Part shown: piece by piece, positions 1-64,000 of the stretch | Position numbering within the stretch: the stretch's first letter is position 1 | Layout of the letters: the number at the start of each line of letters is the position of its first letter | Source: Pseudomonadales bacterium | GTDB lineage: Bacteria; Pseudomonadota; Gammaproteobacteria; Pseudomonadales; UBA7239 | Length of the DNA: 64,000 nt | Assembly (NCBI GenBank): GCA_046347205.1 | Contig: JAXMGN010000001.1 | Coordinates: 181,226 to 245,225, forward strand | Reading direction: 5' to 3' | Position numbers and translations under genes: made by a program | The notes under the pieces: generated by a model | Told to the model about the DNA's origin: nothing | The model's input: only the letters and a program-made list of their open reading frames with translations | The model's database searches: none

Positions 1-1423
1 AGGAGTAATCCAGCGAAGCAAAGCCGCGACTCACAGATTTCAAACGATCAAAAAAATCCATTACCACTTCGCTCATTGGCAACTCATAGCGCAATGACAC
101 TTGATTGCCGATAAACAGCATATCTTTTTGTACGCCGCGTTTTTCCACGCACAAACCGATGACATTTCCTAAATACGTCTGCGGCACTAAGATGCTGGCC
201 TCTACGATAGGCTCACGCATCTCTTGAATCTTTCCCGCATCAGGCAGCTTGGAGGGATTGTCCACCAGCATCACTTCGCCATCGTTCAACACCACTTCAT
301 ACACCACAGTGGGTGCGGTGGTGATGAGATCAAGGTCGTATTCGCGCTCCAAACGCTCTTGCACAATTTCCATGTGCAGCATACCCAGAAAACCACAGCG
401 AAAACCAAAACCCAACGCATCGGATGTCTCTGGTTCATAAAAAAGGGCTGCATCATTGAGTGTCAGCTTAGCCAAAGCCTCACGAAAATCTTCGTAGTCA
501 TCGGCATTCACGGGAAACACGCCGGCATACACTTGCGGCTTCACTTTTTGGAAGCCAGGCAGTGACGGCGTATCAGGAAACGCAGCATTAATCAGAGTGT
601 CACCCACAGGTGCGCCGTGAATATCTTTGATACCAGCAACGACAAAGCCTACTTCACCTGCTTTTAATTCATCCGTTTCTTTGCGCTTGGGCGTAAAAAT
701 TCCAACCGCATCAACGAGATGAACTTTACCAATACTCTTAGCGAATATTTTATCTTTTTTACGCAAAGTGCCGTGCTTAACGCGCACTAACGACACAACG
801 CCCAAATAATTATCAAACCAAGAATCAATAATCAATGCCTGCAGCGGCGCATCAACATCGCCTTGTGGAGGCGGAATTTTTACAACCAACTGCTCTAGAA
901 CATCCTCAATACCCAAACCGGATTTTGCACTGCAGCGGCAAGCGTCACTTGCATCAATCCCAATAATTTCTTCCACTTCTTGCTGTACGCGCTCGGGTTC
1001 TGCCTGCGGCAGATCCATCTTATTCAATACAGGCAAAACTTCTAAACCTTGCTCAATCGCGGTATAGCAATTAGCAACCGATTGCGCTTCTACACCCTGC
1101 GCAGCATCAACCACCAATAGTGCACCTTCGCAAGCAGCCAATGAACGTGACACTTCATAACTAAAATCCACATGCCCTGGTGTATCAATAAAATTCAATT
1201 GGTACGTTTTTCCATCGCGTGCTTGATAGCCGAGTGTCACGCTTTGCGCCTTAATGGTGATACCACGCTCGCGCTCGATATCCATCGAGTCCAACACTTG
1301 CGCTTCCATTTCCCGTGCGGATAAACCGCCACACACCTGAATAAAACGATCAGCCAACGTCGATTTACCATGATCGATGTGTGCAATGATAGAAAAGTTA
1401 CGTATATGGCTCAGATCGGACAC
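1..1423 (-). CDS. lepA: Translation elongation factor 4 (LepA), 3' end truncated by the window edge
   Basis: Not in the ORF track. Manual translation from GTG at 1423 gives [37 protein letters not shown] and [14 protein letters not shown]; the frame is open to position 1. Confidence 0.97.
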
Positions 1424-1494
1424 GCGTATTTCCGGCACAGAAAAAAGTGCTGCATTCTACCCGATCCCACAAGCCCTCGTGCCTCGCAATATCG

Positions 1495-2886
1495 CTAAGG
1501 AATCACAATAGAGCGGAAGATAGACCGTCCCTCGCGAAAGAAACGAATAGGCTGAATACTGCCCGCTTGCAGACCATTAACGACACGCCGAAACGATGAT
1601 TCATCATCCACATTGATAAACCCTAACTGCACAACCACATCTCCCAGTTGCAACCCAGCTTTCTCCGCAGCCCCACCTCGGCGTACTGCTCGCACAAGCA
1701 CACCACCACTAACCCGCAGCTGCGCAGCTAGCCGTGCATCCAATCCTTCAATTTGCATGCCCAGGATGCCGCCCGCCACGCCATCCTGTTGCGCTTTACG
1801 GGCAACTGAGTGGTTAGTGTTGGCTAACTTATCGGACAATTCTCCCACCACAATATGTACATTTTGCGATACACCATGACGCACCAAGGTCAATTCTGCC
1901 GCACTATCGGGAGACACCTGACCCACCAAATGCGACAAATCGCCAGCAAATAAAATAGGCTTGCCATTAAAGGCGGTAATAACATCTCCTGCTGCAATAC
2001 CGGCTTTATCGGCTGGACTGTCCGCCCCCACCTGTGCCACCAGCGCACCCTCTGGTTTACTCAAACCGAAAGATGCCGCCAATGAACGATCCACATCCTG
2101 AATGGATACACCCAGCCAACCGCGCGCAACATAACCTTTGTCTTTCAATTGTGCGACCACGTTGCGTACCACACTGGCAGGGATAGCAAATGACAGCCCC
2201 ATAGAACCGCCGGTGCGCGTAAAAATTTGTGAATTGATGCCCACTACATCACCCGCCAAATTAAACAGCGGGCCGCCAGAATTACCAGGATTAATCGCAA
2301 CATCCGTTTGGATAAATGGCACATAATTTTCGTTTTCACCGTTCGGCAAACTGCGCCCCATGGCACTCACGATGCCTTGCGACACAGAGTAATCCAAGCC
2401 AAACGGTGAGCCTATCGCCAATACCCACTCTCCCACTTTGAGCTTGTCACTGGTATCCAACTTCAGCACTGGCAAACCACTTGCATTCACTTTTAGCAGT
2501 GCGATATCGGAACGCGAATCGCTGCCGACCACTTCGGCATCAAACTCTCGCCGATCACTCATGCGCACAACAATTTTGTCTGCATCCTTGATAACGTGAT
2601 AGTTCGTCAGAATGTAGCCATCTGGTTCAATAATAAATCCCGATCCTAAACCCATTACTTCAGAACGCGGTTTACTCGCTGAAATCGCTGGCGACAATGG
2701 ATGATGAGACAGCCCTGTTTCCACCTGAATTTTCACCACTGCGGGTGAATTTTTTTCCACCAAGGTCGTGAAGTCTGGCAACTCTGCTGAGAAGACTACT
2801 GCGGAAAATAAAGAGGTGACTATGGCAAAAAAGAGTGGTGCAATGAATTTGCGTTGACGTGCGATAACGATTTTTTTACTGGACAT
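1495..2886 (-). CDS. degP: Do/DegP-family periplasmic serine protease (MucD-like) with 2 PDZ domains
   Basis: GLGSGFII, LTNYHV, DIALLK, TDVAINPGNSGGPL and RGWLGV PDZ. Likely start is ATG 2886 (the ORF extends to 2913). Occupies the mucD position before lepA. Confidence 0.92.
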   Translation of the reverse strand: MSSKKIVIARQRKFIAPLFFAIVTSLFSAVVFSAELPDFTTLVEKNSPAVVKIQVETGLSHHPLSPAISASKPRSEVMGLGSGFIIEPDGYILTNYHVIKDADKIVVRMSDRREFDAEVVGSDSRSDIALLKVNASGLPVLKLDTSDKLKVGEWVLAIGSPFGLDYSVSQGIVSAMGRSLPNGENENYVPFIQTDVAINPGNSGGPLFNLAGDVVGINSQIFTRTGGSMGLSFAIPASVVRNVVAQLKDKGYVARGWLGVSIQDVDRSLAASFGLSKPEGALVAQVGADSPADKAGIAAGDVITAFNGKPILFAGDLSHLVGQVSPDSAAELTLVRHGVSQNVHIVVGELSDKLANTNHSVARKAQQDGVAGGILGMQIEGLDARLAAQLRVSGGVLVRAVRRGGAAEKAGLQLGDVVVQLGFINVDDESSFRRVVNGLQAGSIQPIRFFREGRSIFRSIVIP

Positions 2887-2928
2887 GCAGCCCCCATTGC
2901 AATATCTGTCCACGCTCCCACATTAAAG

Positions 2929-3546
2929 CTACTTTCTGGAAAAACTCTGCTCTGCAGTGTTAATTAGAGGCACTTGGGTTCTGCCTGTTTTTAGCGCTGC
3001 ATTTTCAAATTCTTGCGGGTTACCCAAACGCATATTCGGTGCATCACCCGACTGCGAAAAAATATTGTCTACACCTAAAGCTCCCGCCAAAGGTTTCTGC
3101 GTAGACACAGCAACACTGTGCTCAATGTGCTGCGCAACTGGCGCAACGTCTGCCACTTGTCGCACTGCGTCGGAGCCAGTCTGTTGCTGCCACTGCGCAC
3201 CCACAATCACCAACAGCGCCACGGACGCAGCAACCGCCACTCTGGCCATCATTTTTACACTACCGCGCCCAGCTGCCTGCGTTTCTGTGGTCAAGGCAGT
3301 ACGACCGTCCTCCACATCAATGGCGCGGCGCACGGCATCAGCAAAAGCCAGTGAATTATTCAACGCCACCGGTTGTTTTTGCAGAACTGCCGCCGCCAAC
3401 TGATACCGCGCCCAACGCTTGCGCAATTCCACATCATCTGCACATGCCGATAAAAGGCGGTGTAGCTCCAATTCATGGCTCGAACCGTCCATCACGGCAG
3501 ACAATGATTCAGCATGCTCAAACGGGGACTGAGAGTTAGATGGCAT
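2929..3546 (-). CDS. rseA: Anti-sigma-E factor RseA/MucA
   Basis: ESLSAVMDG...RKRWARYQL N-terminal domain and one TM segment (RVAVAASVALLVIVG). Lies directly after rpoE; GAGGTG SD before ATG 3546. Confidence 0.88.
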   Translation of the reverse strand: MPSNSQSPFEHAESLSAVMDGSSHELELHRLLSACADDVELRKRWARYQLAAAVLQKQPVALNNSLAFADAVRRAIDVEDGRTALTTETQAAGRGSVKMMARVAVAASVALLVIVGAQWQQQTGSDAVRQVADVAPVAQHIEHSVAVSTQKPLAGALGVDNIFSQSGDAPNMRLGNPQEFENAALKTGRTQVPLINTAEQSFSRK

Positions 3547-3604
3547 ACAGCACCTCAAACGGGGTTGGCGGCATCACGTCGACTATGCATTATTGACTGA
3601 CCTT

Positions 3605-3632
3605 TGTGACTAAAGGCATCCCGTTTAGTTCC
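3605..3632 (-). promoter_or_regulatory. Putative sigma-E promoter for rseA-degP
   Basis: The minus strand reads GGAACTA-aacgggatgccttta-GTCACA, i.e. GAACTA-N16-TCACA, close to the GAACTT-N16-TC(A/T)(A/G)A sigma-E/AlgU consensus. Confidence 0.55.
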
Positions 3633-3660
3633 CCACGGATCTCCGCATTAGTTGAGCCGA

Positions 3661-4245
3661 TCAGGCTTCCAACAGAGGGCGAATAGCCTCATCAATGGCT
3701 TCACGCGCCCGAAAAATACGGGAGCGTACTGTACCGATAGGACACTCCATTACCTCGGCGATTTCTTCATAGGCAAGACCATCAAATTCACGCAGCATTA
3801 AGGCTCTTCGTAACTCTTCCGGCAGTCCAGCTAATGTTTCTTCCACAACACGATGTAGATCTTGCGTAGCCAATAAGTTTTCAGGATTTTCCTCAACACG
3901 CAACGCATCACTAAACGCATAATCTTCCACTTCATCAATATCAATATCGGAAGCAGGGCGACGTTTGCGCGCATCCAGCGTGTTTTTCGCCGTGTTAACA
4001 GCAATACGATACAACCAAGTGTAAAACGCACTGTCACCACGAAAACTAGCAATCGCACGGTACGCTTTTACAAAAGATTCTTGCGCTACATCTTCTGCTT
4101 CGGCGTGATCCTTCACATAACGCCGTACCAAGGCCAACACTTTGTGTTGGTATTTTAAGACGAGCAAATCAAAGCTGCGTTTGTCGCCTTTTTGCACGCG
4201 GGCAACCAACTGCTCGTCGGTGTCACGAGCTGCAGAATCTACCAT
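3661..4245 (-). CDS. rpoE: RNA polymerase sigma factor RpoE/AlgU
   Basis: DEQLVARVQKGDKRSFDLLVLKYQ, FYTWLYRIAVNTAKN, CPIGTVRSRIFRAREAI. Confidence 0.97.
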   Translation of the reverse strand: MVDSAARDTDEQLVARVQKGDKRSFDLLVLKYQHKVLALVRRYVKDHAEAEDVAQESFVKAYRAIASFRGDSAFYTWLYRIAVNTAKNTLDARKRRPASDIDIDEVEDYAFSDALRVEENPENLLATQDLHRVVEETLAGLPEELRRALMLREFDGLAYEEIAEVMECPIGTVRSRIFRAREAIDEAIRPLLEA

Positions 4246-4248
4246 GAC

Positions 4249-4644
4249 CTACTTGACCACCCGCAAAGTTGGGCGCGTGGACGCTGCCTTTTGCGCGCCA
4301 TTGCCACCACCATCCGTAGGATCAGGCTCAGGAATATTTTCAGGCGGGAACATCATGCCCTGGCCATTTTCTCGCGCATAAATCCCTTGCACAGCATAAA
4401 TTGGCACACAAATATTGCGCGCCACGCCGCCAAAACGCGCACTGAAAGTGATCTCATTTTGTCCCAGCGCCAAACCAACCACCGCTGAAGGAGAAACATT
4501 CAACACGATCTGACCATCTTTGATATGTTCAGCAGGCACTACCACACCTTGCAATAACGCATCCACCACCAAATGCGGTGTGCAGTGGTTATCGACTATC
4601 CATTCGTGCAGTGCCCGCAAAAGATACGGCTTACTGGATAGCAT
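4249..4644 (-). CDS. sspB: ClpXP adaptor SspB
   Basis: KPYLLRALHEWIVDN...IVLNVSPSAV...ITFSARFGG and C-terminal ClpX-binding motif RPTLRVVK. Real start is ATG 4644. Confidence 0.95.
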   Translation of the reverse strand: MLSSKPYLLRALHEWIVDNHCTPHLVVDALLQGVVVPAEHIKDGQIVLNVSPSAVVGLALGQNEITFSARFGGVARNICVPIYAVQGIYARENGQGMMFPPENIPEPDPTDGGGNGAQKAASTRPTLRVVK

Positions 4645-4654
4645 GGCGGATGCT

Positions 4655-5302
4655 TTATTTCTGTTCCACGCGCTCAGGGCGCATTTCTTTTTCCTGCTCG
4701 GAAAGACTTGCCTTAAATGCACGGCGTTTGAACATGCGCTCCATATAGTCATGTAGCGGCTTGGTTTGCTTGTTGTTGGGCAAATCGATCCCCAATGCTG
4801 GCAAGCGCCACAAAATAGGCACCAAACAGCAATCCACCAAGGTCAATTCATCGTTCATGAAATACGGTTTTTCATTAAAAATAGGTGCAATAGCCATCAA
4901 TGTTTCTTTCAATTCTTTTGCTGCTTTGCTGGCTGTTGCTTTATCACCCTGCTCAATAGCAGAAATGAGTGCACCCCAGTCCCTATCCATACGCTTGTGC
5001 AACAAACGCGTTTGTGCACGCGTCACTGGATAAACAGGCAACAAAGGTGGGTGAGGGAAGCGTTCGTCAAGGTATTCCATCATGACCCAAGCGTCGTACA
5101 GCGCCAGTTCGCGATCCACCAGCGTCGGCAGGCTGTTGTAAGGATTGTGCTCGGACACTTCCTCTGGAATATCTGAAGGATGCGTGTCGATAATTTCTAC
5201 CGTGATGTCCTTTTCTGCCAGCACAATACGCACGCAGTGGCTGAGATGGCTCGCACCATCTGAAAACAAAGCCATTGTAGAACGACGAGTAATTACCGAC
5301 AT
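4655..5302 (-). CDS. sspA: Stringent starvation protein A (GST-like)
   Basis: SHCVRIVLAEK, NPYNSLPTLVDR, MEYLDERFPHPPLLPVYPV. Start ATG 5302. Confidence 0.95.
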   Translation of the reverse strand: MSVITRRSTMALFSDGASHLSHCVRIVLAEKDITVEIIDTHPSDIPEEVSEHNPYNSLPTLVDRELALYDAWVMMEYLDERFPHPPLLPVYPVTRAQTRLLHKRMDRDWGALISAIEQGDKATASKAAKELKETLMAIAPIFNEKPYFMNDELTLVDCCLVPILWRLPALGIDLPNNKQTKPLHDYMERMFKRRAFKASLSEQEKEMRPERVEQK

Positions 5303-5316
5303 AAAAAGCACTCCAG

Positions 5317-5348
5317 AATAAATAAACAAGGGCGACTCACGCCGCCCC
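5317..5348 (-). terminator. Possible intrinsic terminator after petC
   Basis: GGGCGGC-GTGA-GTCGCCC hairpin followed by TTGTTTATTT on the minus strand. Confidence 0.5.
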
Positions 5349-5386
5349 TCGATCATGGTCTACAGCAAAGATGATGCACTGCTAAC

Positions 5387-6199
5387 TTAGTGCACGTCTT
5401 TCCAATACTCTCTGTTCAGCAGCCAAGCGAAAATAAAGAACAAGGACACAAAAAATAGCGCGTAAATACCCATACGCTGACGCTTCAACGCAGCAGGTTC
5501 ACCGGCATACGCAAGAAAGCTCACCAAATCACCGACTGCTTGATCAAACTCTGCCGGTTTCATTTTGCCTGCCTTTTCAACCACCAGGCGTCCACAAGGA
5601 TTCAGCGCCGCTCCAGTTTTTGCATCAACTAAAATTTCTTCACGCGTCAAAGGATCACGCTTGATGCCGCCATTCTCTGCGTAAACAGGGCCAGGCGCAC
5701 ACTTTGGCATGCCTTGCAACTCCAGCATCACGTGCGGCATACCCACATCCTTAAATACACGGTTATTGACACCGTAAGGACGCTTATCGTCTTGGTAAAA
5801 ATTACGCAAATAGGTATACAGCCACTCCACACCGCGCGCGCGCGCCACCAAAGTCAAATCAGGTGGTGCTGCTCCAAACCATTTCTTCTGCTCTTTAGCT
5901 GGTGCAGCAATTTTCATCAAATCGCCAATATTGCTCTCAGAAAAATTTAGATTTTGCTGTGCCATTTCATGAGGAATATCCAAGTCATCCGCCATGCGCT
6001 CGTAGCGCATGTACTCCATAGAGTGACAACCCATGCAATAGTTTACGAAATTTTTTGCACCACGCTGCAAAGAAGCTTTATCGTGCAGCGCAGGCTCAAA
6101 TTTATCGCATTCAATGGATCCACAAGACTTCTCGCCTTCGTTAGCAAAAGCCAACAGTGGCAATATCCCCAGCGTTAACAAAATAAGTATTTTTTTCAT
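5387..6199 (-). CDS. petC: Cytochrome c1 (bc1 complex)
   Basis: Signal peptide, CMGCH heme motif, PPDLTLVARARG and C-terminal TM segment. Confidence 0.95.
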   Translation of the reverse strand: MKKILILLTLGILPLLAFANEGEKSCGSIECDKFEPALHDKASLQRGAKNFVNYCMGCHSMEYMRYERMADDLDIPHEMAQQNLNFSESNIGDLMKIAAPAKEQKKWFGAAPPDLTLVARARGVEWLYTYLRNFYQDDKRPYGVNNRVFKDVGMPHVMLELQGMPKCAPGPVYAENGGIKRDPLTREEILVDAKTGAALNPCGRLVVEKAGKMKPAEFDQAVGDLVSFLAYAGEPAALKRQRMGIYALFFVSLFFIFAWLLNREYWKDVH

Positions 6200-6210
6200 C
6201 GCATCACTCC

Positions 6211-7500
6211 TTATTTCATCGTAACGCGGTCAGGCTCAGGTTTTGTTTTCTCGATTGATGTATAGATCGGCATCAACACAAAGAAAGCAAAATAAACCAC
6301 GGTCAAATATTGCGCTACGTCATTGTTTTCCAACCACGAAACCTCGTGATGGATCCAATGTCCCATGAAATACCCACCAGGAGGAATCGCACCCAAATAG
6401 CCCAGCAACAAAAAAGAAATAGCGAAAGAATAAATAGCGATTTGAGTCAGGCGACCTTTATAGCGCCAAGATTTTACTTTGCTACGATCCAGCCAAGGCA
6501 ACACGAACAAAATAGCAATTGCAGCTGCCATGATAACAAAGCCCCAGAACTTTGAAGACAACCCAAAAAATTCCAAAGTTGTGGCACGCAGCATGGCGTA
6601 AAACGGTGTGTAGTACCAAACCGGCGCAATATGCGGCGGTGTTTTCAAATTGTTTGCCATTTCAAAGTTGGCATGCTCAAGAAAATAACCACCCATTTCA
6701 GGCATGAAGAACAAGATAAAGCAGAACACAAACAAGAAAACTGCAATGCCCACCAAATCATGCACGGTGTAGTAAGGATGAAAAGGAATGCCGTCCAAGG
6801 GTTTACCGTTAGCACCTTTCTTTTTCTTGATTTCAATGCCGTCGGGATTGTTAGAGCCCACTTCGTGCAATGCCAACAAGTGCAGCACCACTAGCATGAC
6901 CAAAATCAACGGAATCGCCACTACATGCAAGGCAAAGAAGCGGTTTAGCGTGATGCCAGAGATCAGAAAGTCGCCGCGCACCCACTGCACAAGGCTATCG
7001 CCGACCACAGGAATTGCACCAAACAGAGAAACGATAACCTGTGCGCCCCAGTAAGACATTTGACCCCAAGGCAGTACATAGCCCATGAACCCTTCTGCCA
7101 TCAGACAGAGATAGATCAACATGCCGAACAACCACACCAATTCACGCGGCTTTTTGTAAGATCCGTACAACAAACCGCGAAACATATGCAGATACACCAC
7201 AGCAAAAAATGCAGAAGCACCCGTGGAGTGCATGTAGCGAATAATCCAGCCGTAATCCACATCACGCATGATGTATTCCACGGAAGCAAACGCGCCTTCT
7301 GCGGTTGGCGTGTAAGACATCGTCAACCAAATGCCAGTTAGCAATTGATTGACCAGCACCAACAGCGACAACACACCGAAGAAATACCAAAAGTTAAAAT
7401 TCTTCGGTGCGTAGTACTGACCCATATGGGTATTCCACGCACGCATAATGGGCAGACGCGCATCAACCCAATCTCGCAAACCGATCAGCCAAGATGTCAT
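6211..7500 (-). CDS. petB: Cytochrome b (bc1 complex)
   Basis: RYMHSTGAS, YVLPWGQMSYWGAQV, RFFALH, and the PVWY (PEWY-equivalent) motif. Confidence 0.97.
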   Translation of the reverse strand: MTSWLIGLRDWVDARLPIMRAWNTHMGQYYAPKNFNFWYFFGVLSLLVLVNQLLTGIWLTMSYTPTAEGAFASVEYIMRDVDYGWIIRYMHSTGASAFFAVVYLHMFRGLLYGSYKKPRELVWLFGMLIYLCLMAEGFMGYVLPWGQMSYWGAQVIVSLFGAIPVVGDSLVQWVRGDFLISGITLNRFFALHVVAIPLILVMLVVLHLLALHEVGSNNPDGIEIKKKKGANGKPLDGIPFHPYYTVHDLVGIAVFLFVFCFILFFMPEMGGYFLEHANFEMANNLKTPPHIAPVWYYTPFYAMLRATTLEFFGLSSKFWGFVIMAAAIAILFVLPWLDRSKVKSWRYKGRLTQIAIYSFAISFLLLGYLGAIPPGGYFMGHWIHHEVSWLENNDVAQYLTVVYFAFFVLMPIYTSIEKTKPEPDRVTMK

Positions 7501-8093
7501 GCCGCCCCCTTCTGGTCTTCACCAATCACGATCACGTTATCGCTATCAAAACGATAGGCTGGAACAGTCAAATTTGCTGGCGCCGGTACGTTCTGCATTA
7601 CCCGACCCGCGAGATCAAACTTGGAACCATGGCACGGGCAGAAGAATCCACCAACCCAATCTTTGCCTAAATCTTCTGGCGCTACTTCTGGGCGAAATTT
7701 CGGCGCACAGCCTAAATGTGTGCAAATTCCCACCACTACAAATACAGCGTCTTTGATCGATCGGTGTTCATTTTTGCAATACGACGGCTGCTCTGACTTC
7801 AGCGATTCTGGATCTTTCAAGTGATCATCCATTTTCGCTAGACCAGAAATCATCGCCGGCGTACGACGCACAACATAAACGGGCTTGCCCTGCCACTCAA
7901 AAGTGGCCATTTGCCCATCTTCAATTTTGCTGATATTTGCCTTGACTGGTGCACCTGCCGATTTGGCTTTAGCACTAGGATTCCAAGATCCAATAAAGGG
8001 GGTGGCGACAAAACCAGCTCCAGCAACGCCAACACCAGTGGTGGCAACGGTAAGGAAGCGGCGTCGCGCGTGGTTTACACCGTCATTACTCAT
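7497..8093 (-). CDS. petA: Rieske Fe-S subunit of the bc1 complex
   Basis: Tat motif RRRFL, CTHLGC and CPCHGS. Confidence 0.97.
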   Translation of the reverse strand: MSNDGVNHARRRFLTVATTGVGVAGAGFVATPFIGSWNPSAKAKSAGAPVKANISKIEDGQMATFEWQGKPVYVVRRTPAMISGLAKMDDHLKDPESLKSEQPSYCKNEHRSIKDAVFVVVGICTHLGCAPKFRPEVAPEDLGKDWVGGFFCPCHGSKFDLAGRVMQNVPAPANLTVPAYRFDSDNVIVIGEDQKGAA

Positions 8094-8178
8094 GACGCTT
8101 TTCTCCCATCACTGCTAGACGCGTCTCTGCAAGACACAGAGCCTTCGAAGTTAAAAAGACCAGAAAAAGTCGGGCGGT

Positions 8179-8206
8179 ATTATGCCAGACTGATCGCTTA
8201 AGGCAA
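8179..8206 (-). promoter_or_regulatory. Putative sigma70 promoter of petABC
   Basis: TTGCCT-N16-CATAAT on the minus strand, ~85 bp upstream of petA. Confidence 0.5.
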
Positions 8207-8246
8207 GAAAACATCGTTTGACGGAGAACAAACAAACACCCTGCCT

Positions 8247-8286
8247 AAAAACAAAAACGCCCGAACCACTAACGAGATTCGGGCGC
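8247..8286 (-). terminator. Intrinsic terminator after rpsI
   Basis: CGCCCGAA...TTCGGGCG stem followed by TTTTTGTTTTT. Confidence 0.75.
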
Positions 8287-8304
8287 AATAGCCACACAAA
8301 AATA

Positions 8305-8709
8305 TTAACGCTTGGAGTACTGAGGACGCTTACGCGCTTTGCGCAAGCCTACTTTCTTACGTTCTACTTCACGAGAATCACGTGTGACATAGCCCGCTTC
8401 ACGCAGCGCACCGCGCAAGCTCTCGTCGTATTCCATCAATGCGCGCGTAATGCCGTGGCGAATCGCGCCGGCTTGACCAAAGCTGCCGCCACCTGCAACA
8501 GTGATTTTCAGATCCAGCTTTTGATCCAGACCCGTCAACACCAGAGGTTGACGCACGATCATGCGCGCCACTTCGCGGCCAAAATAGTTTTCCAACGTGC
8601 GGTCGTTGATGACGATATTGCCGCTGCCCGCTTTGATAAAAACACGCGCTGTTGCGGTCTTACGACGACCGGTTCCGTAGTTTTGTTTTACTGCCTGCTG
8701 CACTGCCAT
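8305..8709 (-). CDS. rpsI: 30S ribosomal protein S9
   Basis: [13 protein letters not shown]...[14 protein letters not shown]...RKRPQYSKR. Confidence 0.98.
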
Positions 8710-8718
8710 AAACGCCTC

Positions 8719-9147
8719 TTACAGTGAAAGTGTTTGTGGCTGCTGCGCACCGTGTGGGTGCTCAGTGCCAGCGTAAACTTTGAGTTTTTTGAACATTGCG
8801 CGACCCAGTGGTCCGCGCGGCAACATACCTTTCACCGCCAGTTCAATGGCACGCTCAGGCGCACGGTCGATCAGCTTTTCAAAAGTGATCTCTTTCAAAC
8901 CGCCAGGGAAGTTGCTGTGGCTGTAGTACACCTTGTCTTTGCTTTTAGCACCGGTCACACGCACTTTTTCTGCGTTAACCACAACAATGTAATCACCCGT
9001 ATCGCAGTGCGGTGTGAACTCAGGCTTGTGCTTACCGCGCAAGCGACGTGCTAGCTCCGCCGCCAAGCGGCCGAGAACCAAATTGTTGGCATCCACTACA
9101 TACCAATCGTGTTGTGCTGTCTGCGCATTGGCGCTGATCGTCTTCAT
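8719..9147 (-). CDS. rplM: 50S ribosomal protein L13
   Basis: WYVVDA...LGRLA...[14 protein letters not shown]...KGMLP. Confidence 0.98.
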
Positions 9148-9162
9148 TTCTCTACCGCTCGG

Positions 9163-10095
9163 TCAGGGGCTGGAATTGGGTGGCGAATTGTAGTGAGCAG
9201 CCTCCCTGTTTTCAAGCACTAAATCAGTATTTTCTGCCACCCAATACCAACACTGGGTGTTAAATGCTTGCTGCCCAAAGTCTCCCTCACGCCGCGCTCG
9301 CCCTTCCTTGTCTAGCTTCAACAAATGTGCCCACAAGGATATTTCCGCCAACCAATGCAGGCTGGCATCCACATCGTCATACACTGCTGGCGTGATCTCA
9401 CCTATCGAGCCCTTTCCCAACGCGCGCAATACGGCAATCACCTTCTGCTCACGCCGCAACCTGTGTGCAATCAAACCGTCGATCACCTGCAAAGGCTCAC
9501 GCATCACATCGCCGTGCCCTGGCAACAGGCTGCGCACCGGATACTGTTTCAGCAATGCCAAAGACTGCAGATAATCCGCCATGTCGCCACCCGGCGGCAC
9601 AATCACCACCGTGGATCCTTCCATGATGTGATCGCCAGTAAACAGCGCTCCTTCTTCTCTTAGTAAGTAGCAAAAGTGATTGGCGGCATGTCCGGGTGTG
9701 GCAATAGCCTCTAGGGTGAATGCTGTTCCCTGTATGAGATCGCCGTGCTGTAGGTTGCGCTCAACGCTAAAGCTCGCATCCTGATGCTCATCCTGCGGCA
9801 ACACTGCGCCTATCAACTTCGCGCCCGTTGTCTCTGCCAATAATTTGGCCGCTGGTGAATGGTCTGGATGCGTGTGGGTAACAACAATCCAATGCACAGT
9901 GGCTGCACCCACTGCCGCCAAAATTGCCTCGATATGCACAGGATCGGCAGGGCCCGGATCCAAAATCGCCAGCTCATCCGTGCCGATCAGATAGCAATTG
10001 GTACCGGCACCCGTCATGGTGCTCGGGTTGTTGGCTGTCAGCCGCCGCACCAGTGGCGACAACCGCACCCATTCACCAGACCTGACCTCAGCCAT
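9163..10095 (-). CDS. MBL-fold metallo-hydrolase (LACTB2-like, with C-terminal winged helix)
   Basis: NPSTMTGAGTNCY, HTHPDH, TPGHAANH, FTGDH, LLPGHG. Confidence 0.88.
   Translation of the reverse strand: MAEVRSGEWVRLSPLVRRLTANNPSTMTGAGTNCYLIGTDELAILDPGPADPVHIEAILAAVGAATVHWIVVTHTHPDHSPAAKLLAETTGAKLIGAVLPQDEHQDASFSVERNLQHGDLIQGTAFTLEAIATPGHAANHFCYLLREEGALFTGDHIMEGSTVVIVPPGGDMADYLQSLALLKQYPVRSLLPGHGDVMREPLQVIDGLIAHRLRREQKVIAVLRALGKGSIGEITPAVYDDVDASLHWLAEISLWAHLLKLDKEGRARREGDFGQQAFNTQCWYWVAENTDLVLENREAAHYNSPPNSSP
9187..9215 (-). promoter_or_regulatory. Sigma70 promoter of rplM-rpsI, inside the upstream CDS
   Basis: TTGAAA-N17-TACAAT followed by a GC-rich discriminator (TCGCCACCC). Confidence 0.65.
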
Positions 10096-10098
10096 GCG

Positions 10099-11286
10099 TT
10101 AAACCAGCGGCAACTCCACCACAGGGCTCAAATCTTCATCGTAGTTGACGCTGGCAAACCCGAAGCCAAACAATTTGAGAAACTCGTCTTTGTAGCCTTG
10201 GAAATCCGTCAGTTGATACAGATTCTCGGTGGTCACCACCGGCCACAATGCTGCAACGGCATCCTGTACTTCCGGGCGCAACTCTTTGTCGTCCACGCGC
10301 AAACGTCCCTCAGCATCTAACTGGCGCGTAGCGTTGAACAATTCATCATGAAACAAACGATAAATCTGTTCGATACAACCCTCATGGCCGCCTTTCTCTT
10401 TCATCACTTTGTACAACAGAGATAAATACAGCGGCATGATGGGAATCGCCGCGCTCGCCTGCGTCACCAGTGCTTTTAAGACCGATACATACGATTTGCC
10501 GTGGATAGCCGACAGCTTTTCATCGACCACCACTCGCGTGCGATCTAAATCTTTTTTCGCTGCGCCAATCGTGCCATTCCAATAAATATCCCACGTCAGC
10601 TTTTCACCTAAGTATGTGTAAGCCGTGGTCTGCGCGCCTTCCGCTAACACATCGGCGGCAAGTAGTGCTTCTATCCACATCTGCCAATCTTCGCCGCCCA
10701 TCACCGCTACGGTGTTGGCAATTTCTTCTTCGCTGGCCGCTGGCAGTGTTACTTCTTCCACAATTTGTTTGTCGGTATTAACACCGCGCTGCGTCACTGC
10801 CTGACCAATCGGCTTCAACACCGAGCCGTGTACCACACCTGTTTTCGGGTGCTGACGGCGCGGTGATGCCAAGCTGTAAATCACCAAATCCACCTTGCCC
10901 ATATCGGCTTTGATGGTATCAATCGTTTTTTGTTTGATTTCATCGGAAAACGCATCGCCATTGATGTGCTTCGCGTATAAACCCGCTTGCGTGGCCGCTT
11001 GATGAAAAGCGGCGGAGTTATACCAACCCGCTGTGCCTGTACGTTTTTCGTCCGGCTCTTTTTCAAAAAAGATACCCAAAGTTTTTGCGCCGCAAGCAAA
11101 CGCCGCTGTAATGCGCGAGGCCAAACCGTAGCCAGTTGACGCGCCGATCACCAAAACATTTTTAGGCCCACCAGTCATCGCTCCCTGCTGACGCACATAG
11201 TCAATTTGCTGCTGCACGTTGGCAGCGCAACCTTTCGGATGTGCATTGGTGCAGATGAAGCCGCGAACTTTGGGGTGAATAATCAT
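10099..11286 (-). CDS. fabV: Enoyl-ACP/trans-2-enoyl-CoA reductase FabV
   Basis: [54 protein letters not shown]. Confidence 0.95.
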
Positions 11287-11394
11287 GCGAGCAATCCTGT
11301 CGATCCTGTGCGAAGGGCGGCATTATACCGGCAAAAAATACACACCTACTGCTAGAATGGTCGCCTTGTTTGCGTGCTTGTACCGGAGTTCACC

Positions 11395-12912
11395 ATGACC
11401 ACCATTCGCCAAGAAGATTTAATTGCCAGCGTGGCTGATGCCTTGCAGTTCATCTCCTATTTCCACCCCCTCGATTTCGTACACGCTATGCACAAGGCTT
11501 ACGAGCGCGAGCAAAATCCGGCCGCCAAAGACGCTATCGCGCAAATTCTGATCAACTCGCGCATGTGTGCGATGGGGCATCGCCCCATTTGCCAAGACAC
11601 CGGCATCGTCACCGTCTTCGTCAAAGTGGGCATGGGCATCCATTGGGATGACGCCAGCATGAGCGTTGATGACATGATTAACGAAGGCGTGCGCCGCGCG
11701 TATTTACAACCGGACAATGTGCTGCGCGCCTCCATCCTCGCCGACCCCGCCGGCAAACGCCAAAATACCAAAGACAACACACCCGCCGTGATTCACTACC
11801 AATTCGTGCCGGGCAATACCATTGAAGTGGACATTGCCGCCAAAGGTGGCGGCTCGGAAAACAAAGCCAAAATGGCCATGCTCAACCCTTCGGATTCCAT
11901 CGTGGATTGGGTGCTGAAAACCGTGCCCACGATGGGCGCGGGTTGGTGCCCACCTGGAATGCTGGGCATCGGCATCGGCGGCACGGCAGAAAAAGCCGCT
12001 GTGCTGGCGAAAGAAGTATTGATGGAAGACATCGATATTTACGACTTGATGGCGCGTGGCCCACAAAATCGCATCGAAGAGCTGCGCTTGGAATTGTTTG
12101 AAAAAGTGAATCAACTCGGCATCGGCGCGCAAGGTTTGGGCGGTTTGACGACCGTACTCGATGTAAAAATCAAAGATTACCCCACGCACGCTGCTTCGCT
12201 GCCGGTATGCATGATCCCCAACTGCGCCGCCACGCGCCACGCGCACTTTGTGCTCGACGGCTCCGGTCCTGCGCTGCAAACACCGCCCTCTATCGACGAG
12301 TGGCCAGAAATTTCTTGGAATACCGATAGCTCGCGCCGCGTGAATTTGGACACACTCTCTAAAGCGGATATTGCTGCATGGAAATCTGGCGAGACATTGC
12401 TACTCTCCGGCAAGATGCTCACCGGTCGCGATGCCGCGCACAAAAAAATGGTGGAAATGATTACGCAAGGTGAGGCATTACCTGTCGATCTCAGCAACCG
12501 TTTTATTTACTACGTCGGCCCTGTAAACCCCGTGCGCGACGAAGTCGTCGGCCCTGCTGGCCCCACCACAGCAACACGCATGGATAAATTCACGCGCACC
12601 ATGCTAGAAAAAACCGGCTTGATCGGCATGATCGGCAAATCCGAGCGCGGACCTATCGCTATCGAAGCCATCAAAGACAACAAAGCTGTGTATTTAATGG
12701 CTGTTGGCGGCGCCGCTTATCTCGTTTCCAAAGCCATTACCGCTGCCAAAGTGTTGGCGTTTCCAGAACTGGGCATGGAGGCAATTTATGAATTTGAAGT
12801 CAAAGACATGCCCGTTACTGTGGCAGTAGATGTGGACGGCGTTTCCATTCACACCACCGGCCCACAAATATGGGAACAAAAAATCCGCACGGAACACTTG
12901 CAGGTAGTCTGA
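11395..12912 (+). CDS. fumA: Class I (Fe-S) fumarate hydratase
   Basis: RPICQDTG, KGGGSEN, GAGWCPPG, PNCAATRH, LTGRDAAH, GPTTATRM. Likely start ATG 11395. Confidence 0.93.
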   Translation: MTTIRQEDLIASVADALQFISYFHPLDFVHAMHKAYEREQNPAAKDAIAQILINSRMCAMGHRPICQDTGIVTVFVKVGMGIHWDDASMSVDDMINEGVRRAYLQPDNVLRASILADPAGKRQNTKDNTPAVIHYQFVPGNTIEVDIAAKGGGSENKAKMAMLNPSDSIVDWVLKTVPTMGAGWCPPGMLGIGIGGTAEKAAVLAKEVLMEDIDIYDLMARGPQNRIEELRLELFEKVNQLGIGAQGLGGLTTVLDVKIKDYPTHAASLPVCMIPNCAATRHAHFVLDGSGPALQTPPSIDEWPEISWNTDSSRRVNLDTLSKADIAAWKSGETLLLSGKMLTGRDAAHKKMVEMITQGEALPVDLSNRFIYYVGPVNPVRDEVVGPAGPTTATRMDKFTRTMLEKTGLIGMIGKSERGPIAIEAIKDNKAVYLMAVGGAAYLVSKAITAAKVLAFPELGMEAIYEFEVKDMPVTVAVDVDGVSIHTTGPQIWEQKIRTEHLQVV

Positions 12913-12918
12913 CGCTGC

Positions 12919-14412
12919 ATGCTGTTTAATTCGTATCCATTTATTTGGTTATTCCTGCCAGTCGCACTGGCAGGTTTTTTTATTGCTGCACGTTTTCGTC
13001 ATGAAGCCGCTGCTGCTTGGCTGGCGCTGTGTTCGCTATTTTTTTACGGCTATTGGGACGTGTATTACGTTCCACTGTTGTTGCTGTCGATCACGGTGAA
13101 CTATCAAGTTGGCAAACAAATCAGCAAGCACATTGAAAACCAAGCCCTGCGGCGCGCAAAAACTTGGCTGATTATCGGTTTGGTATTTGATCTGGGCTTG
13201 CTCGCTCACTACAAATACACCAATTTCTTTCTCGACAACTGGGTAGCGTTGACGGGTTCTCACATCAACTTCCCCGATATTATTTTGCCGTTAGGCATTT
13301 CCTTTTTTACATTTACCCAAATTGCGTATTTAGCAGATTGCCACAAAGGCATTGTGAAAGAGCGCAATCCCGCACACTATTTATTGTTTATCACTTATTT
13401 TCCACATTTGATTGCGGGACCTATCCTGCACCACAAACAGATGATGCCGCAATTTGCGCGTGCAGAAACCTACCGCATCAGCCAAGAAAATATTTCGGTT
13501 GGCCTCACCATTTTCGCCATTGGCATGTTCAAAAAAATGGCGATTGCCGATCCGCTAGCCAGCTTTGTGTCACCAGTATTTGCCGTCAGTAAACATCCGG
13601 GGCTGCTGTCCACCGAAGAAGCATGGCTGGGCGCGCTGGCCTACTGTTTACAACTGTATTTTGATTTTTCTGGCTATTCTGATATGGCGATTGGTTTGTC
13701 GCGTTTGTTTGGCATCAAACTGCCACTCAATTTTAATTCGCCCTACAAATCTACCAACATCATTGATTTCTGGCGCCGCTGGCACATGACGCTGTCGCAA
13801 TTTTTGCGCGACTATCTTTACATCACTCTCGGCGGCAATCGCAAAGGCAAAACGCGCCGTCACATCAATTTAATGCTCACCATGCTGCTCGGCGGCCTCT
13901 GGCATGGCGCGGGCTGGACCTTCATTATTTGGGGCGGCTTGCACGGCATTTATCTCACCATCAACCATGTGTTTCGTGAATTTTTTCCACCGCCCAGCAA
14001 CAGCAAAACGGCAACGGCGCGCGCGCGAGCTGCGCTAGGTTGGCTGCTCACCACGCTCGGCGTGGTGTTTGCTTTTGTGATTTTTCGCGCAACGTCCGCA
14101 CACGATGCACTCGTGGTGCTGCAAGCCATGACCGGCACACTATCCGCTGTTGATGGCGAAACGGTAATTCCTATATTGGAGCATGCGGATGATGGCTGGA
14201 ATTATGTCTGGCTGGCCGGCCTCATTGCTTTATTTGCACCCAACACACAGGAAATTATGGCGCGTTTTCAACCCGCTTCAGATGCAGTAACCGGACAAAC
14301 GCGCTGGCAATGGCGACCACACCCTCTGCTGGCATTGCTCACGGCCGTGGTGCTGAGTTATAGCATCGTCAATATCGGTCAAGTCAGCGAATTTCTCTAT
14401 TTTCAATTTTGA
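12919..14412 (+). CDS. MBOAT O-acyltransferase (AlgI/PatA/DltB family), copy 1
   Basis: MLFNSY, LPLGISFFTF, LYFDFSGYSDMAIG, DFWRRWH, GLWHGAGW (catalytic His) and C-terminal EFLYFQF. Confidence 0.92.
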   Translation: MLFNSYPFIWLFLPVALAGFFIAARFRHEAAAAWLALCSLFFYGYWDVYYVPLLLLSITVNYQVGKQISKHIENQALRRAKTWLIIGLVFDLGLLAHYKYTNFFLDNWVALTGSHINFPDIILPLGISFFTFTQIAYLADCHKGIVKERNPAHYLLFITYFPHLIAGPILHHKQMMPQFARAETYRISQENISVGLTIFAIGMFKKMAIADPLASFVSPVFAVSKHPGLLSTEEAWLGALAYCLQLYFDFSGYSDMAIGLSRLFGIKLPLNFNSPYKSTNIIDFWRRWHMTLSQFLRDYLYITLGGNRKGKTRRHINLMLTMLLGGLWHGAGWTFIIWGGLHGIYLTINHVFREFFPPPSNSKTATARARAALGWLLTTLGVVFAFVIFRATSAHDALVVLQAMTGTLSAVDGETVIPILEHADDGWNYVWLAGLIALFAPNTQEIMARFQPASDAVTGQTRWQWRPHPLLALLTAVVLSYSIVNIGQVSEFLYFQF

Positions 14413-15473
14413 TGATGAAAACTTACAACAGCATCGTAATCATCGCCGTCTGCTTAATGGTAGGTTTTTGTGCTGGGCTGATTATTTGGGCACAGCCACT
14501 GAGCGGCGACTTAACGCGCGTGGGTGCTTACCCTGAGCGCTGGTACGGCTGGAGCGCGCCGCAGCAAAAAATTCCCGGCCAATCCAACACTGCGCACGCA
14601 CCCAACAAAAAACATTTGCTGGTACTCGGTGATTCTTTTTCTGAAATTGGTCATTGGCAAGCATATCTGGGCGACCGCTACAGCTTTACACTCGTGCATA
14701 CCCGCAACACCAGTTTTCATAAAATCATCGAAAAAATTCGCCAGGAAAAGCCAGATGGTGTGGTGATAGAAAGTGTGGAGCGCTTCACCTATGCCATGTT
14801 TGGCAATGAATCAGAATTCATGGGCAACACACCCAAACGCTGCGAGCCACTGGCTGCCACAACATCTGTACAAGAATCTACCGCCGCACCGCTCGGCAGT
14901 ATTCTCACCTACCCTGAATACACACGAAAAACGTTTCCCGCTACCGCCAAGGAAATCTCACAAGGTTTTTATCTCGTAAAACAGCGCGCATTTTTCACCA
15001 TCAAACCGAAAAAACGGCAAGCAAAAATTCTCGAACTCTCAACATCGTCTTTGCAAAGCAGTCAGCGCAGCCAGCAACTCTTAGTGATTAAAAGCGATTT
15101 ACTGCTGTTACCTGCATTTGATGATGCCGCTATCACTACCATGCAATGCGCCATGCGCACCTTGGCGCATGCACTGACTGATTTGCAATTGCCTTATGTT
15201 TTTCTGATCGTGCCGGACAAGACGACAGCCTATCAACCCTATCTCACGCAAGCCGACCTGCGCAGCAAACCGCCCGTTATTAGCCGTTTACTGCCCACTC
15301 TCGGTATTCCGCACACAATCGACCTACTGCCCGCTATACGCAACGCGCTGTCACAAAATGCTGTGGATTTTTATCTGCCCAATGACACGCATTGGGGCTA
15401 CCGAGGTTTTCAATTGGCAGCGCAACAAATTGATGCTGCACTACAACCACAATGGCGCGCGGAGCAGCCGTAA
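14412..15473 (+). CDS. AlgJ/AlgX-type SGNH acyltransferase partner, copy 1
   Basis: N-terminal TM anchor, GDSFS block I and PNDTHW block V. Starts at the TGATG overlap with MBOAT 1. Confidence 0.8.
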   Translation: MMKTYNSIVIIAVCLMVGFCAGLIIWAQPLSGDLTRVGAYPERWYGWSAPQQKIPGQSNTAHAPNKKHLLVLGDSFSEIGHWQAYLGDRYSFTLVHTRNTSFHKIIEKIRQEKPDGVVIESVERFTYAMFGNESEFMGNTPKRCEPLAATTSVQESTAAPLGSILTYPEYTRKTFPATAKEISQGFYLVKQRAFFTIKPKKRQAKILELSTSSLQSSQRSQQLLVIKSDLLLLPAFDDAAITTMQCAMRTLAHALTDLQLPYVFLIVPDKTTAYQPYLTQADLRSKPPVISRLLPTLGIPHTIDLLPAIRNALSQNAVDFYLPNDTHWGYRGFQLAAQQIDAALQPQWRAEQP

Positions 15474-16966
15474 TGCTTTTTAACTCCTACCCGTTTATTT
15501 GGCTTTTTTTACCTGCCGCACTGGCAGGTTTTTTTATTGCTGCACGTTTTCGTCATGAAGCCGCTGCTGCTTGGCTGGCGCTGTGTTCGCTGTTTTTTTA
15601 CGGCTATTGGGACGTGTATTACGTTCCACTGTTGTTGCTGTCGATCACGGTGAACTATCAAATTGGCAAACAAATCAGCAAGCACATTGAAAACCAAGCC
15701 CTGCGGCGCGCAAAAACTTGGCTGATTATCGGTTTGGTATTTGATCTAGGCTTGCTCGCTCACTACAAATACACCAATTTCTTTCTCGACAACTGGGTAG
15801 CGTTGACCGGTTCTCACATCAACTTCCCCGATATTATTTTGCCGTTAGGCATTTCCTTTTTTACATTTACCCAAATTGCGTATTTGGCAGATTGCCACAA
15901 AGGCATTGTGAAAGAGCGCAATCCCGCACACTATTTATTGTTTATTACTTATTTTCCACATTTGATTGCGGGACCTATCCTGCACCACAAACAGATGATG
16001 CCACAATTTGCACGAGCAGAAACCTACCGCATCAGCCAAGAAAATATTGCTGTCGGTCTCACCATTTTCGCCATTGGCATGTTCAAAAAAGTCATCATCG
16101 CAGACGCTTTTCCTGAATACGCCAGCCCCGTGTTTATGGTGAGCAAACACACGGGGGCATTGTCTTGGCAAGATGCTTGGCTGGGCTGCCTGTCTTACAC
16201 CTTGCAACTGTATTTCGATTTTTCTGGTTATTCCGACATGGCAATCGGCCTGTCGCGTTTATTTGGTATCAAACTGCCACTCAATTTTAATTCGCCCTAT
16301 AAATCCACCAGCATGATTGATTTCTGGAATCGCTGGCACATCACGCTGTCACAATTTTTGCGGCAGTATTTGTACTTTGCACTCGGCGGCAATCGCAAAG
16401 GCAAAACGCGGCGCTACGTTAATATGCTGCTCACCATGTTGCTCGGTGGCCTGTGGCATGGCGCAGGTTGGACGTTTGTGATTTGGGGCGGCTTACACGG
16501 CATTTTTCTCGTCGCCAATCATTTATTCCGCGAAATTTTTCCGTTGGCGCGCACAGAGGGGAAACGCTGGCCTACCCTCATTCGCACCGCACTTGGCTGG
16601 TTTTTCACCATGCTAGCCGTCACCGTCACAATGGTTATTTTTCGCGCCACCTCTATCCACGATGCGCTGGTAATTTTGAAAGCGATGGTGGGCATTGCAT
16701 CCAGCAATCACCCACCGCTGTCCGATATTGTTGGGCATGCCGATGACGGCTGGAACTTGGTGCTGTGGGTTTCTCTGTTTGCTTTATTTGCACCGAACAC
16801 GCAAGAAATCATGAACAAGTTTCAACCCACTTCCGACACCGTGGACAGCCAGACGCGTTGGCAGTGGCGTCCACATCCTGCACTGGCTGTTATTGGCGGG
16901 CTCGCGTTAGCGCTGAGTATTGTCAACATCGGTCAATTGAGCGAATTTCTCTACTTTCAGTTTTGA
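15473..16966 (+). CDS. MBOAT O-acyltransferase, copy 2
   Basis: Same motifs as copy 1, including GLWHGAGW and EFLYFQF. ATG overlaps the stop of the previous gene (TAATG). Confidence 0.92.
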   Translation: MLFNSYPFIWLFLPAALAGFFIAARFRHEAAAAWLALCSLFFYGYWDVYYVPLLLLSITVNYQIGKQISKHIENQALRRAKTWLIIGLVFDLGLLAHYKYTNFFLDNWVALTGSHINFPDIILPLGISFFTFTQIAYLADCHKGIVKERNPAHYLLFITYFPHLIAGPILHHKQMMPQFARAETYRISQENIAVGLTIFAIGMFKKVIIADAFPEYASPVFMVSKHTGALSWQDAWLGCLSYTLQLYFDFSGYSDMAIGLSRLFGIKLPLNFNSPYKSTSMIDFWNRWHITLSQFLRQYLYFALGGNRKGKTRRYVNMLLTMLLGGLWHGAGWTFVIWGGLHGIFLVANHLFREIFPLARTEGKRWPTLIRTALGWFFTMLAVTVTMVIFRATSIHDALVILKAMVGIASSNHPPLSDIVGHADDGWNLVLWVSLFALFAPNTQEIMNKFQPTSDTVDSQTRWQWRPHPALAVIGGLALALSIVNIGQLSEFLYFQF

Positions 16967-18051
16967 TGATGAAAACCTACAACGCCATTTTTCTCGCACT
17001 GGTTTTTCTGATTGTCAGCATCAGTGCTGCCATCATGCTGTGGTCGCAACCCACCAGCGGCGATCTCACTCGGATCAGCGCGTACCCAGAACGCTGGTTT
17101 GGTTGGAACGATCCGCAGCAAGATATTCCACCCGTCATCAATACCCCGCGCCAAACGGGGAAATTTCATATTTTGGTTATTGGTGATTCTTTTTCTGAAG
17201 CGGGACACTGGCAATCGCTGTTGAGCAATCACTACAGCTTCTCTTTTATTCACAGCGGCAAAACCACGCTGGCGGATATTTTGGCACTGCAAGGCGACAA
17301 GAAACCGGATGCGGTGGTGATTGAAACCGGTGAGCGCGCCCTGCCGGATATGTACGGCACAGCTAGCACATTTTTACAGCCTGTTACGCATTGCCAACTG
17401 CCCGCTGCAACACAAGAAAACACACCCGCGCTTGCAGAGATTCAAGCACGCATGGCTCAACTGCCCACCTTCCCGCTGACACAACGAAAACGCTGGCCTA
17501 GCAACGGCAACAATATTTCCGAAGGATTTCATATTTTCAAAATCTACAGCAGCGCCCTCATTAAACCTAAAAAACGCAAAGCCAAAGTTTTAGCACTGAC
17601 TTCCGATCAATTATTCAGCAGCGGCAAGCCGGATCACATCTTGCTATTGAGCAAAGATTTTCTGCTGTATGACAGCATTGACGACAACAATCTCAACACC
17701 GTGCACTGCACCATGCAGGCGGTGGATCGCGCGCTGACGCAGGCGCAATTGCCACACGTTATTTTGACGCTGCCCGATAAAACTACCGCTTATCAGCCGT
17801 ATTTAGCGGACACTAAAATCAAACAACGTCCCGCGTTAATCAACAGACTGCGCATGGATGCACTGACTGGTCACGATATCAATATGTTGCAACCGATTCG
17901 CTCCCTGATTGCAGCAGGCAACAAAGATGTTTATCTGCCTAATGACACGCACTGGGGCTACAAAGGTTTTCAACTCGCTGCCGTGTTGATCAATGAAAAA
18001 TTATCTGCGCAACTGCCAACAAAAAACACAACACAGGTCACGCAACCATGA
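16966..18051 (+). CDS. AlgJ/AlgX-type SGNH protein, copy 2
   Basis: MMKTYN start at the TGATG overlap (the track's 16765 start is upstream read-through); GDSFS and PNDTHW. Confidence 0.8.
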   Translation: MMKTYNAIFLALVFLIVSISAAIMLWSQPTSGDLTRISAYPERWFGWNDPQQDIPPVINTPRQTGKFHILVIGDSFSEAGHWQSLLSNHYSFSFIHSGKTTLADILALQGDKKPDAVVIETGERALPDMYGTASTFLQPVTHCQLPAATQENTPALAEIQARMAQLPTFPLTQRKRWPSNGNNISEGFHIFKIYSSALIKPKKRKAKVLALTSDQLFSSGKPDHILLLSKDFLLYDSIDDNNLNTVHCTMQAVDRALTQAQLPHVILTLPDKTTAYQPYLADTKIKQRPALINRLRMDALTGHDINMLQPIRSLIAAGNKDVYLPNDTHWGYKGFQLAAVLINEKLSAQLPTKNTTQVTQP

Positions 18052-18260
18052 TTCCATGCGGTGTATATCGCCATTACAAAGGCAAAGATTATCTCGTGAC
18101 AGGTGTGGCGCATCACTCAGAAACACGCGAAGCCGTAGTGGTCTATCGCTGCCTGTATGACGATTACAGCTTGTGGGTGAGGCCGCTATCTATGTTTTGC
18201 GAAACCGTCACTATCGACGGCAAAACACAACCGCGTTTTGCTTTCTTACACGAGGCTTGA
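18048..18260 (+). CDS. DUF1653-family protein
   Basis: GVYRHYKGKDY...VVYRCLYDDYSLWVRPLSMF. Confidence 0.85.
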   Translation: MIPCGVYRHYKGKDYLVTGVAHHSETREAVVVYRCLYDDYSLWVRPLSMFCETVTIDGKTQPRFAFLHEA

Positions 18261-19466
18261 GTGAGCAGCGCCGAACATATTTTCAGCGTTACCGAGCTGA
18301 ATCGCCGCGCGCGCCAGTTGCTTGAAACGCATCTGGCTACGGTGTGGGTCAGCGGTGAAATTTCAAACTTATCCACGCCTTCATCCGGTCACTGGTATTT
18401 CACACTCAAAGATGACAAAGCACAAATTCGCTGTGCAATGTTTCGCGGGCAAAATGCTCTGCTGCGTTTCAAACCGGAACACGGCATGCAAGTGCTGGCG
18501 CGCGGTCGCGTGGGTTTGTATGAAGGTCGCGGCGACTACCAACTTGTGGTGGAAAATCTGCAAGCCGATGGCGCCGGCAATCTGCAATTAGCGTTTGAAC
18601 AGCTAAAAAATAAATTAGCTGCTGAAGGTTTATTCGACGAGGATTTCAAGCAGCCTCTGCCGGACATGCCGCGCCATGTTGGCATCATCACTTCACCTAC
18701 CGGTGCGGCCATTCGCGATATTGTTTCCGTGTTTAAGCGGCGTTTTCCAGCCGCCCAACTGAGTATTTTTCCTGTACCCGTGCAAGGCGCAGAAGCGGCA
18801 CCTGCGATTGTTAAAGCCTTGCAACTGGCCAACACACAGCGTGACATTGACGTGTTGATACTCGCCAGAGGTGGCGGATCGCTGGAAGATTTGTGGGCAT
18901 TTAATGAAGAGAGCGTGGCGCGTGCGGTGTTTGCCAGTGAAATCCCTACCGTGAGCGCTGTGGGACACGAAACCGATTTCACAATTTGTGATTTTGTTGC
19001 CGATGTGCGTGCACCTACGCCTTCAGCAGCGGCCGAAATGCTATCGCCAGAAATTGACGATCTGCTGGCACTGTTAGCACACTACGCTGACCTTTTTCAC
19101 AAACAATTTCAGCAAAAAATTACACGTCATCGCCAACAACTTTTGTATTTAGCCAAGCGCTTACGCCATCCAGGGCACGTTCTGCGCGAACAACAACAAA
19201 AACTGGATCATTTGGAATGGCGCTTACTGCAAGCACCCGTATTGCACTTACAAAAACCACAACAAAAACTGGCGCGACTGGCTGCATCACTCAATAATTT
19301 GAGCCCACTCAACACCTTGCAGCGCGGCTACGCTATCGTCACCAGCGACACCAGCGACACCAGCACCGTGCTGACACAAACCGATCAAGTACAACTCGGC
19401 ATGATGGTGAATGTGCAGTTGTTTCAGGGCAGGTTACGCAGCCGAGTCGAAAGCATCGATCCTTAA
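18261..19466 (+). CDS. xseA: Exodeoxyribonuclease VII large subunit
   Basis: VWVSGEISN...SGHWYFTLKD, RGGGSLEDLWAFNEE, GHETDFTICDFVADVRAPTPSAAAE. Confidence 0.96.
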   Translation: MSSAEHIFSVTELNRRARQLLETHLATVWVSGEISNLSTPSSGHWYFTLKDDKAQIRCAMFRGQNALLRFKPEHGMQVLARGRVGLYEGRGDYQLVVENLQADGAGNLQLAFEQLKNKLAAEGLFDEDFKQPLPDMPRHVGIITSPTGAAIRDIVSVFKRRFPAAQLSIFPVPVQGAEAAPAIVKALQLANTQRDIDVLILARGGGSLEDLWAFNEESVARAVFASEIPTVSAVGHETDFTICDFVADVRAPTPSAAAEMLSPEIDDLLALLAHYADLFHKQFQQKITRHRQQLLYLAKRLRHPGHVLREQQQKLDHLEWRLLQAPVLHLQKPQQKLARLAASLNNLSPLNTLQRGYAIVTSDTSDTSTVLTQTDQVQLGMMVNVQLFQGRLRSRVESIDP

Positions 19467-19544
19467 ATCCTTGACCATCATCAATAAACACCTCCGCACG
19501 CAGGCGTAATGTAGAGCCTCCTTTCTCACTCTCAGGAGCATGCC

Positions 19545-19670
19545 ATGGCCGATACAAATGGATACTGGCAAGCCGACGATAAATCCACGGCCACACGCGT
19601 GGTGCTGTCGGTTGTTTTGATTGCCGTCATCATGACGGGGGTCGCTATCGGTATTGGTTTGGTGCTGTAA
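19545..19670 (+). CDS. 41-aa small membrane protein (below the ORF-track cutoff)
   Basis: AGGAG SD 6 nt before ATG. MADTNGYWQADDKSTATRVVLSVVLIAVIMTGVAIGIGLVL has a C-terminal hydrophobic helix. Confidence 0.6.
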   Translation: MADTNGYWQADDKSTATRVVLSVVLIAVIMTGVAIGIGLVL

Positions 19671-19733
19671 TTTTTGTAGACGACCAATTCACGTTAAAAT
19701 CTGCAGCACAATAACCAACAGGGCGTTTGTGCT

Positions 19734-20873
19734 GTGATTACTGTAACTGACATCCCCTTCTCAAACAGCATAGTCATTGCGACCTTGCTGGCTGTGCTCT
19801 GCCTGAGCTTTCGCCGCACGCAACACAGAGAACTGTTCCCCGTGCCTGTCACACAAGAACTCAAAGGCTTGGGCATACTCACTATCGTGTTTGCACATAT
19901 CAGCTACATGTTGGTGACAGATAATACCTTTCTTGCACCGCTGTCACTCGCCGCCGGTGTCGGCGTTGATCTTTTTCTGTTTATGTCTGGCTACGGCCTC
20001 ACCGTTGGCATGCTAAAAAAACCACTGCCCGCTATCATGTTTTATCGCCGCAGGCTCATTAAAGTATTTATTCCCTTTTGGATAGTACTAGCCATTTTAT
20101 TTGTGTGTGACCGGCTATTTCTCGATATTCACTACACCTTAATTTATATTCTGCGGTCATTCTTCGGTTGGTTTCCCAGTGCTAATGCCTATAAAGATGT
20201 GAACTCACCTTTTTGGTACATCAGTTGGATGCTGATGTTTTATGCGCTGTTTCCTCTGCTGTTTATGCATAGCCGCCCATGGCTAACTGCAATCTTACTG
20301 TCGATCATTGCCAATATTTTTGTCTTGGTTGATCCATTACAACTACAGGTAAATTGGTTGCATCGCTTGCACACGAATGCATTTTCACTAGGTATGCTGC
20401 TGGCGTGGTGGCTGGGCAGCCATCCAGAACAACAACAGCGCTTGGAACAATTTCGCCAACAGCCCAACAATGCATTGCGCACACTGATTGTGATCACCTC
20501 GCTAACTTTTGCCGCTTATATGGCAGCTCACAACGGCATGGACCATTGGCCGATGGTCGCCACTGCGTTGGAATCCATGGGCTTCAATGCAAAGTTTTTT
20601 ATCGGCCAAACAACCAGTCTCTTCGCCATGGCGGCACTGATTATTGGCTTTTCACTCAAGCGATGGGACAACCGTTTTTTGCATTTACAGGGCGTATATT
20701 CCTACGAAACATACCTGCTGCATTGGCCACTCATGTATCGCTATGACATTTTCTTCCGCTTTCTGCCTGCCTGGGCGGCTACTCTCGCCTGGCTTGCAGC
20801 ATTCATCGGCATTGGCTGGTGCTTACAAAAAATAACCACGCCTATCGGCGCGTGGGTTGATCGCACGCGCTAG
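19734..20873 (+). CDS. Acyltransferase-3 family membrane protein
   Basis: ELKGLGILTIVFAH, GVDLFLFMSGYGL, FWYIS, SYETYLLH; multiple TM segments. Confidence 0.85.
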   Translation: MITVTDIPFSNSIVIATLLAVLCLSFRRTQHRELFPVPVTQELKGLGILTIVFAHISYMLVTDNTFLAPLSLAAGVGVDLFLFMSGYGLTVGMLKKPLPAIMFYRRRLIKVFIPFWIVLAILFVCDRLFLDIHYTLIYILRSFFGWFPSANAYKDVNSPFWYISWMLMFYALFPLLFMHSRPWLTAILLSIIANIFVLVDPLQLQVNWLHRLHTNAFSLGMLLAWWLGSHPEQQQRLEQFRQQPNNALRTLIVITSLTFAAYMAAHNGMDHWPMVATALESMGFNAKFFIGQTTSLFAMAALIIGFSLKRWDNRFLHLQGVYSYETYLLHWPLMYRYDIFFRFLPAWAATLAWLAAFIGIGWCLQKITTPIGAWVDRTR

Positions 20874-20919
20874 GCATTTACAATCTGCCCCCCCTGCCCG
20901 CTCAGCGAACCATTCAGTC

Positions 20920-21756
20920 ATGTCCAGACGCGAAAACGATATTTTTGACAACACCGCCATCATTCCCGACACCGAGGATCGCTTGGCGCGTGCTGCCGCA
21001 CCCAAGCCTACCGCCACAACGCGCAGCGCAGAAAAAAAAACCAGCACAGCGCGCAGTAACACCGGCGGGCGCGGTCAGTTAATTCTGACTCTACTGGCCT
21101 TCGCAGTGCTGCTGATCATCGCAGGCTTTTTACACTATCGCATTACGCAGCAAATCGACACCAATAACAAATTGCAGACGCGCCTAGAGGCTCTAGAATC
21201 ACAATTGGGCGTTACCATCACTGACAACAAAAAAATCGGTGACACCATGGATGACAAGATAAAAAAATTGGAAGCACGCTCAACCTCAAACAGCGAGTCA
21301 CTCTCAAAATTAACGGCTACTATCAACGACAAACTTAAAAAGTCTGTAGACGAACACGAAAAATCCATCAATACCTTACAGACCAATATTGCCGACATCA
21401 AAAAAACCATTACACAAAACGACAAACAAAACAACGACACAGCCAAATTAGCCAGCGATGGCAAACAAGCTGCAGAGCGCGCCAATACCGCCGTCACCGA
21501 GCTGGGTAACTCGGTGACAGCCTTGCAACAGCGCGTTACACAGGGAGATCCCGCTGCGCGCGACGCAGGACGACAAGCAACCATGGCGCTTGAGCAAAAC
21601 GACCAACTGCAAAAAAAATTGGACGCCATTAACAAACGCGTGGCAGATCAAGAAGAAACTTTGCGCAGCATCGACAGCTTCCGCCGCAGCGTGAACAGTG
21701 ACCTCAATAAACTGAAACAGGATCGTGCACAAAATACGGCAATCCCCATACAATAA
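20920..21756 (+). CDS. Single-TM, long coiled-coil hypothetical protein
   Basis: Basic linker, one TM segment (LILTLLAFAVLLIIAGFL), then heptad-rich coil ending SIDSFRRSVN. Likely start ATG 20920. Confidence 0.75.
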   Translation: MSRRENDIFDNTAIIPDTEDRLARAAAPKPTATTRSAEKKTSTARSNTGGRGQLILTLLAFAVLLIIAGFLHYRITQQIDTNNKLQTRLEALESQLGVTITDNKKIGDTMDDKIKKLEARSTSNSESLSKLTATINDKLKKSVDEHEKSINTLQTNIADIKKTITQNDKQNNDTAKLASDGKQAAERANTAVTELGNSVTALQQRVTQGDPAARDAGRQATMALEQNDQLQKKLDAINKRVADQEETLRSIDSFRRSVNSDLNKLKQDRAQNTAIPIQ

Positions 21757-21807
21757 ATCTGCCGCTCCAGTACGGCTTCCTTTTCTGAATTTTTTGAGGG
21801 CTCAATA

Positions 21808-21990
21808 ATGAAACTACTCCAACTAGCAGCCATTTCTCTTGCCATGTTGATCTCTACGGTCGCGCTGGCTGATGAATGCACAGCAACCTGTGACAGTGAA
21901 TACGCCGACTGCAAGAACGTGGCGGAATCCGGTACAGCCAAGCAAGCCTGTGAAGACGATCTAAAGCAGTGCAAAGCTGACTGCCAATAA
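21808..21990 (+). CDS. Secreted 6-Cys mini-protein
   Basis: Signal peptide ending ALA, GAGGG SD, and Cys spacing 3-6-12-6-3. Confidence 0.75.
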   Translation: MKLLQLAAISLAMLISTVALADECTATCDSEYADCKNVAESGTAKQACEDDLKQCKADCQ

Positions 21991-22007
21991 TTTTCCCAGC
22001 TCACGCT

Positions 22008-22048
22008 TGCCCCTCTCGGTTTACCCGTCAGAGGGGCAGCTTTATAAT
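22008..22048 (+). promoter_or_regulatory. guaB promoter overlapping a 9-bp hairpin
   Basis: TTTACC-N17-TATAAT (22020-22048); TGCCCCTCT/AGAGGGGCA stem (22008-22038). Confidence 0.5.
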
Positions 22049-22069
22049 TCGCGACCTCCCACCCCCTAG

Positions 22070-23551
<1,482 letters not shown>

Positions 23552-23566
23552 GTAGATTTTTCACAC

Positions 23567-25138
23567 ATGCAAAATATTCACGCCCACAAAATTTTGATTG
23601 TGGATTTTGGCTCGCAATACACACAACTCATTGCGCGCCGCATTCGGGAAGCTGGGGTCTATTGCGAAATCTACGCTTGGGATTGCGCACCCGAAGCCAT
23701 TAAAAATTTTGCGCCGCGCGGTATTATTTTATCGGGCGGCCCAGAATCCGTAACTGAAGCACAAGGCCCCAGAGCGGCCGCCATAATTTTTGAATTAGGC
23801 ATTCCTGTTCTGGGTATCTGTTACGGCATGCAAACCATGGCAGAACAATTGGGCGGCAAAGTAGAAAATTCTCCCGTGCATGAATTTGGCTACGCACAAG
23901 TGGCTGTACACGGCGATGCCGCACTGCTACACGAACTTGTAGATATTGAAAAAGACAACCAACGTTTGCTGGACGTGTGGATGAGCCACGGCGACAAAGT
24001 GACTGCCATGCCCGATGGCTTTCAGTTGATGGCATCAACACCTAGCTGTCCGATTGCCGGCATCTACAACGATGAAAAACATTTTTATGCTCTGCAATTT
24101 CACCCAGAAGTGACACACACCAAACAAGGGCAGCACATTTTTTCTAGATTTGCACTGAATATTTGCCAATGTGAACCGCTGTGGAATGCAAACAATATCG
24201 TTGATGACGCGATAGAAACCGTACGCAAAAAAGCAGGCAAGGACAAAGTTCTGCTAGGACTTTCCGGCGGCGTAGACTCTTCCGTTGTCGCCGCTTTGTT
24301 ACACCGTGCCATCGGCGATCAACTGACTTGCGTTTTTGTTGACAACGGCTTGTTGCGCAAAAATGAAGGCGATCAAGTGATGGCGATGTTTGCGCAACAC
24401 ATGGGCATCAAAGTGATTCGCGCCAATGCGGAAGATATTTTTCTGCAGAAATTGACCGGCATTGCTGATCCCGAACAAAAACGCAAAATTATTGGCAACA
24501 CGTTTATTGATATTTTTGATGCCGAAGCTACAAAATTGGACGGCGTGAAATGGTTGGCACAAGGCACAATTTATCCTGATGTCATCGAATCTGCCGCCAG
24601 CAAGCATGGCAAAGCGCATGTCATTAAGTCACACCACAATGTCGGTGGTCTGCCGGAAGACATGGCTTTCTCCCTCATCGAACCACTGCGCGAATTGTTC
24701 AAAGATGAGGTGCGCAAAATCGGATTGGCACTGGGTCTGCCCTATGACATGGTTTATCGCCATCCATTTCCCGGGCCTGGCTTGGGCGTGCGCATCTTGG
24801 GCGAAGTCAAAAAAACCTACGCCGATATTTTGCGCGAAGCCGATGCCATTTTTATCGAAGAACTGCACAAAGCCGACTGGTATCACAAAGTTAGTCAAGC
24901 GTTTGCTGTTTTTCTACCCGTCAAATCTGTTGGCGTGGTCGGTGATGGACGCCGCTATGAATACGTTGTTGCATTGCGTGCCGTAGAAACCATCGACTTC
25001 ATGACGGCGCGCTGGGCACATCTCCCCTACGAACTACTAGAAACCGTATCGAGCCGTATCATCAACGAAATTAGCGGCATTTCCCGCGTGGTCTACGATG
25101 TTTCCTCGAAACCTCCCGCTACAATTGAGTGGGAATAA
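23567..25138 (+). CDS. guaA: GMP synthase
   Basis: [42 protein letters not shown]. Confidence 0.98.
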
Positions 25139-25140
25139 TC

Positions 25141-25177
25141 AATAAAAAAAGGAGGCACAAGGCCTCCTTTTTTTATT
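25141..25177. terminator. Bidirectional intrinsic terminator between guaA and the DUF1302 gene
   Basis: AATAAAAAAAGGAGGC-ACAAG-GCCTCCTTTTTTTATT between convergent genes. Confidence 0.85.
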
Positions 25178-25190
25178 GCTACACACCTTC

Positions 25191-26975
25191 TTAGAAGGTG
25201 TATTTTACGTTAAGTGAAACATTGTCGCGGTCTGTCCACAAATTGTTAGGACCACTGAAATCGCTGTAGTAGCCAGAAAATTTCCAATGCTCCAAATAGG
25301 TAAACTCAGCACCCACACTCCACCACAAGTTGTGTTCATTGTAGTTGAATGTTGAGAAGCTGCCATCAATGCCGTAGTTCACAAAGAACGGAATGGTCAG
25401 ATCTACACCTTCAAATACGTTCTTGTATTCAGGCATAAACTGTACGCTCATGCCTTCGCCGTATTTAGTAAACGCACCAAGGTGGGCAAACTGCAACTCG
25501 TCATCTGAATAACTACCCACATACCAGCCACCCAATTCGCCCACTAAAGTAGCCGTATCCCATAGTGCATTGGGCTGGAAGATGTATGTGCCGCCGATAT
25601 TAACATTATGAATTTCTGCACGGTTGGGCCAACTAAATGTGGCAGCATTTGCCAAAGTATTGGCTGTTGTCATATCGACAGGCCACTGGTTAAAACCAAC
25701 TGCTGCCAAATAGCTTGCATCCCTACAGTGCTGCCTTACTAAATCTTTGGCTCTACATGCGGGCACAATAGGTGCGTTGGCGCGATAGGAATACTCAGCA
25801 CCCACCTGAACACCACCAACAACTGTATTCAATGACATCCCGTACAAGCGAATATTGTCAAAATAGCTAATGCTGTACTTGGATGTATCAAATCCAGGAG
25901 CAGTCATCATCTGCGCTTCCGCCATGTTATTGGCAGCCCAAAACATAGGGTATTTATCTGTGTAATTGACAATGTAAGCCCCTAACTCTGTGCCTTCACC
26001 GACTGTTTGCCTAACCGCAAAGCCAAACTGCTTGTTGTTGTTTGGGTTGTGCTCTACACGATCCATGCCAGCACCATTCGAGAACGGTCCAGCAATAAAG
26101 CGATCACCATCAATAAAGTCCTGCATTTCAAAGAAGGAGCCCGTTGGGAACAGCGTAGATTTAATCCACTCGTATTGCCAATAAGCTTCAACAACTGTGC
26201 TATCCGTTACAGCAAGCGAGCCATAGACCGCCCCCGTAGGCAGGAACACTTCTTTCAGCTCAGCACCAGGCACCGTTGAAGCAGAAGAGTCAATGCGGTT
26301 TTGCGCAAAAGCGATACCACCTTGCAGCATTAACGCTTCACCCCAAGTGATTACTTGACGACCCACGCGAACATCTAAGCTATGACCGCCCAAATCAAAG
26401 GAACCATAAGCATACGCATCCAAAAAGCGTGCCTTATAGCCCATGGTGTGCTTGTATTCGTCATCCCAATGATTGACAGAATTGATCTGATTCGCCGCCA
26501 ACTGATTATTCGACCCGTTGGCACCTATGTTGTAACCATAGTTATAGAGGTACTTGCCAGACCAATTAGGTCTTCCAAATGGAACAGAGTCATAAAAAAT
26601 TTGCGGCCTTAAAAAGAGGCCAAGATTTTGGTACGTGATATTGATGTCAGAGAGGATGCCAACGCGGTTAGACACCGTATCCCACTTATCGTAGTTACGC
26701 GTACCGTCATCAGAGTTCATGCGCTGTACAAGATCCTTGAATTCGATGTTTCCAGCAAATGCCTTTGCTTTATTCATATCGATTGTGCCGCCCATCAAAT
26801 TCTTATCGCGACCATCTACGCGCCACTGACGACCGTAAGTAATGGTGGTATCCACATCGACTTTCAAATCGTCGGAAACTTGAAACTCCAATGCATTCAC
26901 TTGCAACGAGAGAGGCAGCAAGCTGGCAACCAGCATCATTTTTACCGCTCTGATCGACCGATTTTTTGTTTTCAT
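25191..26975 (-). CDS. DUF1302-family outer-membrane beta-barrel
   Basis: Signal peptide, NSDDGTRNYDK, VGRQVITWGEAL, ELKEVFLP, TDRDNVSLNVKYTF (terminal Phe). SD before ATG 26975. Confidence 0.85.
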   Translation of the reverse strand: MKTKNRSIRAVKMMLVASLLPLSLQVNALEFQVSDDLKVDVDTTITYGRQWRVDGRDKNLMGGTIDMNKAKAFAGNIEFKDLVQRMNSDDGTRNYDKWDTVSNRVGILSDINITYQNLGLFLRPQIFYDSVPFGRPNWSGKYLYNYGYNIGANGSNNQLAANQINSVNHWDDEYKHTMGYKARFLDAYAYGSFDLGGHSLDVRVGRQVITWGEALMLQGGIAFAQNRIDSSASTVPGAELKEVFLPTGAVYGSLAVTDSTVVEAYWQYEWIKSTLFPTGSFFEMQDFIDGDRFIAGPFSNGAGMDRVEHNPNNNKQFGFAVRQTVGEGTELGAYIVNYTDKYPMFWAANNMAEAQMMTAPGFDTSKYSISYFDNIRLYGMSLNTVVGGVQVGAEYSYRANAPIVPACRAKDLVRQHCRDASYLAAVGFNQWPVDMTTANTLANAATFSWPNRAEIHNVNIGGTYIFQPNALWDTATLVGELGGWYVGSYSDDELQFAHLGAFTKYGEGMSVQFMPEYKNVFEGVDLTIPFFVNYGIDGSFSTFNYNEHNLWWSVGAEFTYLEHWKFSGYYSDFSGPNNLWTDRDNVSLNVKYTF

Positions 26976-27255
26976 TATTTCTCCACCCAATATTTAAGAA
27001 ATATGTCATTCCGATGCGTGCCACACCGTTACTCGACACGCAGTAAGAGTCACGGTGCGGGATTAAGCCAGAAAAAACCGTAAAATGCAAAGCAATATTT
27101 TGCTGCATTTTCAATGACTAACCCCCTGAAACTCACCTATATTGTTACCATTGGTTACACAAATGTTTTTTTACCTGGGTCATTCGCACACACTTCGTCG
27201 TGACTGTATTTTTTTGTTTATCATAGCCGCCTCAAAATACCGCAATACATACCCC

Positions 27256-27897
27256 ATGAGCACCCGAATCATTATTGCTGACGACCACCCGCTGTTTCGA
27301 AATGCCCTATGCCAGGCCGTTAAGCAGGTCGTGACTGACGGAGATATTCTGGAGTGTGACAGTATCGACTCTCTGGAAAGCCTGCTCGCCGAACAAAGTG
27401 ATATCGACTTGATTCTGTTGGATCTGCGCATGCCTGGCGCCAACGGCTTTTCTGGCTTGGTACTCATTCGAGGGCAATATCCAGATATCCCTGTGGTCGT
27501 TATTTCTGCCAGTGATGACCACAACATCATGCAGCGTGCCATGGAATACGGCATTGCGGGTTTTATTCCCAAAGCGTCCGATTTGAGTCAAATCGCTGCT
27601 GCCCTTCAGACTATTTTGAACGGATCACTGTGGCTCCCTGCACAACTTCCACCCTCATCAGACAACACAGAACGCGCATTTGCGCAGCGCCTCAAAACGC
27701 TAACACCGCAACAATTACGCGTGTTTATGATGTTGACCAAAGGCCTTCTCAACAAGCAAATTGCCAGCGAAGTCAATGTTTCTGAAGCCACCGTACGCAC
27801 CCACATGACAGCTATTTTTCGCAAGCTGGGCGTGAGAAACCGCACACAAGCGGTGCTAGCGGCGGGTTATTTAAACATTGAAGAACCAACAACGTAA
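27256..27897 (+). CDS. LuxR/NarL-type response regulator (ErdR/CrbR-like)
   Basis: IIIADDHPLFR, LLDLRMPGANGFSGL, GFIPKAS, LTPQQLRV...LNKQIA HTH. Start ATG 27256. Confidence 0.9.
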   Translation: MSTRIIIADDHPLFRNALCQAVKQVVTDGDILECDSIDSLESLLAEQSDIDLILLDLRMPGANGFSGLVLIRGQYPDIPVVVISASDDHNIMQRAMEYGIAGFIPKASDLSQIAAALQTILNGSLWLPAQLPPSSDNTERAFAQRLKTLTPQQLRVFMMLTKGLLNKQIASEVNVSEATVRTHMTAIFRKLGVRNRTQAVLAAGYLNIEEPTT

Positions 27898-27913
27898 GCT
27901 TGGATTGTCTTGG

Positions 27914-29773
27914 CTACAGCGATGACATCAACGCACGCAGTTTTGCAGGCTTGACCGGCTTGGCCATAAATAAATAGCCGCGATCCTCTACTAACCTACG
28001 AACATCCTCTGTATTGTTTGCGGTGATAATCAGAACCGGCAACGTTTTTTTTGACCAGCGAACCAAACCAGCCGCCACATCCAAACCCGTGACACCATCA
28101 TCCAACTGATAATCGGCAATTACCAAGTCTGGCGACGATGCTTGCAGGGCCTGCGTAGAAGACTCGGTATCGCACGCCGTCGCCACCGTACAGCCCCAAC
28201 CTTCTAGCAACGCTCGCATGCCTGCCAACACATTGGGCTCATTATCAATACACAACACCGACAACGCCAAGCTACCGCCGGCACTGGCTAACAGCACTGG
28301 CGGTGCAGATGGCACGACATGACTCGACTCTGCCACTGGCACATCCACTGAGAAAACTGAACCCTGTTTAGGCCATGAGCGCAAATGAATGGAGTGATGC
28401 AACAGCCGAGAAATACGGTCAGCGATGGCCAAGCCTAAACCCAACCCTCTTTCGCCTTTATCATGTTCCGGCGTTTGTAATCGACGAAACTCAAGGAAAA
28501 TTTCACTGCATTTATCAGCAGGAATACCAGGGCCGGTATCCCATACCTCCACGCGCAAAATATTCCCCAAACGACGACAGCCCATTAACACACGACCATC
28601 GCTCGTATAACGCACGGCATTGGACAGAAAATTCTGCAAAATACGACGCAATAAATGGGGATCACTGCGCACAGCAAGGCGCGTCTTCACAACACGAAAA
28701 TCCAAGCCGCGTGTGCTCGTTAGTGCAGTAAACTCTCTACCCAATTGATCGAACAAATCTTGCAGATAAAACACTTCTCGCTTGGGTTCTATCACGCCAG
28801 CATCTAAGCGAGAAGCCTCCAACATGCTGTTGATCAACGCATCGGCTGCCTGTAAAGACAGCACAATATTTTCAGAAAAAGATTGCAACTCACTGTCTTT
28901 TGTTTTTTGCCCAAGAGCCGAAGCAAATAGCGAAGCTGCATTGAGCGGCTGCATCAAATCATGACTTGCCGCTGCCAAAAATCTTGTTTTTGATAAATTG
29001 GCCTGCTCTGCATCTGATTTAGCCAATTCCAATTCCTGCGTGCGTTGCTGTACGCGCAACTCCAAGGTTTCATTCGCTGCACGCAACTGGCGCTCCAATT
29101 CTTTGTGCGCGGTAATATCGGTGTAGCTGGTGACAAATCCACCACCCGGCATTGGATTGCCGCTGACCTCTAACACACGTCCTTCTGGACGATAGCGTTC
29201 AAAATTGTGTGGATTGCCTTCCTTTAAGTAGCGGATTCGTTTTTCAACTTCTGTTTCCAACTCATCGGGATGACAGCCTATTTTTTCTAAATTAAAACGA
29301 ATGAGGTCCGCAACTGGCCTACCTGTTCTTACATACTCGTCTGGATATTCAAAAAACTCCAGATAGCGCTTATTCCACGCGACCATACGCATTTGCTGAT
29401 CGACGACACTGATGCCTTGCGAAATGTGTTCAATCGATGACTGAACCAGCTCCTGCATAAATTCAAAAAAGAAGCGTGCGCCGCTGATGATACTCAGCAC
29501 GTCAGCAATTTGCACCGCACCGCGCCCAACAAAAGCGCGCACCATATTGCCTATTGCGGACGATTCCGTATTTCCAACCGAGTGACAAATGATTTCTTCC
29601 GCCACATCAATATCGAAAACAGAAACCGCAGCATCAGGATCAAAACATTTTTTTGCAAGAGCATACGCATCTTGAAACCGCAGCATCGCTTCATCAGGAG
29701 GCATAAACCCCTGAGCAAAACCAATCAGCTCTTTTAAGGCAACAGGCGCTTGATTATCAGAGGATGCCACCAC
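27914..29773 (-). CDS. Soluble hybrid sensor kinase (STAC-like, PAS, HisKA/HATPase, REC)
   Basis: QGISVVD...VAWNKRY PAS, AASHDLMQPL H-box, NFLSNA, DTGPGI, GLGLGL, and REC (IDNE...ADYQL...KPV). No TM segment; GTG start with AAGGTGG SD. Confidence 0.9.
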   Translation of the reverse strand: MVASSDNQAPVALKELIGFAQGFMPPDEAMLRFQDAYALAKKCFDPDAAVSVFDIDVAEEIICHSVGNTESSAIGNMVRAFVGRGAVQIADVLSIISGARFFFEFMQELVQSSIEHISQGISVVDQQMRMVAWNKRYLEFFEYPDEYVRTGRPVADLIRFNLEKIGCHPDELETEVEKRIRYLKEGNPHNFERYRPEGRVLEVSGNPMPGGGFVTSYTDITAHKELERQLRAANETLELRVQQRTQELELAKSDAEQANLSKTRFLAAASHDLMQPLNAASLFASALGQKTKDSELQSFSENIVLSLQAADALINSMLEASRLDAGVIEPKREVFYLQDLFDQLGREFTALTSTRGLDFRVVKTRLAVRSDPHLLRRILQNFLSNAVRYTSDGRVLMGCRRLGNILRVEVWDTGPGIPADKCSEIFLEFRRLQTPEHDKGERGLGLGLAIADRISRLLHHSIHLRSWPKQGSVFSVDVPVAESSHVVPSAPPVLLASAGGSLALSVLCIDNEPNVLAGMRALLEGWGCTVATACDTESSTQALQASSPDLVIADYQLDDGVTGLDVAAGLVRWSKKTLPVLIITANNTEDVRRLVEDRGYLFMAKPVKPAKLRALMSSL

Positions 29774-29788
29774 GTTACCACCTTACGA

Positions 29789-31393
29789 TTACGCTTCAGC
29801 GGGCAGCTTGCGACCAAGAATCAAATCCGAGCATTTTTCACCGATCATCATGCACGGCGCATTGGTATTGCCGCCAATAAGCGTTGGCATAATGGATGCA
29901 TCCGCTACACGCAAACCTTCAATACCACGCACGCGTAACTCAGCATCTACCACGGCTTGCTCATCACTACCCATTTTGCAAGTGCCAACGGGGTGATAAA
30001 CCGTTTCACACACTTGGCGCAAAAATTCACGAATTCTTCCTTCATCAGTCAGATGTTTATCAGGGCGCGACGGCTCACCCATCAAGCCATCCCAGGCTTT
30101 AGCTTGCGCAATGTCGCGCACAATTTCATAGCTGCGCTGTATCACTTTCCAATCGTGTTCATTGTCGAGAAAATTAAAATCCACTAATGGTGATGCAAAT
30201 GGGTCAGCGCTACCTGGCAATACCGAGCCTCGGCTTTGTGGACGCAACTGACAAGCGTGAATCGACATACCGTGCTGTTTAGGAATAGGGTCAATCAAAC
30301 CGTGCATCAAAATAGGAATAAAGTGCAGTTGAATATCGGGAATAGCTAAATCGGAAGAAGATTTCACAAAACCGCCCGCTTCAATCATATTGCAGGCTGC
30401 AATACCTTTGTTGAGCACAAAATATTCAAAGGCGGTTTTAATTTGCAGTGGAATTTGTGTTGCCGCCGCATTCATGGTGATAGGTTTAGTGCATGTAAAA
30501 TTAGCCAGAATATCCAAATGCTCTTGCAGGTTGTGGCCTACACCGGGCAAATCTTTTAGCACTTTGATACCGGCGCGTTCTAAATCTTCTTTGCGGCCAA
30601 TACCGGATGTTTGCAAAATATGTGGCGACTTAATTGCACCGGCTGACAACACCACTTCACGCTTGGCTTCCGCTACACAAGTCTTGCGACCCTGTTTATA
30701 TTCAACACCCGTTGCGCGACTGCCATCCAATAAAATACGCGTGACATGCGCACCCGTTGCGATAGTCAAATTAGGGCGTTTGCGCACTTCCGGCGTAAGA
30801 AACGCCACCGCCGAACTGGAGCGTTTGCCGTTGCGCAGGGTTGCCTGGTAGCGTGCAAAACCTTCTTGCTGCTCACCATTAAAATCATCCGTGGCGGAAT
30901 AACCCAGCTCCAAACCCGCTGCAATAAATTTGTCGTACAAAATATTGTCGCAAGGCGCATCAGAAACTTTTAACCCGCCGCCGACACCGTGGTAACGCGA
31001 TCCGCCACGCACGTTGTCTTCTGATCGTTTGAAATAAGGCAGCACTTCGTTGTAAGACCAACCGGTATTCCCCAATTCACTCCAGTGATCGTAATCCCAT
31101 TGATGACCGCGGATATACACCATGCCGTTCAAACTACTGGAGCCGCCCAACAACTTTCCACGCGGCACATAGATTTTGCGATTGTTCAGTGCGGGTTGCG
31201 GAACGGTATACATCTGCCAATTCATTTTGTTGCTTTTTAAAACTTCAGCTGCACCACCCGGCATATGCACCATTGGGTTGTTATCTTTTGGTCCGGCTTC
31301 CAACAATAGCACTTGGTGTTGTGAATTTTCTGACAAACGTGCCGCCAAAACACAGCCGGCGGATCCAGCCCCGATCACAATAAAATCAAACAT
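29789..31393 (-). CDS. GMC-family FAD oxidoreductase (AlkJ/choline dehydrogenase-like)
   Basis: GAGSAGCVLAARLSE, RGKLLGGSSSLNGMVYIRG, YHPVGTCKMG, GGNTNAP. Confidence 0.92.
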   Translation of the reverse strand: MFDFIVIGAGSAGCVLAARLSENSQHQVLLLEAGPKDNNPMVHMPGGAAEVLKSNKMNWQMYTVPQPALNNRKIYVPRGKLLGGSSSLNGMVYIRGHQWDYDHWSELGNTGWSYNEVLPYFKRSEDNVRGGSRYHGVGGGLKVSDAPCDNILYDKFIAAGLELGYSATDDFNGEQQEGFARYQATLRNGKRSSSAVAFLTPEVRKRPNLTIATGAHVTRILLDGSRATGVEYKQGRKTCVAEAKREVVLSAGAIKSPHILQTSGIGRKEDLERAGIKVLKDLPGVGHNLQEHLDILANFTCTKPITMNAAATQIPLQIKTAFEYFVLNKGIAACNMIEAGGFVKSSSDLAIPDIQLHFIPILMHGLIDPIPKQHGMSIHACQLRPQSRGSVLPGSADPFASPLVDFNFLDNEHDWKVIQRSYEIVRDIAQAKAWDGLMGEPSRPDKHLTDEGRIREFLRQVCETVYHPVGTCKMGSDEQAVVDAELRVRGIEGLRVADASIMPTLIGGNTNAPCMMIGEKCSDLILGRKLPAEA

Positions 31394-31434
31394 ACTGACT
31401 CCTTTTCATTCCACGATTATTAAAAAACTTGACA

Positions 31435-31467
31435 AATAAAAAGCCCGTGCTAACCACGGGCTTTATT
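31435..31467 (-). terminator. Hairpin terminator/attenuator between the RND gene and the GMC gene
   Basis: AAAGCCCGTG-GTTAG-CACGGGCTTT followed by TTATTT on the minus strand. Confidence 0.7.
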
Positions 31468-31493
31468 GATGATTTCATTCACTAATCAAGACG

Positions 31494-33896
31494 TTATTTC
31501 TCTACTTTTCCGCCCTTGGGCAATAGGAAATGCGCCAAGGCCGGCAGTAACGTCAATGCGCCCACCATATTCCAGAGGAACATAAACACCAGCAAAATAC
31601 CCATGTCTTTTTGGAATTGGATAGCAGACCAATACCAAGTTGCCACACCAAAAGCCAGCGTCAAACCGGTAAAGCTCACCGCTTTACCTGTGGTTTTGAG
31701 CGTCATCAAATAAGCATCACGCAATGATTTGCCTTCTTTGAAATAACTTTCCATACGACTGTAGATATAAATACCGTAATCCACACCCACACCGACACCC
31801 AAAGTAATTACAGGCAGCGTAGCCACTTTGACACCGATACCCAGTTTTGCCATCAAGGCTTCACACAAAATGGAGGTCAATGCCAAAGGACCAAGAATAC
31901 ACAACATTGCCTTGATCGATGGGAAAGTAAAAAACACCAGCGCCGCGACCACGGCATACACCAACCACAACATTTTGTTTTGTGCGGAGTGAATTTCTTG
32001 GTTTACCGCAGCAGCAATACCCGCATTGCCTGTCGCCAAACGAAATTGAATATCCGCTGTATTATGTTTATCAGCAAAATCTTTTACCACTTTAGCTACA
32101 CGATCCAAGGTTTCCGCCTTGTGATCTTTGAGGAAGGCAACCACCGGCGCAAAGCTGCATTTCTCGTTCACTAGCCCCATATCAGCCGTGATATTAAAGG
32201 AGCCATCAATGGCTTCCTGATTGCGCCCCAAAGTCATCCATTTGATGTGGCCTTCCGTCAAACCTGCAATAAAGTTTTTCGCCACAAACGCAGCGGAAGC
32301 GGTGGCCTGCACGCCCTCGGTATTATTCAGCGCCCACTCCAAATCATCCATTGCTTCCATGTTTTTTTGCTTGAAACATTCGCCGGGAACACTGGTCACC
32401 ATGACCACAAACAAATCCGAACTGGTGGCGTAATTTGACGTTACAAATTTTACGTCTTTGTTGTACGTTGAATCAGGGCGCAGCTCTGGCGAACCTTCTG
32501 CAATATCCCCGATTTTGAGGAACTGTCTTTCATACACGCTGTAAACCGCCAATGCGCCGGCAAATACCAAAGCGACAATCGCCCAACGCGACTCTGTAAA
32601 TTTAGCCAAGAACAACCAAATTGGCGAATCATGCTCTTCACTCAGCTGCATGTGCTTGATACCAGATGGTGCAATACCGGAATAAGACAGCAAGATAGGC
32701 AGCAGCATCAGCTTCAATACAATCAAGACGCCAGTACCGATACATGCGGTAAATGCCAGTTCTTTGATCGCTGAAATAGGGATCAACACCATCGTTAAAA
32801 AACTAAATGCGTTGGTCAACAAAGCGGTGATGCCAGGCAAATAGTTGGTGCGGAAAGCGCGACGGCTGGCTTGCAACTTGTTGTGCCCTGCCGCCATCTC
32901 GACCGCCATTGCGTTTACATATTGCACGCTGTGGCTCACGCCGATAGCCACCAACAAAAACGGCACCAACATAGAGAACAAACCAATGCCGGAAAACACT
33001 TCAACGTTTTCAACAATGCCATTCACTTTTACTGGCACATTGCCGTAAGGCACACTGAAGTGCGACATCACACTCAGAATGCCCAACATCCACACCACGG
33101 CAATCACTGATGTGAACAGTGGCATCAACGCTGCACGCCAGCAACGCGCATACATATAGAGCAACACGATAGTAATCAGTAAGGCAATACCACCAAAAAT
33201 AACAATCCCACTCGAACCGGTAATAAAATCACCAATCATCTTCGGCTCACCGATGATGTAGACGTGATATTTGCCGTTGTATTGCTTGTTTATGTCGGTG
33301 CGAATATCTTCCAAGATGTTACCGAGATCTTGGAAATCAATCGTATCACCCGCTTTATGGTCGCGCGCCAAATCATCGTTGGGATACGTTGAAAATACAT
33401 ACGACTCCACAATGGACGATTTGAAGTTATCGGAAATCAGACGCCCAATTTCAGTTGAGCGAAACACATTTAATTTAACGCGCTCCAAACTCTCTGGACT
33501 GCCGTCGTATTCGCCTGGAATCAAACGGTCGCCATCAAATCCTTGCGGCGTCACAGCCTGCCAACGCACGGACGGCGCCCACATCGAACGCAAAGAAGTG
33601 CGGTCTACACCATTAATATTGAAAACTTTATCGTGGACATTCTGCACTACTTGCAGATATTCCTTGTCAAAAATATCGCCCTGTGTATTTTCTATAGCAA
33701 TTTTGAAAGACAAGCCTTTTTGTGTAAGGTCATCCAACCGACTAAACATATTTTGCAAATATTCATGTTGCATCGGCAGCATTTTTTCAAAGCGCGCATC
33801 AATTTTGATTTTTGTTGTTTCGAACCCAAAATAGAGCGTCAAAACCGCAATAATCACCAGCCATATCGGCCGGTGATTAAAAATTAGCTTCTCCAT
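31494..33896 (-). CDS. RND/MMPL-family transporter
   Basis: Two 1+5 TM repeats with periplasmic loops; AIGVSHSVQ, GVGVGVDYGIY, GKAVSFTGLTL. Likely start ATG 33896. Confidence 0.88.
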   Translation of the reverse strand: MEKLIFNHRPIWLVIIAVLTLYFGFETTKIKIDARFEKMLPMQHEYLQNMFSRLDDLTQKGLSFKIAIENTQGDIFDKEYLQVVQNVHDKVFNINGVDRTSLRSMWAPSVRWQAVTPQGFDGDRLIPGEYDGSPESLERVKLNVFRSTEIGRLISDNFKSSIVESYVFSTYPNDDLARDHKAGDTIDFQDLGNILEDIRTDINKQYNGKYHVYIIGEPKMIGDFITGSSGIVIFGGIALLITIVLLYMYARCWRAALMPLFTSVIAVVWMLGILSVMSHFSVPYGNVPVKVNGIVENVEVFSGIGLFSMLVPFLLVAIGVSHSVQYVNAMAVEMAAGHNKLQASRRAFRTNYLPGITALLTNAFSFLTMVLIPISAIKELAFTACIGTGVLIVLKLMLLPILLSYSGIAPSGIKHMQLSEEHDSPIWLFLAKFTESRWAIVALVFAGALAVYSVYERQFLKIGDIAEGSPELRPDSTYNKDVKFVTSNYATSSDLFVVMVTSVPGECFKQKNMEAMDDLEWALNNTEGVQATASAAFVAKNFIAGLTEGHIKWMTLGRNQEAIDGSFNITADMGLVNEKCSFAPVVAFLKDHKAETLDRVAKVVKDFADKHNTADIQFRLATGNAGIAAAVNQEIHSAQNKMLWLVYAVVAALVFFTFPSIKAMLCILGPLALTSILCEALMAKLGIGVKVATLPVITLGVGVGVDYGIYIYSRMESYFKEGKSLRDAYLMTLKTTGKAVSFTGLTLAFGVATWYWSAIQFQKDMGILLVFMFLWNMVGALTLLPALAHFLLPKGGKVEK

Positions 33897-34021
33897 TCTT
33901 TTTTCTTCGTCACCGTAACGGTACGGCTCACCGTATTGACGCGCTGCTCCAGCCATACTGCTCAACCTCTAGCTATAATTAAAGTTATTGTTTTGTTAGA
34001 TCGAAAACGGAGAACTCTGTA

Positions 34022-35293
34022 TCACAGACTGGCAGGGGGTACGATCTCTACACCACCGGCTCCGACCAGAATGTAATTGCCGTCCGCTGCCGCTGTTACA
34101 GAAGCAACTGTCAATCTATTTTTGCGTACATTTTCTTGGAAGGTGCGCCCACCATCACGACTTCTCAGGAAAGCGCCATCATTACCGACCGCTAACACAG
34201 TATCTTTATCAACAAAGAAAACAGTGTTGATGTTCTTATGCAAAGTTTCTGCAATTTGTTTCCAATTGGCACCGCGATCAACCGAGCGATACATCACACC
34301 ACGCAAGCCGGCAATAAAAACTTCGTTATCCGACACAACATTGATTGCAAAAAATGACCCATTTTCAGGATCGGGGGACTCCAACTGTGTCCAGCTGGCA
34401 CCAGCATTCGTGCTGCGATACACATGCCCCGCTTCACCGGCGATGTACATGAGATTGCCTTTGCCAACGATGGCATTGAGGTGGTTGCGATCGGGATTGT
34501 TCAAGCGATCAGCAATGCTCACCCAAGTGGCGCCGCCGTCAGTGGTCATGATCATTTCACCAAACGCGCCCACGGCGTAGCCGGTTTGCACATCGCGAAA
34601 CCAAACATCCATCAACGGGTTGGCAACCGTGTTCGTTAGTGCGTCTTTCGCATCGGACAACGCCGATTCTGCATCGGCAATTTTGTCATCCAATTCAGAC
34701 ACCATGGCTTCCACTTGGTCATGCGCGCCATCGTCAGCTTCGCCCGCTGTCTCCTCTTCACTGCCAGTAGCCACGCTTGAATCAGCTGGTTTCAAGCCAT
34801 CCAATTGATCCTCTGCTGCTTGCTTATTGGCTTTCAACTCCTTCAATTTAGCTTCCAATGCCGGAATGCTATCTGCCATGCGTTTACGCGTAAATTTCAA
34901 CCCGTCTAATTGAATAGCCCAAGTTTTGCCGGCATCGGTGGTATGCAGCACCAATTCATCGTGCCCCACTGCCCAACCTTCTGTGGGCGAGATAAAGAAA
35001 ACAGCGTTCAGCATCGCCCGCGTTGGCACGTCTGCTTGCTGCCAAGTTTTGCCATTATCGTCTGACGTGGCGATATGTCCGCGCTCACCTACCACCACAA
35101 GACGATCACCCGCACGGACAATATCTTGTAAAAGAGACTGTGCGACTTTTGCGCTTTTAATTGCAGGTTTTTGGCTACTCACCGTCGCATCTTGTGCCTG
35201 CGCAGCGACCGCAGCAAACAGTAAAAGAGCGATAGTGCCCACATTGCGCAACGAGGTTGCAAAGCGAACGTAGGATGCGGTTTTTTTATTCAT
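34022..35293 (-). CDS. YCF48/BNR-repeat periplasmic protein
   Basis: Signal peptide and repeated SxDxGKTW boxes (VVGERGHI, WAVGHD, AVGAFG). Likely start ATG 35293. Confidence 0.85.
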   Translation of the reverse strand: MNKKTASYVRFATSLRNVGTIALLLFAAVAAQAQDATVSSQKPAIKSAKVAQSLLQDIVRAGDRLVVVGERGHIATSDDNGKTWQQADVPTRAMLNAVFFISPTEGWAVGHDELVLHTTDAGKTWAIQLDGLKFTRKRMADSIPALEAKLKELKANKQAAEDQLDGLKPADSSVATGSEEETAGEADDGAHDQVEAMVSELDDKIADAESALSDAKDALTNTVANPLMDVWFRDVQTGYAVGAFGEMIMTTDGGATWVSIADRLNNPDRNHLNAIVGKGNLMYIAGEAGHVYRSTNAGASWTQLESPDPENGSFFAINVVSDNEVFIAGLRGVMYRSVDRGANWKQIAETLHKNINTVFFVDKDTVLAVGNDGAFLRSRDGGRTFQENVRKNRLTVASVTAAADGNYILVGAGGVEIVPPASL

Positions 35294-35586
35294 TCTGATG
35301 CGCCCTGAATCATCTACAGTAAAACATGCCGACGCTCTCTCAATCACAAAAACTGAGGAACACGACATACCATGAAGCCGTGCCAGCAGAAACAGGCGCC
35401 GCAAAGCCAGTCAGACGGGCTTTTTATTGCGAGACTTTCTACTTGCGAGGAATTAAAAATTCGCAGCTTGCTAAAGTGATGCCACTTCGATTGCGGCCTT
35501 CCTCCACAACTGAAGCTGCCGCAATCTTACCCGTACATATCCTGTAGGTAAACCGCGTCAGGCACCGCCAAGACCAGCTAAACCTC

Positions 35587-36810
35587 TCATTGCTTCGCGC
35601 GACGACTGTGCCAATACAAAGCCAATCCTGCTAATGACAACAACAGCGCAACCACCACAAACGGCGAGCGCGGATGCCATGCGTACAACACGCCGGCACC
35701 ATAAGGACCAATGACGTACCCCAACGCAGGGCAGGCAGCAAGAAAACCAGCAATCGCCCCTTGCTCATGGCTGTCCACACTGAGCGAAACCGCCGCTGAA
35801 AAACCAGGGCCAGTGATACCTAGACCCAAGCCCAAGAGCACCACGCCTGCGCACAACTGCACCAAGCCACTGGCGCCGGCAAGCAGAGCAAATCCCAACG
35901 CCATCATCGGGATGCCCGACTGCAAGAGACGCGCAGGCGGCCACCCCAAACGCTGCACCAAGGCGAGCTGACCAAATACGGTCGCACCCGCCATCAGTGC
36001 CTGAGCGATACCCAAGGGTGTGGCAGAACCCAAGGCATCACGCTGTATGATGTACGGCAGATAAAAACCCATCATCTGCGTGGAAACAGCCATCCCCAAA
36101 TACACCACCACACCCACGAGCAATAAATGACGATAACGCGCGTCGAAATAACGGAGTTTTTTAGCATACGCCGCACCGTGGTGTACGGCGCTCTCGCGGC
36201 GCGTGGGTTCAACCAAATATTTCGCCACGAGTATCGCAATCAACAAAGCTAACCCCACCGCTGCATACAAAGGTAGCAACAAAAACCATGTGGCCAACAT
36301 GACCAACGAAGGCCCCACAATCGCGCCCACACCGTGCGCCGCGCCGGTTTGGCTCAGACCCACAGCGCGCTCATCCGGCGAAGTAATATCGATCACATAA
36401 GCGGTAATTGCCGGCAGCATGGCAGCAATCAAGAAAGCTTGTAGCAAGCGACTGGCAAACACACCGTAATACAGTGTTTCCACACTGATACGCTGCATCT
36501 GACTCAGCGTGAAGAACAACACCAGCAACAGCGCAGAGAAGCAGTATCCACACACGCCAATCAAAATGGATGTGCGCCTGCCCCACTGATCGCTTTTTCT
36601 GCCCCACCACGGGCTAACCAAAAACACCAACAGCGCGGCACAACTGCCTATCAAAGTGATCTGACGCGTCGTCAATCCCAAACTCGTGCCTATCAAAGGC
36701 AGCAAGCTGAACACCACGTTGTTGACCACGCCATAGGCCGTCACGGTCAACAACAGCACCCAATACGACAAGGGATTCGGGCAGTGCGAAGAGGGCAATT
36801 TCAGAGACAA
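35587..36810 (-). CDS. MFS transporter (DHA1/TetA-like); start uncertain
   Basis: WWGRKSDQWGRR motif A, AHGVGAIVGP motif C, ~12 TM segments. The track ORF extends to 36921, but that part runs across a terminator. Confidence 0.8.
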   Translation of the reverse strand: MSLKLPSSHCPNPLSYWVLLLTVTAYGVVNNVVFSLLPLIGTSLGLTTRQITLIGSCAALLVFLVSPWWGRKSDQWGRRTSILIGVCGYCFSALLLVLFFTLSQMQRISVETLYYGVFASRLLQAFLIAAMLPAITAYVIDITSPDERAVGLSQTGAAHGVGAIVGPSLVMLATWFLLLPLYAAVGLALLIAILVAKYLVEPTRRESAVHHGAAYAKKLRYFDARYRHLLLVGVVVYLGMAVSTQMMGFYLPYIIQRDALGSATPLGIAQALMAGATVFGQLALVQRLGWPPARLLQSGIPMMALGFALLAGASGLVQLCAGVVLLGLGLGITGPGFSAAVSLSVDSHEQGAIAGFLAACPALGYVIGPYGAGVLYAWHPRSPFVVVALLLSLAGLALYWHSRRAKQ

Positions 36811-36848
36811 CACCGCAGCAACCCTAGCAATAAAGACAAGGAGTGGAA

Positions 36849-36879
36849 CAAAAACAACAAAGGTCGCCAACTGGCGACC
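36849..36879 (-). terminator. Terminator after rubredoxin
   Basis: GGTCGCCA-GT-TGGCGACC followed by TTTGTTGTTTTTGTT. Confidence 0.65.
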
Positions 36880-36933
36880 CCTGTCAAAACGCGCATGCAG
36901 TACATAAGCAGCGGGGAGCACCCGCCGACGGTA

Positions 36934-37107
36934 TTAAGCCGTTTGTACCATTTCAAAATCGTATTTGCTGACACCACACTCTGGGCATTCCCAATCTTCG
37001 GGTACGTCTTCCCATTTGGTGCCAGGTGCTATCCCTTCTTCCGGCAGACCTTTTTCTTCGTCGTAAATAAACCCGCAAATCACACACTCAAACTTTCTGT
37101 AAGCCAT
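36934..37107 (-). CDS. rubA: Rubredoxin (AlkG2-like)
   Basis: CVICGFIYDE...WEDVPEDWECPECGVSKYDF; start ATG 37107. Confidence 0.93.
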   Translation of the reverse strand: MAYRKFECVICGFIYDEEKGLPEEGIAPGTKWEDVPEDWECPECGVSKYDFEMVQTA

Positions 37108-37310
37108 AACGCCTCCACACAAAAGATCTCAAAACCGGCAAAGCGCCGCATTATAAACAGATTGCCTTAGGATAACCCACTGCGACAATCCGCTGCACTG
37201 CTGCACCAGCGGTCATTGTATGCAGCAAATACTGCGTCACCCTGACCTTTGTCAAAGGTTCGTTCACCTTTACACTGAGCAGCCAAATATTTCCCCTCAC
37301 TCAAAACACC

Positions 37311-37772
37311 ATGATGCGCAAAATTCTCACTGCTCTACCTGCTCTACCTGCTCTGATCATAGGCTCTCTCACGCTGGCTGATGGTCCGCACTATCAAGTT
37401 TTCACACAACTCAAAGGTCTGGTGGTGAACTACAACGTCACCACAAGCAATGTGGAAACCGTTCTTTACGCCACCAATCACGAACGAGCGCCCGTTGTCT
37501 GCGATGCCAACCTGATTACCAATCGCCAAGAGACCAGCAAAGGTCGCGACACCATCATCGCACCAGGGAAAACCGCCACTTTCTCTTTTCGCCACGGCAA
37601 ATCCATCACCGATGTGCGCCTCTATTTAATGTGCGAAGCCACCCAAAATAGTGCCGCAGACAGCAATGCCTCCAGTGAAGCAAACGCGCCAACCGCCGCA
37701 CCCAAAACAGAACAGCCTCCTGCCGCGCAAAAAACTATCCCCGTGATAGAAGAAGACCTCGACCGTTATTGA
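37311..37772 (+). CDS. Secreted hypothetical protein (2 Cys, Pro/Ala-rich tail)
   Basis: Signal peptide, beta-rich core and low-complexity C-terminus. Confidence 0.7.
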   Translation: MMRKILTALPALPALIIGSLTLADGPHYQVFTQLKGLVVNYNVTTSNVETVLYATNHERAPVVCDANLITNRQETSKGRDTIIAPGKTATFSFRHGKSITDVRLYLMCEATQNSAADSNASSEANAPTAAPKTEQPPAAQKTIPVIEEDLDRY

Positions 37773-37786
37773 ACAGGCAATAGAAC

Positions 37787-38893
37787 ATGTATATCCAAGG
37801 CACTTACTACCGCAGCATTTGGCACGATGACAGCAACGATAGCGCTGTGATTTTTGATCAGACCTTGCTGCCGCATCAGATCAAACAACTTGCACTCAAC
37901 AGCTTGGGCGATGTTTGCCACGCCATTGCCAGCATGCAAGTACGCGGCGCGCCGTTAATTGGTGCCTGCGCCGCCTTTGGTTTGTATTTCGCGCTGCGTG
38001 CGGACGATGCGCCCGAACATGAAGCCTCTGCTGCACAACAACTGATTGCCACGCGCCCCACCGCTATCAATTTGCGTTGGGCCGTTGAACGCGTGCGCGA
38101 AAAAATTGCGCCGATAGCACGCGGCGAAAAAGCGCAAGCTGCGCTGCAAGAAGCTAAAAAAATCTGCGACGAAGACGCTGCCGTGTGCTCGGCGATTGGC
38201 GATCACGGCCTCACACTGATCCAAGAAATTTATCAAAAAAAATCACAGCACACTGTCAATATTTTGACGCATTGCAACGCCGGTTGGATTGCCACGGTTG
38301 ATTGGGGCACCGCACTGGCACCTATTTATAAAGCACATCTCGCCGGCATTCCTGTACACGTTTGGGTGGATGAAACGCGTCCGCGTTTACAGGGCGCACT
38401 CACAGCCTGGGAATTACAGCAAGCTGGCGTGCCACACACTTACATCACCGACAACACCGGCGGACATTTGATGCAACACGGTCTGGTGGATTTATGCATC
38501 GTTGGCACCGACCGCACCACCGCACAAGGCGATGTGTGCAACAAAATTGGCACCTACCTCAAAGCGCTCGCCGCACAAGACAATAAAGTGCCGTTTTATG
38601 TGGCGTTGCCCACTTCTACTATCGACTGGACGGTGCGCGACGGCGTGCATGAAATTCCAATTGAAGAGCGTGACAGCTTTGAATTAACGCATGTATTGGG
38701 CGTGCATACTGCGAGCAATACAGTGCAGCATGTGCGCGTTACGCCGGAAAAAATTCACGCCGCCAATTATGCGTTTGATGTAACACCAGCGCGTTTAGTT
38801 AGCGGCTTGATTACCGAGTTCGGTATTTTTTCTGCATCCAGTGCGGGTTTAGAAAACCTGCGCAACAACGACGCTTATCGGCGCGGCAAATAA
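37787..38893 (+). CDS. mtnA: S-methyl-5-thioribose-1-phosphate isomerase
   Basis: MQVRGAPLIG, RPTAINL, LTHCNAGWIATVDWGTAL, ETRPRLQG, NKIGTY, FDVTP. Confidence 0.93.
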   Translation: MYIQGTYYRSIWHDDSNDSAVIFDQTLLPHQIKQLALNSLGDVCHAIASMQVRGAPLIGACAAFGLYFALRADDAPEHEASAAQQLIATRPTAINLRWAVERVREKIAPIARGEKAQAALQEAKKICDEDAAVCSAIGDHGLTLIQEIYQKKSQHTVNILTHCNAGWIATVDWGTALAPIYKAHLAGIPVHVWVDETRPRLQGALTAWELQQAGVPHTYITDNTGGHLMQHGLVDLCIVGTDRTTAQGDVCNKIGTYLKALAAQDNKVPFYVALPTSTIDWTVRDGVHEIPIEERDSFELTHVLGVHTASNTVQHVRVTPEKIHAANYAFDVTPARLVSGLITEFGIFSASSAGLENLRNNDAYRRGK

Positions 38894-39756
38894 AGCAGCG
38901 GATCCACCGGTTTTCCCGATTTTCGGATTTCAAAATGCAGTTTATTTTTGTCGGTGCCACTGGCGCCGACCTCTGCAATCACCTGCCCTTTTTTCACTGC
39001 ATCACCCTCGGCGACTAGCAATCTACTGTTGTGTCCGTAAGCGCTGAGAAATTGCTCATCGTGTTTGATGATGATGAGCTGCCCGTAACCAGCTAGCCCA
39101 CTACCCGCGTACACCACAGAACCTGCGCCTGCTGCTTTCACTGGATCGCCTTGCTTACCTTCCAAATCGATACCTTTGCGCAAAGGGTCTGCCGCCGAGT
39201 ACAACGTGATAAGGCGGCCATTGGTCGGCCAGAGCCAACGACTGCCACTGTCTGCTGCAACCGTATTCGATGCCGTAGCAGCGACGACTGGTGTCTTGAC
39301 CGCAGCTGATGGTGTTGATGCTGATGACACCGCAGAAGGCGTTGCAGCCGATGATGCAGCGGTACGGTGCGACGACCGAGTGTCCGACGCCACTTCAACG
39401 ACGGGTTGATCTTCTTGCACGGCCGTAACTTGTACCCCACGAGGCGCGGCGACAGCGCGTGATGCTGCAAGATTCGATGCCGCCTCACTATCCGCCAACA
39501 TAATTTTTTGCCCTGCACGCAAATGGTATGGCGGTGCAATACGGTTGCGCTGTGCTAACTCACGAAAATCCACGCCATAACGCCAGGCAATGGAGTACAG
39601 CGAATCATCACGCGAAGCGATGTGATAGTTCAAACGAATACTGGGCGGCTGCGCCATTTGATCGATTGGCGGCAACTGCGCTGTATTTTTACAGCCCGCA
39701 CCCAAGCCAACCAACAACATCAGCCAACCCAACGCAACCACAGTATTTCGTTTCAC
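38875..39756 (-). CDS. nlpD: LysM/M23 lipoprotein NlpD
   Basis: Lipobox GAGC, LysM (DSLYSIAWRYG), M23 (KGIDL, HNSRLLV, LHFEIR). Confidence 0.92.
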   Translation of the reverse strand: MKRNTVVALGWLMLLVGLGAGCKNTAQLPPIDQMAQPPSIRLNYHIASRDDSLYSIAWRYGVDFRELAQRNRIAPPYHLRAGQKIMLADSEAASNLAASRAVAAPRGVQVTAVQEDQPVVEVASDTRSSHRTAASSAATPSAVSSASTPSAAVKTPVVAATASNTVAADSGSRWLWPTNGRLITLYSAADPLRKGIDLEGKQGDPVKAAGAGSVVYAGSGLAGYGQLIIIKHDEQFLSAYGHNSRLLVAEGDAVKKGQVIAEVGASGTDKNKLHFEIRKSGKPVDPLLYLPRR

Positions 39757-39775
39757 TATTTTTTACTCCGCCAAA

Positions 39776-40447
39776 TTAACCGCGCACCACACCGCGCACA
39801 AAAGGCACAAAACGTGCCGGCTCAATGGGTATGTGTTCATACTCGCCTGTCTCTGCGTGACGATACACCATGACCAAATGCTGTTCTTGACCACCCACAG
39901 GCGAGACCAGCACTCCGCCTGGTGCCAATTGTTGCAGCAGCCTTTCTGGAATTTGAAGCGGTGCAGCCGCTGACAAAATCCCATCGAAAGGTCCCGCCTC
40001 TTCCCAACCGATGGCACCATCTGCATTGCGCAAAAAAACATTGTCATGTTTAAGCAGGCGCATGCGCTGTTTGGCTTTTTCCAACAGCGGTTCAATGCGT
40101 TCCATGCTGTAAACTTTTTTCGCCAGTTGCGCCAAGATCGCCGTTTGATAACCAGAGCCCGTACCAATTTCCAACACGCGCGTAAGCGAGCCGCGCGACA
40201 ACAATAACTCGGACATGCGCGCCACTGTGTACGGCTGCGACAGCGTTTGGTTGTAACCGATAGGCAGTGCATCGTCTTCGTACGCGCGATGTGCCAATGC
40301 ATCGTCCACAAAAATATGGCGCGGCGTTTCGCGCATGGCATTAATGACTTCAAAGTTGCTGATGCCTTGATCCATCAAACGCTCAATCAGGCGATCGCGC
40401 GTGCGCCGCGATGTCATGCCTCTGCCATCCAAATTACGATCGTTCAC
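39776..40447 (-). CDS. pcm: Protein-L-isoaspartate O-methyltransferase
   Basis: PRHIFV, AYEDDALPIG, SQPYTVA, LEIGTGSGYQ. Confidence 0.95.
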   Translation of the reverse strand: MNDRNLDGRGMTSRRTRDRLIERLMDQGISNFEVINAMRETPRHIFVDDALAHRAYEDDALPIGYNQTLSQPYTVARMSELLLSRGSLTRVLEIGTGSGYQTAILAQLAKKVYSMERIEPLLEKAKQRMRLLKHDNVFLRNADGAIGWEEAGPFDGILSAAAPLQIPERLLQQLAPGGVLVSPVGGQEQHLVMVYRHAETGEYEHIPIEPARFVPFVRGVVRG

Positions 40448-40481
40448 CTAAAACCACCCATAGCATCATGCGCCAAATATA

Positions 40482-41459
40482 TCACAGGGGTTGTTCGCCC
40501 AAGGCCTGCGCATTTATTAACTGCACACACTCGCGCAAAACGGCTGTTGCGTATGTGCCAACGGGTAAGGTAAAACGCAAGACCACCGTATTTTCTTCAT
40601 ACTGAAAATGCGCAGCGGTGATAGGCAACAACAGCGCGCGCCGTTCTTGCTGCAAACCGACGTGCTCCAATTTTTCACAATACGGCGCATACGGCTGCAA
40701 CAAGTTTTGCTCACGCTGAGCGAGTGCACCTTGGCTTTTATTGCGCCCGCGCCCCCACAGCGGGGCGGTGGGAATATCTTGCGGCTCTCCTTCCATGCAC
40801 ACACACCAATCATCAGCCTCCACACGATTCGCCAAAACATGATTAAACAACCACGCACGCAGTGCCGATACGGCAAACTGGTATTTGCGCTCATGCCACT
40901 GTTTCGCATGCAGATCCAACATGATTTCTGCTTGTTGCAAATTGCTGCCGCCGCGACCAAAACGCTGCTCACCAAAATAATTGGGCACGCCCTGCGCGAC
41001 CACCGCCTCCCAACGCTGCCGTAACGCTTCTATCGAACCCAGCACATTGCGCAGACGAATCACAAACGCATTGCCCGCGTGCATACCGGGCCGCAACTTG
41101 CTGTTGTGCCTAGTCTCAGTCAATACCGTGCAGCCGTCTATCTGCAACTGCGCGACATTCACTTCGCGCTTTCCTAAATACAAACTGAACCACTGTCGCG
41201 TCACGGCATGGCGATCTTTCAAACCACAATACCCCACATCCATTTGTTTAATGCCCGCCCACTCTGCCAATTGCTTGGCTACGAACACAGTGTTTTGTCC
41301 GTTTTTTTCGATATGCAAGCACAAGTGCTCGCCCTGCTCGGACAAAGCAAAACCGAGCTGCTCATCGACAAAAAAATCTTCTGCATTTTGACGAAAAACC
41401 GCGCTGACATTCAGCGCAGGCCATGCTGTTGGAAAATCGAGATCAAATAACATTGGCAA
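40482..41459 (-). CDS. truD: tRNA pseudouridine(13) synthase TruD
   Basis: EDFFVDE, GEHLCL, GLKDRHAVTRQW, VPNYFGEQRFG, GTYAT. Confidence 0.93.
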   Translation of the reverse strand: MPMLFDLDFPTAWPALNVSAVFRQNAEDFFVDEQLGFALSEQGEHLCLHIEKNGQNTVFVAKQLAEWAGIKQMDVGYCGLKDRHAVTRQWFSLYLGKREVNVAQLQIDGCTVLTETRHNSKLRPGMHAGNAFVIRLRNVLGSIEALRQRWEAVVAQGVPNYFGEQRFGRGGSNLQQAEIMLDLHAKQWHERKYQFAVSALRAWLFNHVLANRVEADDWCVCMEGEPQDIPTAPLWGRGRNKSQGALAQREQNLLQPYAPYCEKLEHVGLQQERRALLLPITAAHFQYEENTVVLRFTLPVGTYATAVLRECVQLINAQALGEQPL

Positions 41460-41462
41460 AAA

Positions 41463-41948
41463 CTATGCGGAATTTTTTTCAAGCAACACGATCGCTTGTG
41501 CCGCAATACCTTCTTTGCGCCCAGTAAAACCGAGCTTTTCTGTCGTGGTGGCTTTAACGCTGATTTTATCCAGTGCCACAGCCATCACTTGCGCCACACG
41601 CTGTTGCATCTGCTCACGGTACGGCAGCACTTTTGGTGCCTGCGCAATAATGGTGATGTCGGCATTTCCCAAACACCAGCCTTTCTCTTGGATCAACTGA
41701 TACACCCGTTGTAACAGCGTGCAACTGTCTGCGCCTTTGTATGCGGCATCGGTGTCGGGAAAATGCTGCCCAATATCGCCCAATGCCAATGCACCGAGCA
41801 GCGCATCGCACAATGCGTGCAGCGCCACATCGCCATCGGAGTGTGCAATCAACCCCTGCTCATGCGGTACAGCTACGCCGCACAACATCACATGATTGCC
41901 ATCGCCAAAGCGATGCACATCGTAACCCTGCCCGATACGAAAACTCAT
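41463..41948 (-). CDS. ispF: MECDP synthase
   Basis: [40 protein letters not shown]. Confidence 0.97.
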
Positions 41949-42655
41949 GCCTGCTGCTCCTGCTGCAAATAAAACGCAGCTAACGCTAAATCTTCTGAGT
42001 AAGTAATTTTTATATTGCTGCGTGCGCCTTCCACCACTTTTACAACATGACCAGCGGCTTCCATTGCTGATGCTTCATCTGTGATTACCCTTTGTTTATC
42101 ACGCGCAGCTTGCAGCGCAGATAGCAATAAACCAAAACGAAACATCTGCGGCGTTTGCGCCTGCCAAATTGCACGACGATCCAATGTGTTTTGCGCGACA
42201 CCGTCAGCCACTTGTTTCAACGTGTCTGTCGCGGGTACAGCCAAAATACCACCAACCGCATCTTGCGATAGCTCACTCAACAAACGCTGCAATTCTTTCT
42301 CAGCCAAACAAGGGCGTGCTGCATCATGCACCAATACCCAATCATTTTCTGTCGCTACATCTTGCAATGCATGCAAAGCCGCCAACACAGAGTCAGAGCG
42401 CTCATCACCACCCACAACAAAATGCACGCGTACATCTTGCAGCTGTGGCAACAAGGCAGCACGCGTATCTTCAGAGTGAATCGCAATCACTAACTGTTGC
42501 AAGTTTTTTAATCGCAATAGTCTTGCGGCACTGTGTTCAAGCACCGTAGACGATAACAGCGGCATATACTGTTTGGCTTCTTGCGTGGAAAAACGGCTGC
42601 CCGTTCCCGCCGCAGGAATCACAGCAAAAAAACGCGGCTCAACGCGGCTTGTCAT
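41945..42655 (-). CDS. ispD: MEP cytidylyltransferase
   Basis: IPAAGTGSR...[32 protein letters not shown]. Confidence 0.95.
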
Positions 42656-42938
42656 TCTTAGTTTTTTCCTGCTCGTCAACAATCAACACAAAGGTTTCAT
42701 CTTTGCGAATCATGCCCATGTCGCGGCGTGCACGATCTTCTACGCTGCTGCCCGTTTTCAGCGCCTCAATTTCCGCTGCCAACGCTTGATTGCGAGAACG
42801 CAAATGGTTGTTTTCCATTTGTTGCTGAGCAATATCACGCTTCAATTCTGCAATTTGCGCCAAGCTGCCTTCGCCCACCCACAAGCGGTATTGCAGGAAG
42901 CCCAGCAGCAACACTAAAACCAAAATGACCCACTTCAT
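42639..42938 (-). CDS. ftsB: Cell division protein FtsB
   Basis: TM segment, LQYRLWVGEG, coiled coil, EDRARRDMGMI; lies between eno and ispD. Confidence 0.92.
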   Translation of the reverse strand: MKWVILVLVLLLGFLQYRLWVGEGSLAQIAELKRDIAQQQMENNHLRSRNQALAAEIEALKTGSSVEDRARRDMGMIRKDETFVLIVDEQEKTKNDKPR

Positions 42939-42955
42939 CTAGGGTCACACCGCTC

Positions 42956-44257
<1,302 letters not shown>

Positions 44258-44287
44258 TCAATTTTTGTTTTCAGTTTTTAACTTTGC

Positions 44288-46832
<2,545 letters not shown>

Positions 46833-46957
46833 CTATGTAATGTTCAATTGTTTTGACTGGGGGCTGCGCGATAAAGAGAAAAACAACGGCACAAACCGCC
46901 CCAAAGACGGGATGTCAGCCTACCAGAAAGGGGCTTTTCAGACAATGAACGCCCAGC

Positions 46958-48040
46958 TCACGGGCGGTGTTCGCGCGCCAGATACTCGTGCGATTGCATC
47001 TCCAGCAAACGGCTCTGCGTGCGCTGAAACTCAAAGGTGAGGCGACCGCCGCTGTAGAGCGACTCCAGCGGTTTTTCGGCGGAAATAACCAGCTTTACAT
47101 TGCGGTCGTAGAACTCGTCCACCAAGTTGATGAAGCGGCGCACTTGATCGTCGATGCCTTTGTGCAGCGCAGGAATGTTAGACAACAGCACCGTGTGATA
47201 TTCACAGGCCAGCTCGATGTAATCGTTCTGTGAGCGCGGCCCATCGCACAGGGCAGCAAAATCAAACCACGCTACACCATCGGCCACTTTGCGCGCAGTG
47301 ATCGTGCGCCCCTCTACTTCCAGCGCCACATTGTCGCTAGCGGGCACGGGAGTCAACGCAGCAAAACTTTGTGCCAGCGTTGCATCGGCAGAGGCATCGA
47401 GTGGACAGTGGTACAACTCGGCTTGCTCCAACGTGCGCAGACGGTAATCGGTGCCGCCGTCCACATTTAACACATCGACGTGCGCTTTCAACACGGCAAT
47501 CGCGGGTAAAAAGCGTTCGCGCTGCAAGCCGTTTTCATACAGGCGATCCGGTACGATGTTGGAAGTCGCCACCAAACTTACACCGCGTGCAAACAACTTT
47601 TCCATCAAGCTGCCGAGAATCATGGCGTCGGCAATATCGGAGACAAAAAACTCGTCAAAGCACAGTACGCGTGTCTCTTTCGCCAAGCGATCGGCCACGA
47701 TTTCCAACGGGTTTTCTTGCTCCTTCAAGCTGCGAATTTCTTGATGCACGCGCCGCATAAAACGGTGGAAATGCAGGCGCATTTTTTTCTCAAACGGCAG
47801 CGACTCAAAGAAGGTGTCCATCAAATAGGTTTTGCCGCGCCCCACGCCACCCCAAAAATACAAACCGCGACAAGGTTTGTGATGGCGGCGTAACAGCCGA
47901 CTGAACACGCGGTTGTCTTTGCGGCTGGCCATCAGCTCGTCATACAAACGCTGTAAATGTTCCACCGCCATTTTCTGGGCGGCATCAGCGACAAAATCCG
48001 GTCGCAATAAATCCTGTTGATAGCGTTGCAAAGGGGTCAT
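46958..48040 (-). CDS. zapE: Cell division ATPase ZapE (AFG1 family)
   Basis: GLYFWGGVGRGKT, CFDEFFV, TSNIVPDRLY, RRFINLVD, RTQSRLLEMQ. Confidence 0.93.
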   Translation of the reverse strand: MTPLQRYQQDLLRPDFVADAAQKMAVEHLQRLYDELMASRKDNRVFSRLLRRHHKPCRGLYFWGGVGRGKTYLMDTFFESLPFEKKMRLHFHRFMRRVHQEIRSLKEQENPLEIVADRLAKETRVLCFDEFFVSDIADAMILGSLMEKLFARGVSLVATSNIVPDRLYENGLQRERFLPAIAVLKAHVDVLNVDGGTDYRLRTLEQAELYHCPLDASADATLAQSFAALTPVPASDNVALEVEGRTITARKVADGVAWFDFAALCDGPRSQNDYIELACEYHTVLLSNIPALHKGIDDQVRRFINLVDEFYDRNVKLVISAEKPLESLYSGGRLTFEFQRTQSRLLEMQSHEYLAREHRP

Positions 48041-48110
48041 AAATACACAAGCAAAAACCAAAGCGGCGCCACTCTAGCTAGCCATTTTAGGTTTCGCAAT
48101 CAAAAATCGC

Positions 48111-49091
48111 TCAAATACCCAGTTCACGGCGCGGCTGATAAAACTTGCGCAAGCGATCAAATGCCAGCGCGCCATCCACCGGGAATTGCTCACGCAGCGC
48201 AGCATCGTCGGCAAAGATGTCATAGGGTTCAACAACGCCCGCTAACGCCACAGGTGCAACACGCTGCGGCCGCTGCAAAAAATCACACAGGACTGCGTAG
48301 ACCATTTCTGTGCCGCGCAATTTTCCTTCCGCGCTGTAACCGGCGATATGCGGCGTGCCGATAGCCACTTGCGCCAGCAAATCGCCGCTAATCGTCGGCT
48401 CGTTTTCCCACACATCCAGCACTACTTGCAAATCTTGTTGCTGCTCCAAACGCTGCAATAACGCCGCGTTATCAATCACCGCGCCGCGCCCTGCATTCAG
48501 CAGTACCGCGCCCGTTTTTAACTGATTGATGCGCGATTGATTAAACAAATGGATGGTTGGATGCGCGCCCGTTTTCGTGAGCGGTGTGTGCAGGCAAATC
48601 ACATCGCATTGCAGGATGGCTTCCAAATCGACTAAAGGAAAATCCGCATGTGATAAAAATGGATCATTGCCAACTGCGTTCACTTTTTTATTGCGCAAGG
48701 CACGCAACAAGCGTCCACCAACATTACCGCAACCCACTACGCCCACGCGCGCAGTGGTTAAATCAACAGTCAAACCCTGCAGTGCCGACCACACATACTC
48801 CACCACAGCTTGTGCATTGCAGCCGGGTGCAAAAGCAAAATAAATCCCTACTTCTGCTAAATAATTTTGATCGACATGATCCGTGCCTATTGTGCAACTA
48901 CCAACAAATTTCACTGCGCTGCCTGCCAGCAAAGCGCGGTTGACCTGTGTCACCGAACGCACCAGCAACACATCGGCATCACGCACATCTGCCGCTGTTA
49001 TGCTGCGGCCCGCCATCAACACCAGATCACCCAACTCAGCAAAAAAATGTTTGGCGTAGGCAATGTTTTCATCTGCAACAATTTTCATCAC
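48111..49091 (-). CDS. pdxB: 4-phosphoerythronate dehydrogenase
   Basis: IVADENI, LLVRSVT, TIGTDH, APGCNA, LDVWENEP, TPHIAGYSAEGKLRGT. Confidence 0.92.
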   Translation of the reverse strand: MMKIVADENIAYAKHFFAELGDLVLMAGRSITAADVRDADVLLVRSVTQVNRALLAGSAVKFVGSCTIGTDHVDQNYLAEVGIYFAFAPGCNAQAVVEYVWSALQGLTVDLTTARVGVVGCGNVGGRLLRALRNKKVNAVGNDPFLSHADFPLVDLEAILQCDVICLHTPLTKTGAHPTIHLFNQSRINQLKTGAVLLNAGRGAVIDNAALLQRLEQQQDLQVVLDVWENEPTISGDLLAQVAIGTPHIAGYSAEGKLRGTEMVYAVLCDFLQRPQRVAPVALAGVVEPYDIFADDAALREQFPVDGALAFDRLRKFYQPRRELGI

Positions 49092-49097
49092 ATCACC

Positions 49098-49649
49098 CTA
49101 ATAGAATCCATCCAAAGCAGTGCGTGATAAAACCAAATCATGCAACGCGCTCGCACCAGAAAAAGTTACCGCCAATGCTTGATAAAAACTTTGCATACGC
49201 TCATGCACACCGTTGCGTATGTAGTGACACGTCTGTTCGTAGACGCGATCTTTGAATGCGCTGCCATCACCCGCGCCCTCACTCAAATTATCCAAACTCA
49301 CGCGAAAGCGCAGCCCGCACGCCGCGTGCAGCAGCCACTCCAAAGCCTGTGGTTTTACTTCCATTTGCTCAAAAATTTGTTGCTGCACCGCATCGCGACC
49401 ATCGGGCGCATACCAGTAACCCCAGTCTGGCAATAATCGACGCGCTTCACCGGCCACCATCCAGTGCGCCACTTCGTGCAAACTGCTGGAGACAAAATCT
49501 TCGCGATAAAAAATACGATGACGCGCATCTTCATCGTCAGCCGGACGATAAAACGGCTCAGGCGCACCGCCGATCAGCACTGTATTCAGCGGTGCGGCAA
49601 ACAGGGCATTAAACACCTGTTCAATATCAGCAGCGGTTGGAAGGCTCAC
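49098..49649 (-). CDS. epmC: Elongation factor P hydroxylase (start uncertain; ORF extends to 49718)
   Basis: EPFYRP, SSLHEVAHW, DWGYWYAPDGR, FEQMEVKPQALEW, FRVSLDNL. Confidence 0.88.
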   Translation of the reverse strand: MSLPTAADIEQVFNALFAAPLNTVLIGGAPEPFYRPADDEDARHRIFYREDFVSSSLHEVAHWMVAGEARRLLPDWGYWYAPDGRDAVQQQIFEQMEVKPQALEWLLHAACGLRFRVSLDNLSEGAGDGSAFKDRVYEQTCHYIRNGVHERMQSFYQALAVTFSGASALHDLVLSRTALDGFY

Positions 49650-50283
49650 CGGAAACTGTGCTGACAGAACGCTTTTTCTTGTAACGGCGATACGCCATCC
49701 AGAGCGCCAAAAAAACAAATAACGCTGTAAAAATGATGATATTGAACTCCTTGGCTTTTTTTATTGCCAAATCAGAGTTTTCGCCCGCCCACTGCCCGAG
49801 ATAAATCCACAGAGGCACACTCAATATCGCGGCAAGACCGTCCTGTAACAGGAACGTGGCCGGCCTCACATGCAGCACACCAGCGGTCAGATAGATGGGG
49901 GCACGCAAGCCGGGCAAAAATCGTGCAGCGAAACACACCATACGGGCACTGCTCTGGATGCGGCGTTTAGCGGATTCCACGCGCTCGGGCGTAAAAATGC
50001 GGTGAAAGACTGGCCACCCAAATACGCGATTGCCATAGCGCCGTCCGATAAAAAATAGGATGGAATCGCCCATCAAAACGCCAAAATAACTGGTGATGTA
50101 TGCCCCGATAGGAGAAATCTGCCCTGTTCCAGCCAGCACACCAGCGGCGATCAGGATGATGTCTTCGGGAATGGGTAAACCCAGACCACAGGCAAGCAGC
50201 ACACCTAAAATAGTCAGGTAGGCAGGTATTCCGCTGAGTTCGGCAATGTGGTCAAAGAGAGCGAGGAAGTGGGTGTTTTCCAT
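49627..50283 (-). CDS. DedA-family membrane protein
   Basis: GLGLPIPED, GDSILFFIGR, ARFLPGLR. Confidence 0.88.
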   Translation of the reverse strand: MENTHFLALFDHIAELSGIPAYLTILGVLLACGLGLPIPEDIILIAAGVLAGTGQISPIGAYITSYFGVLMGDSILFFIGRRYGNRVFGWPVFHRIFTPERVESAKRRIQSSARMVCFAARFLPGLRAPIYLTAGVLHVRPATFLLQDGLAAILSVPLWIYLGQWAGENSDLAIKKAKEFNIIIFTALFVFLALWMAYRRYKKKRSVSTVSGEPSNRC

Positions 50284-50448
50284 ATTCAAACAACGCGGGT
50301 TTACGACAGGCAGTGGTTTATGCAGCCCCACCACAGCAAGTATTGTGGTTTTCAGCAATAACCAGTAGTGTGAAGGTCAGTGGAGCACAGTTTACAGAGT
50401 TACAGCGGATTAAGCAGTCCCACGCCGCCATTCCACTCGGAGGCAGTC

Positions 50449-51153
50449 ATGAACGAACACGACCGACCTGATACCGGCGCCGCCAGTAACGTCATCGACT
50501 TTCTCGCCCGCAAAGCGCGTCGCCAATCCGCACAGTCCACCTTCATCCGTCTCGCGCCAGAACTGGATGGACTGGAAATGCTCTACAGCAACAGCTCTCA
50601 TCCGGGGAAATATTTTTCCCTGCGCGTCTTGTGTTGGGCGCTGCGTGAAAACGGCGACGTAGTGGGCTTAGTGCCGTGGATGAAAGGCATCGTGCCCTGC
50701 CCTGAAATTGAAGATCCGCTGGAAGGACATTTCGAGGGCTATTACGACCCAGGCATTGACGAGATTTTTTTTGATGCGCCCGAACACAAAATTATTGAAC
50801 TGGAAACCAGCGCCAGCTATTACCAATTTCACTGCCAACACGAGCGCGAAGTGGTGCAAGAAATTCCCGACAACATCGGCACACACGCTGTACTCGCCTC
50901 ACAACAACCCAACACGTTACTGCTCACCGAAGTGATCAGTTGGCAGTTGCAATGCAATGGCGAAATTCACGCGATGTTGGTGGATGGCAGCAAACCGTAT
51001 CAAACACCTGTCTTACCTGGCGCTGACAACTTGTACAGCGCGCAAGAAAGCCCAGACTTTCGCTATTTCTTTCAGCACGCCATCGCCAGCAAACTGAAAG
51101 AACAAGACCCAGAAGCGCTGGCCGCCATTGCCGCACTGGTGGACGAAAGCTGA
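50449..51153 (+). CDS. Conserved hypothetical protein
   Basis: GGAGG SD before ATG 50449; host-like coding sequence (IRLAPELDGLEMLYSN); no recognised domain. Confidence 0.75.
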   Translation: MNEHDRPDTGAASNVIDFLARKARRQSAQSTFIRLAPELDGLEMLYSNSSHPGKYFSLRVLCWALRENGDVVGLVPWMKGIVPCPEIEDPLEGHFEGYYDPGIDEIFFDAPEHKIIELETSASYYQFHCQHEREVVQEIPDNIGTHAVLASQQPNTLLLTEVISWQLQCNGEIHAMLVDGSKPYQTPVLPGADNLYSAQESPDFRYFFQHAIASKLKEQDPEALAAIAALVDES

Positions 51154-51268
51154 TTAGCGCAGTTTGCGAATGTTGCTCTGACTGGGATTATTGTTATCAT
51201 CATTCGCAAAGCCGATTCTGTGCCTTGCGGCATATGCCAGTATTCAAAAAATTTTCGAGGATTCTCTC

Positions 51269-51454
51269 ATGCAAACGGTAAAACAAATGGTGTGTGACAC
51301 CGTTAATCATTTGCCTGAACAAGCAACCTTTGATGATGCAATGTATGCGCTTTATGTGCGTCAGAAGTTGGAACGCTCACTGGAAGCCGCCAAAGAAGGC
51401 AAAATAACCTCGCAAGAAGAGATGGAAAAGCGATATCTGAATCATGCGGATTGA
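51269..51454 (+). CDS. Putative type II antitoxin
   Basis: MQTVKQ...LPEQATFDDAMYALYVRQKLERSLEAAKEGKITSQEE resembles addiction-module antidotes; GAGGA SD; overlaps the toxin start. Confidence 0.7.
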   Translation: MQTVKQMVCDTVNHLPEQATFDDAMYALYVRQKLERSLEAAKEGKITSQEEMEKRYLNHAD

Positions 51455-51539
51455 GTGGTCAGATTTCGCCCGCGATGATTTGGATGATCTCGTAAAGTAC
51501 ATTAACAAGGATTCAGCACTTTATGCACGGCAGCCGTGA
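51444..51539 (+). pseudogene. Truncated RelE/ParE-family toxin (31 aa)
   Basis: MRIEWSDFARDDLDDLVKYINKDSALYARQP* is a typical ParE/RelE N-terminus followed by an early stop. Confidence 0.7.
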
Positions 51540-51645
51540 TCTAACCAACCCCAAACAGAAACCGTGGGAAAATCGTTAAGCAGCCAAAAAACGAACCCTG
51601 CGTTTGGTGATGTTCAATAACATTTTCTTTTAGATTTGTAATTTT

Positions 51646-51786
51646 TCAGAAACGATACTTCACCTGAACACCGTATTCATCGGTAGTATTTTTTGGCTCT
51701 AAGCCTTGGCCAATAGGTACACCATAATTAGCTATGTTGGAAATTTCTGAATCGGAAATTTTCCAGTAATCATAGAAAACACCCAC
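51646..51786 (-). pseudogene. 3' fragment of the IS-interrupted outer-membrane barrel gene
   Basis: VGVFYDYWKISDSE...EPKNTTDEYGVQVKYRF* ends in a beta-signal Phe and joins in frame to the 5' fragment once the IS is removed. Confidence 0.85.
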
Positions 51787-51867
51787 CGTGCAGACCGTGT
51801 CAAAACTAGCAGTCTGCACAGGTAGCAGAGACAATGCCCGCATTGAAAAATGCGGGCATTGTTATTT

Positions 51868-53289
51868 ATGGCTTACATCAAAGGAGAAGCAGTCACGCAA
51901 GGCAGTTTGTTTCCTGTCTCGCTCGACGACCTGATTCCCGCCGATCATCCGGTGCGCGTCATTGCCGCTTATGTCGATAGTCTTGCGCTGGATGCCTTGG
52001 GTTTTTCTAAAGCGGTAACCAAAGCCACAGGGCGACCACCGTACGATCCCGCCGATATGCTGAAGTTGTATGTGTATGGCTATCTGCACCGCGTGCGCTC
52101 ATCGCGCCGACTGGAAGCTGAGTGCCAACGCAACGTGGAAGTGATGTGGCTACTGAGCCGTCTGACACCGGATTTCAAAACCATTGCCGAATTCCGGCGT
52201 TTGAACGGCAAAGCGTTTACAGCCGTGTGCCGCAGCTTTGTGCAGTTTTGTCGGCACGCCGGGCTGATTGCCGGTGAGTTAATCGCCATTGATGGCAGCA
52301 AATTTCAAGCGGCCTCTTCGCGCAAGCAATACACGAGCGCAGCGCGCTTGGCGCAACAGCAAGTGGTGTTGGACAAACAAATTGCCAGCTATCTCACCCA
52401 ATTGGATCACAGTGACAAAGCAGAGGCCGATACGGTTGTTGATCGTTCTGTCGTGCGCGCTGCCTTGCAACAACTGCAAGCCAAACAGGAGGCGGTGACA
52501 GAGCAACACGCGTTTTTGCAGCAGCACGGTTTGACGCAATACATCCATACCGAACCCGATGCGCGCATGATGCGCCATGCCCACGGCAAAATGACGGCCT
52601 ACAATGTGCAAACAGCCGTCGATACACAACACGGCTTGGTGGTGCATCACGATGTCACGCAAGACACCTGTGACAGTCGCCAACTATTGTCCGTGGCGCA
52701 AGCCACGAAAGTGGTTTTGCAGCAGGATGCTCTCACCGTCACGGCGGATGCCGGTTATTCCAACGGCGAGCAATTCCAAGCCTGCGACGATCAGCAGATT
52801 GAAGCCTTTGTGCCACCGCATCGCGCGGTCAACAACCAATCGCAACAGCAACATTTTCAAAAAGAAGCATTCACCTATTGCGCCGATAGCGACAGTTGGC
52901 GCTGCCCCAATCAGCGCACGCTGACGCGTAAGCAAATGAACAAGGGCTCGGTGATTTATGCCGCGAGTGCCAGCGACTGCTCCCGTTGTCCGCTCAAAGC
53001 GCAGTGCACCAGTGCCGCACAGCGCTTTATCAGCCGCCATGCGCACGAAGCTGCTTTTGATCGCATGACAACACGCTTGCAAGCGCGACCAGACATGATG
53101 CGCTGGCGCAGACAGACGGTGGAGCACCCGTTTGGCAACATCAAGCAGTGGATCATGGGCAACGGTCGCTTTTTGTTGTGGGGCTTGCGTGGTGCCAGCA
53201 CCGAAATGGCGTTGGCCGTCACTGCTTACAACTTAAAAAGAGCGATAAATATTCTTGGAGTAACCCGTATGATGGCTTTACTTGCGTAA
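51868..53289 (+). CDS. IS1182-family DDE transposase
   Basis: LDDLIPADHPVR, GRPPYDP, RSSRRLE, PDFKTIAEFR, AIDGSKF, ADAGY, RRQTVEHPFG; reading frame intact. Confidence 0.92.
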   Translation: MAYIKGEAVTQGSLFPVSLDDLIPADHPVRVIAAYVDSLALDALGFSKAVTKATGRPPYDPADMLKLYVYGYLHRVRSSRRLEAECQRNVEVMWLLSRLTPDFKTIAEFRRLNGKAFTAVCRSFVQFCRHAGLIAGELIAIDGSKFQAASSRKQYTSAARLAQQQVVLDKQIASYLTQLDHSDKAEADTVVDRSVVRAALQQLQAKQEAVTEQHAFLQQHGLTQYIHTEPDARMMRHAHGKMTAYNVQTAVDTQHGLVVHHDVTQDTCDSRQLLSVAQATKVVLQQDALTVTADAGYSNGEQFQACDDQQIEAFVPPHRAVNNQSQQQHFQKEAFTYCADSDSWRCPNQRTLTRKQMNKGSVIYAASASDCSRCPLKAQCTSAAQRFISRHAHEAAFDRMTTRLQARPDMMRWRRQTVEHPFGNIKQWIMGNGRFLLWGLRGASTEMALAVTAYNLKRAINILGVTRMMALLA

Positions 53290-53341
53290 AGCATCACTTT
53301 TTTTGAAATCCACTCGCTGTTACACAAAACAAACAGTAAAA

Positions 53342-53371
53342 AAAACGCCCTGAATATATTCAGGGCGTTTT
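53342..53371. terminator. Hairpin terminator inside the IS right end
   Basis: AAAACGCCCTGAAT-AT-ATTCAGGGCGTTTT. Confidence 0.7.
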
Positions 53372-53407
53372 AGTCAGCCGCTAGATCGTGAGTTTTGACA
53401 CGATCTG

Positions 53408-54076
53408 CGACCAATCTTTTCTTTCGTAGGCCAAAGTGGCTCGCAACCCGTAGCCGTGGTTCTGATGGTTTTCCTGATTATTTAGCCCTGGTGCCACATC
53501 AGAAAGATCTGACTGTTGTTGCCCGCGCAGGAAATAATCGTATTCAACACTACTAGAAATGCGAGACTCGCTATCAACTTGAAAGCGATGCGTGAGACCC
53601 ACTGGTAAATACCAGTACTCACTCTCACGCCTATAACCACCTCGTCCCACTTCACCTAACTCGTTGACCAAATTTCTGTAACCAATGCCGATGTAGGGCG
53701 AAAGCAAATAACCATCCAAGGAAAAATCTTTGCCACCAATAGCTCTTACTTCCCAAAGTTTGTCTGGTATGCCGCCGTGAGTGCCTGTGCCTTTGTAATT
53801 CACTTCGCTATAGGAATAGCGAATATCGCCGTTGACATACCAATCATTGCCGAACGCCCAAGTAGCTGCGCCGGTCAGCCCGAGTCGGTTGCCTTTGGTG
53901 TGCATAAAAAAATGTCCATCCTTTTCTTCTTCATACAAGTATCTGGAGAGCTGCGCGCCAACCTCATAACCGCTGCTTGTGTTCAGGGAGATGGCATCAT
54001 CCGCGTGAGCAGGCAGCGTTGTACAAGCTAATACCATGCCACCCAAAAACAGTTTGAACGAGTTGGTTTTTTTCAT
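53408..54076 (-). pseudogene. 5' fragment of an outer-membrane beta-barrel gene disrupted by the IS
   Basis: Signal peptide and alternating aromatic beta-strands; native sequence ends ...ERKDWS and then runs into the IS end. Confidence 0.85.
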
Positions 54077-54182
54077 AAGACACCAGATCTATAGGAATTT
54101 AAGTCCTGCTTTGTAGCATGTGCACTCATCTTGTAGCAAGTATGCCGTGGTCAAGTACGCCTAGCCTGCCCAAGCTGCATGG

Positions 54183-54440
54183 ATGCGAAACGACCGTCAA
54201 ATTGTGGCAAAGGCTTTTGGGCTGGCATTGCGCCAGTCTCGCGAAAACGTGGGCCTTTCGCAGGAAGAATTGGCTCATCTTGCCAATGTAGACCGTACCT
54301 TTGTGTCTCGCGCTGAACGCGGCGTTTGCCAACCAGCATTGGCGACGATCATCATGCTCGCGCAAGCGTTGCAAGTTCCAGCATCAGTGTTGGTTGCCAC
54401 TACAGAACAGATTATCGTCGAAAGGAATGCGATCACCTGA
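54183..54440 (+). CDS. XRE-family HTH regulator
   Basis: FGLALRQSRENVGLSQEELAHLANVDRTFVSRAERG. Confidence 0.88.
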   Translation: MRNDRQIVAKAFGLALRQSRENVGLSQEELAHLANVDRTFVSRAERGVCQPALATIIMLAQALQVPASVLVATTEQIIVERNAIT

Positions 54441-54482
54441 CGCGATTTCGTCTCGTGAGCGAAACTGGTTGTGATAATTAAA

Positions 54483-54526
54483 TAATGCGGGTCAGAGTAG
54501 TGTGAATGTTACTCTGACCCGCATTA
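54483..54526. repeat. Perfect 17-bp inverted repeat (REP-like or bidirectional terminator)
   Basis: TAATGCGGGTCAGAGTA-N10-TACTCTGACCCGCATTA between the convergent XRE gene and argG. Confidence 0.8.
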
Positions 54527-54531
54527 GATCT

Positions 54532-55806
54532 TTAGCGCAGCTTGCGTCCTTTCAGCGCCTGAATACGCATACGCAGTGCATTCAGTTTGATAAAACCTTC
54601 AGCATCTTTTTGGTTGTACGCGCCACCGTCGTCTTCAAACGTGGCGATGGTGGCATCGAAAATGGAATCATCCGATTGACGACCGGCCACAATCACATTG
54701 CCTTTGTACAATTTGATGCGCACCACGCCGTTCACGAATTGTTGTGATTCGTCGATCATGGTTTGCAACATCAAACGCTCGGGGCTCCACCAATAACCGT
54801 TGTACACCAGTGAGGCGTAGCGCGGCATCAATTCATCTTTCAAATGCGCGACTTCGCGATCCAGTGTGATGGATTCAATCGCGCGATGTGCGCGCAACAT
54901 GATGGTGCCGCCCGGTGTTTCGTACGCGCCACGCGACTTCATGCCCACATAGCGGTTTTCTACCAAATCCAAACGACCGACGCCGTGTTTGCCACCCAGC
55001 GCATTCAACTGCGCCAACACTTTGGCGGGCGATAATTTTTTGCCGTTGATGGCGACGATGTCACCTTTTTTGTAAGTGAGATCGATATATTCCGGCTGAT
55101 CGGGCGCTTTTTCTGGCGACACCGTCCAGCGCCACATGTCTTCTTCTGGCTCCCACCACGGATCTTCCAAACCGCCGCCTTCGTAAGAGATGTGCAACAA
55201 GTTTGCATCCATGGAATACGGCGATTTTTTGCCAGCTTTAGCAAAATCGACAGGAATTTGGTGTTTCTTGGCGTAGGCCATCAGCGTTTCGCGCGAAGTG
55301 AGATTCCACTCGCGCCACGGTGCAATCACTTTCACGCCCGGTTTCAAAGCATAAGCACCCAACTCAAAGCGCACTTGATCATTGCCTTTGCCGGTTGCGC
55401 CGTGCGAGATGGCATCCGCACCCGTTTCGTTGGCGATTTCGATCAAGCGTTTAGCAATTAACGGGCGGGCAATCGAAGTGCCGAGCAGGTATTCGCCTTC
55501 ATAAATGGCGTTGGCGCGAAACATCGGAAACACAAAATCACGCACAAATTCTTCGCGCAAATCATCAATATAAATTTGTTTGATGCCCATGGCTTTGGCC
55601 TTGGCGCGCGCCGGCTCCAACTCCTCGCCCTGACCAATATCCGCCGTGAAAGTCACCACTTCGCAGCCATATTCCTGCTGCAACCACTTGAGGATGATGG
55701 AAGTGTCCAAGCCGCCGGAATAAGCCAGCACCACTTTGTTGATGCCGGATTTACCGGCCTTTTTAGCTGGAGTCTTTACTGCTTTGCTGCCTTTTGCCGC
55801 CGCCAT
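54532..55806 (-). CDS. argG: Argininosuccinate synthase
   Basis: [54 protein letters not shown]. Confidence 0.98.
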
Positions 55807-55862
55807 GATGCCACCTGTGGATTGCGTGAAACGGCGCGCATTGTAAACCCGAACGCCGAAGC

Positions 55863-56342
55863 CTACAGCAGCTTCTCAATATCCTTGGCGATAGTCGCCG
55901 GCGTGGTGGCCGGTGCGTAGCGAGCTACGGTGCGCCCTTCTCTATCCACGAGAAACTTGGTGAAATTCCACTTGATGCCTTCACTGCCCAGCAGTCCTGG
56001 GGCTGCCGCTTTCAAATGCGCGAACAGTGGATGTGCGTCTTTGCCATTGACTTCGATCTTGGCAAACAGCGGAAAAGAGACACCGAAGTTCAGCTCACAA
56101 AAACTGTTGATCTCCGCTTCTGTGCCTGGCTCTTGGTGACCAAATTGATCGCAAGGAAAGCCCAGCACCACCAAGCCGCGCGCGGTGTACTGCTCAAACA
56201 ATGTCTGCAAACCTTTGTACTGCGGGGTGAAACCACATTTGCTGGCGGTATTTACTATCAATAAAACCTTGCCGCGAAAAATAGAGAAATCTACAGGCTC
56301 GCCATCAATTGCTTGCGCAGAAAAATCAAATACCGTCGTCAT
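55863..56342 (-). CDS. gpx: Glutathione peroxidase (Cys type)
   Basis: [32 protein letters not shown]. Confidence 0.95.
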
Positions 56343-56350
56343 AAAACCTC

Positions 56351-56716
56351 CTATCTATCACGCAAATGTAGCGACGCTGAATTGATGCAATAGCGCAAAC
56401 CCGTGGGTGCAGGACCATCGGGAAACACATGCCCCAAATGTGCCGCGCAAGCACTGCACACCACTTCGGTGCGCAGCATACCGTGCGCAGTATCGCGGTG
56501 TTCTGTTACCGCATTCGCGACCAACGGTTGCCAATAACTCGGCCAACCGCTGCCAGAATCGTATTTTGTTGTGCTGTCGAATAAGGGTTGCCCGCAACAC
56601 ACACAGCAATAAATACCATCGTCTTTGCAATCCCAATACTTGCCGGTGAAAGCACGCTCTGTACCTTTTTCGCGACAGATGTGGAATTGTTCAGGCGTTA
56701 ATTGCTCGTCGTTCAT
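56351..56716 (-). CDS. msrB: Methionine-R-sulfoxide reductase
   Basis: [37 protein letters not shown]. Confidence 0.97.
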
Positions 56717-59150
56717 GAAAAAATCTCCTGCCTAGCAAAGACCACAGCAACAACAGCAAAAAAATAAAACCTGCCATTATCGAGATATAAATACCGTAAC
56801 GCAGCGCAGGGGGATCGTAATAAAAACACACACGATGTTCACCCGCTGGCAACACAATGCCACGGAACGCTTCGTTCACGCGACCGATATACGCCGGCAC
56901 ACCGTCTACCGTTGCACGCCAATCAGGGTGCCAAGTATCAGACAACACCAAGATAGCAGGCTGCGTCACTGTCACCTTGGCAGTGACTTCCGTATTGCGA
57001 CGCACGAGCGGCTGCACATTACCCATAACGACCACAGATTCTGCCGAATTATCGACAACAGGAATTCCCAACTGCTCGGCCTGCGCTTTTAATGCCGTAT
57101 CCGCAGTAATGGCTACACGGTGCGGATCCAACTGACTCGCGGTAGACAAGGCACTCACCAAGGAAAGCGACGGCAGATAATTTTTATTTTCAAACACGAG
57201 GGCCGTGTTATCGCTGTACACCAGAGGATAGCCATCACGCTGCAAATTTTCTGCATACGCCACGTCAGCCGTTTTAGACACCACAATGTATTTAATGCTA
57301 TCGGCATCCAATGCTGCTGCATCTAAGGAAAATTCCTTGCGTGACGTTTTTTTGCGTTTCTTATTCGATGACCCATCCAATGCCAAAAAGAAAAACGTGT
57401 CATTGCCAAAATACTTTTCAAAGAAACTCTCATACCAAGACAGCAAACCTGCATTCATGGTTCCTGCTTGACGGATGCCGAACAGAGCACCGTATTCTGG
57501 ATACAGTACACCCTGCTGCCCTATATTAAGAATTCGGCCATCGCCAATATTTTTTTTCAGGAATTGCACAACGCTAGGTTTGGTATCTGCAATGCCATAA
57601 CGCATAGGCCTAACGGTGTTCATATAACTAAGCAACTCAGCAATCAAAGCCAGAGAAATAAACACCGACAAATACTTTGCATTCAATGTCTTTGATTTCG
57701 CCAACCACCACCACAGCACTGAAGAAATCCATAACACTATCGCTATTACTACATGCAGCATTTGGATGGAGGACGATGGCATTCCCAGCCTGCTATACAA
57801 ATAAATAAATCCCACCATCGGCAATAATAAAATGACACACACGGCCACTATAGGTAATTTTTCCTCTCGAATATTCTGTACGCCCAAGGCGACCAATACA
57901 GGCAACACTACTGCCGCCATACAACCCCAGTATTGATTGCCTATCGAATGTAGAACCGGCAGATGGTCCACAAACCCCATTGCACCAAACACTCTAGCAT
58001 ACGCAAATACCAACAACGCAATACCTACACAAGCAACCCAGTGTTGCACTATTTTATTTCTACCCAATGCACACACAGCCACTAAAAACGTCGTAATGCC
58101 GAGATAAGTAATGTGCGGTGATTTTTTCTCCAAGCCTGCATCAGGGTAGAGATCAACGCGTTGAATATGACCAAAAACATCCCAAAAATGTTGAGGTGAA
58201 AAGATCGATAAAAAGTTTTCAATGCCAATTGGTTTTGGCAGCATGCGCTTGTCAAAATCAGACACCATATCGGTAACAAAAAAAGAATCGATCACAGGAA
58301 CCCATAAAAACCCCAGCAGCGCAACCGCACACACAACAGCCAATACAATGTGTAGACAATAGATAGGAAATCCTTTAGTCCCTTGGCGAGCGCCACCAGC
58401 AAGACCCACATAAAAAGCTACACCCAGCACATGCACAGCCAGTAGCGTTAACATCAACGTTGTCATGATATTCGCCAACAGAATGACTGCGTGTGCGAAC
58501 ACGACAAACAACCATGAAGGCAAATCTCTCCGCTGACAAAACTGCAACAAGGCAAACAACACTATGGGAAACAAAAAATACGGCTGACCGATGCCGGTAT
58601 TCAAATTCGGCACAGCAAAACCATTTAAGAGATATGCCGCTGCCCCCACTAAGGCCGCACACCAGCTTGTGCGAAAAACATCCAGAAAAATGCACAGCAT
58701 GAAATAAAAACCCATGCAGTACAGTGCAAGCAAACCAAAATCAAAGCTGACTGGCGATGCATCAAACAGCCATGTAGTCATCAATGTATGTGGAGAAAAC
58801 TTGATGTCTATCAACGTCTCTGGCCCCAAGGTACCGGAGGCAGAATACGGATTCCACCACGGCGAATCGCCAGTGCGAAAATTGCGCGCCATAAAATAAT
58901 GCGCTGGCTCAAATTCATTCAGTGCGGAATACAAATCACCAAAACCATCAGATGGCAGTACATCGTGACCCCACACTGGCATCAATGCAGAACTCGCCTG
59001 CCATGCAGCGGGCTTATTAATGAATGGCAAAATATTGGAGGGCTGTAGCGTGCGCTGAAAAAAAACAATATCGGGAAAAATAATGCCGCACACCACCAAC
59101 ACTGCACAGGCGGCCATCCCTAGCTGTCTGCGCAAAGCTTTCACAGTCAA
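56691..59150 (-). CDS. YfhO-like multi-TM membrane protein (putative GT-C glycosyltransferase)
   Basis: [10 protein letters not shown] periplasmic motif, ~12 TM segments, C-terminal [17 protein letters not shown]...[13 protein letters not shown]...Y.P. TTG start. Confidence 0.75.
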
Positions 59151-62100
59151 TTACAGTGCCGCTGCGCCGTTGATGACAGACACCGAGCCAGCACCTTTGA
59201 TGAGTTTGGGTTTACCTTGAGTGCCGCCTACCGCGCTGCTCATACGCGCTGCAATAATTAAATCGCCTTTTCCGTCGCCGTTGATGTCGCCACTCGCCAC
59301 CGCAGAGCCAAAATTATCTTTGGCTACGCTGCCGTCCATAGACCACTCCTCTACACCCGTGCCGCCGGCAAATAATTGCACAGACCCGGAACCCTTGCCT
59401 GAAGCAATGGTATTAGCATTAGGCGACCCCACTAACACCTCATCCTTGCCATCACCATTGATGTCTGACACCACCGCGATGGACGCCCCCATCAAACTCC
59501 CCGCCGTACCTGATCGAGCAAAACCAGGGGTGATCGTGGCGCTGCTGCCCGTGCCATACCATACCGATATAGCTCCGGCTTTTTTGTTGGCATACGGGGC
59601 ACCAACCACAAAATCCGGCTTACCATCGCCGTTGATATCCCCACCGCCAGCGACGCTAGCACCTAGGTGCCCCCCTGCCGTTGTACCTATAATCATTTGT
59701 GAGTGATAGCCGCCATTTTTGGGGGTCACGATGTACACCGCACCAGAGTCTTTACCACTGGCATCCGCTAGCGGCGCGCCAATCACCAAATCTCCAGAGT
59801 TATCGCCGGTAATATCACCAATACCCGCAACAGCTGCACCAAAGTTGTCGTTGATCGCTTCACCATAGTACGTAGATCGAGGCGAGCCACTCCAAGGTTC
59901 CAGCGCGTACACAGCTCCCGTATTCTTAGCAACTCCAGGGGCACCTACCGCAATCTCTCCATAACCATTTGCATTGATGTCCCCCAACCCCGTTACGGCA
60001 AAGCCCAAGCGATCATTGGCGCTATTACCAGAGGTGTCAAAAATAGGTGCAGGTAAGCCACTAGCGGTGGAGTCAAACAAATTGTACGCAGCCACGCGAC
60101 CATTCTTTTTCAAATACCATCCCGCGCTGAATGAATACGCATTACCTGGGGCTCCTACCACAAAATCAACTATGCCATCTTTATCCAAGTCGCCTGCATT
60201 GGCTACAGACCAACCATATAGCTGCCCCTTAGTGTCACCAATGTTGTACCAAAGAGCTTTATTGGTTTTTCCTGAAATAACAGCAACAAAACCCACATCG
60301 GTATAGCGCAAATGACCATAGCGGTAATCATAATAAGGCGCGCCAAACACTACATCGTCAAAACCATCACCATCAAAATCGCCCACAGCAACAGAGAATC
60401 CTGCTTGCGCTCCTTTTGCATCATCCTTGGCATAAACAGCACTTTCAGAAATCAAATTTAGCCAATCACCGTCCAAGGGTTTGGGGTCATATAAATCACT
60501 GACGCCGTCATGATCGGTATCTGCTGCCTGAGGATTCGTGCCAGCAAGAAATTCCTGCAAATTCGACAAACCATCGCCGTCCGCATCCGCAGCCGAATCG
60601 TTCACACCCACCGTTAAACCGTGTGCAGTTTCCCAGTTGTCGTCCATGTGATCGCCATCAGTATCCACAACTGGTGCAGGACAATTCACACCCACCATCT
60701 GGAATGCAGCATTCACTTCTGTCGTGTTGTAAGACAAATCAGCTGCCGCGCTGATCACACCACAGGCTGCATCAACATAATTAGATAACGGAGACCAATA
60801 ATTTGCATTGGCAAAATAAAAAACCTTAAAAGCCTTATCAACGCTCCAACTAGGTGTATTGGCAAGTAGATAAAAGGCACGATTAAATACGCCGCTAGAA
60901 TTGTGCACATCAATTCCATCGTAATAGTCAGCAGCACTTCGAATAGATCGCTTGTCTTTGCGCGGGTCAGCAAAATAACGCAAGGCTTTGGTTTTACCCT
61001 TCATTACATCTGCGCCAACCAACCAATCGACCTTACCATTTGCATAGTATTCAGCTGCTTCTCCGGCAATATCTGAATAAGCCTCATTGATCCCACCGCT
61101 TTGGCCGTAATATTCCAAGCCAGAGTTTTGTTCTGTTGTTCCGTGAGAAGACTCGTGTGCTACGACATTTAGTGATGTCGATAATGGATAAAAATATTTA
61201 TCCCCATCACCAAAGTTAGTATAGGTTCCATCCCAAAAAGCATTTTCATACCCATAATCATAATGCACGCGCAGAATAAACATGCCACTCAAGGGTGTAG
61301 TGCCTACATAACTTTTGTACATCGCATTAGTCACCATGGCAAAGTTATGTGCATCATTCAAGGGCGCGTAACCACCATTAATTGACTGAAACGTGTTACG
61401 CGGACAACCGTAGCTGTACGCAGTGGAATAGCTACCAATACCACCGCCTAAATTTACTGTTTTTACTTCCGATGTTTGCATGGTACAAGTGCCGCCAGAC
61501 TGCATGACATCCAAAAAAGGAACTCCCCCAGAACCGTACTCAATCAAACCGCTCCTCTCATTCCCTCCAGGGCCAGTGCCAATTGCTGCATGAGCCATAC
61601 CATTCCATGTTTTAAAAATATGCCCATCATCTGCATCTAAAATAAAATAAGGACGCACAGGCTCAAACCCTGCAGCCTCGACCACGTAACTAATGTACCA
61701 GGCATCGTGCGCTCTCTGCTGCGCATCCAAATAAATAACTAATTTGATTTTTTCATTGCGAAACTCCGGTGTAACACCATCACTCACCTTAAGATAGCGA
61801 CTGATATTTTTTTTCGCTTTTACCAGCGCCGCTTGACTGGAAAGTTGCTGCACAGCGGCATCATCATCAGAAACATCGTTCTCAATACCGTCCACGGCCA
61901 CACCGGTCAGTGACTGTGTTTTGCCCTGTGCATCGCTGTGCACAATCACTTGCTCGCCATACACAGGAATGCCGTGAAATTTTTGCTCAAAGCGTGTATG
62001 CGTTTTCCCTGATGGATCGCTGCTTTTGCGCAGCACTTGAAAACTGTTGCGCGGATCCAACGCCAATGCTTGCTGTAAAGCTGGTACTGCCACGCCCGCC

Positions 62101-62249
62101 AGTGACTGCACCACAGAGGCATCCACCCCCTGCAAATTCACACGCTCTGCTGCAACAGTATGCTGACTCAACACTACTGCTGCGCAAGAGAACACACCCG
62201 CCAACACTCCAAACTGTTTGTTGCTTTTTGTATCCATGACACTCTCCAT
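59151..62249 (-). CDS. Secreted M4 (thermolysin/elastase-like) metalloprotease with TSP3-like and seven FG-GAP repeats
   Basis: Signal peptide and FTP/PepSY propeptide; NAFWDG, HESSH, GGINEAYSD, DVHNSSG; DxDxD repeats; 7 GDxxxDGxxDxxxGAP-like repeats. Confidence 0.88.
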   Translation of the reverse strand: MESVMDTKSNKQFGVLAGVFSCAAVVLSQHTVAAERVNLQGVDASVVQSLAGVAVPALQQALALDPRNSFQVLRKSSDPSGKTHTRFEQKFHGIPVYGEQVIVHSDAQGKTQSLTGVAVDGIENDVSDDDAAVQQLSSQAALVKAKKNISRYLKVSDGVTPEFRNEKIKLVIYLDAQQRAHDAWYISYVVEAAGFEPVRPYFILDADDGHIFKTWNGMAHAAIGTGPGGNERSGLIEYGSGGVPFLDVMQSGGTCTMQTSEVKTVNLGGGIGSYSTAYSYGCPRNTFQSINGGYAPLNDAHNFAMVTNAMYKSYVGTTPLSGMFILRVHYDYGYENAFWDGTYTNFGDGDKYFYPLSTSLNVVAHESSHGTTEQNSGLEYYGQSGGINEAYSDIAGEAAEYYANGKVDWLVGADVMKGKTKALRYFADPRKDKRSIRSAADYYDGIDVHNSSGVFNRAFYLLANTPSWSVDKAFKVFYFANANYWSPLSNYVDAACGVISAAADLSYNTTEVNAAFQMVGVNCPAPVVDTDGDHMDDNWETAHGLTVGVNDSAADADGDGLSNLQEFLAGTNPQAADTDHDGVSDLYDPKPLDGDWLNLISESAVYAKDDAKGAQAGFSVAVGDFDGDGFDDVVFGAPYYDYRYGHLRYTDVGFVAVISGKTNKALWYNIGDTKGQLYGWSVANAGDLDKDGIVDFVVGAPGNAYSFSAGWYLKKNGRVAAYNLFDSTASGLPAPIFDTSGNSANDRLGFAVTGLGDINANGYGEIAVGAPGVAKNTGAVYALEPWSGSPRSTYYGEAINDNFGAAVAGIGDITGDNSGDLVIGAPLADASGKDSGAVYIVTPKNGGYHSQMIIGTTAGGHLGASVAGGGDINGDGKPDFVVGAPYANKKAGAISVWYGTGSSATITPGFARSGTAGSLMGASIAVVSDINGDGKDEVLVGSPNANTIASGKGSGSVQLFAGGTGVEEWSMDGSVAKDNFGSAVASGDINGDGKGDLIIAARMSSAVGGTQGKPKLIKGAGSVSVINGAAAL

Positions 62250-62356
62250 CTATAAGCCTGAGGCTTCCCGTTAAATTGCTATCTGTTCAGCATCGTATAA
62301 TACTCGACCACCTTTACACACCGCATTGCACAACGGCAATACCAACAGGTTACTTT

Positions 62357-63571
62357 ATGAAATATATCCACAAATCCCAAAAACTCCATGGCGTGTGCTA
62401 CGACATTCGGGGGCCTGTCCTAGAAGAAGCCTACCGCATGGAGGAGGCTGGCCAGCGCATCCTCAAACTCAATATCGGAAACCCTGCGCCGTTTGGGTTG
62501 ATGGCACCTGACGAAATCCTCAAAGATGTGGTGTACAACTTGCCGCAAGCCGAGGGCTACAGCGAATCCAAAGGTATGTTTGCTGCGCGCAAAGCGGTGA
62601 TGCACGAAACGCAGCGCCTGGGCATCGCCGGCGTGCAAATCAACGATATTTATCTCGGCAACGGTGTGAGCGAGTTGATCGCTATGGCGTTGCAAGGTCT
62701 GTGCGATAGCGGTGATGAAATACTGATCCCCGCACCAGACTATCCACTGTGGACCGCTTCCACCTCGCTGGCCGGCGGCACACCCGTGCATTATTTGTGC
62801 GATGAAAACAACGGCTGGAATCCAGACATCACCGACATCCGCAGCAAAATCACCACCAAAACGCGCGCGATTGTGGTCATCAACCCCAACAACCCCACCG
62901 GCGTGGTGTATGACCCTGCAATCCTGCAACAAATTGTTGATCTCGCACGCGAACACGGTTTGATTATTTTTGCCGATGAAATTTACGACAAAATTTTGTA
63001 CGAAGATGCCAAACACACGCCAATGGCTACACTGGCTACCGATGTGTTGTGCGTCACGTTCAACGGCCTTTCCAAAACGTATCGCTTGGCCGGTTTTCGC
63101 TCCGGCTGGATGATTTTGAGCGGCAACAAAACGATTGCGCGCGATTACATTGAGGGCTTGGACATGCTGTCGTCCATGCGCCTCTGCGCCAACGTGCCTG
63201 CACAATTTGCCATTCAAACCGCACTGGGCGGCTACCAAAGCATCAACGAATACACACAAGACGGCGGACGTTTGCGGGAACAGCGCGATATCGCTTGGAA
63301 AATGCTCAACGACATCCCTGGCGTAAGCTGCGTTAAACCGATGGGCGCGCTGTATATGTTTCCGCGCCTTGATCCAGCGATTTATCCCATTAAAGATGAT
63401 CAACAACTGGCACTGGATTTACTGCGCCAGAAAAAAATCCTGATCGTGCAGGGTTCTGGTTTTAATTGGATAGACCAACAACATTTCAGAATTGTAATTC
63501 TCCCGCGCGCCGATGATTTGAAATACGCGATCGAGCAATTTGCTGATTTCATTCAAAGCTATCGGCAATAA
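62357..63571 (+). CDS. alaA: PLP-dependent alanine transaminase AlaA
   Basis: VCYDIRGPV, LNIGNPAPFG, INPNNPTG, DEIYD, GLSKTYRLAGFRSGW. Confidence 0.92.
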   Translation: MKYIHKSQKLHGVCYDIRGPVLEEAYRMEEAGQRILKLNIGNPAPFGLMAPDEILKDVVYNLPQAEGYSESKGMFAARKAVMHETQRLGIAGVQINDIYLGNGVSELIAMALQGLCDSGDEILIPAPDYPLWTASTSLAGGTPVHYLCDENNGWNPDITDIRSKITTKTRAIVVINPNNPTGVVYDPAILQQIVDLAREHGLIIFADEIYDKILYEDAKHTPMATLATDVLCVTFNGLSKTYRLAGFRSGWMILSGNKTIARDYIEGLDMLSSMRLCANVPAQFAIQTALGGYQSINEYTQDGGRLREQRDIAWKMLNDIPGVSCVKPMGALYMFPRLDPAIYPIKDDQQLALDLLRQKKILIVQGSGFNWIDQQHFRIVILPRADDLKYAIEQFADFIQSYRQ

Positions 63572-64000
63572 ATGACTGAGAACACAAGCGTGAGCGATAT
63601 TCATATCGATGATTTTTATAAAGATGCCGCACGCATTCTTTCGGTGCTGTATCAAGTTTTTCCGCGCCCCTACACCGTGTATGTGACCGATATTTCCGGC
63701 GCTGATGAACCCGATGAATACGGCTTACACAGCGAACGCCATTATGCGTGCTTCAGCACAATGATCTGGCTCGCCGATGCCGGTTGGTTGCGCTTTGTGG
63801 ATGTGATTAACAAAGAGGCGATAGACCAAGCCGTGCTCACCAATAAGGCACTCAGCTTACTCACCACGCGCAGCCCGATTCGTTTTCAGGCAGAGGTGGA
63901 GAGCACACCACCATCCGTGGCGGATGCGCAGGCTAGCCATATTCATCAACTGCGTTTAGCGCTGCGCAGTGAAGAGTCTTTTGCTATTCGTCGCATCATG
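63572..64000 (+). CDS. Conserved hypothetical protein, truncated by the window edge
   Basis: Open frame from ATG 63572 (or GTG 63590): SDIHIDDFYKDAARIL...; no stop codon before the end. Confidence 0.75.
   Translation, partial: MTENTSVSDIHIDDFYKDAARILSVLYQVFPRPYTVYVTDISGADEPDEYGLHSERHYACFSTMIWLADAGWLRFVDVINKEAIDQAVLTNKALSLLTTRSPIRFQAEVESTPPSVADAQASHIHQLRLALRSEESFAIRRIM

Follow-up and report, generated by a model that had tools for sequence, protein, structure and literature searches.

The locus examined here raises the question of what becomes of a CrbS/MxtR-type signalling system when the kinase has no transporter of its own, and of which genes its partner regulator then serves. CrbS/MxtR and CrbR/ErdR, a hybrid kinase with SLC5 and STAC domains and a LuxR regulator, constitute the acetate switch of Vibrio and Pseudomonas. 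The window, that is the whole stretch of 64,000 nucleotides analysed from a Pseudomonadales bacterium, encodes a soluble hybrid kinase with the domain order of CrbS/MxtR (STAC-like, S-helix linker, PAS_7, DHp, CA, REC) but, unlike it, without the SLC5 domain. The kinase and its parts are located as follows:

27914..29773, minus strand: soluble hybrid histidine kinase of 619 aa (STAC-like domain, helical linker, PAS_7, DHp, CA, REC)
29510..29746, minus strand: STAC-like four-helix domain, residues ~10-88 (AF2 and hhalign)
29426..29509, minus strand: long linker helix from STAC to PAS_7, residues 89-116, with the near-invariant FFEFMQELVQSSIEH
29093..29434, minus strand: PAS_7 domain, residues 114-227 (Pfam PF12860, E 1.4e-39)
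27929..28993, minus strand: HisKA (residues 261-326), HATPase_c (371-481) and receiver (506-615) domains (Pfam)

The kinase is called as an open reading frame with a GTG start. The TAA stop of the upstream GMC gene is followed by 15 nt (TCGTAAGGTGGTAAC, including AAGGTGG) and then by this GTG; the frame is open for just 622 codons in total, only three of them upstream of the start, and therefore no 5' part has been lost. The same gene measures 611-637 aa in 15 of the 16 genomes of the window's family, and the N-terminal 13-TM SLC5 (SSS) domain is absent from the product in the window and likewise in those 15. The maximal Kyte-Doolittle 19-residue mean is 1.76, at residues 491-509, which run from the linker between CA and receiver into the start of the receiver domain; given that a genuine CrbS-type comparison protein peaks at 2.70 and has 99 windows above 1.6, the kinase has no credible TM segment. 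The 622-codon frame, the hydropathy and the spacing to the GMC gene thus confirm the first-pass annotation, which had described a 619-aa kinase with a clean start and no TM segment. The kinase motifs are intact in the translation, namely the H-box (SHDLMQPL), the G-boxes (DTGPGI and GLGLGL) and the receiver signature (IADYQLD...KP).

Pfam assigns no domain to residues 1-113 (a search with residues 1-121 at E<=10 returned noise only), nor does it report a STAC match in CrbS-type proteins. Residues ~10-116 are nevertheless collinear with the STAC and linker segment that lies C-terminal of SLC5 in CrbS-type kinases. Searched against 1.8 billion representatives, a profile of residues 1-116 retrieved just seven proteins at E<=0.001; these include a 1164-aa SLC5-PAS_7-HK-REC protein in which residues 549-654 match profile positions 7-115. 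Within the order (301 genomes), this profile matched 25 ORFs of 1169-1356 aa, always at positions ~8-115. When the STAC portion was compared without the linker, hhalign aligned it to the CrbS STAC segment over 58 columns, covering helices 1-3, with Prob 95.5 and E 1.6e-8, and the kinase N-terminus aligns collinearly with the CrbS segment, one loop indel aside. The likeness of this STAC-linker-PAS stretch to CrbS/MxtR, put forward in the first-pass annotation, is therefore real according to both the profile matches and hhalign. The position of the segment relative to PAS also agrees with that described for STAC (PMC5715377, PMC4834066).

In the AF2 model of the 80-aa domain (pLDDT 88, pTM 0.77), helices are predicted at residues 13-21, 28-39, 52-66 and 71-84, with a topology of two hairpins separated by a 12-residue loop and followed by a long helix; the linker is modelled as a helix over residues 86-115 and aligns with the S-helix segment of CrbS. 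Korycinski et al. are said to have described STAC in 2015 as a four-helix bundle of ~70 residues, made of two alpha-hairpins with a central loop of about nine residues.

Concerning the rest of the protein, CrbS-type ORFs of 1157-1217 aa share 45-50% identity with the whole PAS_7-HK-REC core (positions 1-503). In a quick LG+G4 tree of this core (46 sequences), the transporter-less kinases (18/18) form one clade with an SH-aLRT of 99, nested among SLC5-fused CrbS proteins with an SH-aLRT of 92. The nearest fused relatives are neighboured by acs, an SSF/ActP gene, DUF294 and RNase T genes, and a convergent LuxR regulator. Sequence comparison thus supports the view that the kinase belongs to the CrbS/MxtR lineage and lost SLC5 while keeping the STAC-like segment; the single nested clade fits one ancient loss of the transporter. 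Profiles, core identity and tree together bear out the initial proposal of a CrbS/MxtR-like kinase that retains STAC without SLC5, and the natural transporter-less CrbS-type kinase is a real, conserved variant.

Two other kinase groups deserve mention. NahK/ErcS' proteins (PA1976-type cytoplasmic PAS hybrid kinases) are also cytoplasmic, and the HK-REC part of the soluble kinase passes the NCBIfam model NF041832 (NahK/ErcS C-terminal) with 441 bits against a cut-off of 400; yet a real SLC5-CrbS protein exceeds the cut-off of this model too (410 bits), and the NahK/ErcS label is therefore non-discriminating. The full-length NahK model NF041831 gives 390 bits against a cut-off of 1500, ErcS'-like proteins of 757 aa from related genomes align only over the HK-REC part, and no NosP neighbour accompanies the kinase, the gene upstream being the GMC oxidoreductase. 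An ordinary ErcS/NahK identity, which the first-pass annotation had named among the outcomes that would count against it, is rejected on these grounds. The second group is that of the CbrA/CbrB transceptor, whose SLC5-STAC-PAS-HK kinase is a family relative of the soluble one, but differs in having no receiver domain, an AtoS/NtrB-like kinase core and a sigma-54 activator as partner, and is not its closest relative. A CbrA-like protein of this architecture (985 aa) is encoded elsewhere in the same genome, as found by a search with a CrbS SLC5 domain, so that the idea of a genome devoid of any SLC5 sensor was discarded. The PF00474 (ActP-type) model finds no match in the genome, although the SLC5 domains of genuine CrbS-type proteins escape this model as well; the genome yielded no CrbS-like SLC5 protein that could serve as a stand-alone partner.

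The genes surrounding the kinase, and the promoters proposed for them, are the following:

25191..26990, minus strand: DUF1302 outer-membrane protein gene (Pfam E 4.9e-123), divergent from the regulator
27060..27091, minus strand: sigma-70-like DUF1302 promoter TTGCAT-N17-CTTAAT, a conserved block in a 10-sequence alignment (inferred function)
27256..27897, plus strand: convergent CrbR/ErdR-type response regulator (REC and GerE/LuxR HTH; Pfam/NCBIfam)
29789..31393, minus strand: GMC flavin oxidoreductase of the choline/alcohol dehydrogenase family (PRK02106, 657 bits against a cut-off of 605), directly upstream of the kinase
31494..33965, minus strand: HAE3/MMPL-type RND inner-membrane transporter (domain models)
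34022..35293, minus strand: Ycf48-like BNR beta-propeller, likely starting at ATG 35293 (MNKKTASY..., signal peptide) rather than at 35404 as in the ORF list
35435..35554, minus strand: conserved promoter TTTACC-N17-TAAGAT and structured 5' leader of the Ycf48-like/RND/GMC/kinase operon

As in CrbS/MxtR systems, the kinase is accompanied by a convergent CrbR/ErdR-type regulator, 16 nt away, and nests in the same group. The regulator likely starts at ATG 27256 (213 aa; homologues have 211-221 aa) and not at TTG 27142. It scores 256 bits on the ErdR model, within the 233-299 bits of regulators beside true SLC5-CrbS genes, which agrees with the partner recognised at the outset. Unlike in CrbS/MxtR systems, the pair sits in a DUF1302/Ycf48-like/RND/GMC locus and not in an acetate locus; the genome has neither actP nor another PF00474 gene, and acs is distant.

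Three genera share the gene order KIN-<RR-DUF1302>, and within the window's family the regulator invariably diverges from a DUF1302 gene, a pair kept in three of its genera. In the window's genus the kinase is the last gene of the Ycf48-like/RND/GMC operon, the full MFS/Ycf48-like/RND/GMC/KIN block being present in all ten genus contigs (10/10); the deep branch P0049 has an MFS/Ycf48-like/RND/KIN block with MlaC replacing GMC. DUF1302, Ycf48-like/BNR and HAE3/MMPL RND genes lie in the window and two DUF1329 genes elsewhere in the genome, so that all four components are present of a system whose DUF1302/DUF1329/BNR/RND genes are co-fit and needed for growth on Tween 20 and butyl stearate (bioRxiv 10.1101/072470; 10.1101/2020.07.04.188060). 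In P. putida, a LuxR-type regulator adjoins DUF1302/DUF1329 (10.1101/2020.07.04.188060). The window resembles this DUF1302/DUF1329/BNR(Ycf48-like)/RND system with the LuxR regulator PP_0767 in that DUF1302, Ycf48-like and RND genes surround the kinase and regulator, but here regulation falls to a phosphorylatable protein of the CrbR/ErdR type, which has a soluble CrbS-type kinase of its own. The pair is located in a lipid/hydrophobic-substrate uptake locus, and the DUF1302 gene is the likely regulated target of the regulator.

Footprinting of the regulator/DUF1302 spacer revealed conserved promoters. The only candidate operator in the same spacer (GTAACC-N4-GGTAAC) was dropped, being confined to the five closest species. 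By eye, no convincing ACTU-like box ([GT]AC-N4-GTC-like) was seen upstream of acs (115 nt), DUF1302 or the operon, nor one common to the DUF1302 and operon promoters. The 5' leader of the operon has no match in Rfam; near-consensus hexamers and a structured leader imply that control of the operon may not depend on the regulator.

The reading favoured here, with a probability of roughly 0.6, is that of a cytoplasmic kinase of CrbS/MxtR lineage that senses through PAS_7 and whose regulator has been rewired to DUF1302 and envelope genes. The ancestor of the soluble clade would have lost the N-terminal 13-TM SLC5 domain and kept everything C-terminal of it. PAS_7 would sense an intracellular cue, a metabolite or the redox/quinone state, as in the laboratory truncations of CrbS/MxtR and CbrA; the kinase would autophosphorylate and then phosphorylate the neighbouring regulator, with the receiver domain of the kinase serving as modulator or phosphate sink. 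In the window's family, the regulator would have exchanged its acetate targets (acs, actP) for the divergently placed DUF1302 gene, with the remainder of the DUF1302/DUF1329/Ycf48-like/RND envelope system, which published fitness data tie to growth on fatty esters, probably under its control as well; in the window's genus, the kinase would in addition be co-transcribed with the Ycf48-like/RND/GMC genes. Most likely, the STAC-like domain persists for structural reasons, capping the signalling helix at its N-terminus or helping it to dimerise, and not as the reader of a specific transporter.

Three lines of evidence lead to this reading. First, adjacency of an RND gene to the kinase is limited to the window's genus and P0049, and is missing in sister lineages. 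Second, the best-conserved parts of the kinase are PAS_7, its most conserved sensory module (75-96% identity within the family), and the linker (57-100% across the soluble clade), whereas the STAC-like domain is the least conserved and fastest-evolving part, its identity dropping from 81% to 20% across the clade. Third, engineered truncations are active: CbrA without its SSS domain is soluble and still signals, and MxtR/CrbS without its TMDs autophosphorylates and is inhibited by ubiquinone (PMC7918813), while deletion of STAC from CrbS gives no phenotype (PMC5715377). These engineered proteins have the domain content of the soluble kinase and keep kinase activity and signalling (PMC7918813); they are laboratory truncations, whereas the soluble kinase is natural, conserved at family level and placed in a new genomic context.

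An unlikely alternative is that the kinase is simply the CrbS orthologue of this lineage and still runs acs via CrbR, its envelope neighbours being incidental. No genome of the window's family encodes an SLC5-fused CrbS, acs occurs once in the genome, the resemblance of the regulator to ErdR equals that of canonical partners, and the closest relatives are canonical kinases in acetate contexts. Against an unchanged function, however, acs lies ~750 kb away with no ACTU-like box seen by eye in the 115 nt 5' of it, neither ActP nor any other PF00474 protein is encoded, and the KIN-RR-DUF1302 linkage is kept across genera. Moreover, one genome of the sister family carries a fused CrbS-type gene together with the soluble kinase, which also led to the rejection of a strict mutual exclusivity of the two forms.

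Less probable still is a split transceptor, in which the STAC-like domain would dock in trans on the cytoplasmic side of the co-encoded HAE3/MMPL RND protein, or of a different membrane protein such as the MFS or CbrA-like one, and report transport of a hydrophobic substrate. The first-pass annotation had suggested that the kinase may read the upstream RND/MMPL protein, a proposal founded on gene adjacency, which the survey of homologue neighbourhoods did not uphold: the kinase is co-operonic with RND in every contig of the genus and stands beside Ycf48-like/RND genes in P0049, but P0050, the sister family and two further genera within the family lack this link. In CbrA, STAC reaches into the base of the transporter with the tips of its helices 3 and 4 (PMC13022988); the corresponding h3-loop-h4 tip (SVGNxESxSIGNMVRAFV) is well conserved in the window's family, where it is the best-conserved part of the STAC-like domain and bears a small family-specific insertion, so that a docking role is conceivable. 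Along the same line, STAC exists as stand-alone proteins (PMC4834066) and can therefore act without covalent fusion. On the other hand, the sister family has no such tip insertion, no domain is less conserved than STAC when the clade is compared, and CrbS without STAC shows no phenotype, just as truncated kinases work transporter-free (PMC5715377, PMC7918813). If true, the split transceptor would couple the flux of hydrophobic substrates non-covalently to a CrbR-type regulator, a signalling principle undescribed for STAC or RND proteins.

As to the identity of the domain itself, the first-pass call of a STAC-like N-terminus stands as regards hhalign to the CrbS segment and the four AF2 helices, but was not matched to a solved STAC structure: Foldseek searches of both AF2 models against the PDB, a method for which small helical bundles are hard, gave nothing at E<=0.001 and left the STAC entries (5A1Q, CbrA cryo-EM) unlisted. 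PDB sequence searches with profiles A3, A2 and A6 returned nothing relevant, and hhalign of the combined profile to the genome's own CbrA-like STAC was non-significant (Prob 4.7), albeit in the correct register. The turn between helices 1 and 2, for which the motif LGPx(x)A has been described (PMC4834066), reads FMPPDEA in the kinase, with P and A kept and G changed to P; CrbS-type relatives have F-[IML]-G-x-x-x-[AST] there. It is very improbable, despite these null searches and the partly retained motif (MPPDEA), that the first ~90 residues form a generic helical cap and resemble CrbS only through the shared linker and PAS flank, for the linker-free hhalign match over helices 1-3, the collinear CrbS alignment with its one loop indel, and the predicted two-hairpin topology and position before PAS, which fit published STAC (PMC5715377, PMC4834066), all speak against it.

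To sum up with regard to the cytoplasmic, PAS-based sensor favoured above, STAC is widespread but has so far been studied almost only as the joint between SLC5 transporter and kinase; here the transporter is lost, yet STAC is kept across at least two bacterial families. This offers a soluble, tractable system for what STAC does alone, be it as cap, dimer module or docking site. The kinase further lets one test whether CrbS-type signalling arises in the cytoplasmic PAS domain, and how the CrbS/CrbR pair is rewired from acetate genes to another regulon. For the marine degraders of hydrophobic substrates, it places a candidate regulator beside their poorly understood DUF1302/DUF1329/Ycf48-like/RND envelope system.

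The kinase, a transporter-less hybrid histidine kinase of the CrbS/MxtR lineage, starts 15 nt behind the stop codon of the upstream GMC oxidoreductase gene, and those 15 nt hold AAGGTGG. The reading frame comprises 622 aa in all; as it is open for just three codons 5' of the GTG, no 5' part of the kinase has been cut off.

27914-29773, minus strand: kinase ORF, 619 codons, GTG start
Kinase residues 114-227: PAS_7 (Pfam)
Kinase residues 261-326: HisKA (Pfam)
Kinase residues 371-481: HATPase_c (Pfam)
Kinase residues 506-615: receiver, REC (Pfam)

Residues 1-113 match no Pfam domain, even at E<=10. The top 19-residue hydrophobicity window (1.76) spans the CA-REC linker and the start of the REC domain; in the same scan, 99 windows of a true CrbS-type protein exceed 1.6. 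The clean start and lack of a transmembrane segment noted in the first-pass annotation are thus borne out. The translation shows an intact phospho-accepting His box, intact ATP-lid glycines and intact Asp/Lys motifs in the receiver.

Some 50 proteins of 600-650 aa with the same architecture, encoded in metagenome bins of marine Cellvibrionales/Pseudomonadales, keep this N-terminus. When a profile of residues 1-116 was run on 1.8 billion representative proteins, seven sequences matched, among them two more kinases of ~620-655 aa and a 1164-aa protein, polytopic in its N-terminal half, whose residues 549-654 align to profile positions 7-115; the latter and its Marinobacter and Hahella relatives are CrbS-type SLC5-PAS_7-HK-REC kinases. 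Searched in 301 genomes of the order, the profile found ORFs of two sizes, 611-671 aa (11) and 1169-1356 aa (25), every match covering the identical span. So that the shared linker could not drive the score, hhalign was limited to the part N-terminal of it (19 soluble sequences versus 11 CrbS segments), giving Prob 95.5 and E 1.6e-8 over 58 columns in helices 1-3; in the joint alignment the two sets run collinearly, interrupted by a single small indel in the h3-h4 loop. The N-terminus therefore does track the STAC-linker segment of CrbS, as the first-pass annotation had suggested.

AlphaFold2 predicts helical hairpins at 13-21/28-39 and 52-66/71-84 with a 12-residue loop between them, then a long helix (86-115) continuing into PAS_7 (pLDDT 88 and pTM 0.77 for the 80-residue model). 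The predicted topology fits that published for STAC, in which two hairpins and a central loop make up a four-helix bundle and an LGPx(x)A turn joins h1 to h2 (PMC4834066, PMC5715377); in the kinase this turn reads MPPDEA. Foldseek gave no significant PDB match with either AlphaFold2 model; a sequence-profile search of the PDB with the domain also found nothing, and hhalign against the STAC of the genome's own CbrA-like kinase gave the correct register with a non-significant score. The label STAC-like has two supports: homology with the segment of CrbS so named in the literature, and the concordant predicted topology.

The kinase is probably a cytoplasmic sensor, the reading favoured because, among the transporter-less kinases (the soluble clade), the linker and PAS_7 are the most conserved parts in domain-by-domain identity (PAS_7 75-96% within the window's family) and the STAC-like domain the least (dropping from 81% to 20%), and published truncation experiments point the same way. 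Signalling persists in CbrA without its transporter, and MxtR/CrbS without transmembrane domains retains autophosphorylation, which ubiquinone inhibits (PMC7918813); CrbS minus STAC shows no phenotype (PMC5715377). The first-pass annotation proposed that the kinase may read another transporter in trans. In CbrA, the STAC h3-h4 tip plugs into the base of the transporter (PMC13022988), and within the window's family this tip (SVGNxESxSIGNMVRAFV), which bears a small insertion, is the best-conserved part of the domain; yet the sister family has neither the h3-h4 loop insertion nor an RND neighbour, and such reading in trans is improbable.

Outside its own family, the PAS_7-HK-REC core aligns best with SLC5-fused ORFs, over its full length, at 45-50% identity and with 460-512 bits. 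A maximum-likelihood tree of 46 cores unites all 18 transporter-less kinases in a single clade (SH-aLRT 99) nested among the fused, SLC5-carrying kinases (support 92), deeper nodes being unsure owing to the quick LG+G4 search and to long branches in some other rows; the call of a CrbS/MxtR-like kinase without SLC5 accordingly stands. The nearest fused relatives lie in textbook CrbS/CrbR surroundings (acetyl-CoA synthetase, SSF/ActP-type symporter, a DUF294 nucleotidyltransferase and RNase T pair, convergent LuxR regulator). Within the window's family, the soluble form occurs in 15 of 16 genomes, including 10/10 high-quality ones, and fused CrbS in none; one sister-family genome has both forms. 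The simplest reading of these sequence comparisons is that the SLC5 domain was probably lost once, long ago. The sister-family soluble kinase (L035, L032; P0052) is longer, at 645-671 aa, due to an extended segment between PAS_7 and DHp. An ordinary ErcS'/NahK kinase is out, since 757-aa ErcS'/NahK-like proteins align to the kinase over HK-REC alone; the NCBIfam "NahK/ErcS family" C-terminal model (cut-off 400) gives 441 bits for the kinase and 410 for a true SLC5-CrbS protein, so that this label fails to separate the types.

The 213-aa regulator, convergent with the kinase, scores 256 bits with the ErdR model, inside the 233-299 bits reached by regulators that adjoin fused CrbS genes, in agreement with its earlier assignment to the ErdR/CrbR type. 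Its listed ORF start looks too long (excess 27142-27255); homologues and REC domain position make ATG 27256 the likely start. The gene orders were compiled from called genes and from tblastn matches to the window's proteins.

Gene orders around the kinase
Window's genus, 10 contigs: MFS, Ycf48-like, RND, GMC, kinase, <regulator, DUF1302>, <guaA
Two other genera of the window's family: kinase, <regulator, DUF1302>
Deep branch P0049: Ycf48-like, RND, MlaC-like, kinase, <regulator
Sister family: kinase, <regulator, adjoining TetR, acyl-CoA dehydrogenase or DUF1631 genes
Lineage P0050: kinase adjoining a divergent acyl-CoA synthetase-type gene

Kinase and regulator are the stable unit; linkage to DUF1302, Ycf48-like and RND genes is recurrent, not universal. 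The proposed association with such loci holds in part, with Ycf48-like/RND genes in the window's genus and P0049 and DUF1302 in three genera, but no Ycf48-like/RND genes in the two other genera of the family, in the sister family or beside P0050. Directly upstream of the MFS gene, at about 36950-37250 (minus strand), lies a rubredoxin gene (MAYRKFECVICGFIYDEE...), conserved in every contig of the genus; this gene and the one for the GMC (AlkJ-like?) oxidoreductase are a hint that alkanes or long-chain alcohols are metabolised.

Upstream regions also show conservation.

35435-35554, minus strand: conserved near-consensus promoter TTTACC-N17-TAAGAT and leader, upstream of the Ycf48-like gene

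The conserved leader of ~90 nt behind this promoter is part of a roughly 200-nt untranslated stretch. Its hairpin (35482-35518) has a loop, GGAGGAAGGCC, invariant across 9 species and compensatory substitutions in 7 of 17 predicted stem pairs; the leader has no match in Rfam, and may serve post-transcriptional control, of the Csr/Rsm type or another. The listed Ycf48-like ORF start looks too long (excess 35294-35404), ATG 35293 being most likely (MNKKTASY..., signal peptide). Between the regulator and DUF1302 promoters, GTAACC-N4-GGTAAC (27144-27158; two GTAAC repeats at 10 bp spacing) is kept in the five closest species only, more distant genus members having AAGATAWATGTCGTA at about its position; either could be a candidate operator. 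The transcribed DUF1302 leader (27020-27060, minus strand) contains an imperfect inverted repeat, CCGTTACTC-N12-GAGTCACGG, and other species have different hairpins in the equivalent place.

As a cytoplasmic sensor, the kinase would read a metabolic or redox cue through PAS_7 and phosphorylate the CrbR/ErdR-type regulator, whose most likely target, in the window's family, is the divergent DUF1302 gene, perhaps along with the kinase's own envelope/oxidation operon. DUF1302, Ycf48-like and RND genes, together with DUF1329, are a known co-fit set, required by P. putida on Tween 20 and butyl stearate, and in that species a LuxR-type regulator adjoins DUF1302/DUF1329 (bioRxiv 10.1101/072470; 10.1101/2020.07.04.188060). 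Two DUF1329 copies lie elsewhere in the genome, and the single acs gene is ~750 kb distant. The genome encodes a 985-aa CbrA-like SLC5-STAC-PAS-HK kinase without receiver (G000:C1:685372-688329; locus L011 2373-5330), whose gene adjoins those of a HaeIII-type restriction enzyme and a cytosine-5 methylase; neither a stand-alone CrbS-like SLC5 domain nor a small stand-alone Hpt protein was seen in the genome. A PF00474 search of the genome returned no gene; this Pfam SSF model misses the SLC5 of the CbrA-like protein and of CrbS-type proteins, and SSF-based censuses therefore undercount such sensors.

In the searchable literature, the founding STAC paper aside, STAC is either a stand-alone protein or placed between SLC5 and signalling domains, and no description of natural CrbS-type kinases with STAC but without SLC5 came to light. 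The kinase is a moderately interesting natural experiment on STAC and on how a CrbS/CrbR pair may be rewired.

What the first reader, a model, noticed from the sequence alone, without database searches (positions are those of the whole stretch)
59151..62249. Elastase-like protease fused to a complete integrin-alpha-like 7-blade propeller
Seen: a preproprotease with intact M4 residues (HESSH, the third-ligand E in NEAYSD, the catalytic H in DVHNSSG), then Asp-rich Ca-binding DxDxD repeats, then exactly seven FG-GAP repeats ending the protein. Known: M4 enzymes usually carry PPC, PKD or P-domains. Inference: a Ca-dependent adhesin/targeting propeller directs proteolysis at a surface, host or prey.
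Basis: partly seen in the sequence, partly recalled or inferred. Interest (0 to 1): 0.65.

Follow-up and report, generated by a model that had tools for sequence, protein, structure and literature searches.

The report
Secreted protease with shared propeller tail
An uncultured gammaproteobacterium encodes an intact elastase-type zinc protease carrying a calcium-binding seven-blade propeller, and about ten other exported proteins in the same genome carry the same tail, so the propeller looks like a lineage-specific address label and not a one-off fusion.

Summary
ORF 59151-62249 (-) encodes a 1032-aa pre-pro M4 protease. It aligns end to end with LasB pro-elastase, and all catalytic residues are invariant. 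Three TSP3-type Asp repeats follow, then exactly seven FG-GAP blades. The model matches integrin-alpha heads (TM about 0.7).

The M4-plus-propeller combination is rare: about 5-6 clusters among 1.84 billion representatives, all in one family of uncultured Pseudomonadales/Cellvibrionales. I found no paper on it.

Three results change the reading:
- **Shared tail.** This 2.3-Mb genome has about ten exported proteins with a homologous TSP3 + propeller tail on different heads: a purple acid phosphatase, delta-60 propellers and unknown heads.
- **Relatives are membrane-anchored.** The nearest M4-TSP3 proteases mostly end in GlyGly-CTERM-like membrane sorting signals. The propeller type never does, and this genome has no rhombosortase.
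- **Operon partner.** Within the genus the protease is followed, 0-33 nt downstream, by a single-copy YfhO-family GT-C glycosyltransferase. Both genes are far more diverged than their flanks.

Best reading: a type II-secreted protease held on a surface or matrix by a lectin-like Ca2+ propeller. Binding, retention of the tail and the ligand are untested. This is a new variant of a known kind, of moderate interest.

The parts
59151..62249 (-). Whole gene: 1032-aa pre-pro M4 metalloprotease with a TSP3 stalk and a 7-blade propeller (stop codon 59151-59153). The database copy starts at Met5, position 62237.
62148..62249 (-). Predicted Sec signal peptide, residues 1-34, with cleavage after VAA|ER. 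This is read from the sequence; no predictor was run.
   Evidence: n/h/c layout visible; A33/A34 invariant or nearly so in orthologues
61587..62147 (-). Propeptide, residues 35-221 (FTP motif 69-116). The predicted autocleavage context ...GMAHA|AIGTGPGGN aligns with the LasB pro/mature junction.
60675..61586 (-). M4 catalytic domain, residues 222-525. HESSH at 61143-61157, NEAYSD at 61071-61088, DVHNSSG at 60891-60911. Two LasB-type disulfide pairs. The domain ends at the same Cys-Pro as LasB.
60435..60674 (-). Acidic stalk, residues 526-605 (pI 4.05). It holds three bacterial TSP3-type Ca2+-binding repeats and the conserved DGDWL segment that probably supplies the closing strand of blade 7.
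59154..60434 (-). Seven-blade FG-GAP (integrin-alpha-type) beta-propeller, residues 606-1032. Six canonical Ca2+ loops and one variant. Blades 2-4 are the most variable part of the protein.
56691..59150 (-). Operon partner: a YfhO-family GT-C glycosyltransferase-like membrane protein. Start is TTG at 59150 or ATG at 59117. About 11 TM segments, a periplasmic domain and a last TM. Single copy in the genome.

Best explanation
The gene encodes an exported zymogen of a LasB/vibriolysin-type M4 zinc endopeptidase.

Inferred steps:
1. A Sec signal peptide takes it to the periplasm. There the FTP-type propeptide acts as folding helper and inhibitor, and is cut off at about His-Ala|Ala-Ile (residue about 221).
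2. The genome's type II secretion system then exports it, as for LasB.

Shown: the usual PPC, PKD or P-domain tail is replaced by a Ca2+-stiffened TSP3 stalk and a seven-blade integrin-alpha-type propeller with six to seven Ca2+ loops. Homologous tails are carried by about ten other exported proteins of the same genome and by all genomes of the family.

Inferred function: the tail is a Ca2+-dependent, lectin-like binding module. It keeps the enzyme attached to a surface, either the cell's own glycan coat or matrix, or particulate substrate, so that it does not diffuse away. In this it would replace the covalent GlyGly-CTERM anchoring used by the nearest M4-TSP3 relatives.

Within the genus the protease is very probably co-transcribed with a GT-C (YfhO-family) glycosyltransferase, whose link to the tail is unknown. 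Both genes are highly polymorphic.
For: Active protease:
- Pfam M4 N- and C-domains are far above cut-off.
- Full-length alignment to LasB pro-elastase, E 2e-116, with all zinc and catalytic residues and both disulfides conserved.

Export:
- Signal-peptide layout is visible in the sequence.
- A GspD secretin scores above cut-off in the genome (491 bits against 351).

Folded 7-blade Ca2+ propeller:
- Shown: The tail is functional and not decaying:
- dN/dS is about 0.16 in the propeller, and the structural Gly/Asp positions are invariant.

The tail is a shared label:
- Nine further ORFs in G000 have a TSP3 + FG-GAP C-terminal tail that is 30-64% identical.
- Their heads are a purple acid phosphatase, three delta-60/DUF5122 propellers, a weak LGF-metalloprotease match, a 21-repeat TSP3 protein, unknown heads, and one protein with no head at all.
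- The same layout occurs in G011.
- All 16 genomes of the family have 1-22 tail matches each (14 of them 8-22), against 0 of 45 genomes from other families of the order.

Retention logic:
- Of 82 M4 + TSP3-motif proteins longer than 900 aa, about 65 are not propeller-type.
- By a strict rule, 38 of these end in a hydrophobic-plus-basic sorting signal, 26 of them preceded by GG, and several more do so by eye.
- None of the about 17 propeller-type proteins does.
- G000 has no rhombosortase.

Lectin precedent:
- The integrin-like propeller of the fungal PVL lectin binds sugars and Ca2+, and the VCBS/FG-GAP supercluster is mostly made of secreted binding proteins (PMC8023676).
Against: - No binding, localisation or processing data exist, and no ligand is known.
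- M4 enzymes with PPC tails often lose the tail during maturation (my own knowledge of vibriolysins). The same could happen here.
- The tail diverges fast: 65% identity to the closest orthologue, against 90% for the catalytic domain. That is unexpected if it docks to a conserved self structure.
- The protease's stalk is of the TSP3_bac type, unlike the TSP_3-type stalks of the paralogues. Its tail is also the most divergent of the set (30-36%), so it may not share their ligand.
- No candidate receptor protein was found.
- The M4 part of the AlphaFold2 model is poor (pTM 0.52), so nothing can be said about how the domains pack.
Confidence: 0.6

Rival explanations
1. The propeller is a transient maturation or secretion helper. 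It would be cut off after export, as PPC domains of vibriolysins are, leaving a free 33-kDa elastase-like enzyme.
For: The catalytic domain ends exactly where LasB ends. C-terminal domains of related M4 enzymes are PPC or P-domains, which are known to be removed in several vibriolysins (my own knowledge). The junction residues 524-529 and 597-604 have pLDDT below 50.
Against: The stalk is strongly conserved, with invariant Asp/Trp/Glu positions, unlike a disposable linker. One paralogue consists only of signal peptide + TSP3 + propeller (L019), so the tail has a function of its own. Non-enzymatic heads carry it too. Purifying selection acts on 427 residues.
Confidence: 0.2
2. This is the first reader's idea: the propeller is an adhesin that aims the protease at a host or prey cell surface, for virulence or predation.
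For: Integrin-type propellers mediate cell adhesion. The propeller is the fastest-evolving part, and the alleles are old, as expected for molecules in an arms race.
Against: The same tail is on a phosphatase and on many non-protease proteins. I saw no host-interaction or predation machinery, though I did not search for it systematically. The lineage consists of environmental MAGs, and an earlier unchecked note says activated sludge.
Confidence: 0.1
3. The propeller sits over the active site and gates substrate access, as in prolyl oligopeptidases. In this reading it regulates the enzyme and does not localise it.
For: Seven-blade propellers gate access in the S9 peptidases (my own knowledge).
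Against: An 80-residue Ca2+-binding stalk separates the domains. The same tail is on non-enzymes. There is no confident interdomain packing (pTM 0.52).
Confidence: 0.03

Closest known systems
Pseudolysin (LasB elastase) of Pseudomonas aeruginosa, MEROPS family M4 (PDB 1EZM; pro-elastase 8CR3, 9GM4)
   Same: The pre-pro organisation, zinc ligands, catalytic His, two disulfides and C-terminal end of the catalytic domain all align (E 2e-116). A type II secretion system is present.
   Different: LasB stops where this protein's catalytic domain stops. Here 507 more residues follow: the TSP3 stalk and the propeller.
Vibriolysin-type M4 proteases with PPC, P-domain or PKD tails (for example MCP-02, PDB 3NQX/3NQY)
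   Same: The catalytic domain is 56% identical to MCP-02 in the Foldseek alignment (rank 49). Both are modular, with a C-terminal non-catalytic domain.
   Different: No PPC, PKD or P-domain is present. The tail is an FG-GAP propeller.
Uncharacterised M4 + bacterial-TSP3 + long-tail proteases of marine Gammaproteobacteria (Vibrio penaeicida, Aestuariibacter halophilus, Ketobacter), many with GlyGly-CTERM-like ends
   Same: They are the nearest M4 heads (40-46% identity) and have the same TSP3_bac repeats directly after the catalytic domain.
   Different: Their tails are other modules, and most end in a membrane sorting signal. The propeller type has none, and the genome has no rhombosortase.
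Integrin alpha head propeller and the fungal PVL lectin (VCBS/FG-GAP supercluster, PMC8023676, PMC3192720)
   Same: Seven FG-GAP blades, DxDxDG Ca2+ loops, and fold TM 0.68-0.71 to integrin heads.
   Different: There are no thigh/calf legs, no membrane anchor and no beta-subunit partner. Six to seven blades carry Ca2+ loops, against the three to four I recall for integrins. The propeller is fused to an enzyme.
Other enzyme + FG-GAP fusions: the trypsin-(FG-GAP) protein of Streptomyces avermitilis listed in PMC2605481, and mammalian GPI-specific phospholipase D (my own knowledge)
   Same: A hydrolase followed by a C-terminal FG-GAP propeller.
   Different: They have different catalytic families and no TSP3 stalk. 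None is known to belong to a genome-wide set of proteins sharing the tail.
Pgf / PgtC2 systems of streptococci (YfhO-family GT-C enzymes encoded beside the secreted adhesins they glycosylate; PMC12041528)
   Same: A YfhO-family GT-C gene lies directly beside a gene for an exported protein.
   Different: The protease has no Ser/Thr-rich disordered region. The organism is Gram-negative. No glycosylation has been shown.

Membership tests
Peptidase family M4 (thermolysin/pseudolysin) | HExxH plus a third zinc ligand Glu in NExxSD, 20 residues downstream | tested here: met
   H365-E-S-S-H369 and E389 are invariant in 14 orthologues and align to LasB.
Peptidase family M4 (thermolysin/pseudolysin) | Catalytic His of the C-terminal helical domain, and both Pfam domains above the gathering score | tested here: met
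   H449 is invariant. PF01447 scores 85.5 bits against 22.4; PF02868 scores 130.7 against 24.4.
Peptidase family M4 (thermolysin/pseudolysin) | N-terminal FTP/PepSY propeptide | tested here: met
   PF07504 scores 55.7 bits against 21. The alignment to pro-elastase starts at residue 28. PepSY itself is not above threshold.
Peptidase family M4 (thermolysin/pseudolysin) | Zinc-dependent endopeptidase activity | not testable with these tools
   This needs an enzyme assay.
Legionella ProA/Msp equivalog (NF045902) | Score above the equivalog cut-off | tested here: not met
   381 bits against a cut-off of 900.
Integrin-alpha-type FG-GAP beta-propeller | Seven FG-GAP repeats that form a closed seven-blade propeller | tested here: met
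   Seven Pfam stretches. The model has pLDDT 85-94 with four strands per blade. TM is 0.68-0.71 to integrin heads.
Integrin-alpha-type FG-GAP beta-propeller | DxDxDG-type Ca2+ loops | tested here: met
   Six canonical loops and one variant. Ca2+ binding itself was not tested.
Integrin alpha subunit (as a receptor) | Thigh/calf legs, a transmembrane helix and a beta-subunit partner | tested here: not met
   The protein ends after blade 7 and has no C-terminal hydrophobic segment.
GlyGly-CTERM / rhombosortase-anchored M4-TSP3 proteases | C-terminal GG + TM + basic sorting signal, and a rhombosortase in the genome | tested here: not met
   No such end in any propeller-type member. TIGR03902 gives 0 matches in G000.
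Lineage-specific 'head - TSP3 - FG-GAP propeller' exoprotein set (defined here) | Signal peptide, variable head, Asp-rich TSP3 repeats, and a homologous seven-blade propeller as the last domain | tested here: met
   The protease tail aligns over its whole length with nine paralogous tails at 30-36% identity. However, its stalk is TSP3_bac type and not TSP_3 type.
YfhO family / GT-C glycosyltransferases (partner gene) | Pfam PF09586 above cut-off, and a polytopic GT-C fold | tested here: met
   37 bits against 28.5, but only over the last 75 residues. The model has pTM 0.81, and its top 26 Foldseek hits (27 of the top 28) are GT-C enzymes (AftD, PglB, ArnT, STT3, Emb, ALG6); TM scores are modest, 0.2-0.46.

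The most novel reading that the evidence does not exclude
The family may use a non-covalent display system for exported proteins. A lineage-specific, lectin-like Ca2+ propeller (the 'tag') would dock a dozen different exoproteins (protease, phosphatase, binding proteins) onto a glycan of the cell's own envelope or matrix. This would work much as dockerins or SLH domains do, but with an integrin-type propeller. At the protease locus the tag would be paired with the GT-C enzyme that makes or decorates that glycan. Both would diversify under phage or grazer pressure, which would explain the deep allelic divergence.
Probability: 0.15. Interest if true: 0.7.

Novelty: new variant of a known kind. 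Interest (0 to 1): 0.45.

Why it matters
How free-living Gram-negative bacteria stop their costly exoenzymes from diffusing away is only partly understood. The known answers are lipoprotein anchors, GlyGly-CTERM/rhombosortase and T9SS C-terminal domains.

Here one lineage has put the same integrin-type Ca2+ propeller on about ten different exported proteins. Its closest protease relatives use a membrane sorting signal instead. If the propeller proves to be a retention or docking module, three things follow:
- It would be a new way of keeping enzymes at the cell or particle surface.
- It would assign a concrete function to the many bacterial 'integrin-like' propellers.
- It would offer a Ca2+-switchable affinity tag.

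The pairing with a hypervariable GT-C glycosyltransferase gives a direct, testable lead to the ligand.

Tried and rejected

I therefore have no read-level, expression or habitat evidence. The habitat 'activated sludge' comes only from an earlier unchecked note.
- Promoter and terminator scans gave nothing above chance.

**Literature**
- Searches found no paper on M4 + FG-GAP, or on TSP3 + FG-GAP tails as sorting or anchoring modules.

**Ideas tested and dropped**
- A docking partner: I looked for an OmpA-type TSP3 outer-membrane protein. The only other TSP3 carriers are an RCC1-TSP3 secreted protein and a giant repeat protein.
- YfhO as a strain-specific insert: I first thought so because it is absent from L001. 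This was wrong. It is present in 6 of 7 genus-level loci.
- Strict allele-for-allele co-inheritance of propeller and GT-C: rejected. Contigs with the identical protease allele carry a GT-C allele that drops to 59-79% nucleotide identity from about position 58,900.
- The protease as an obvious Pgf/PgtC2-type substrate: it has no Ser/Thr-rich disordered segment.
- Face-specific conservation of the propeller: there is no clear signal. The outer D strands are simply the most variable.

**Limits**
- The M4 half of the AlphaFold2 model is poor because the alignment is shallow (14 sequences), so I did not interpret interdomain geometry.
- dS in the protease is saturated, so the dN/dS ratios are rough.
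Full report

Yes. The minus-strand ORF 59151-62249 encodes 1032 residues. Pfam finds the following:
- FTP at 69-116.
- Peptidase_M4 at 241-373.
- Peptidase_M4_C at 376-521.
- Seven FG-GAP stretches (E 4.5e-50).
- A sub-threshold bacterial TSP3 match at 555-574.

Against PDB sequences, residues 28-527 align with Pseudomonas pro-elastase (LasB) at E 2e-116. HESSH (365-369), E389 in NEAYSD, H449 in DVHNSSG and the four disulfide cysteines all lie on the LasB counterparts. All are invariant in 14 orthologues. The catalytic domain ends at the same Cys-Pro as LasB, so everything after about residue 527 is an addition.

The Asp-rich part is three TSP3-type units with invariant Asp positions. Six blades have canonical D-x-[DN]-x-[DN]-G-x-x-[DE] loops and blade 4 has a variant.

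An AlphaFold2 model built on 14 orthologues gives the propeller (about 610-1032) pLDDT 85-94. The M4 half is poorly modelled because the alignment is shallow. Foldseek puts integrin-alpha head propellers on top, with E 1e-18 and target TM 0.68-0.71 over about 455 columns.

**2. How rare is the architecture?**

- In the word-indexed search of 5.8 billion proteins, about 18 clusters at 90% identity combine M4 and FG-GAP. Almost all are metagenomic. The only name given is 'M4 family metallopeptidase [Pseudomonadales bacterium]'.
- An exhaustive HMMER pass over 1.84 billion representatives at 50% identity gave 5,454 hits at E<=1e-30. Only P0009 (this cluster), P0014, P0015, P0017 and P0151, plus P0021 with an extra domain, join the two modules.
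- The named genomes are uncultured Pseudomonadales and Cellvibrionales MAGs.
- Among 61 related genomes, the fusion occurs in 7 of 13 genomes of the genus (counting this genome) and in one sister genus, where it has several copies. It occurs in no other family of the order.
- I found no paper on this combination. One catalogue lists a trypsin-(FG-GAP) protein in Streptomyces (PMC2605481).

**3. The tail is not special to the protease.**

The window's own genome is 2.30 Mb in 4 contigs, 100% complete. It holds 58 FG-GAP matches in about ten large ORFs.

All have a signal-peptide-like N-terminus, TSP3 repeats and a C-terminal propeller that ends the protein. Their heads differ:
- A purple acid phosphatase/metallophosphoesterase (L021).
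- Three delta-60/DUF5122 propellers (L020, L022, L023).
- A weak NF038122 metalloprotease match (L018).
- A protein with 21 TSP3 repeats (L015).
- Heads of unknown type (L016, L017).
- A protein that is only stalk and propeller (L019).

The tails align over their whole length at 30-64% identity. The protease's tail is the most divergent, at 30-36%. The same layout is seen in a second genome, G011. All 16 genomes of the family have tail matches (1-22 each, 14 of them with 8-22), and none of the 45 genomes from other families does. The propeller is therefore a lineage-specific, head-independent C-terminal module.

One difference remains. The protease's stalk is of the bacterial TSP3 type (DxDxDGMxDxWE), as in other M4 proteases. 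The paralogues have TSP_3-type stalks.

**4. What do the nearest protease relatives have instead?**

Dozens of the best hits are M4 + TSP3_bac repeats + long other tails, 1000-3300 aa in length. Some come from cultured Vibrio, Aestuariibacter and Ketobacter.

- About 65 are not propeller-type. By a strict rule, 38 of these end in a hydrophobic segment followed by basic residues, and 26 of those are preceded by GG (GlyGly-CTERM-like). Several more do so by eye.
- None of the about 17 propeller-type proteins has such an end.
- The genome has no rhombosortase, but it does have a type II secretin above cut-off.

The class as a whole therefore looks cell-tethered. In this lineage the covalent anchor has been replaced by the propeller. 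That is an inference, not a demonstration.

**5. Neighbourhood and evolution.**

The order alaA - protease - YfhO-like - msrB - gpx - argG is kept in G000, G002, G011, G007 and two metagenome contigs. The gap between the protease stop and the next ORF is 0-33 nt. One genome (L001) lacks the YfhO-like gene. More distant M4-propeller genes are not next to one.

The partner gene has these properties:
- It is single-copy.
- It has about 11 TM segments, a periplasmic domain and a final TM.
- It passes the Pfam YfhO cut-off only through its C-terminus.
- Its AlphaFold2 model (pTM 0.81) hits almost only GT-C glycosyltransferases, at modest TM scores.
- Its close relatives number only about 15 clusters, which mirrors the distribution of the protease. 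More distant relatives are not beside M4 genes.

YfhO-family enzymes glycosylate teichoic acids (PMC5836110). In streptococci they glycosylate exported proteins encoded beside them (PMC12041528). However, the protease has no Ser/Thr-rich disordered stretch.

Both genes are much more diverged than their flanks:

| Comparison | Flanking genes | Protease | YfhO-like |
|---|---|---|---|
| L001 | 88-99% | 77% | absent |
| G002 | 86-97% | 71% | 68% |
| G007 | alaA 89% | 58% | 49% |

- Synonymous differences are saturated in the protease (pS 0.67-0.80), against 0.23-0.43 in the flanks.
- dN/dS stays low, at 0.09 overall and 0.16 in the propeller.
- Divergence peaks in blades 2-4, at 35-57% identity.

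This pattern suggests old alleles exchanged by recombination under continuing constraint. Codon-bias differences between housekeeping and secreted genes are a caveat.

In other samples the identical protease allele is joined to a different GT-C allele. Identity falls from about 100% to 59-79% at about position 58,900, and four further contigs break at 58,876.

**6. Mechanism.**

Shown:
- The protease has an intact active site.
- The propeller is folded, Ca2+-type and has seven blades.
- The tail is shared across many exported proteins.
- There is no membrane sorting signal.
- A type II secretion system is present.
- The protease is linked in an operon-like way to a GT-C enzyme.

Inferred:
- Export goes by Sec and then type II secretion.
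- The propeptide is removed near residue 221.
- The tail is retained.
- The tail works as a Ca2+-dependent binding or retention module.

The main rival is that the tail is cleaved off after export, as PPC domains often are. The host or prey adhesin idea and an active-site gating role are less likely, for the reasons given under the rivals.

**7. Verdict.**

This is a new variant of a known kind. The enzyme itself is ordinary, but its tail is unusual and uncharacterised. The more interesting point is the tail's use on a whole set of exported proteins and its pairing with a hypervariable GT-C gene. Interest is moderate, at 0.45.

Noticed in passing
window 56691-59150 (-): The YfhO-like GT-C gene is polymorphic in natural populations. 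Contigs that are about 100% identical through alaA and the protease fall to 59-79% nucleotide identity from about 58,900 onwards. Four other contigs end exactly at 58,876, which looks like an assembly break at a strain-variable point.
   Followed up: partly
G000 C1:82915-83142 (-), outside the window: A 75-codon open frame holds only the last blade of a propeller tail. It ends ...KKDAGKVTVINGSAL, like the protease's C-terminus, and is probably a remnant of another tail-bearing gene.
   Followed up: no
L023 = G000 C1:1153454-1156756 (+): A delta-60/DUF5122 + TSP3 + FG-GAP gene runs off the end of contig C1. The set of tail-bearing genes is therefore undercounted, and repeats of this kind may be what breaks the assembly.
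   Followed up: no
G000 C2:90474-96314 and L016 (C2:96230-99535): A 1946-codon repeat-rich open frame overlaps the start of the 1102-codon propeller-tailed frame and shares repeat sequence with it. This may be one giant gene of about 3000 aa, split by a frameshift or by a misassembly within the repeats.
   Followed up: no
G015 (the genome that holds L002), contig C94:5042-10178: The sister genus has several M4-propeller paralogues. One frame of about 1490 aa (P0015) contains two consecutive M4/propeller units.
   Followed up: no
L031 (G011) 8170-10642: In G011 the YfhO-like gene is split into frames of 593 and 259 codons, so it may be a pseudogene or carry a sequencing error.
   Followed up: no
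G000 C1:762993-764558 (+): A 521-aa secreted protein has RCC1-like repeats followed by about six TSP3 repeats and a Lys-rich end, with no propeller. It is the only other short TSP3 carrier in the genome.
   Followed up: partly
window 51850-53289 (+) and 53381-54076 (-): An IS-type DDE transposase (DUF772 + DDE_Tnp_1) lies next to a short ORF with a weak autotransporter beta-domain match, 5 kb from the protease locus.
   Followed up: no
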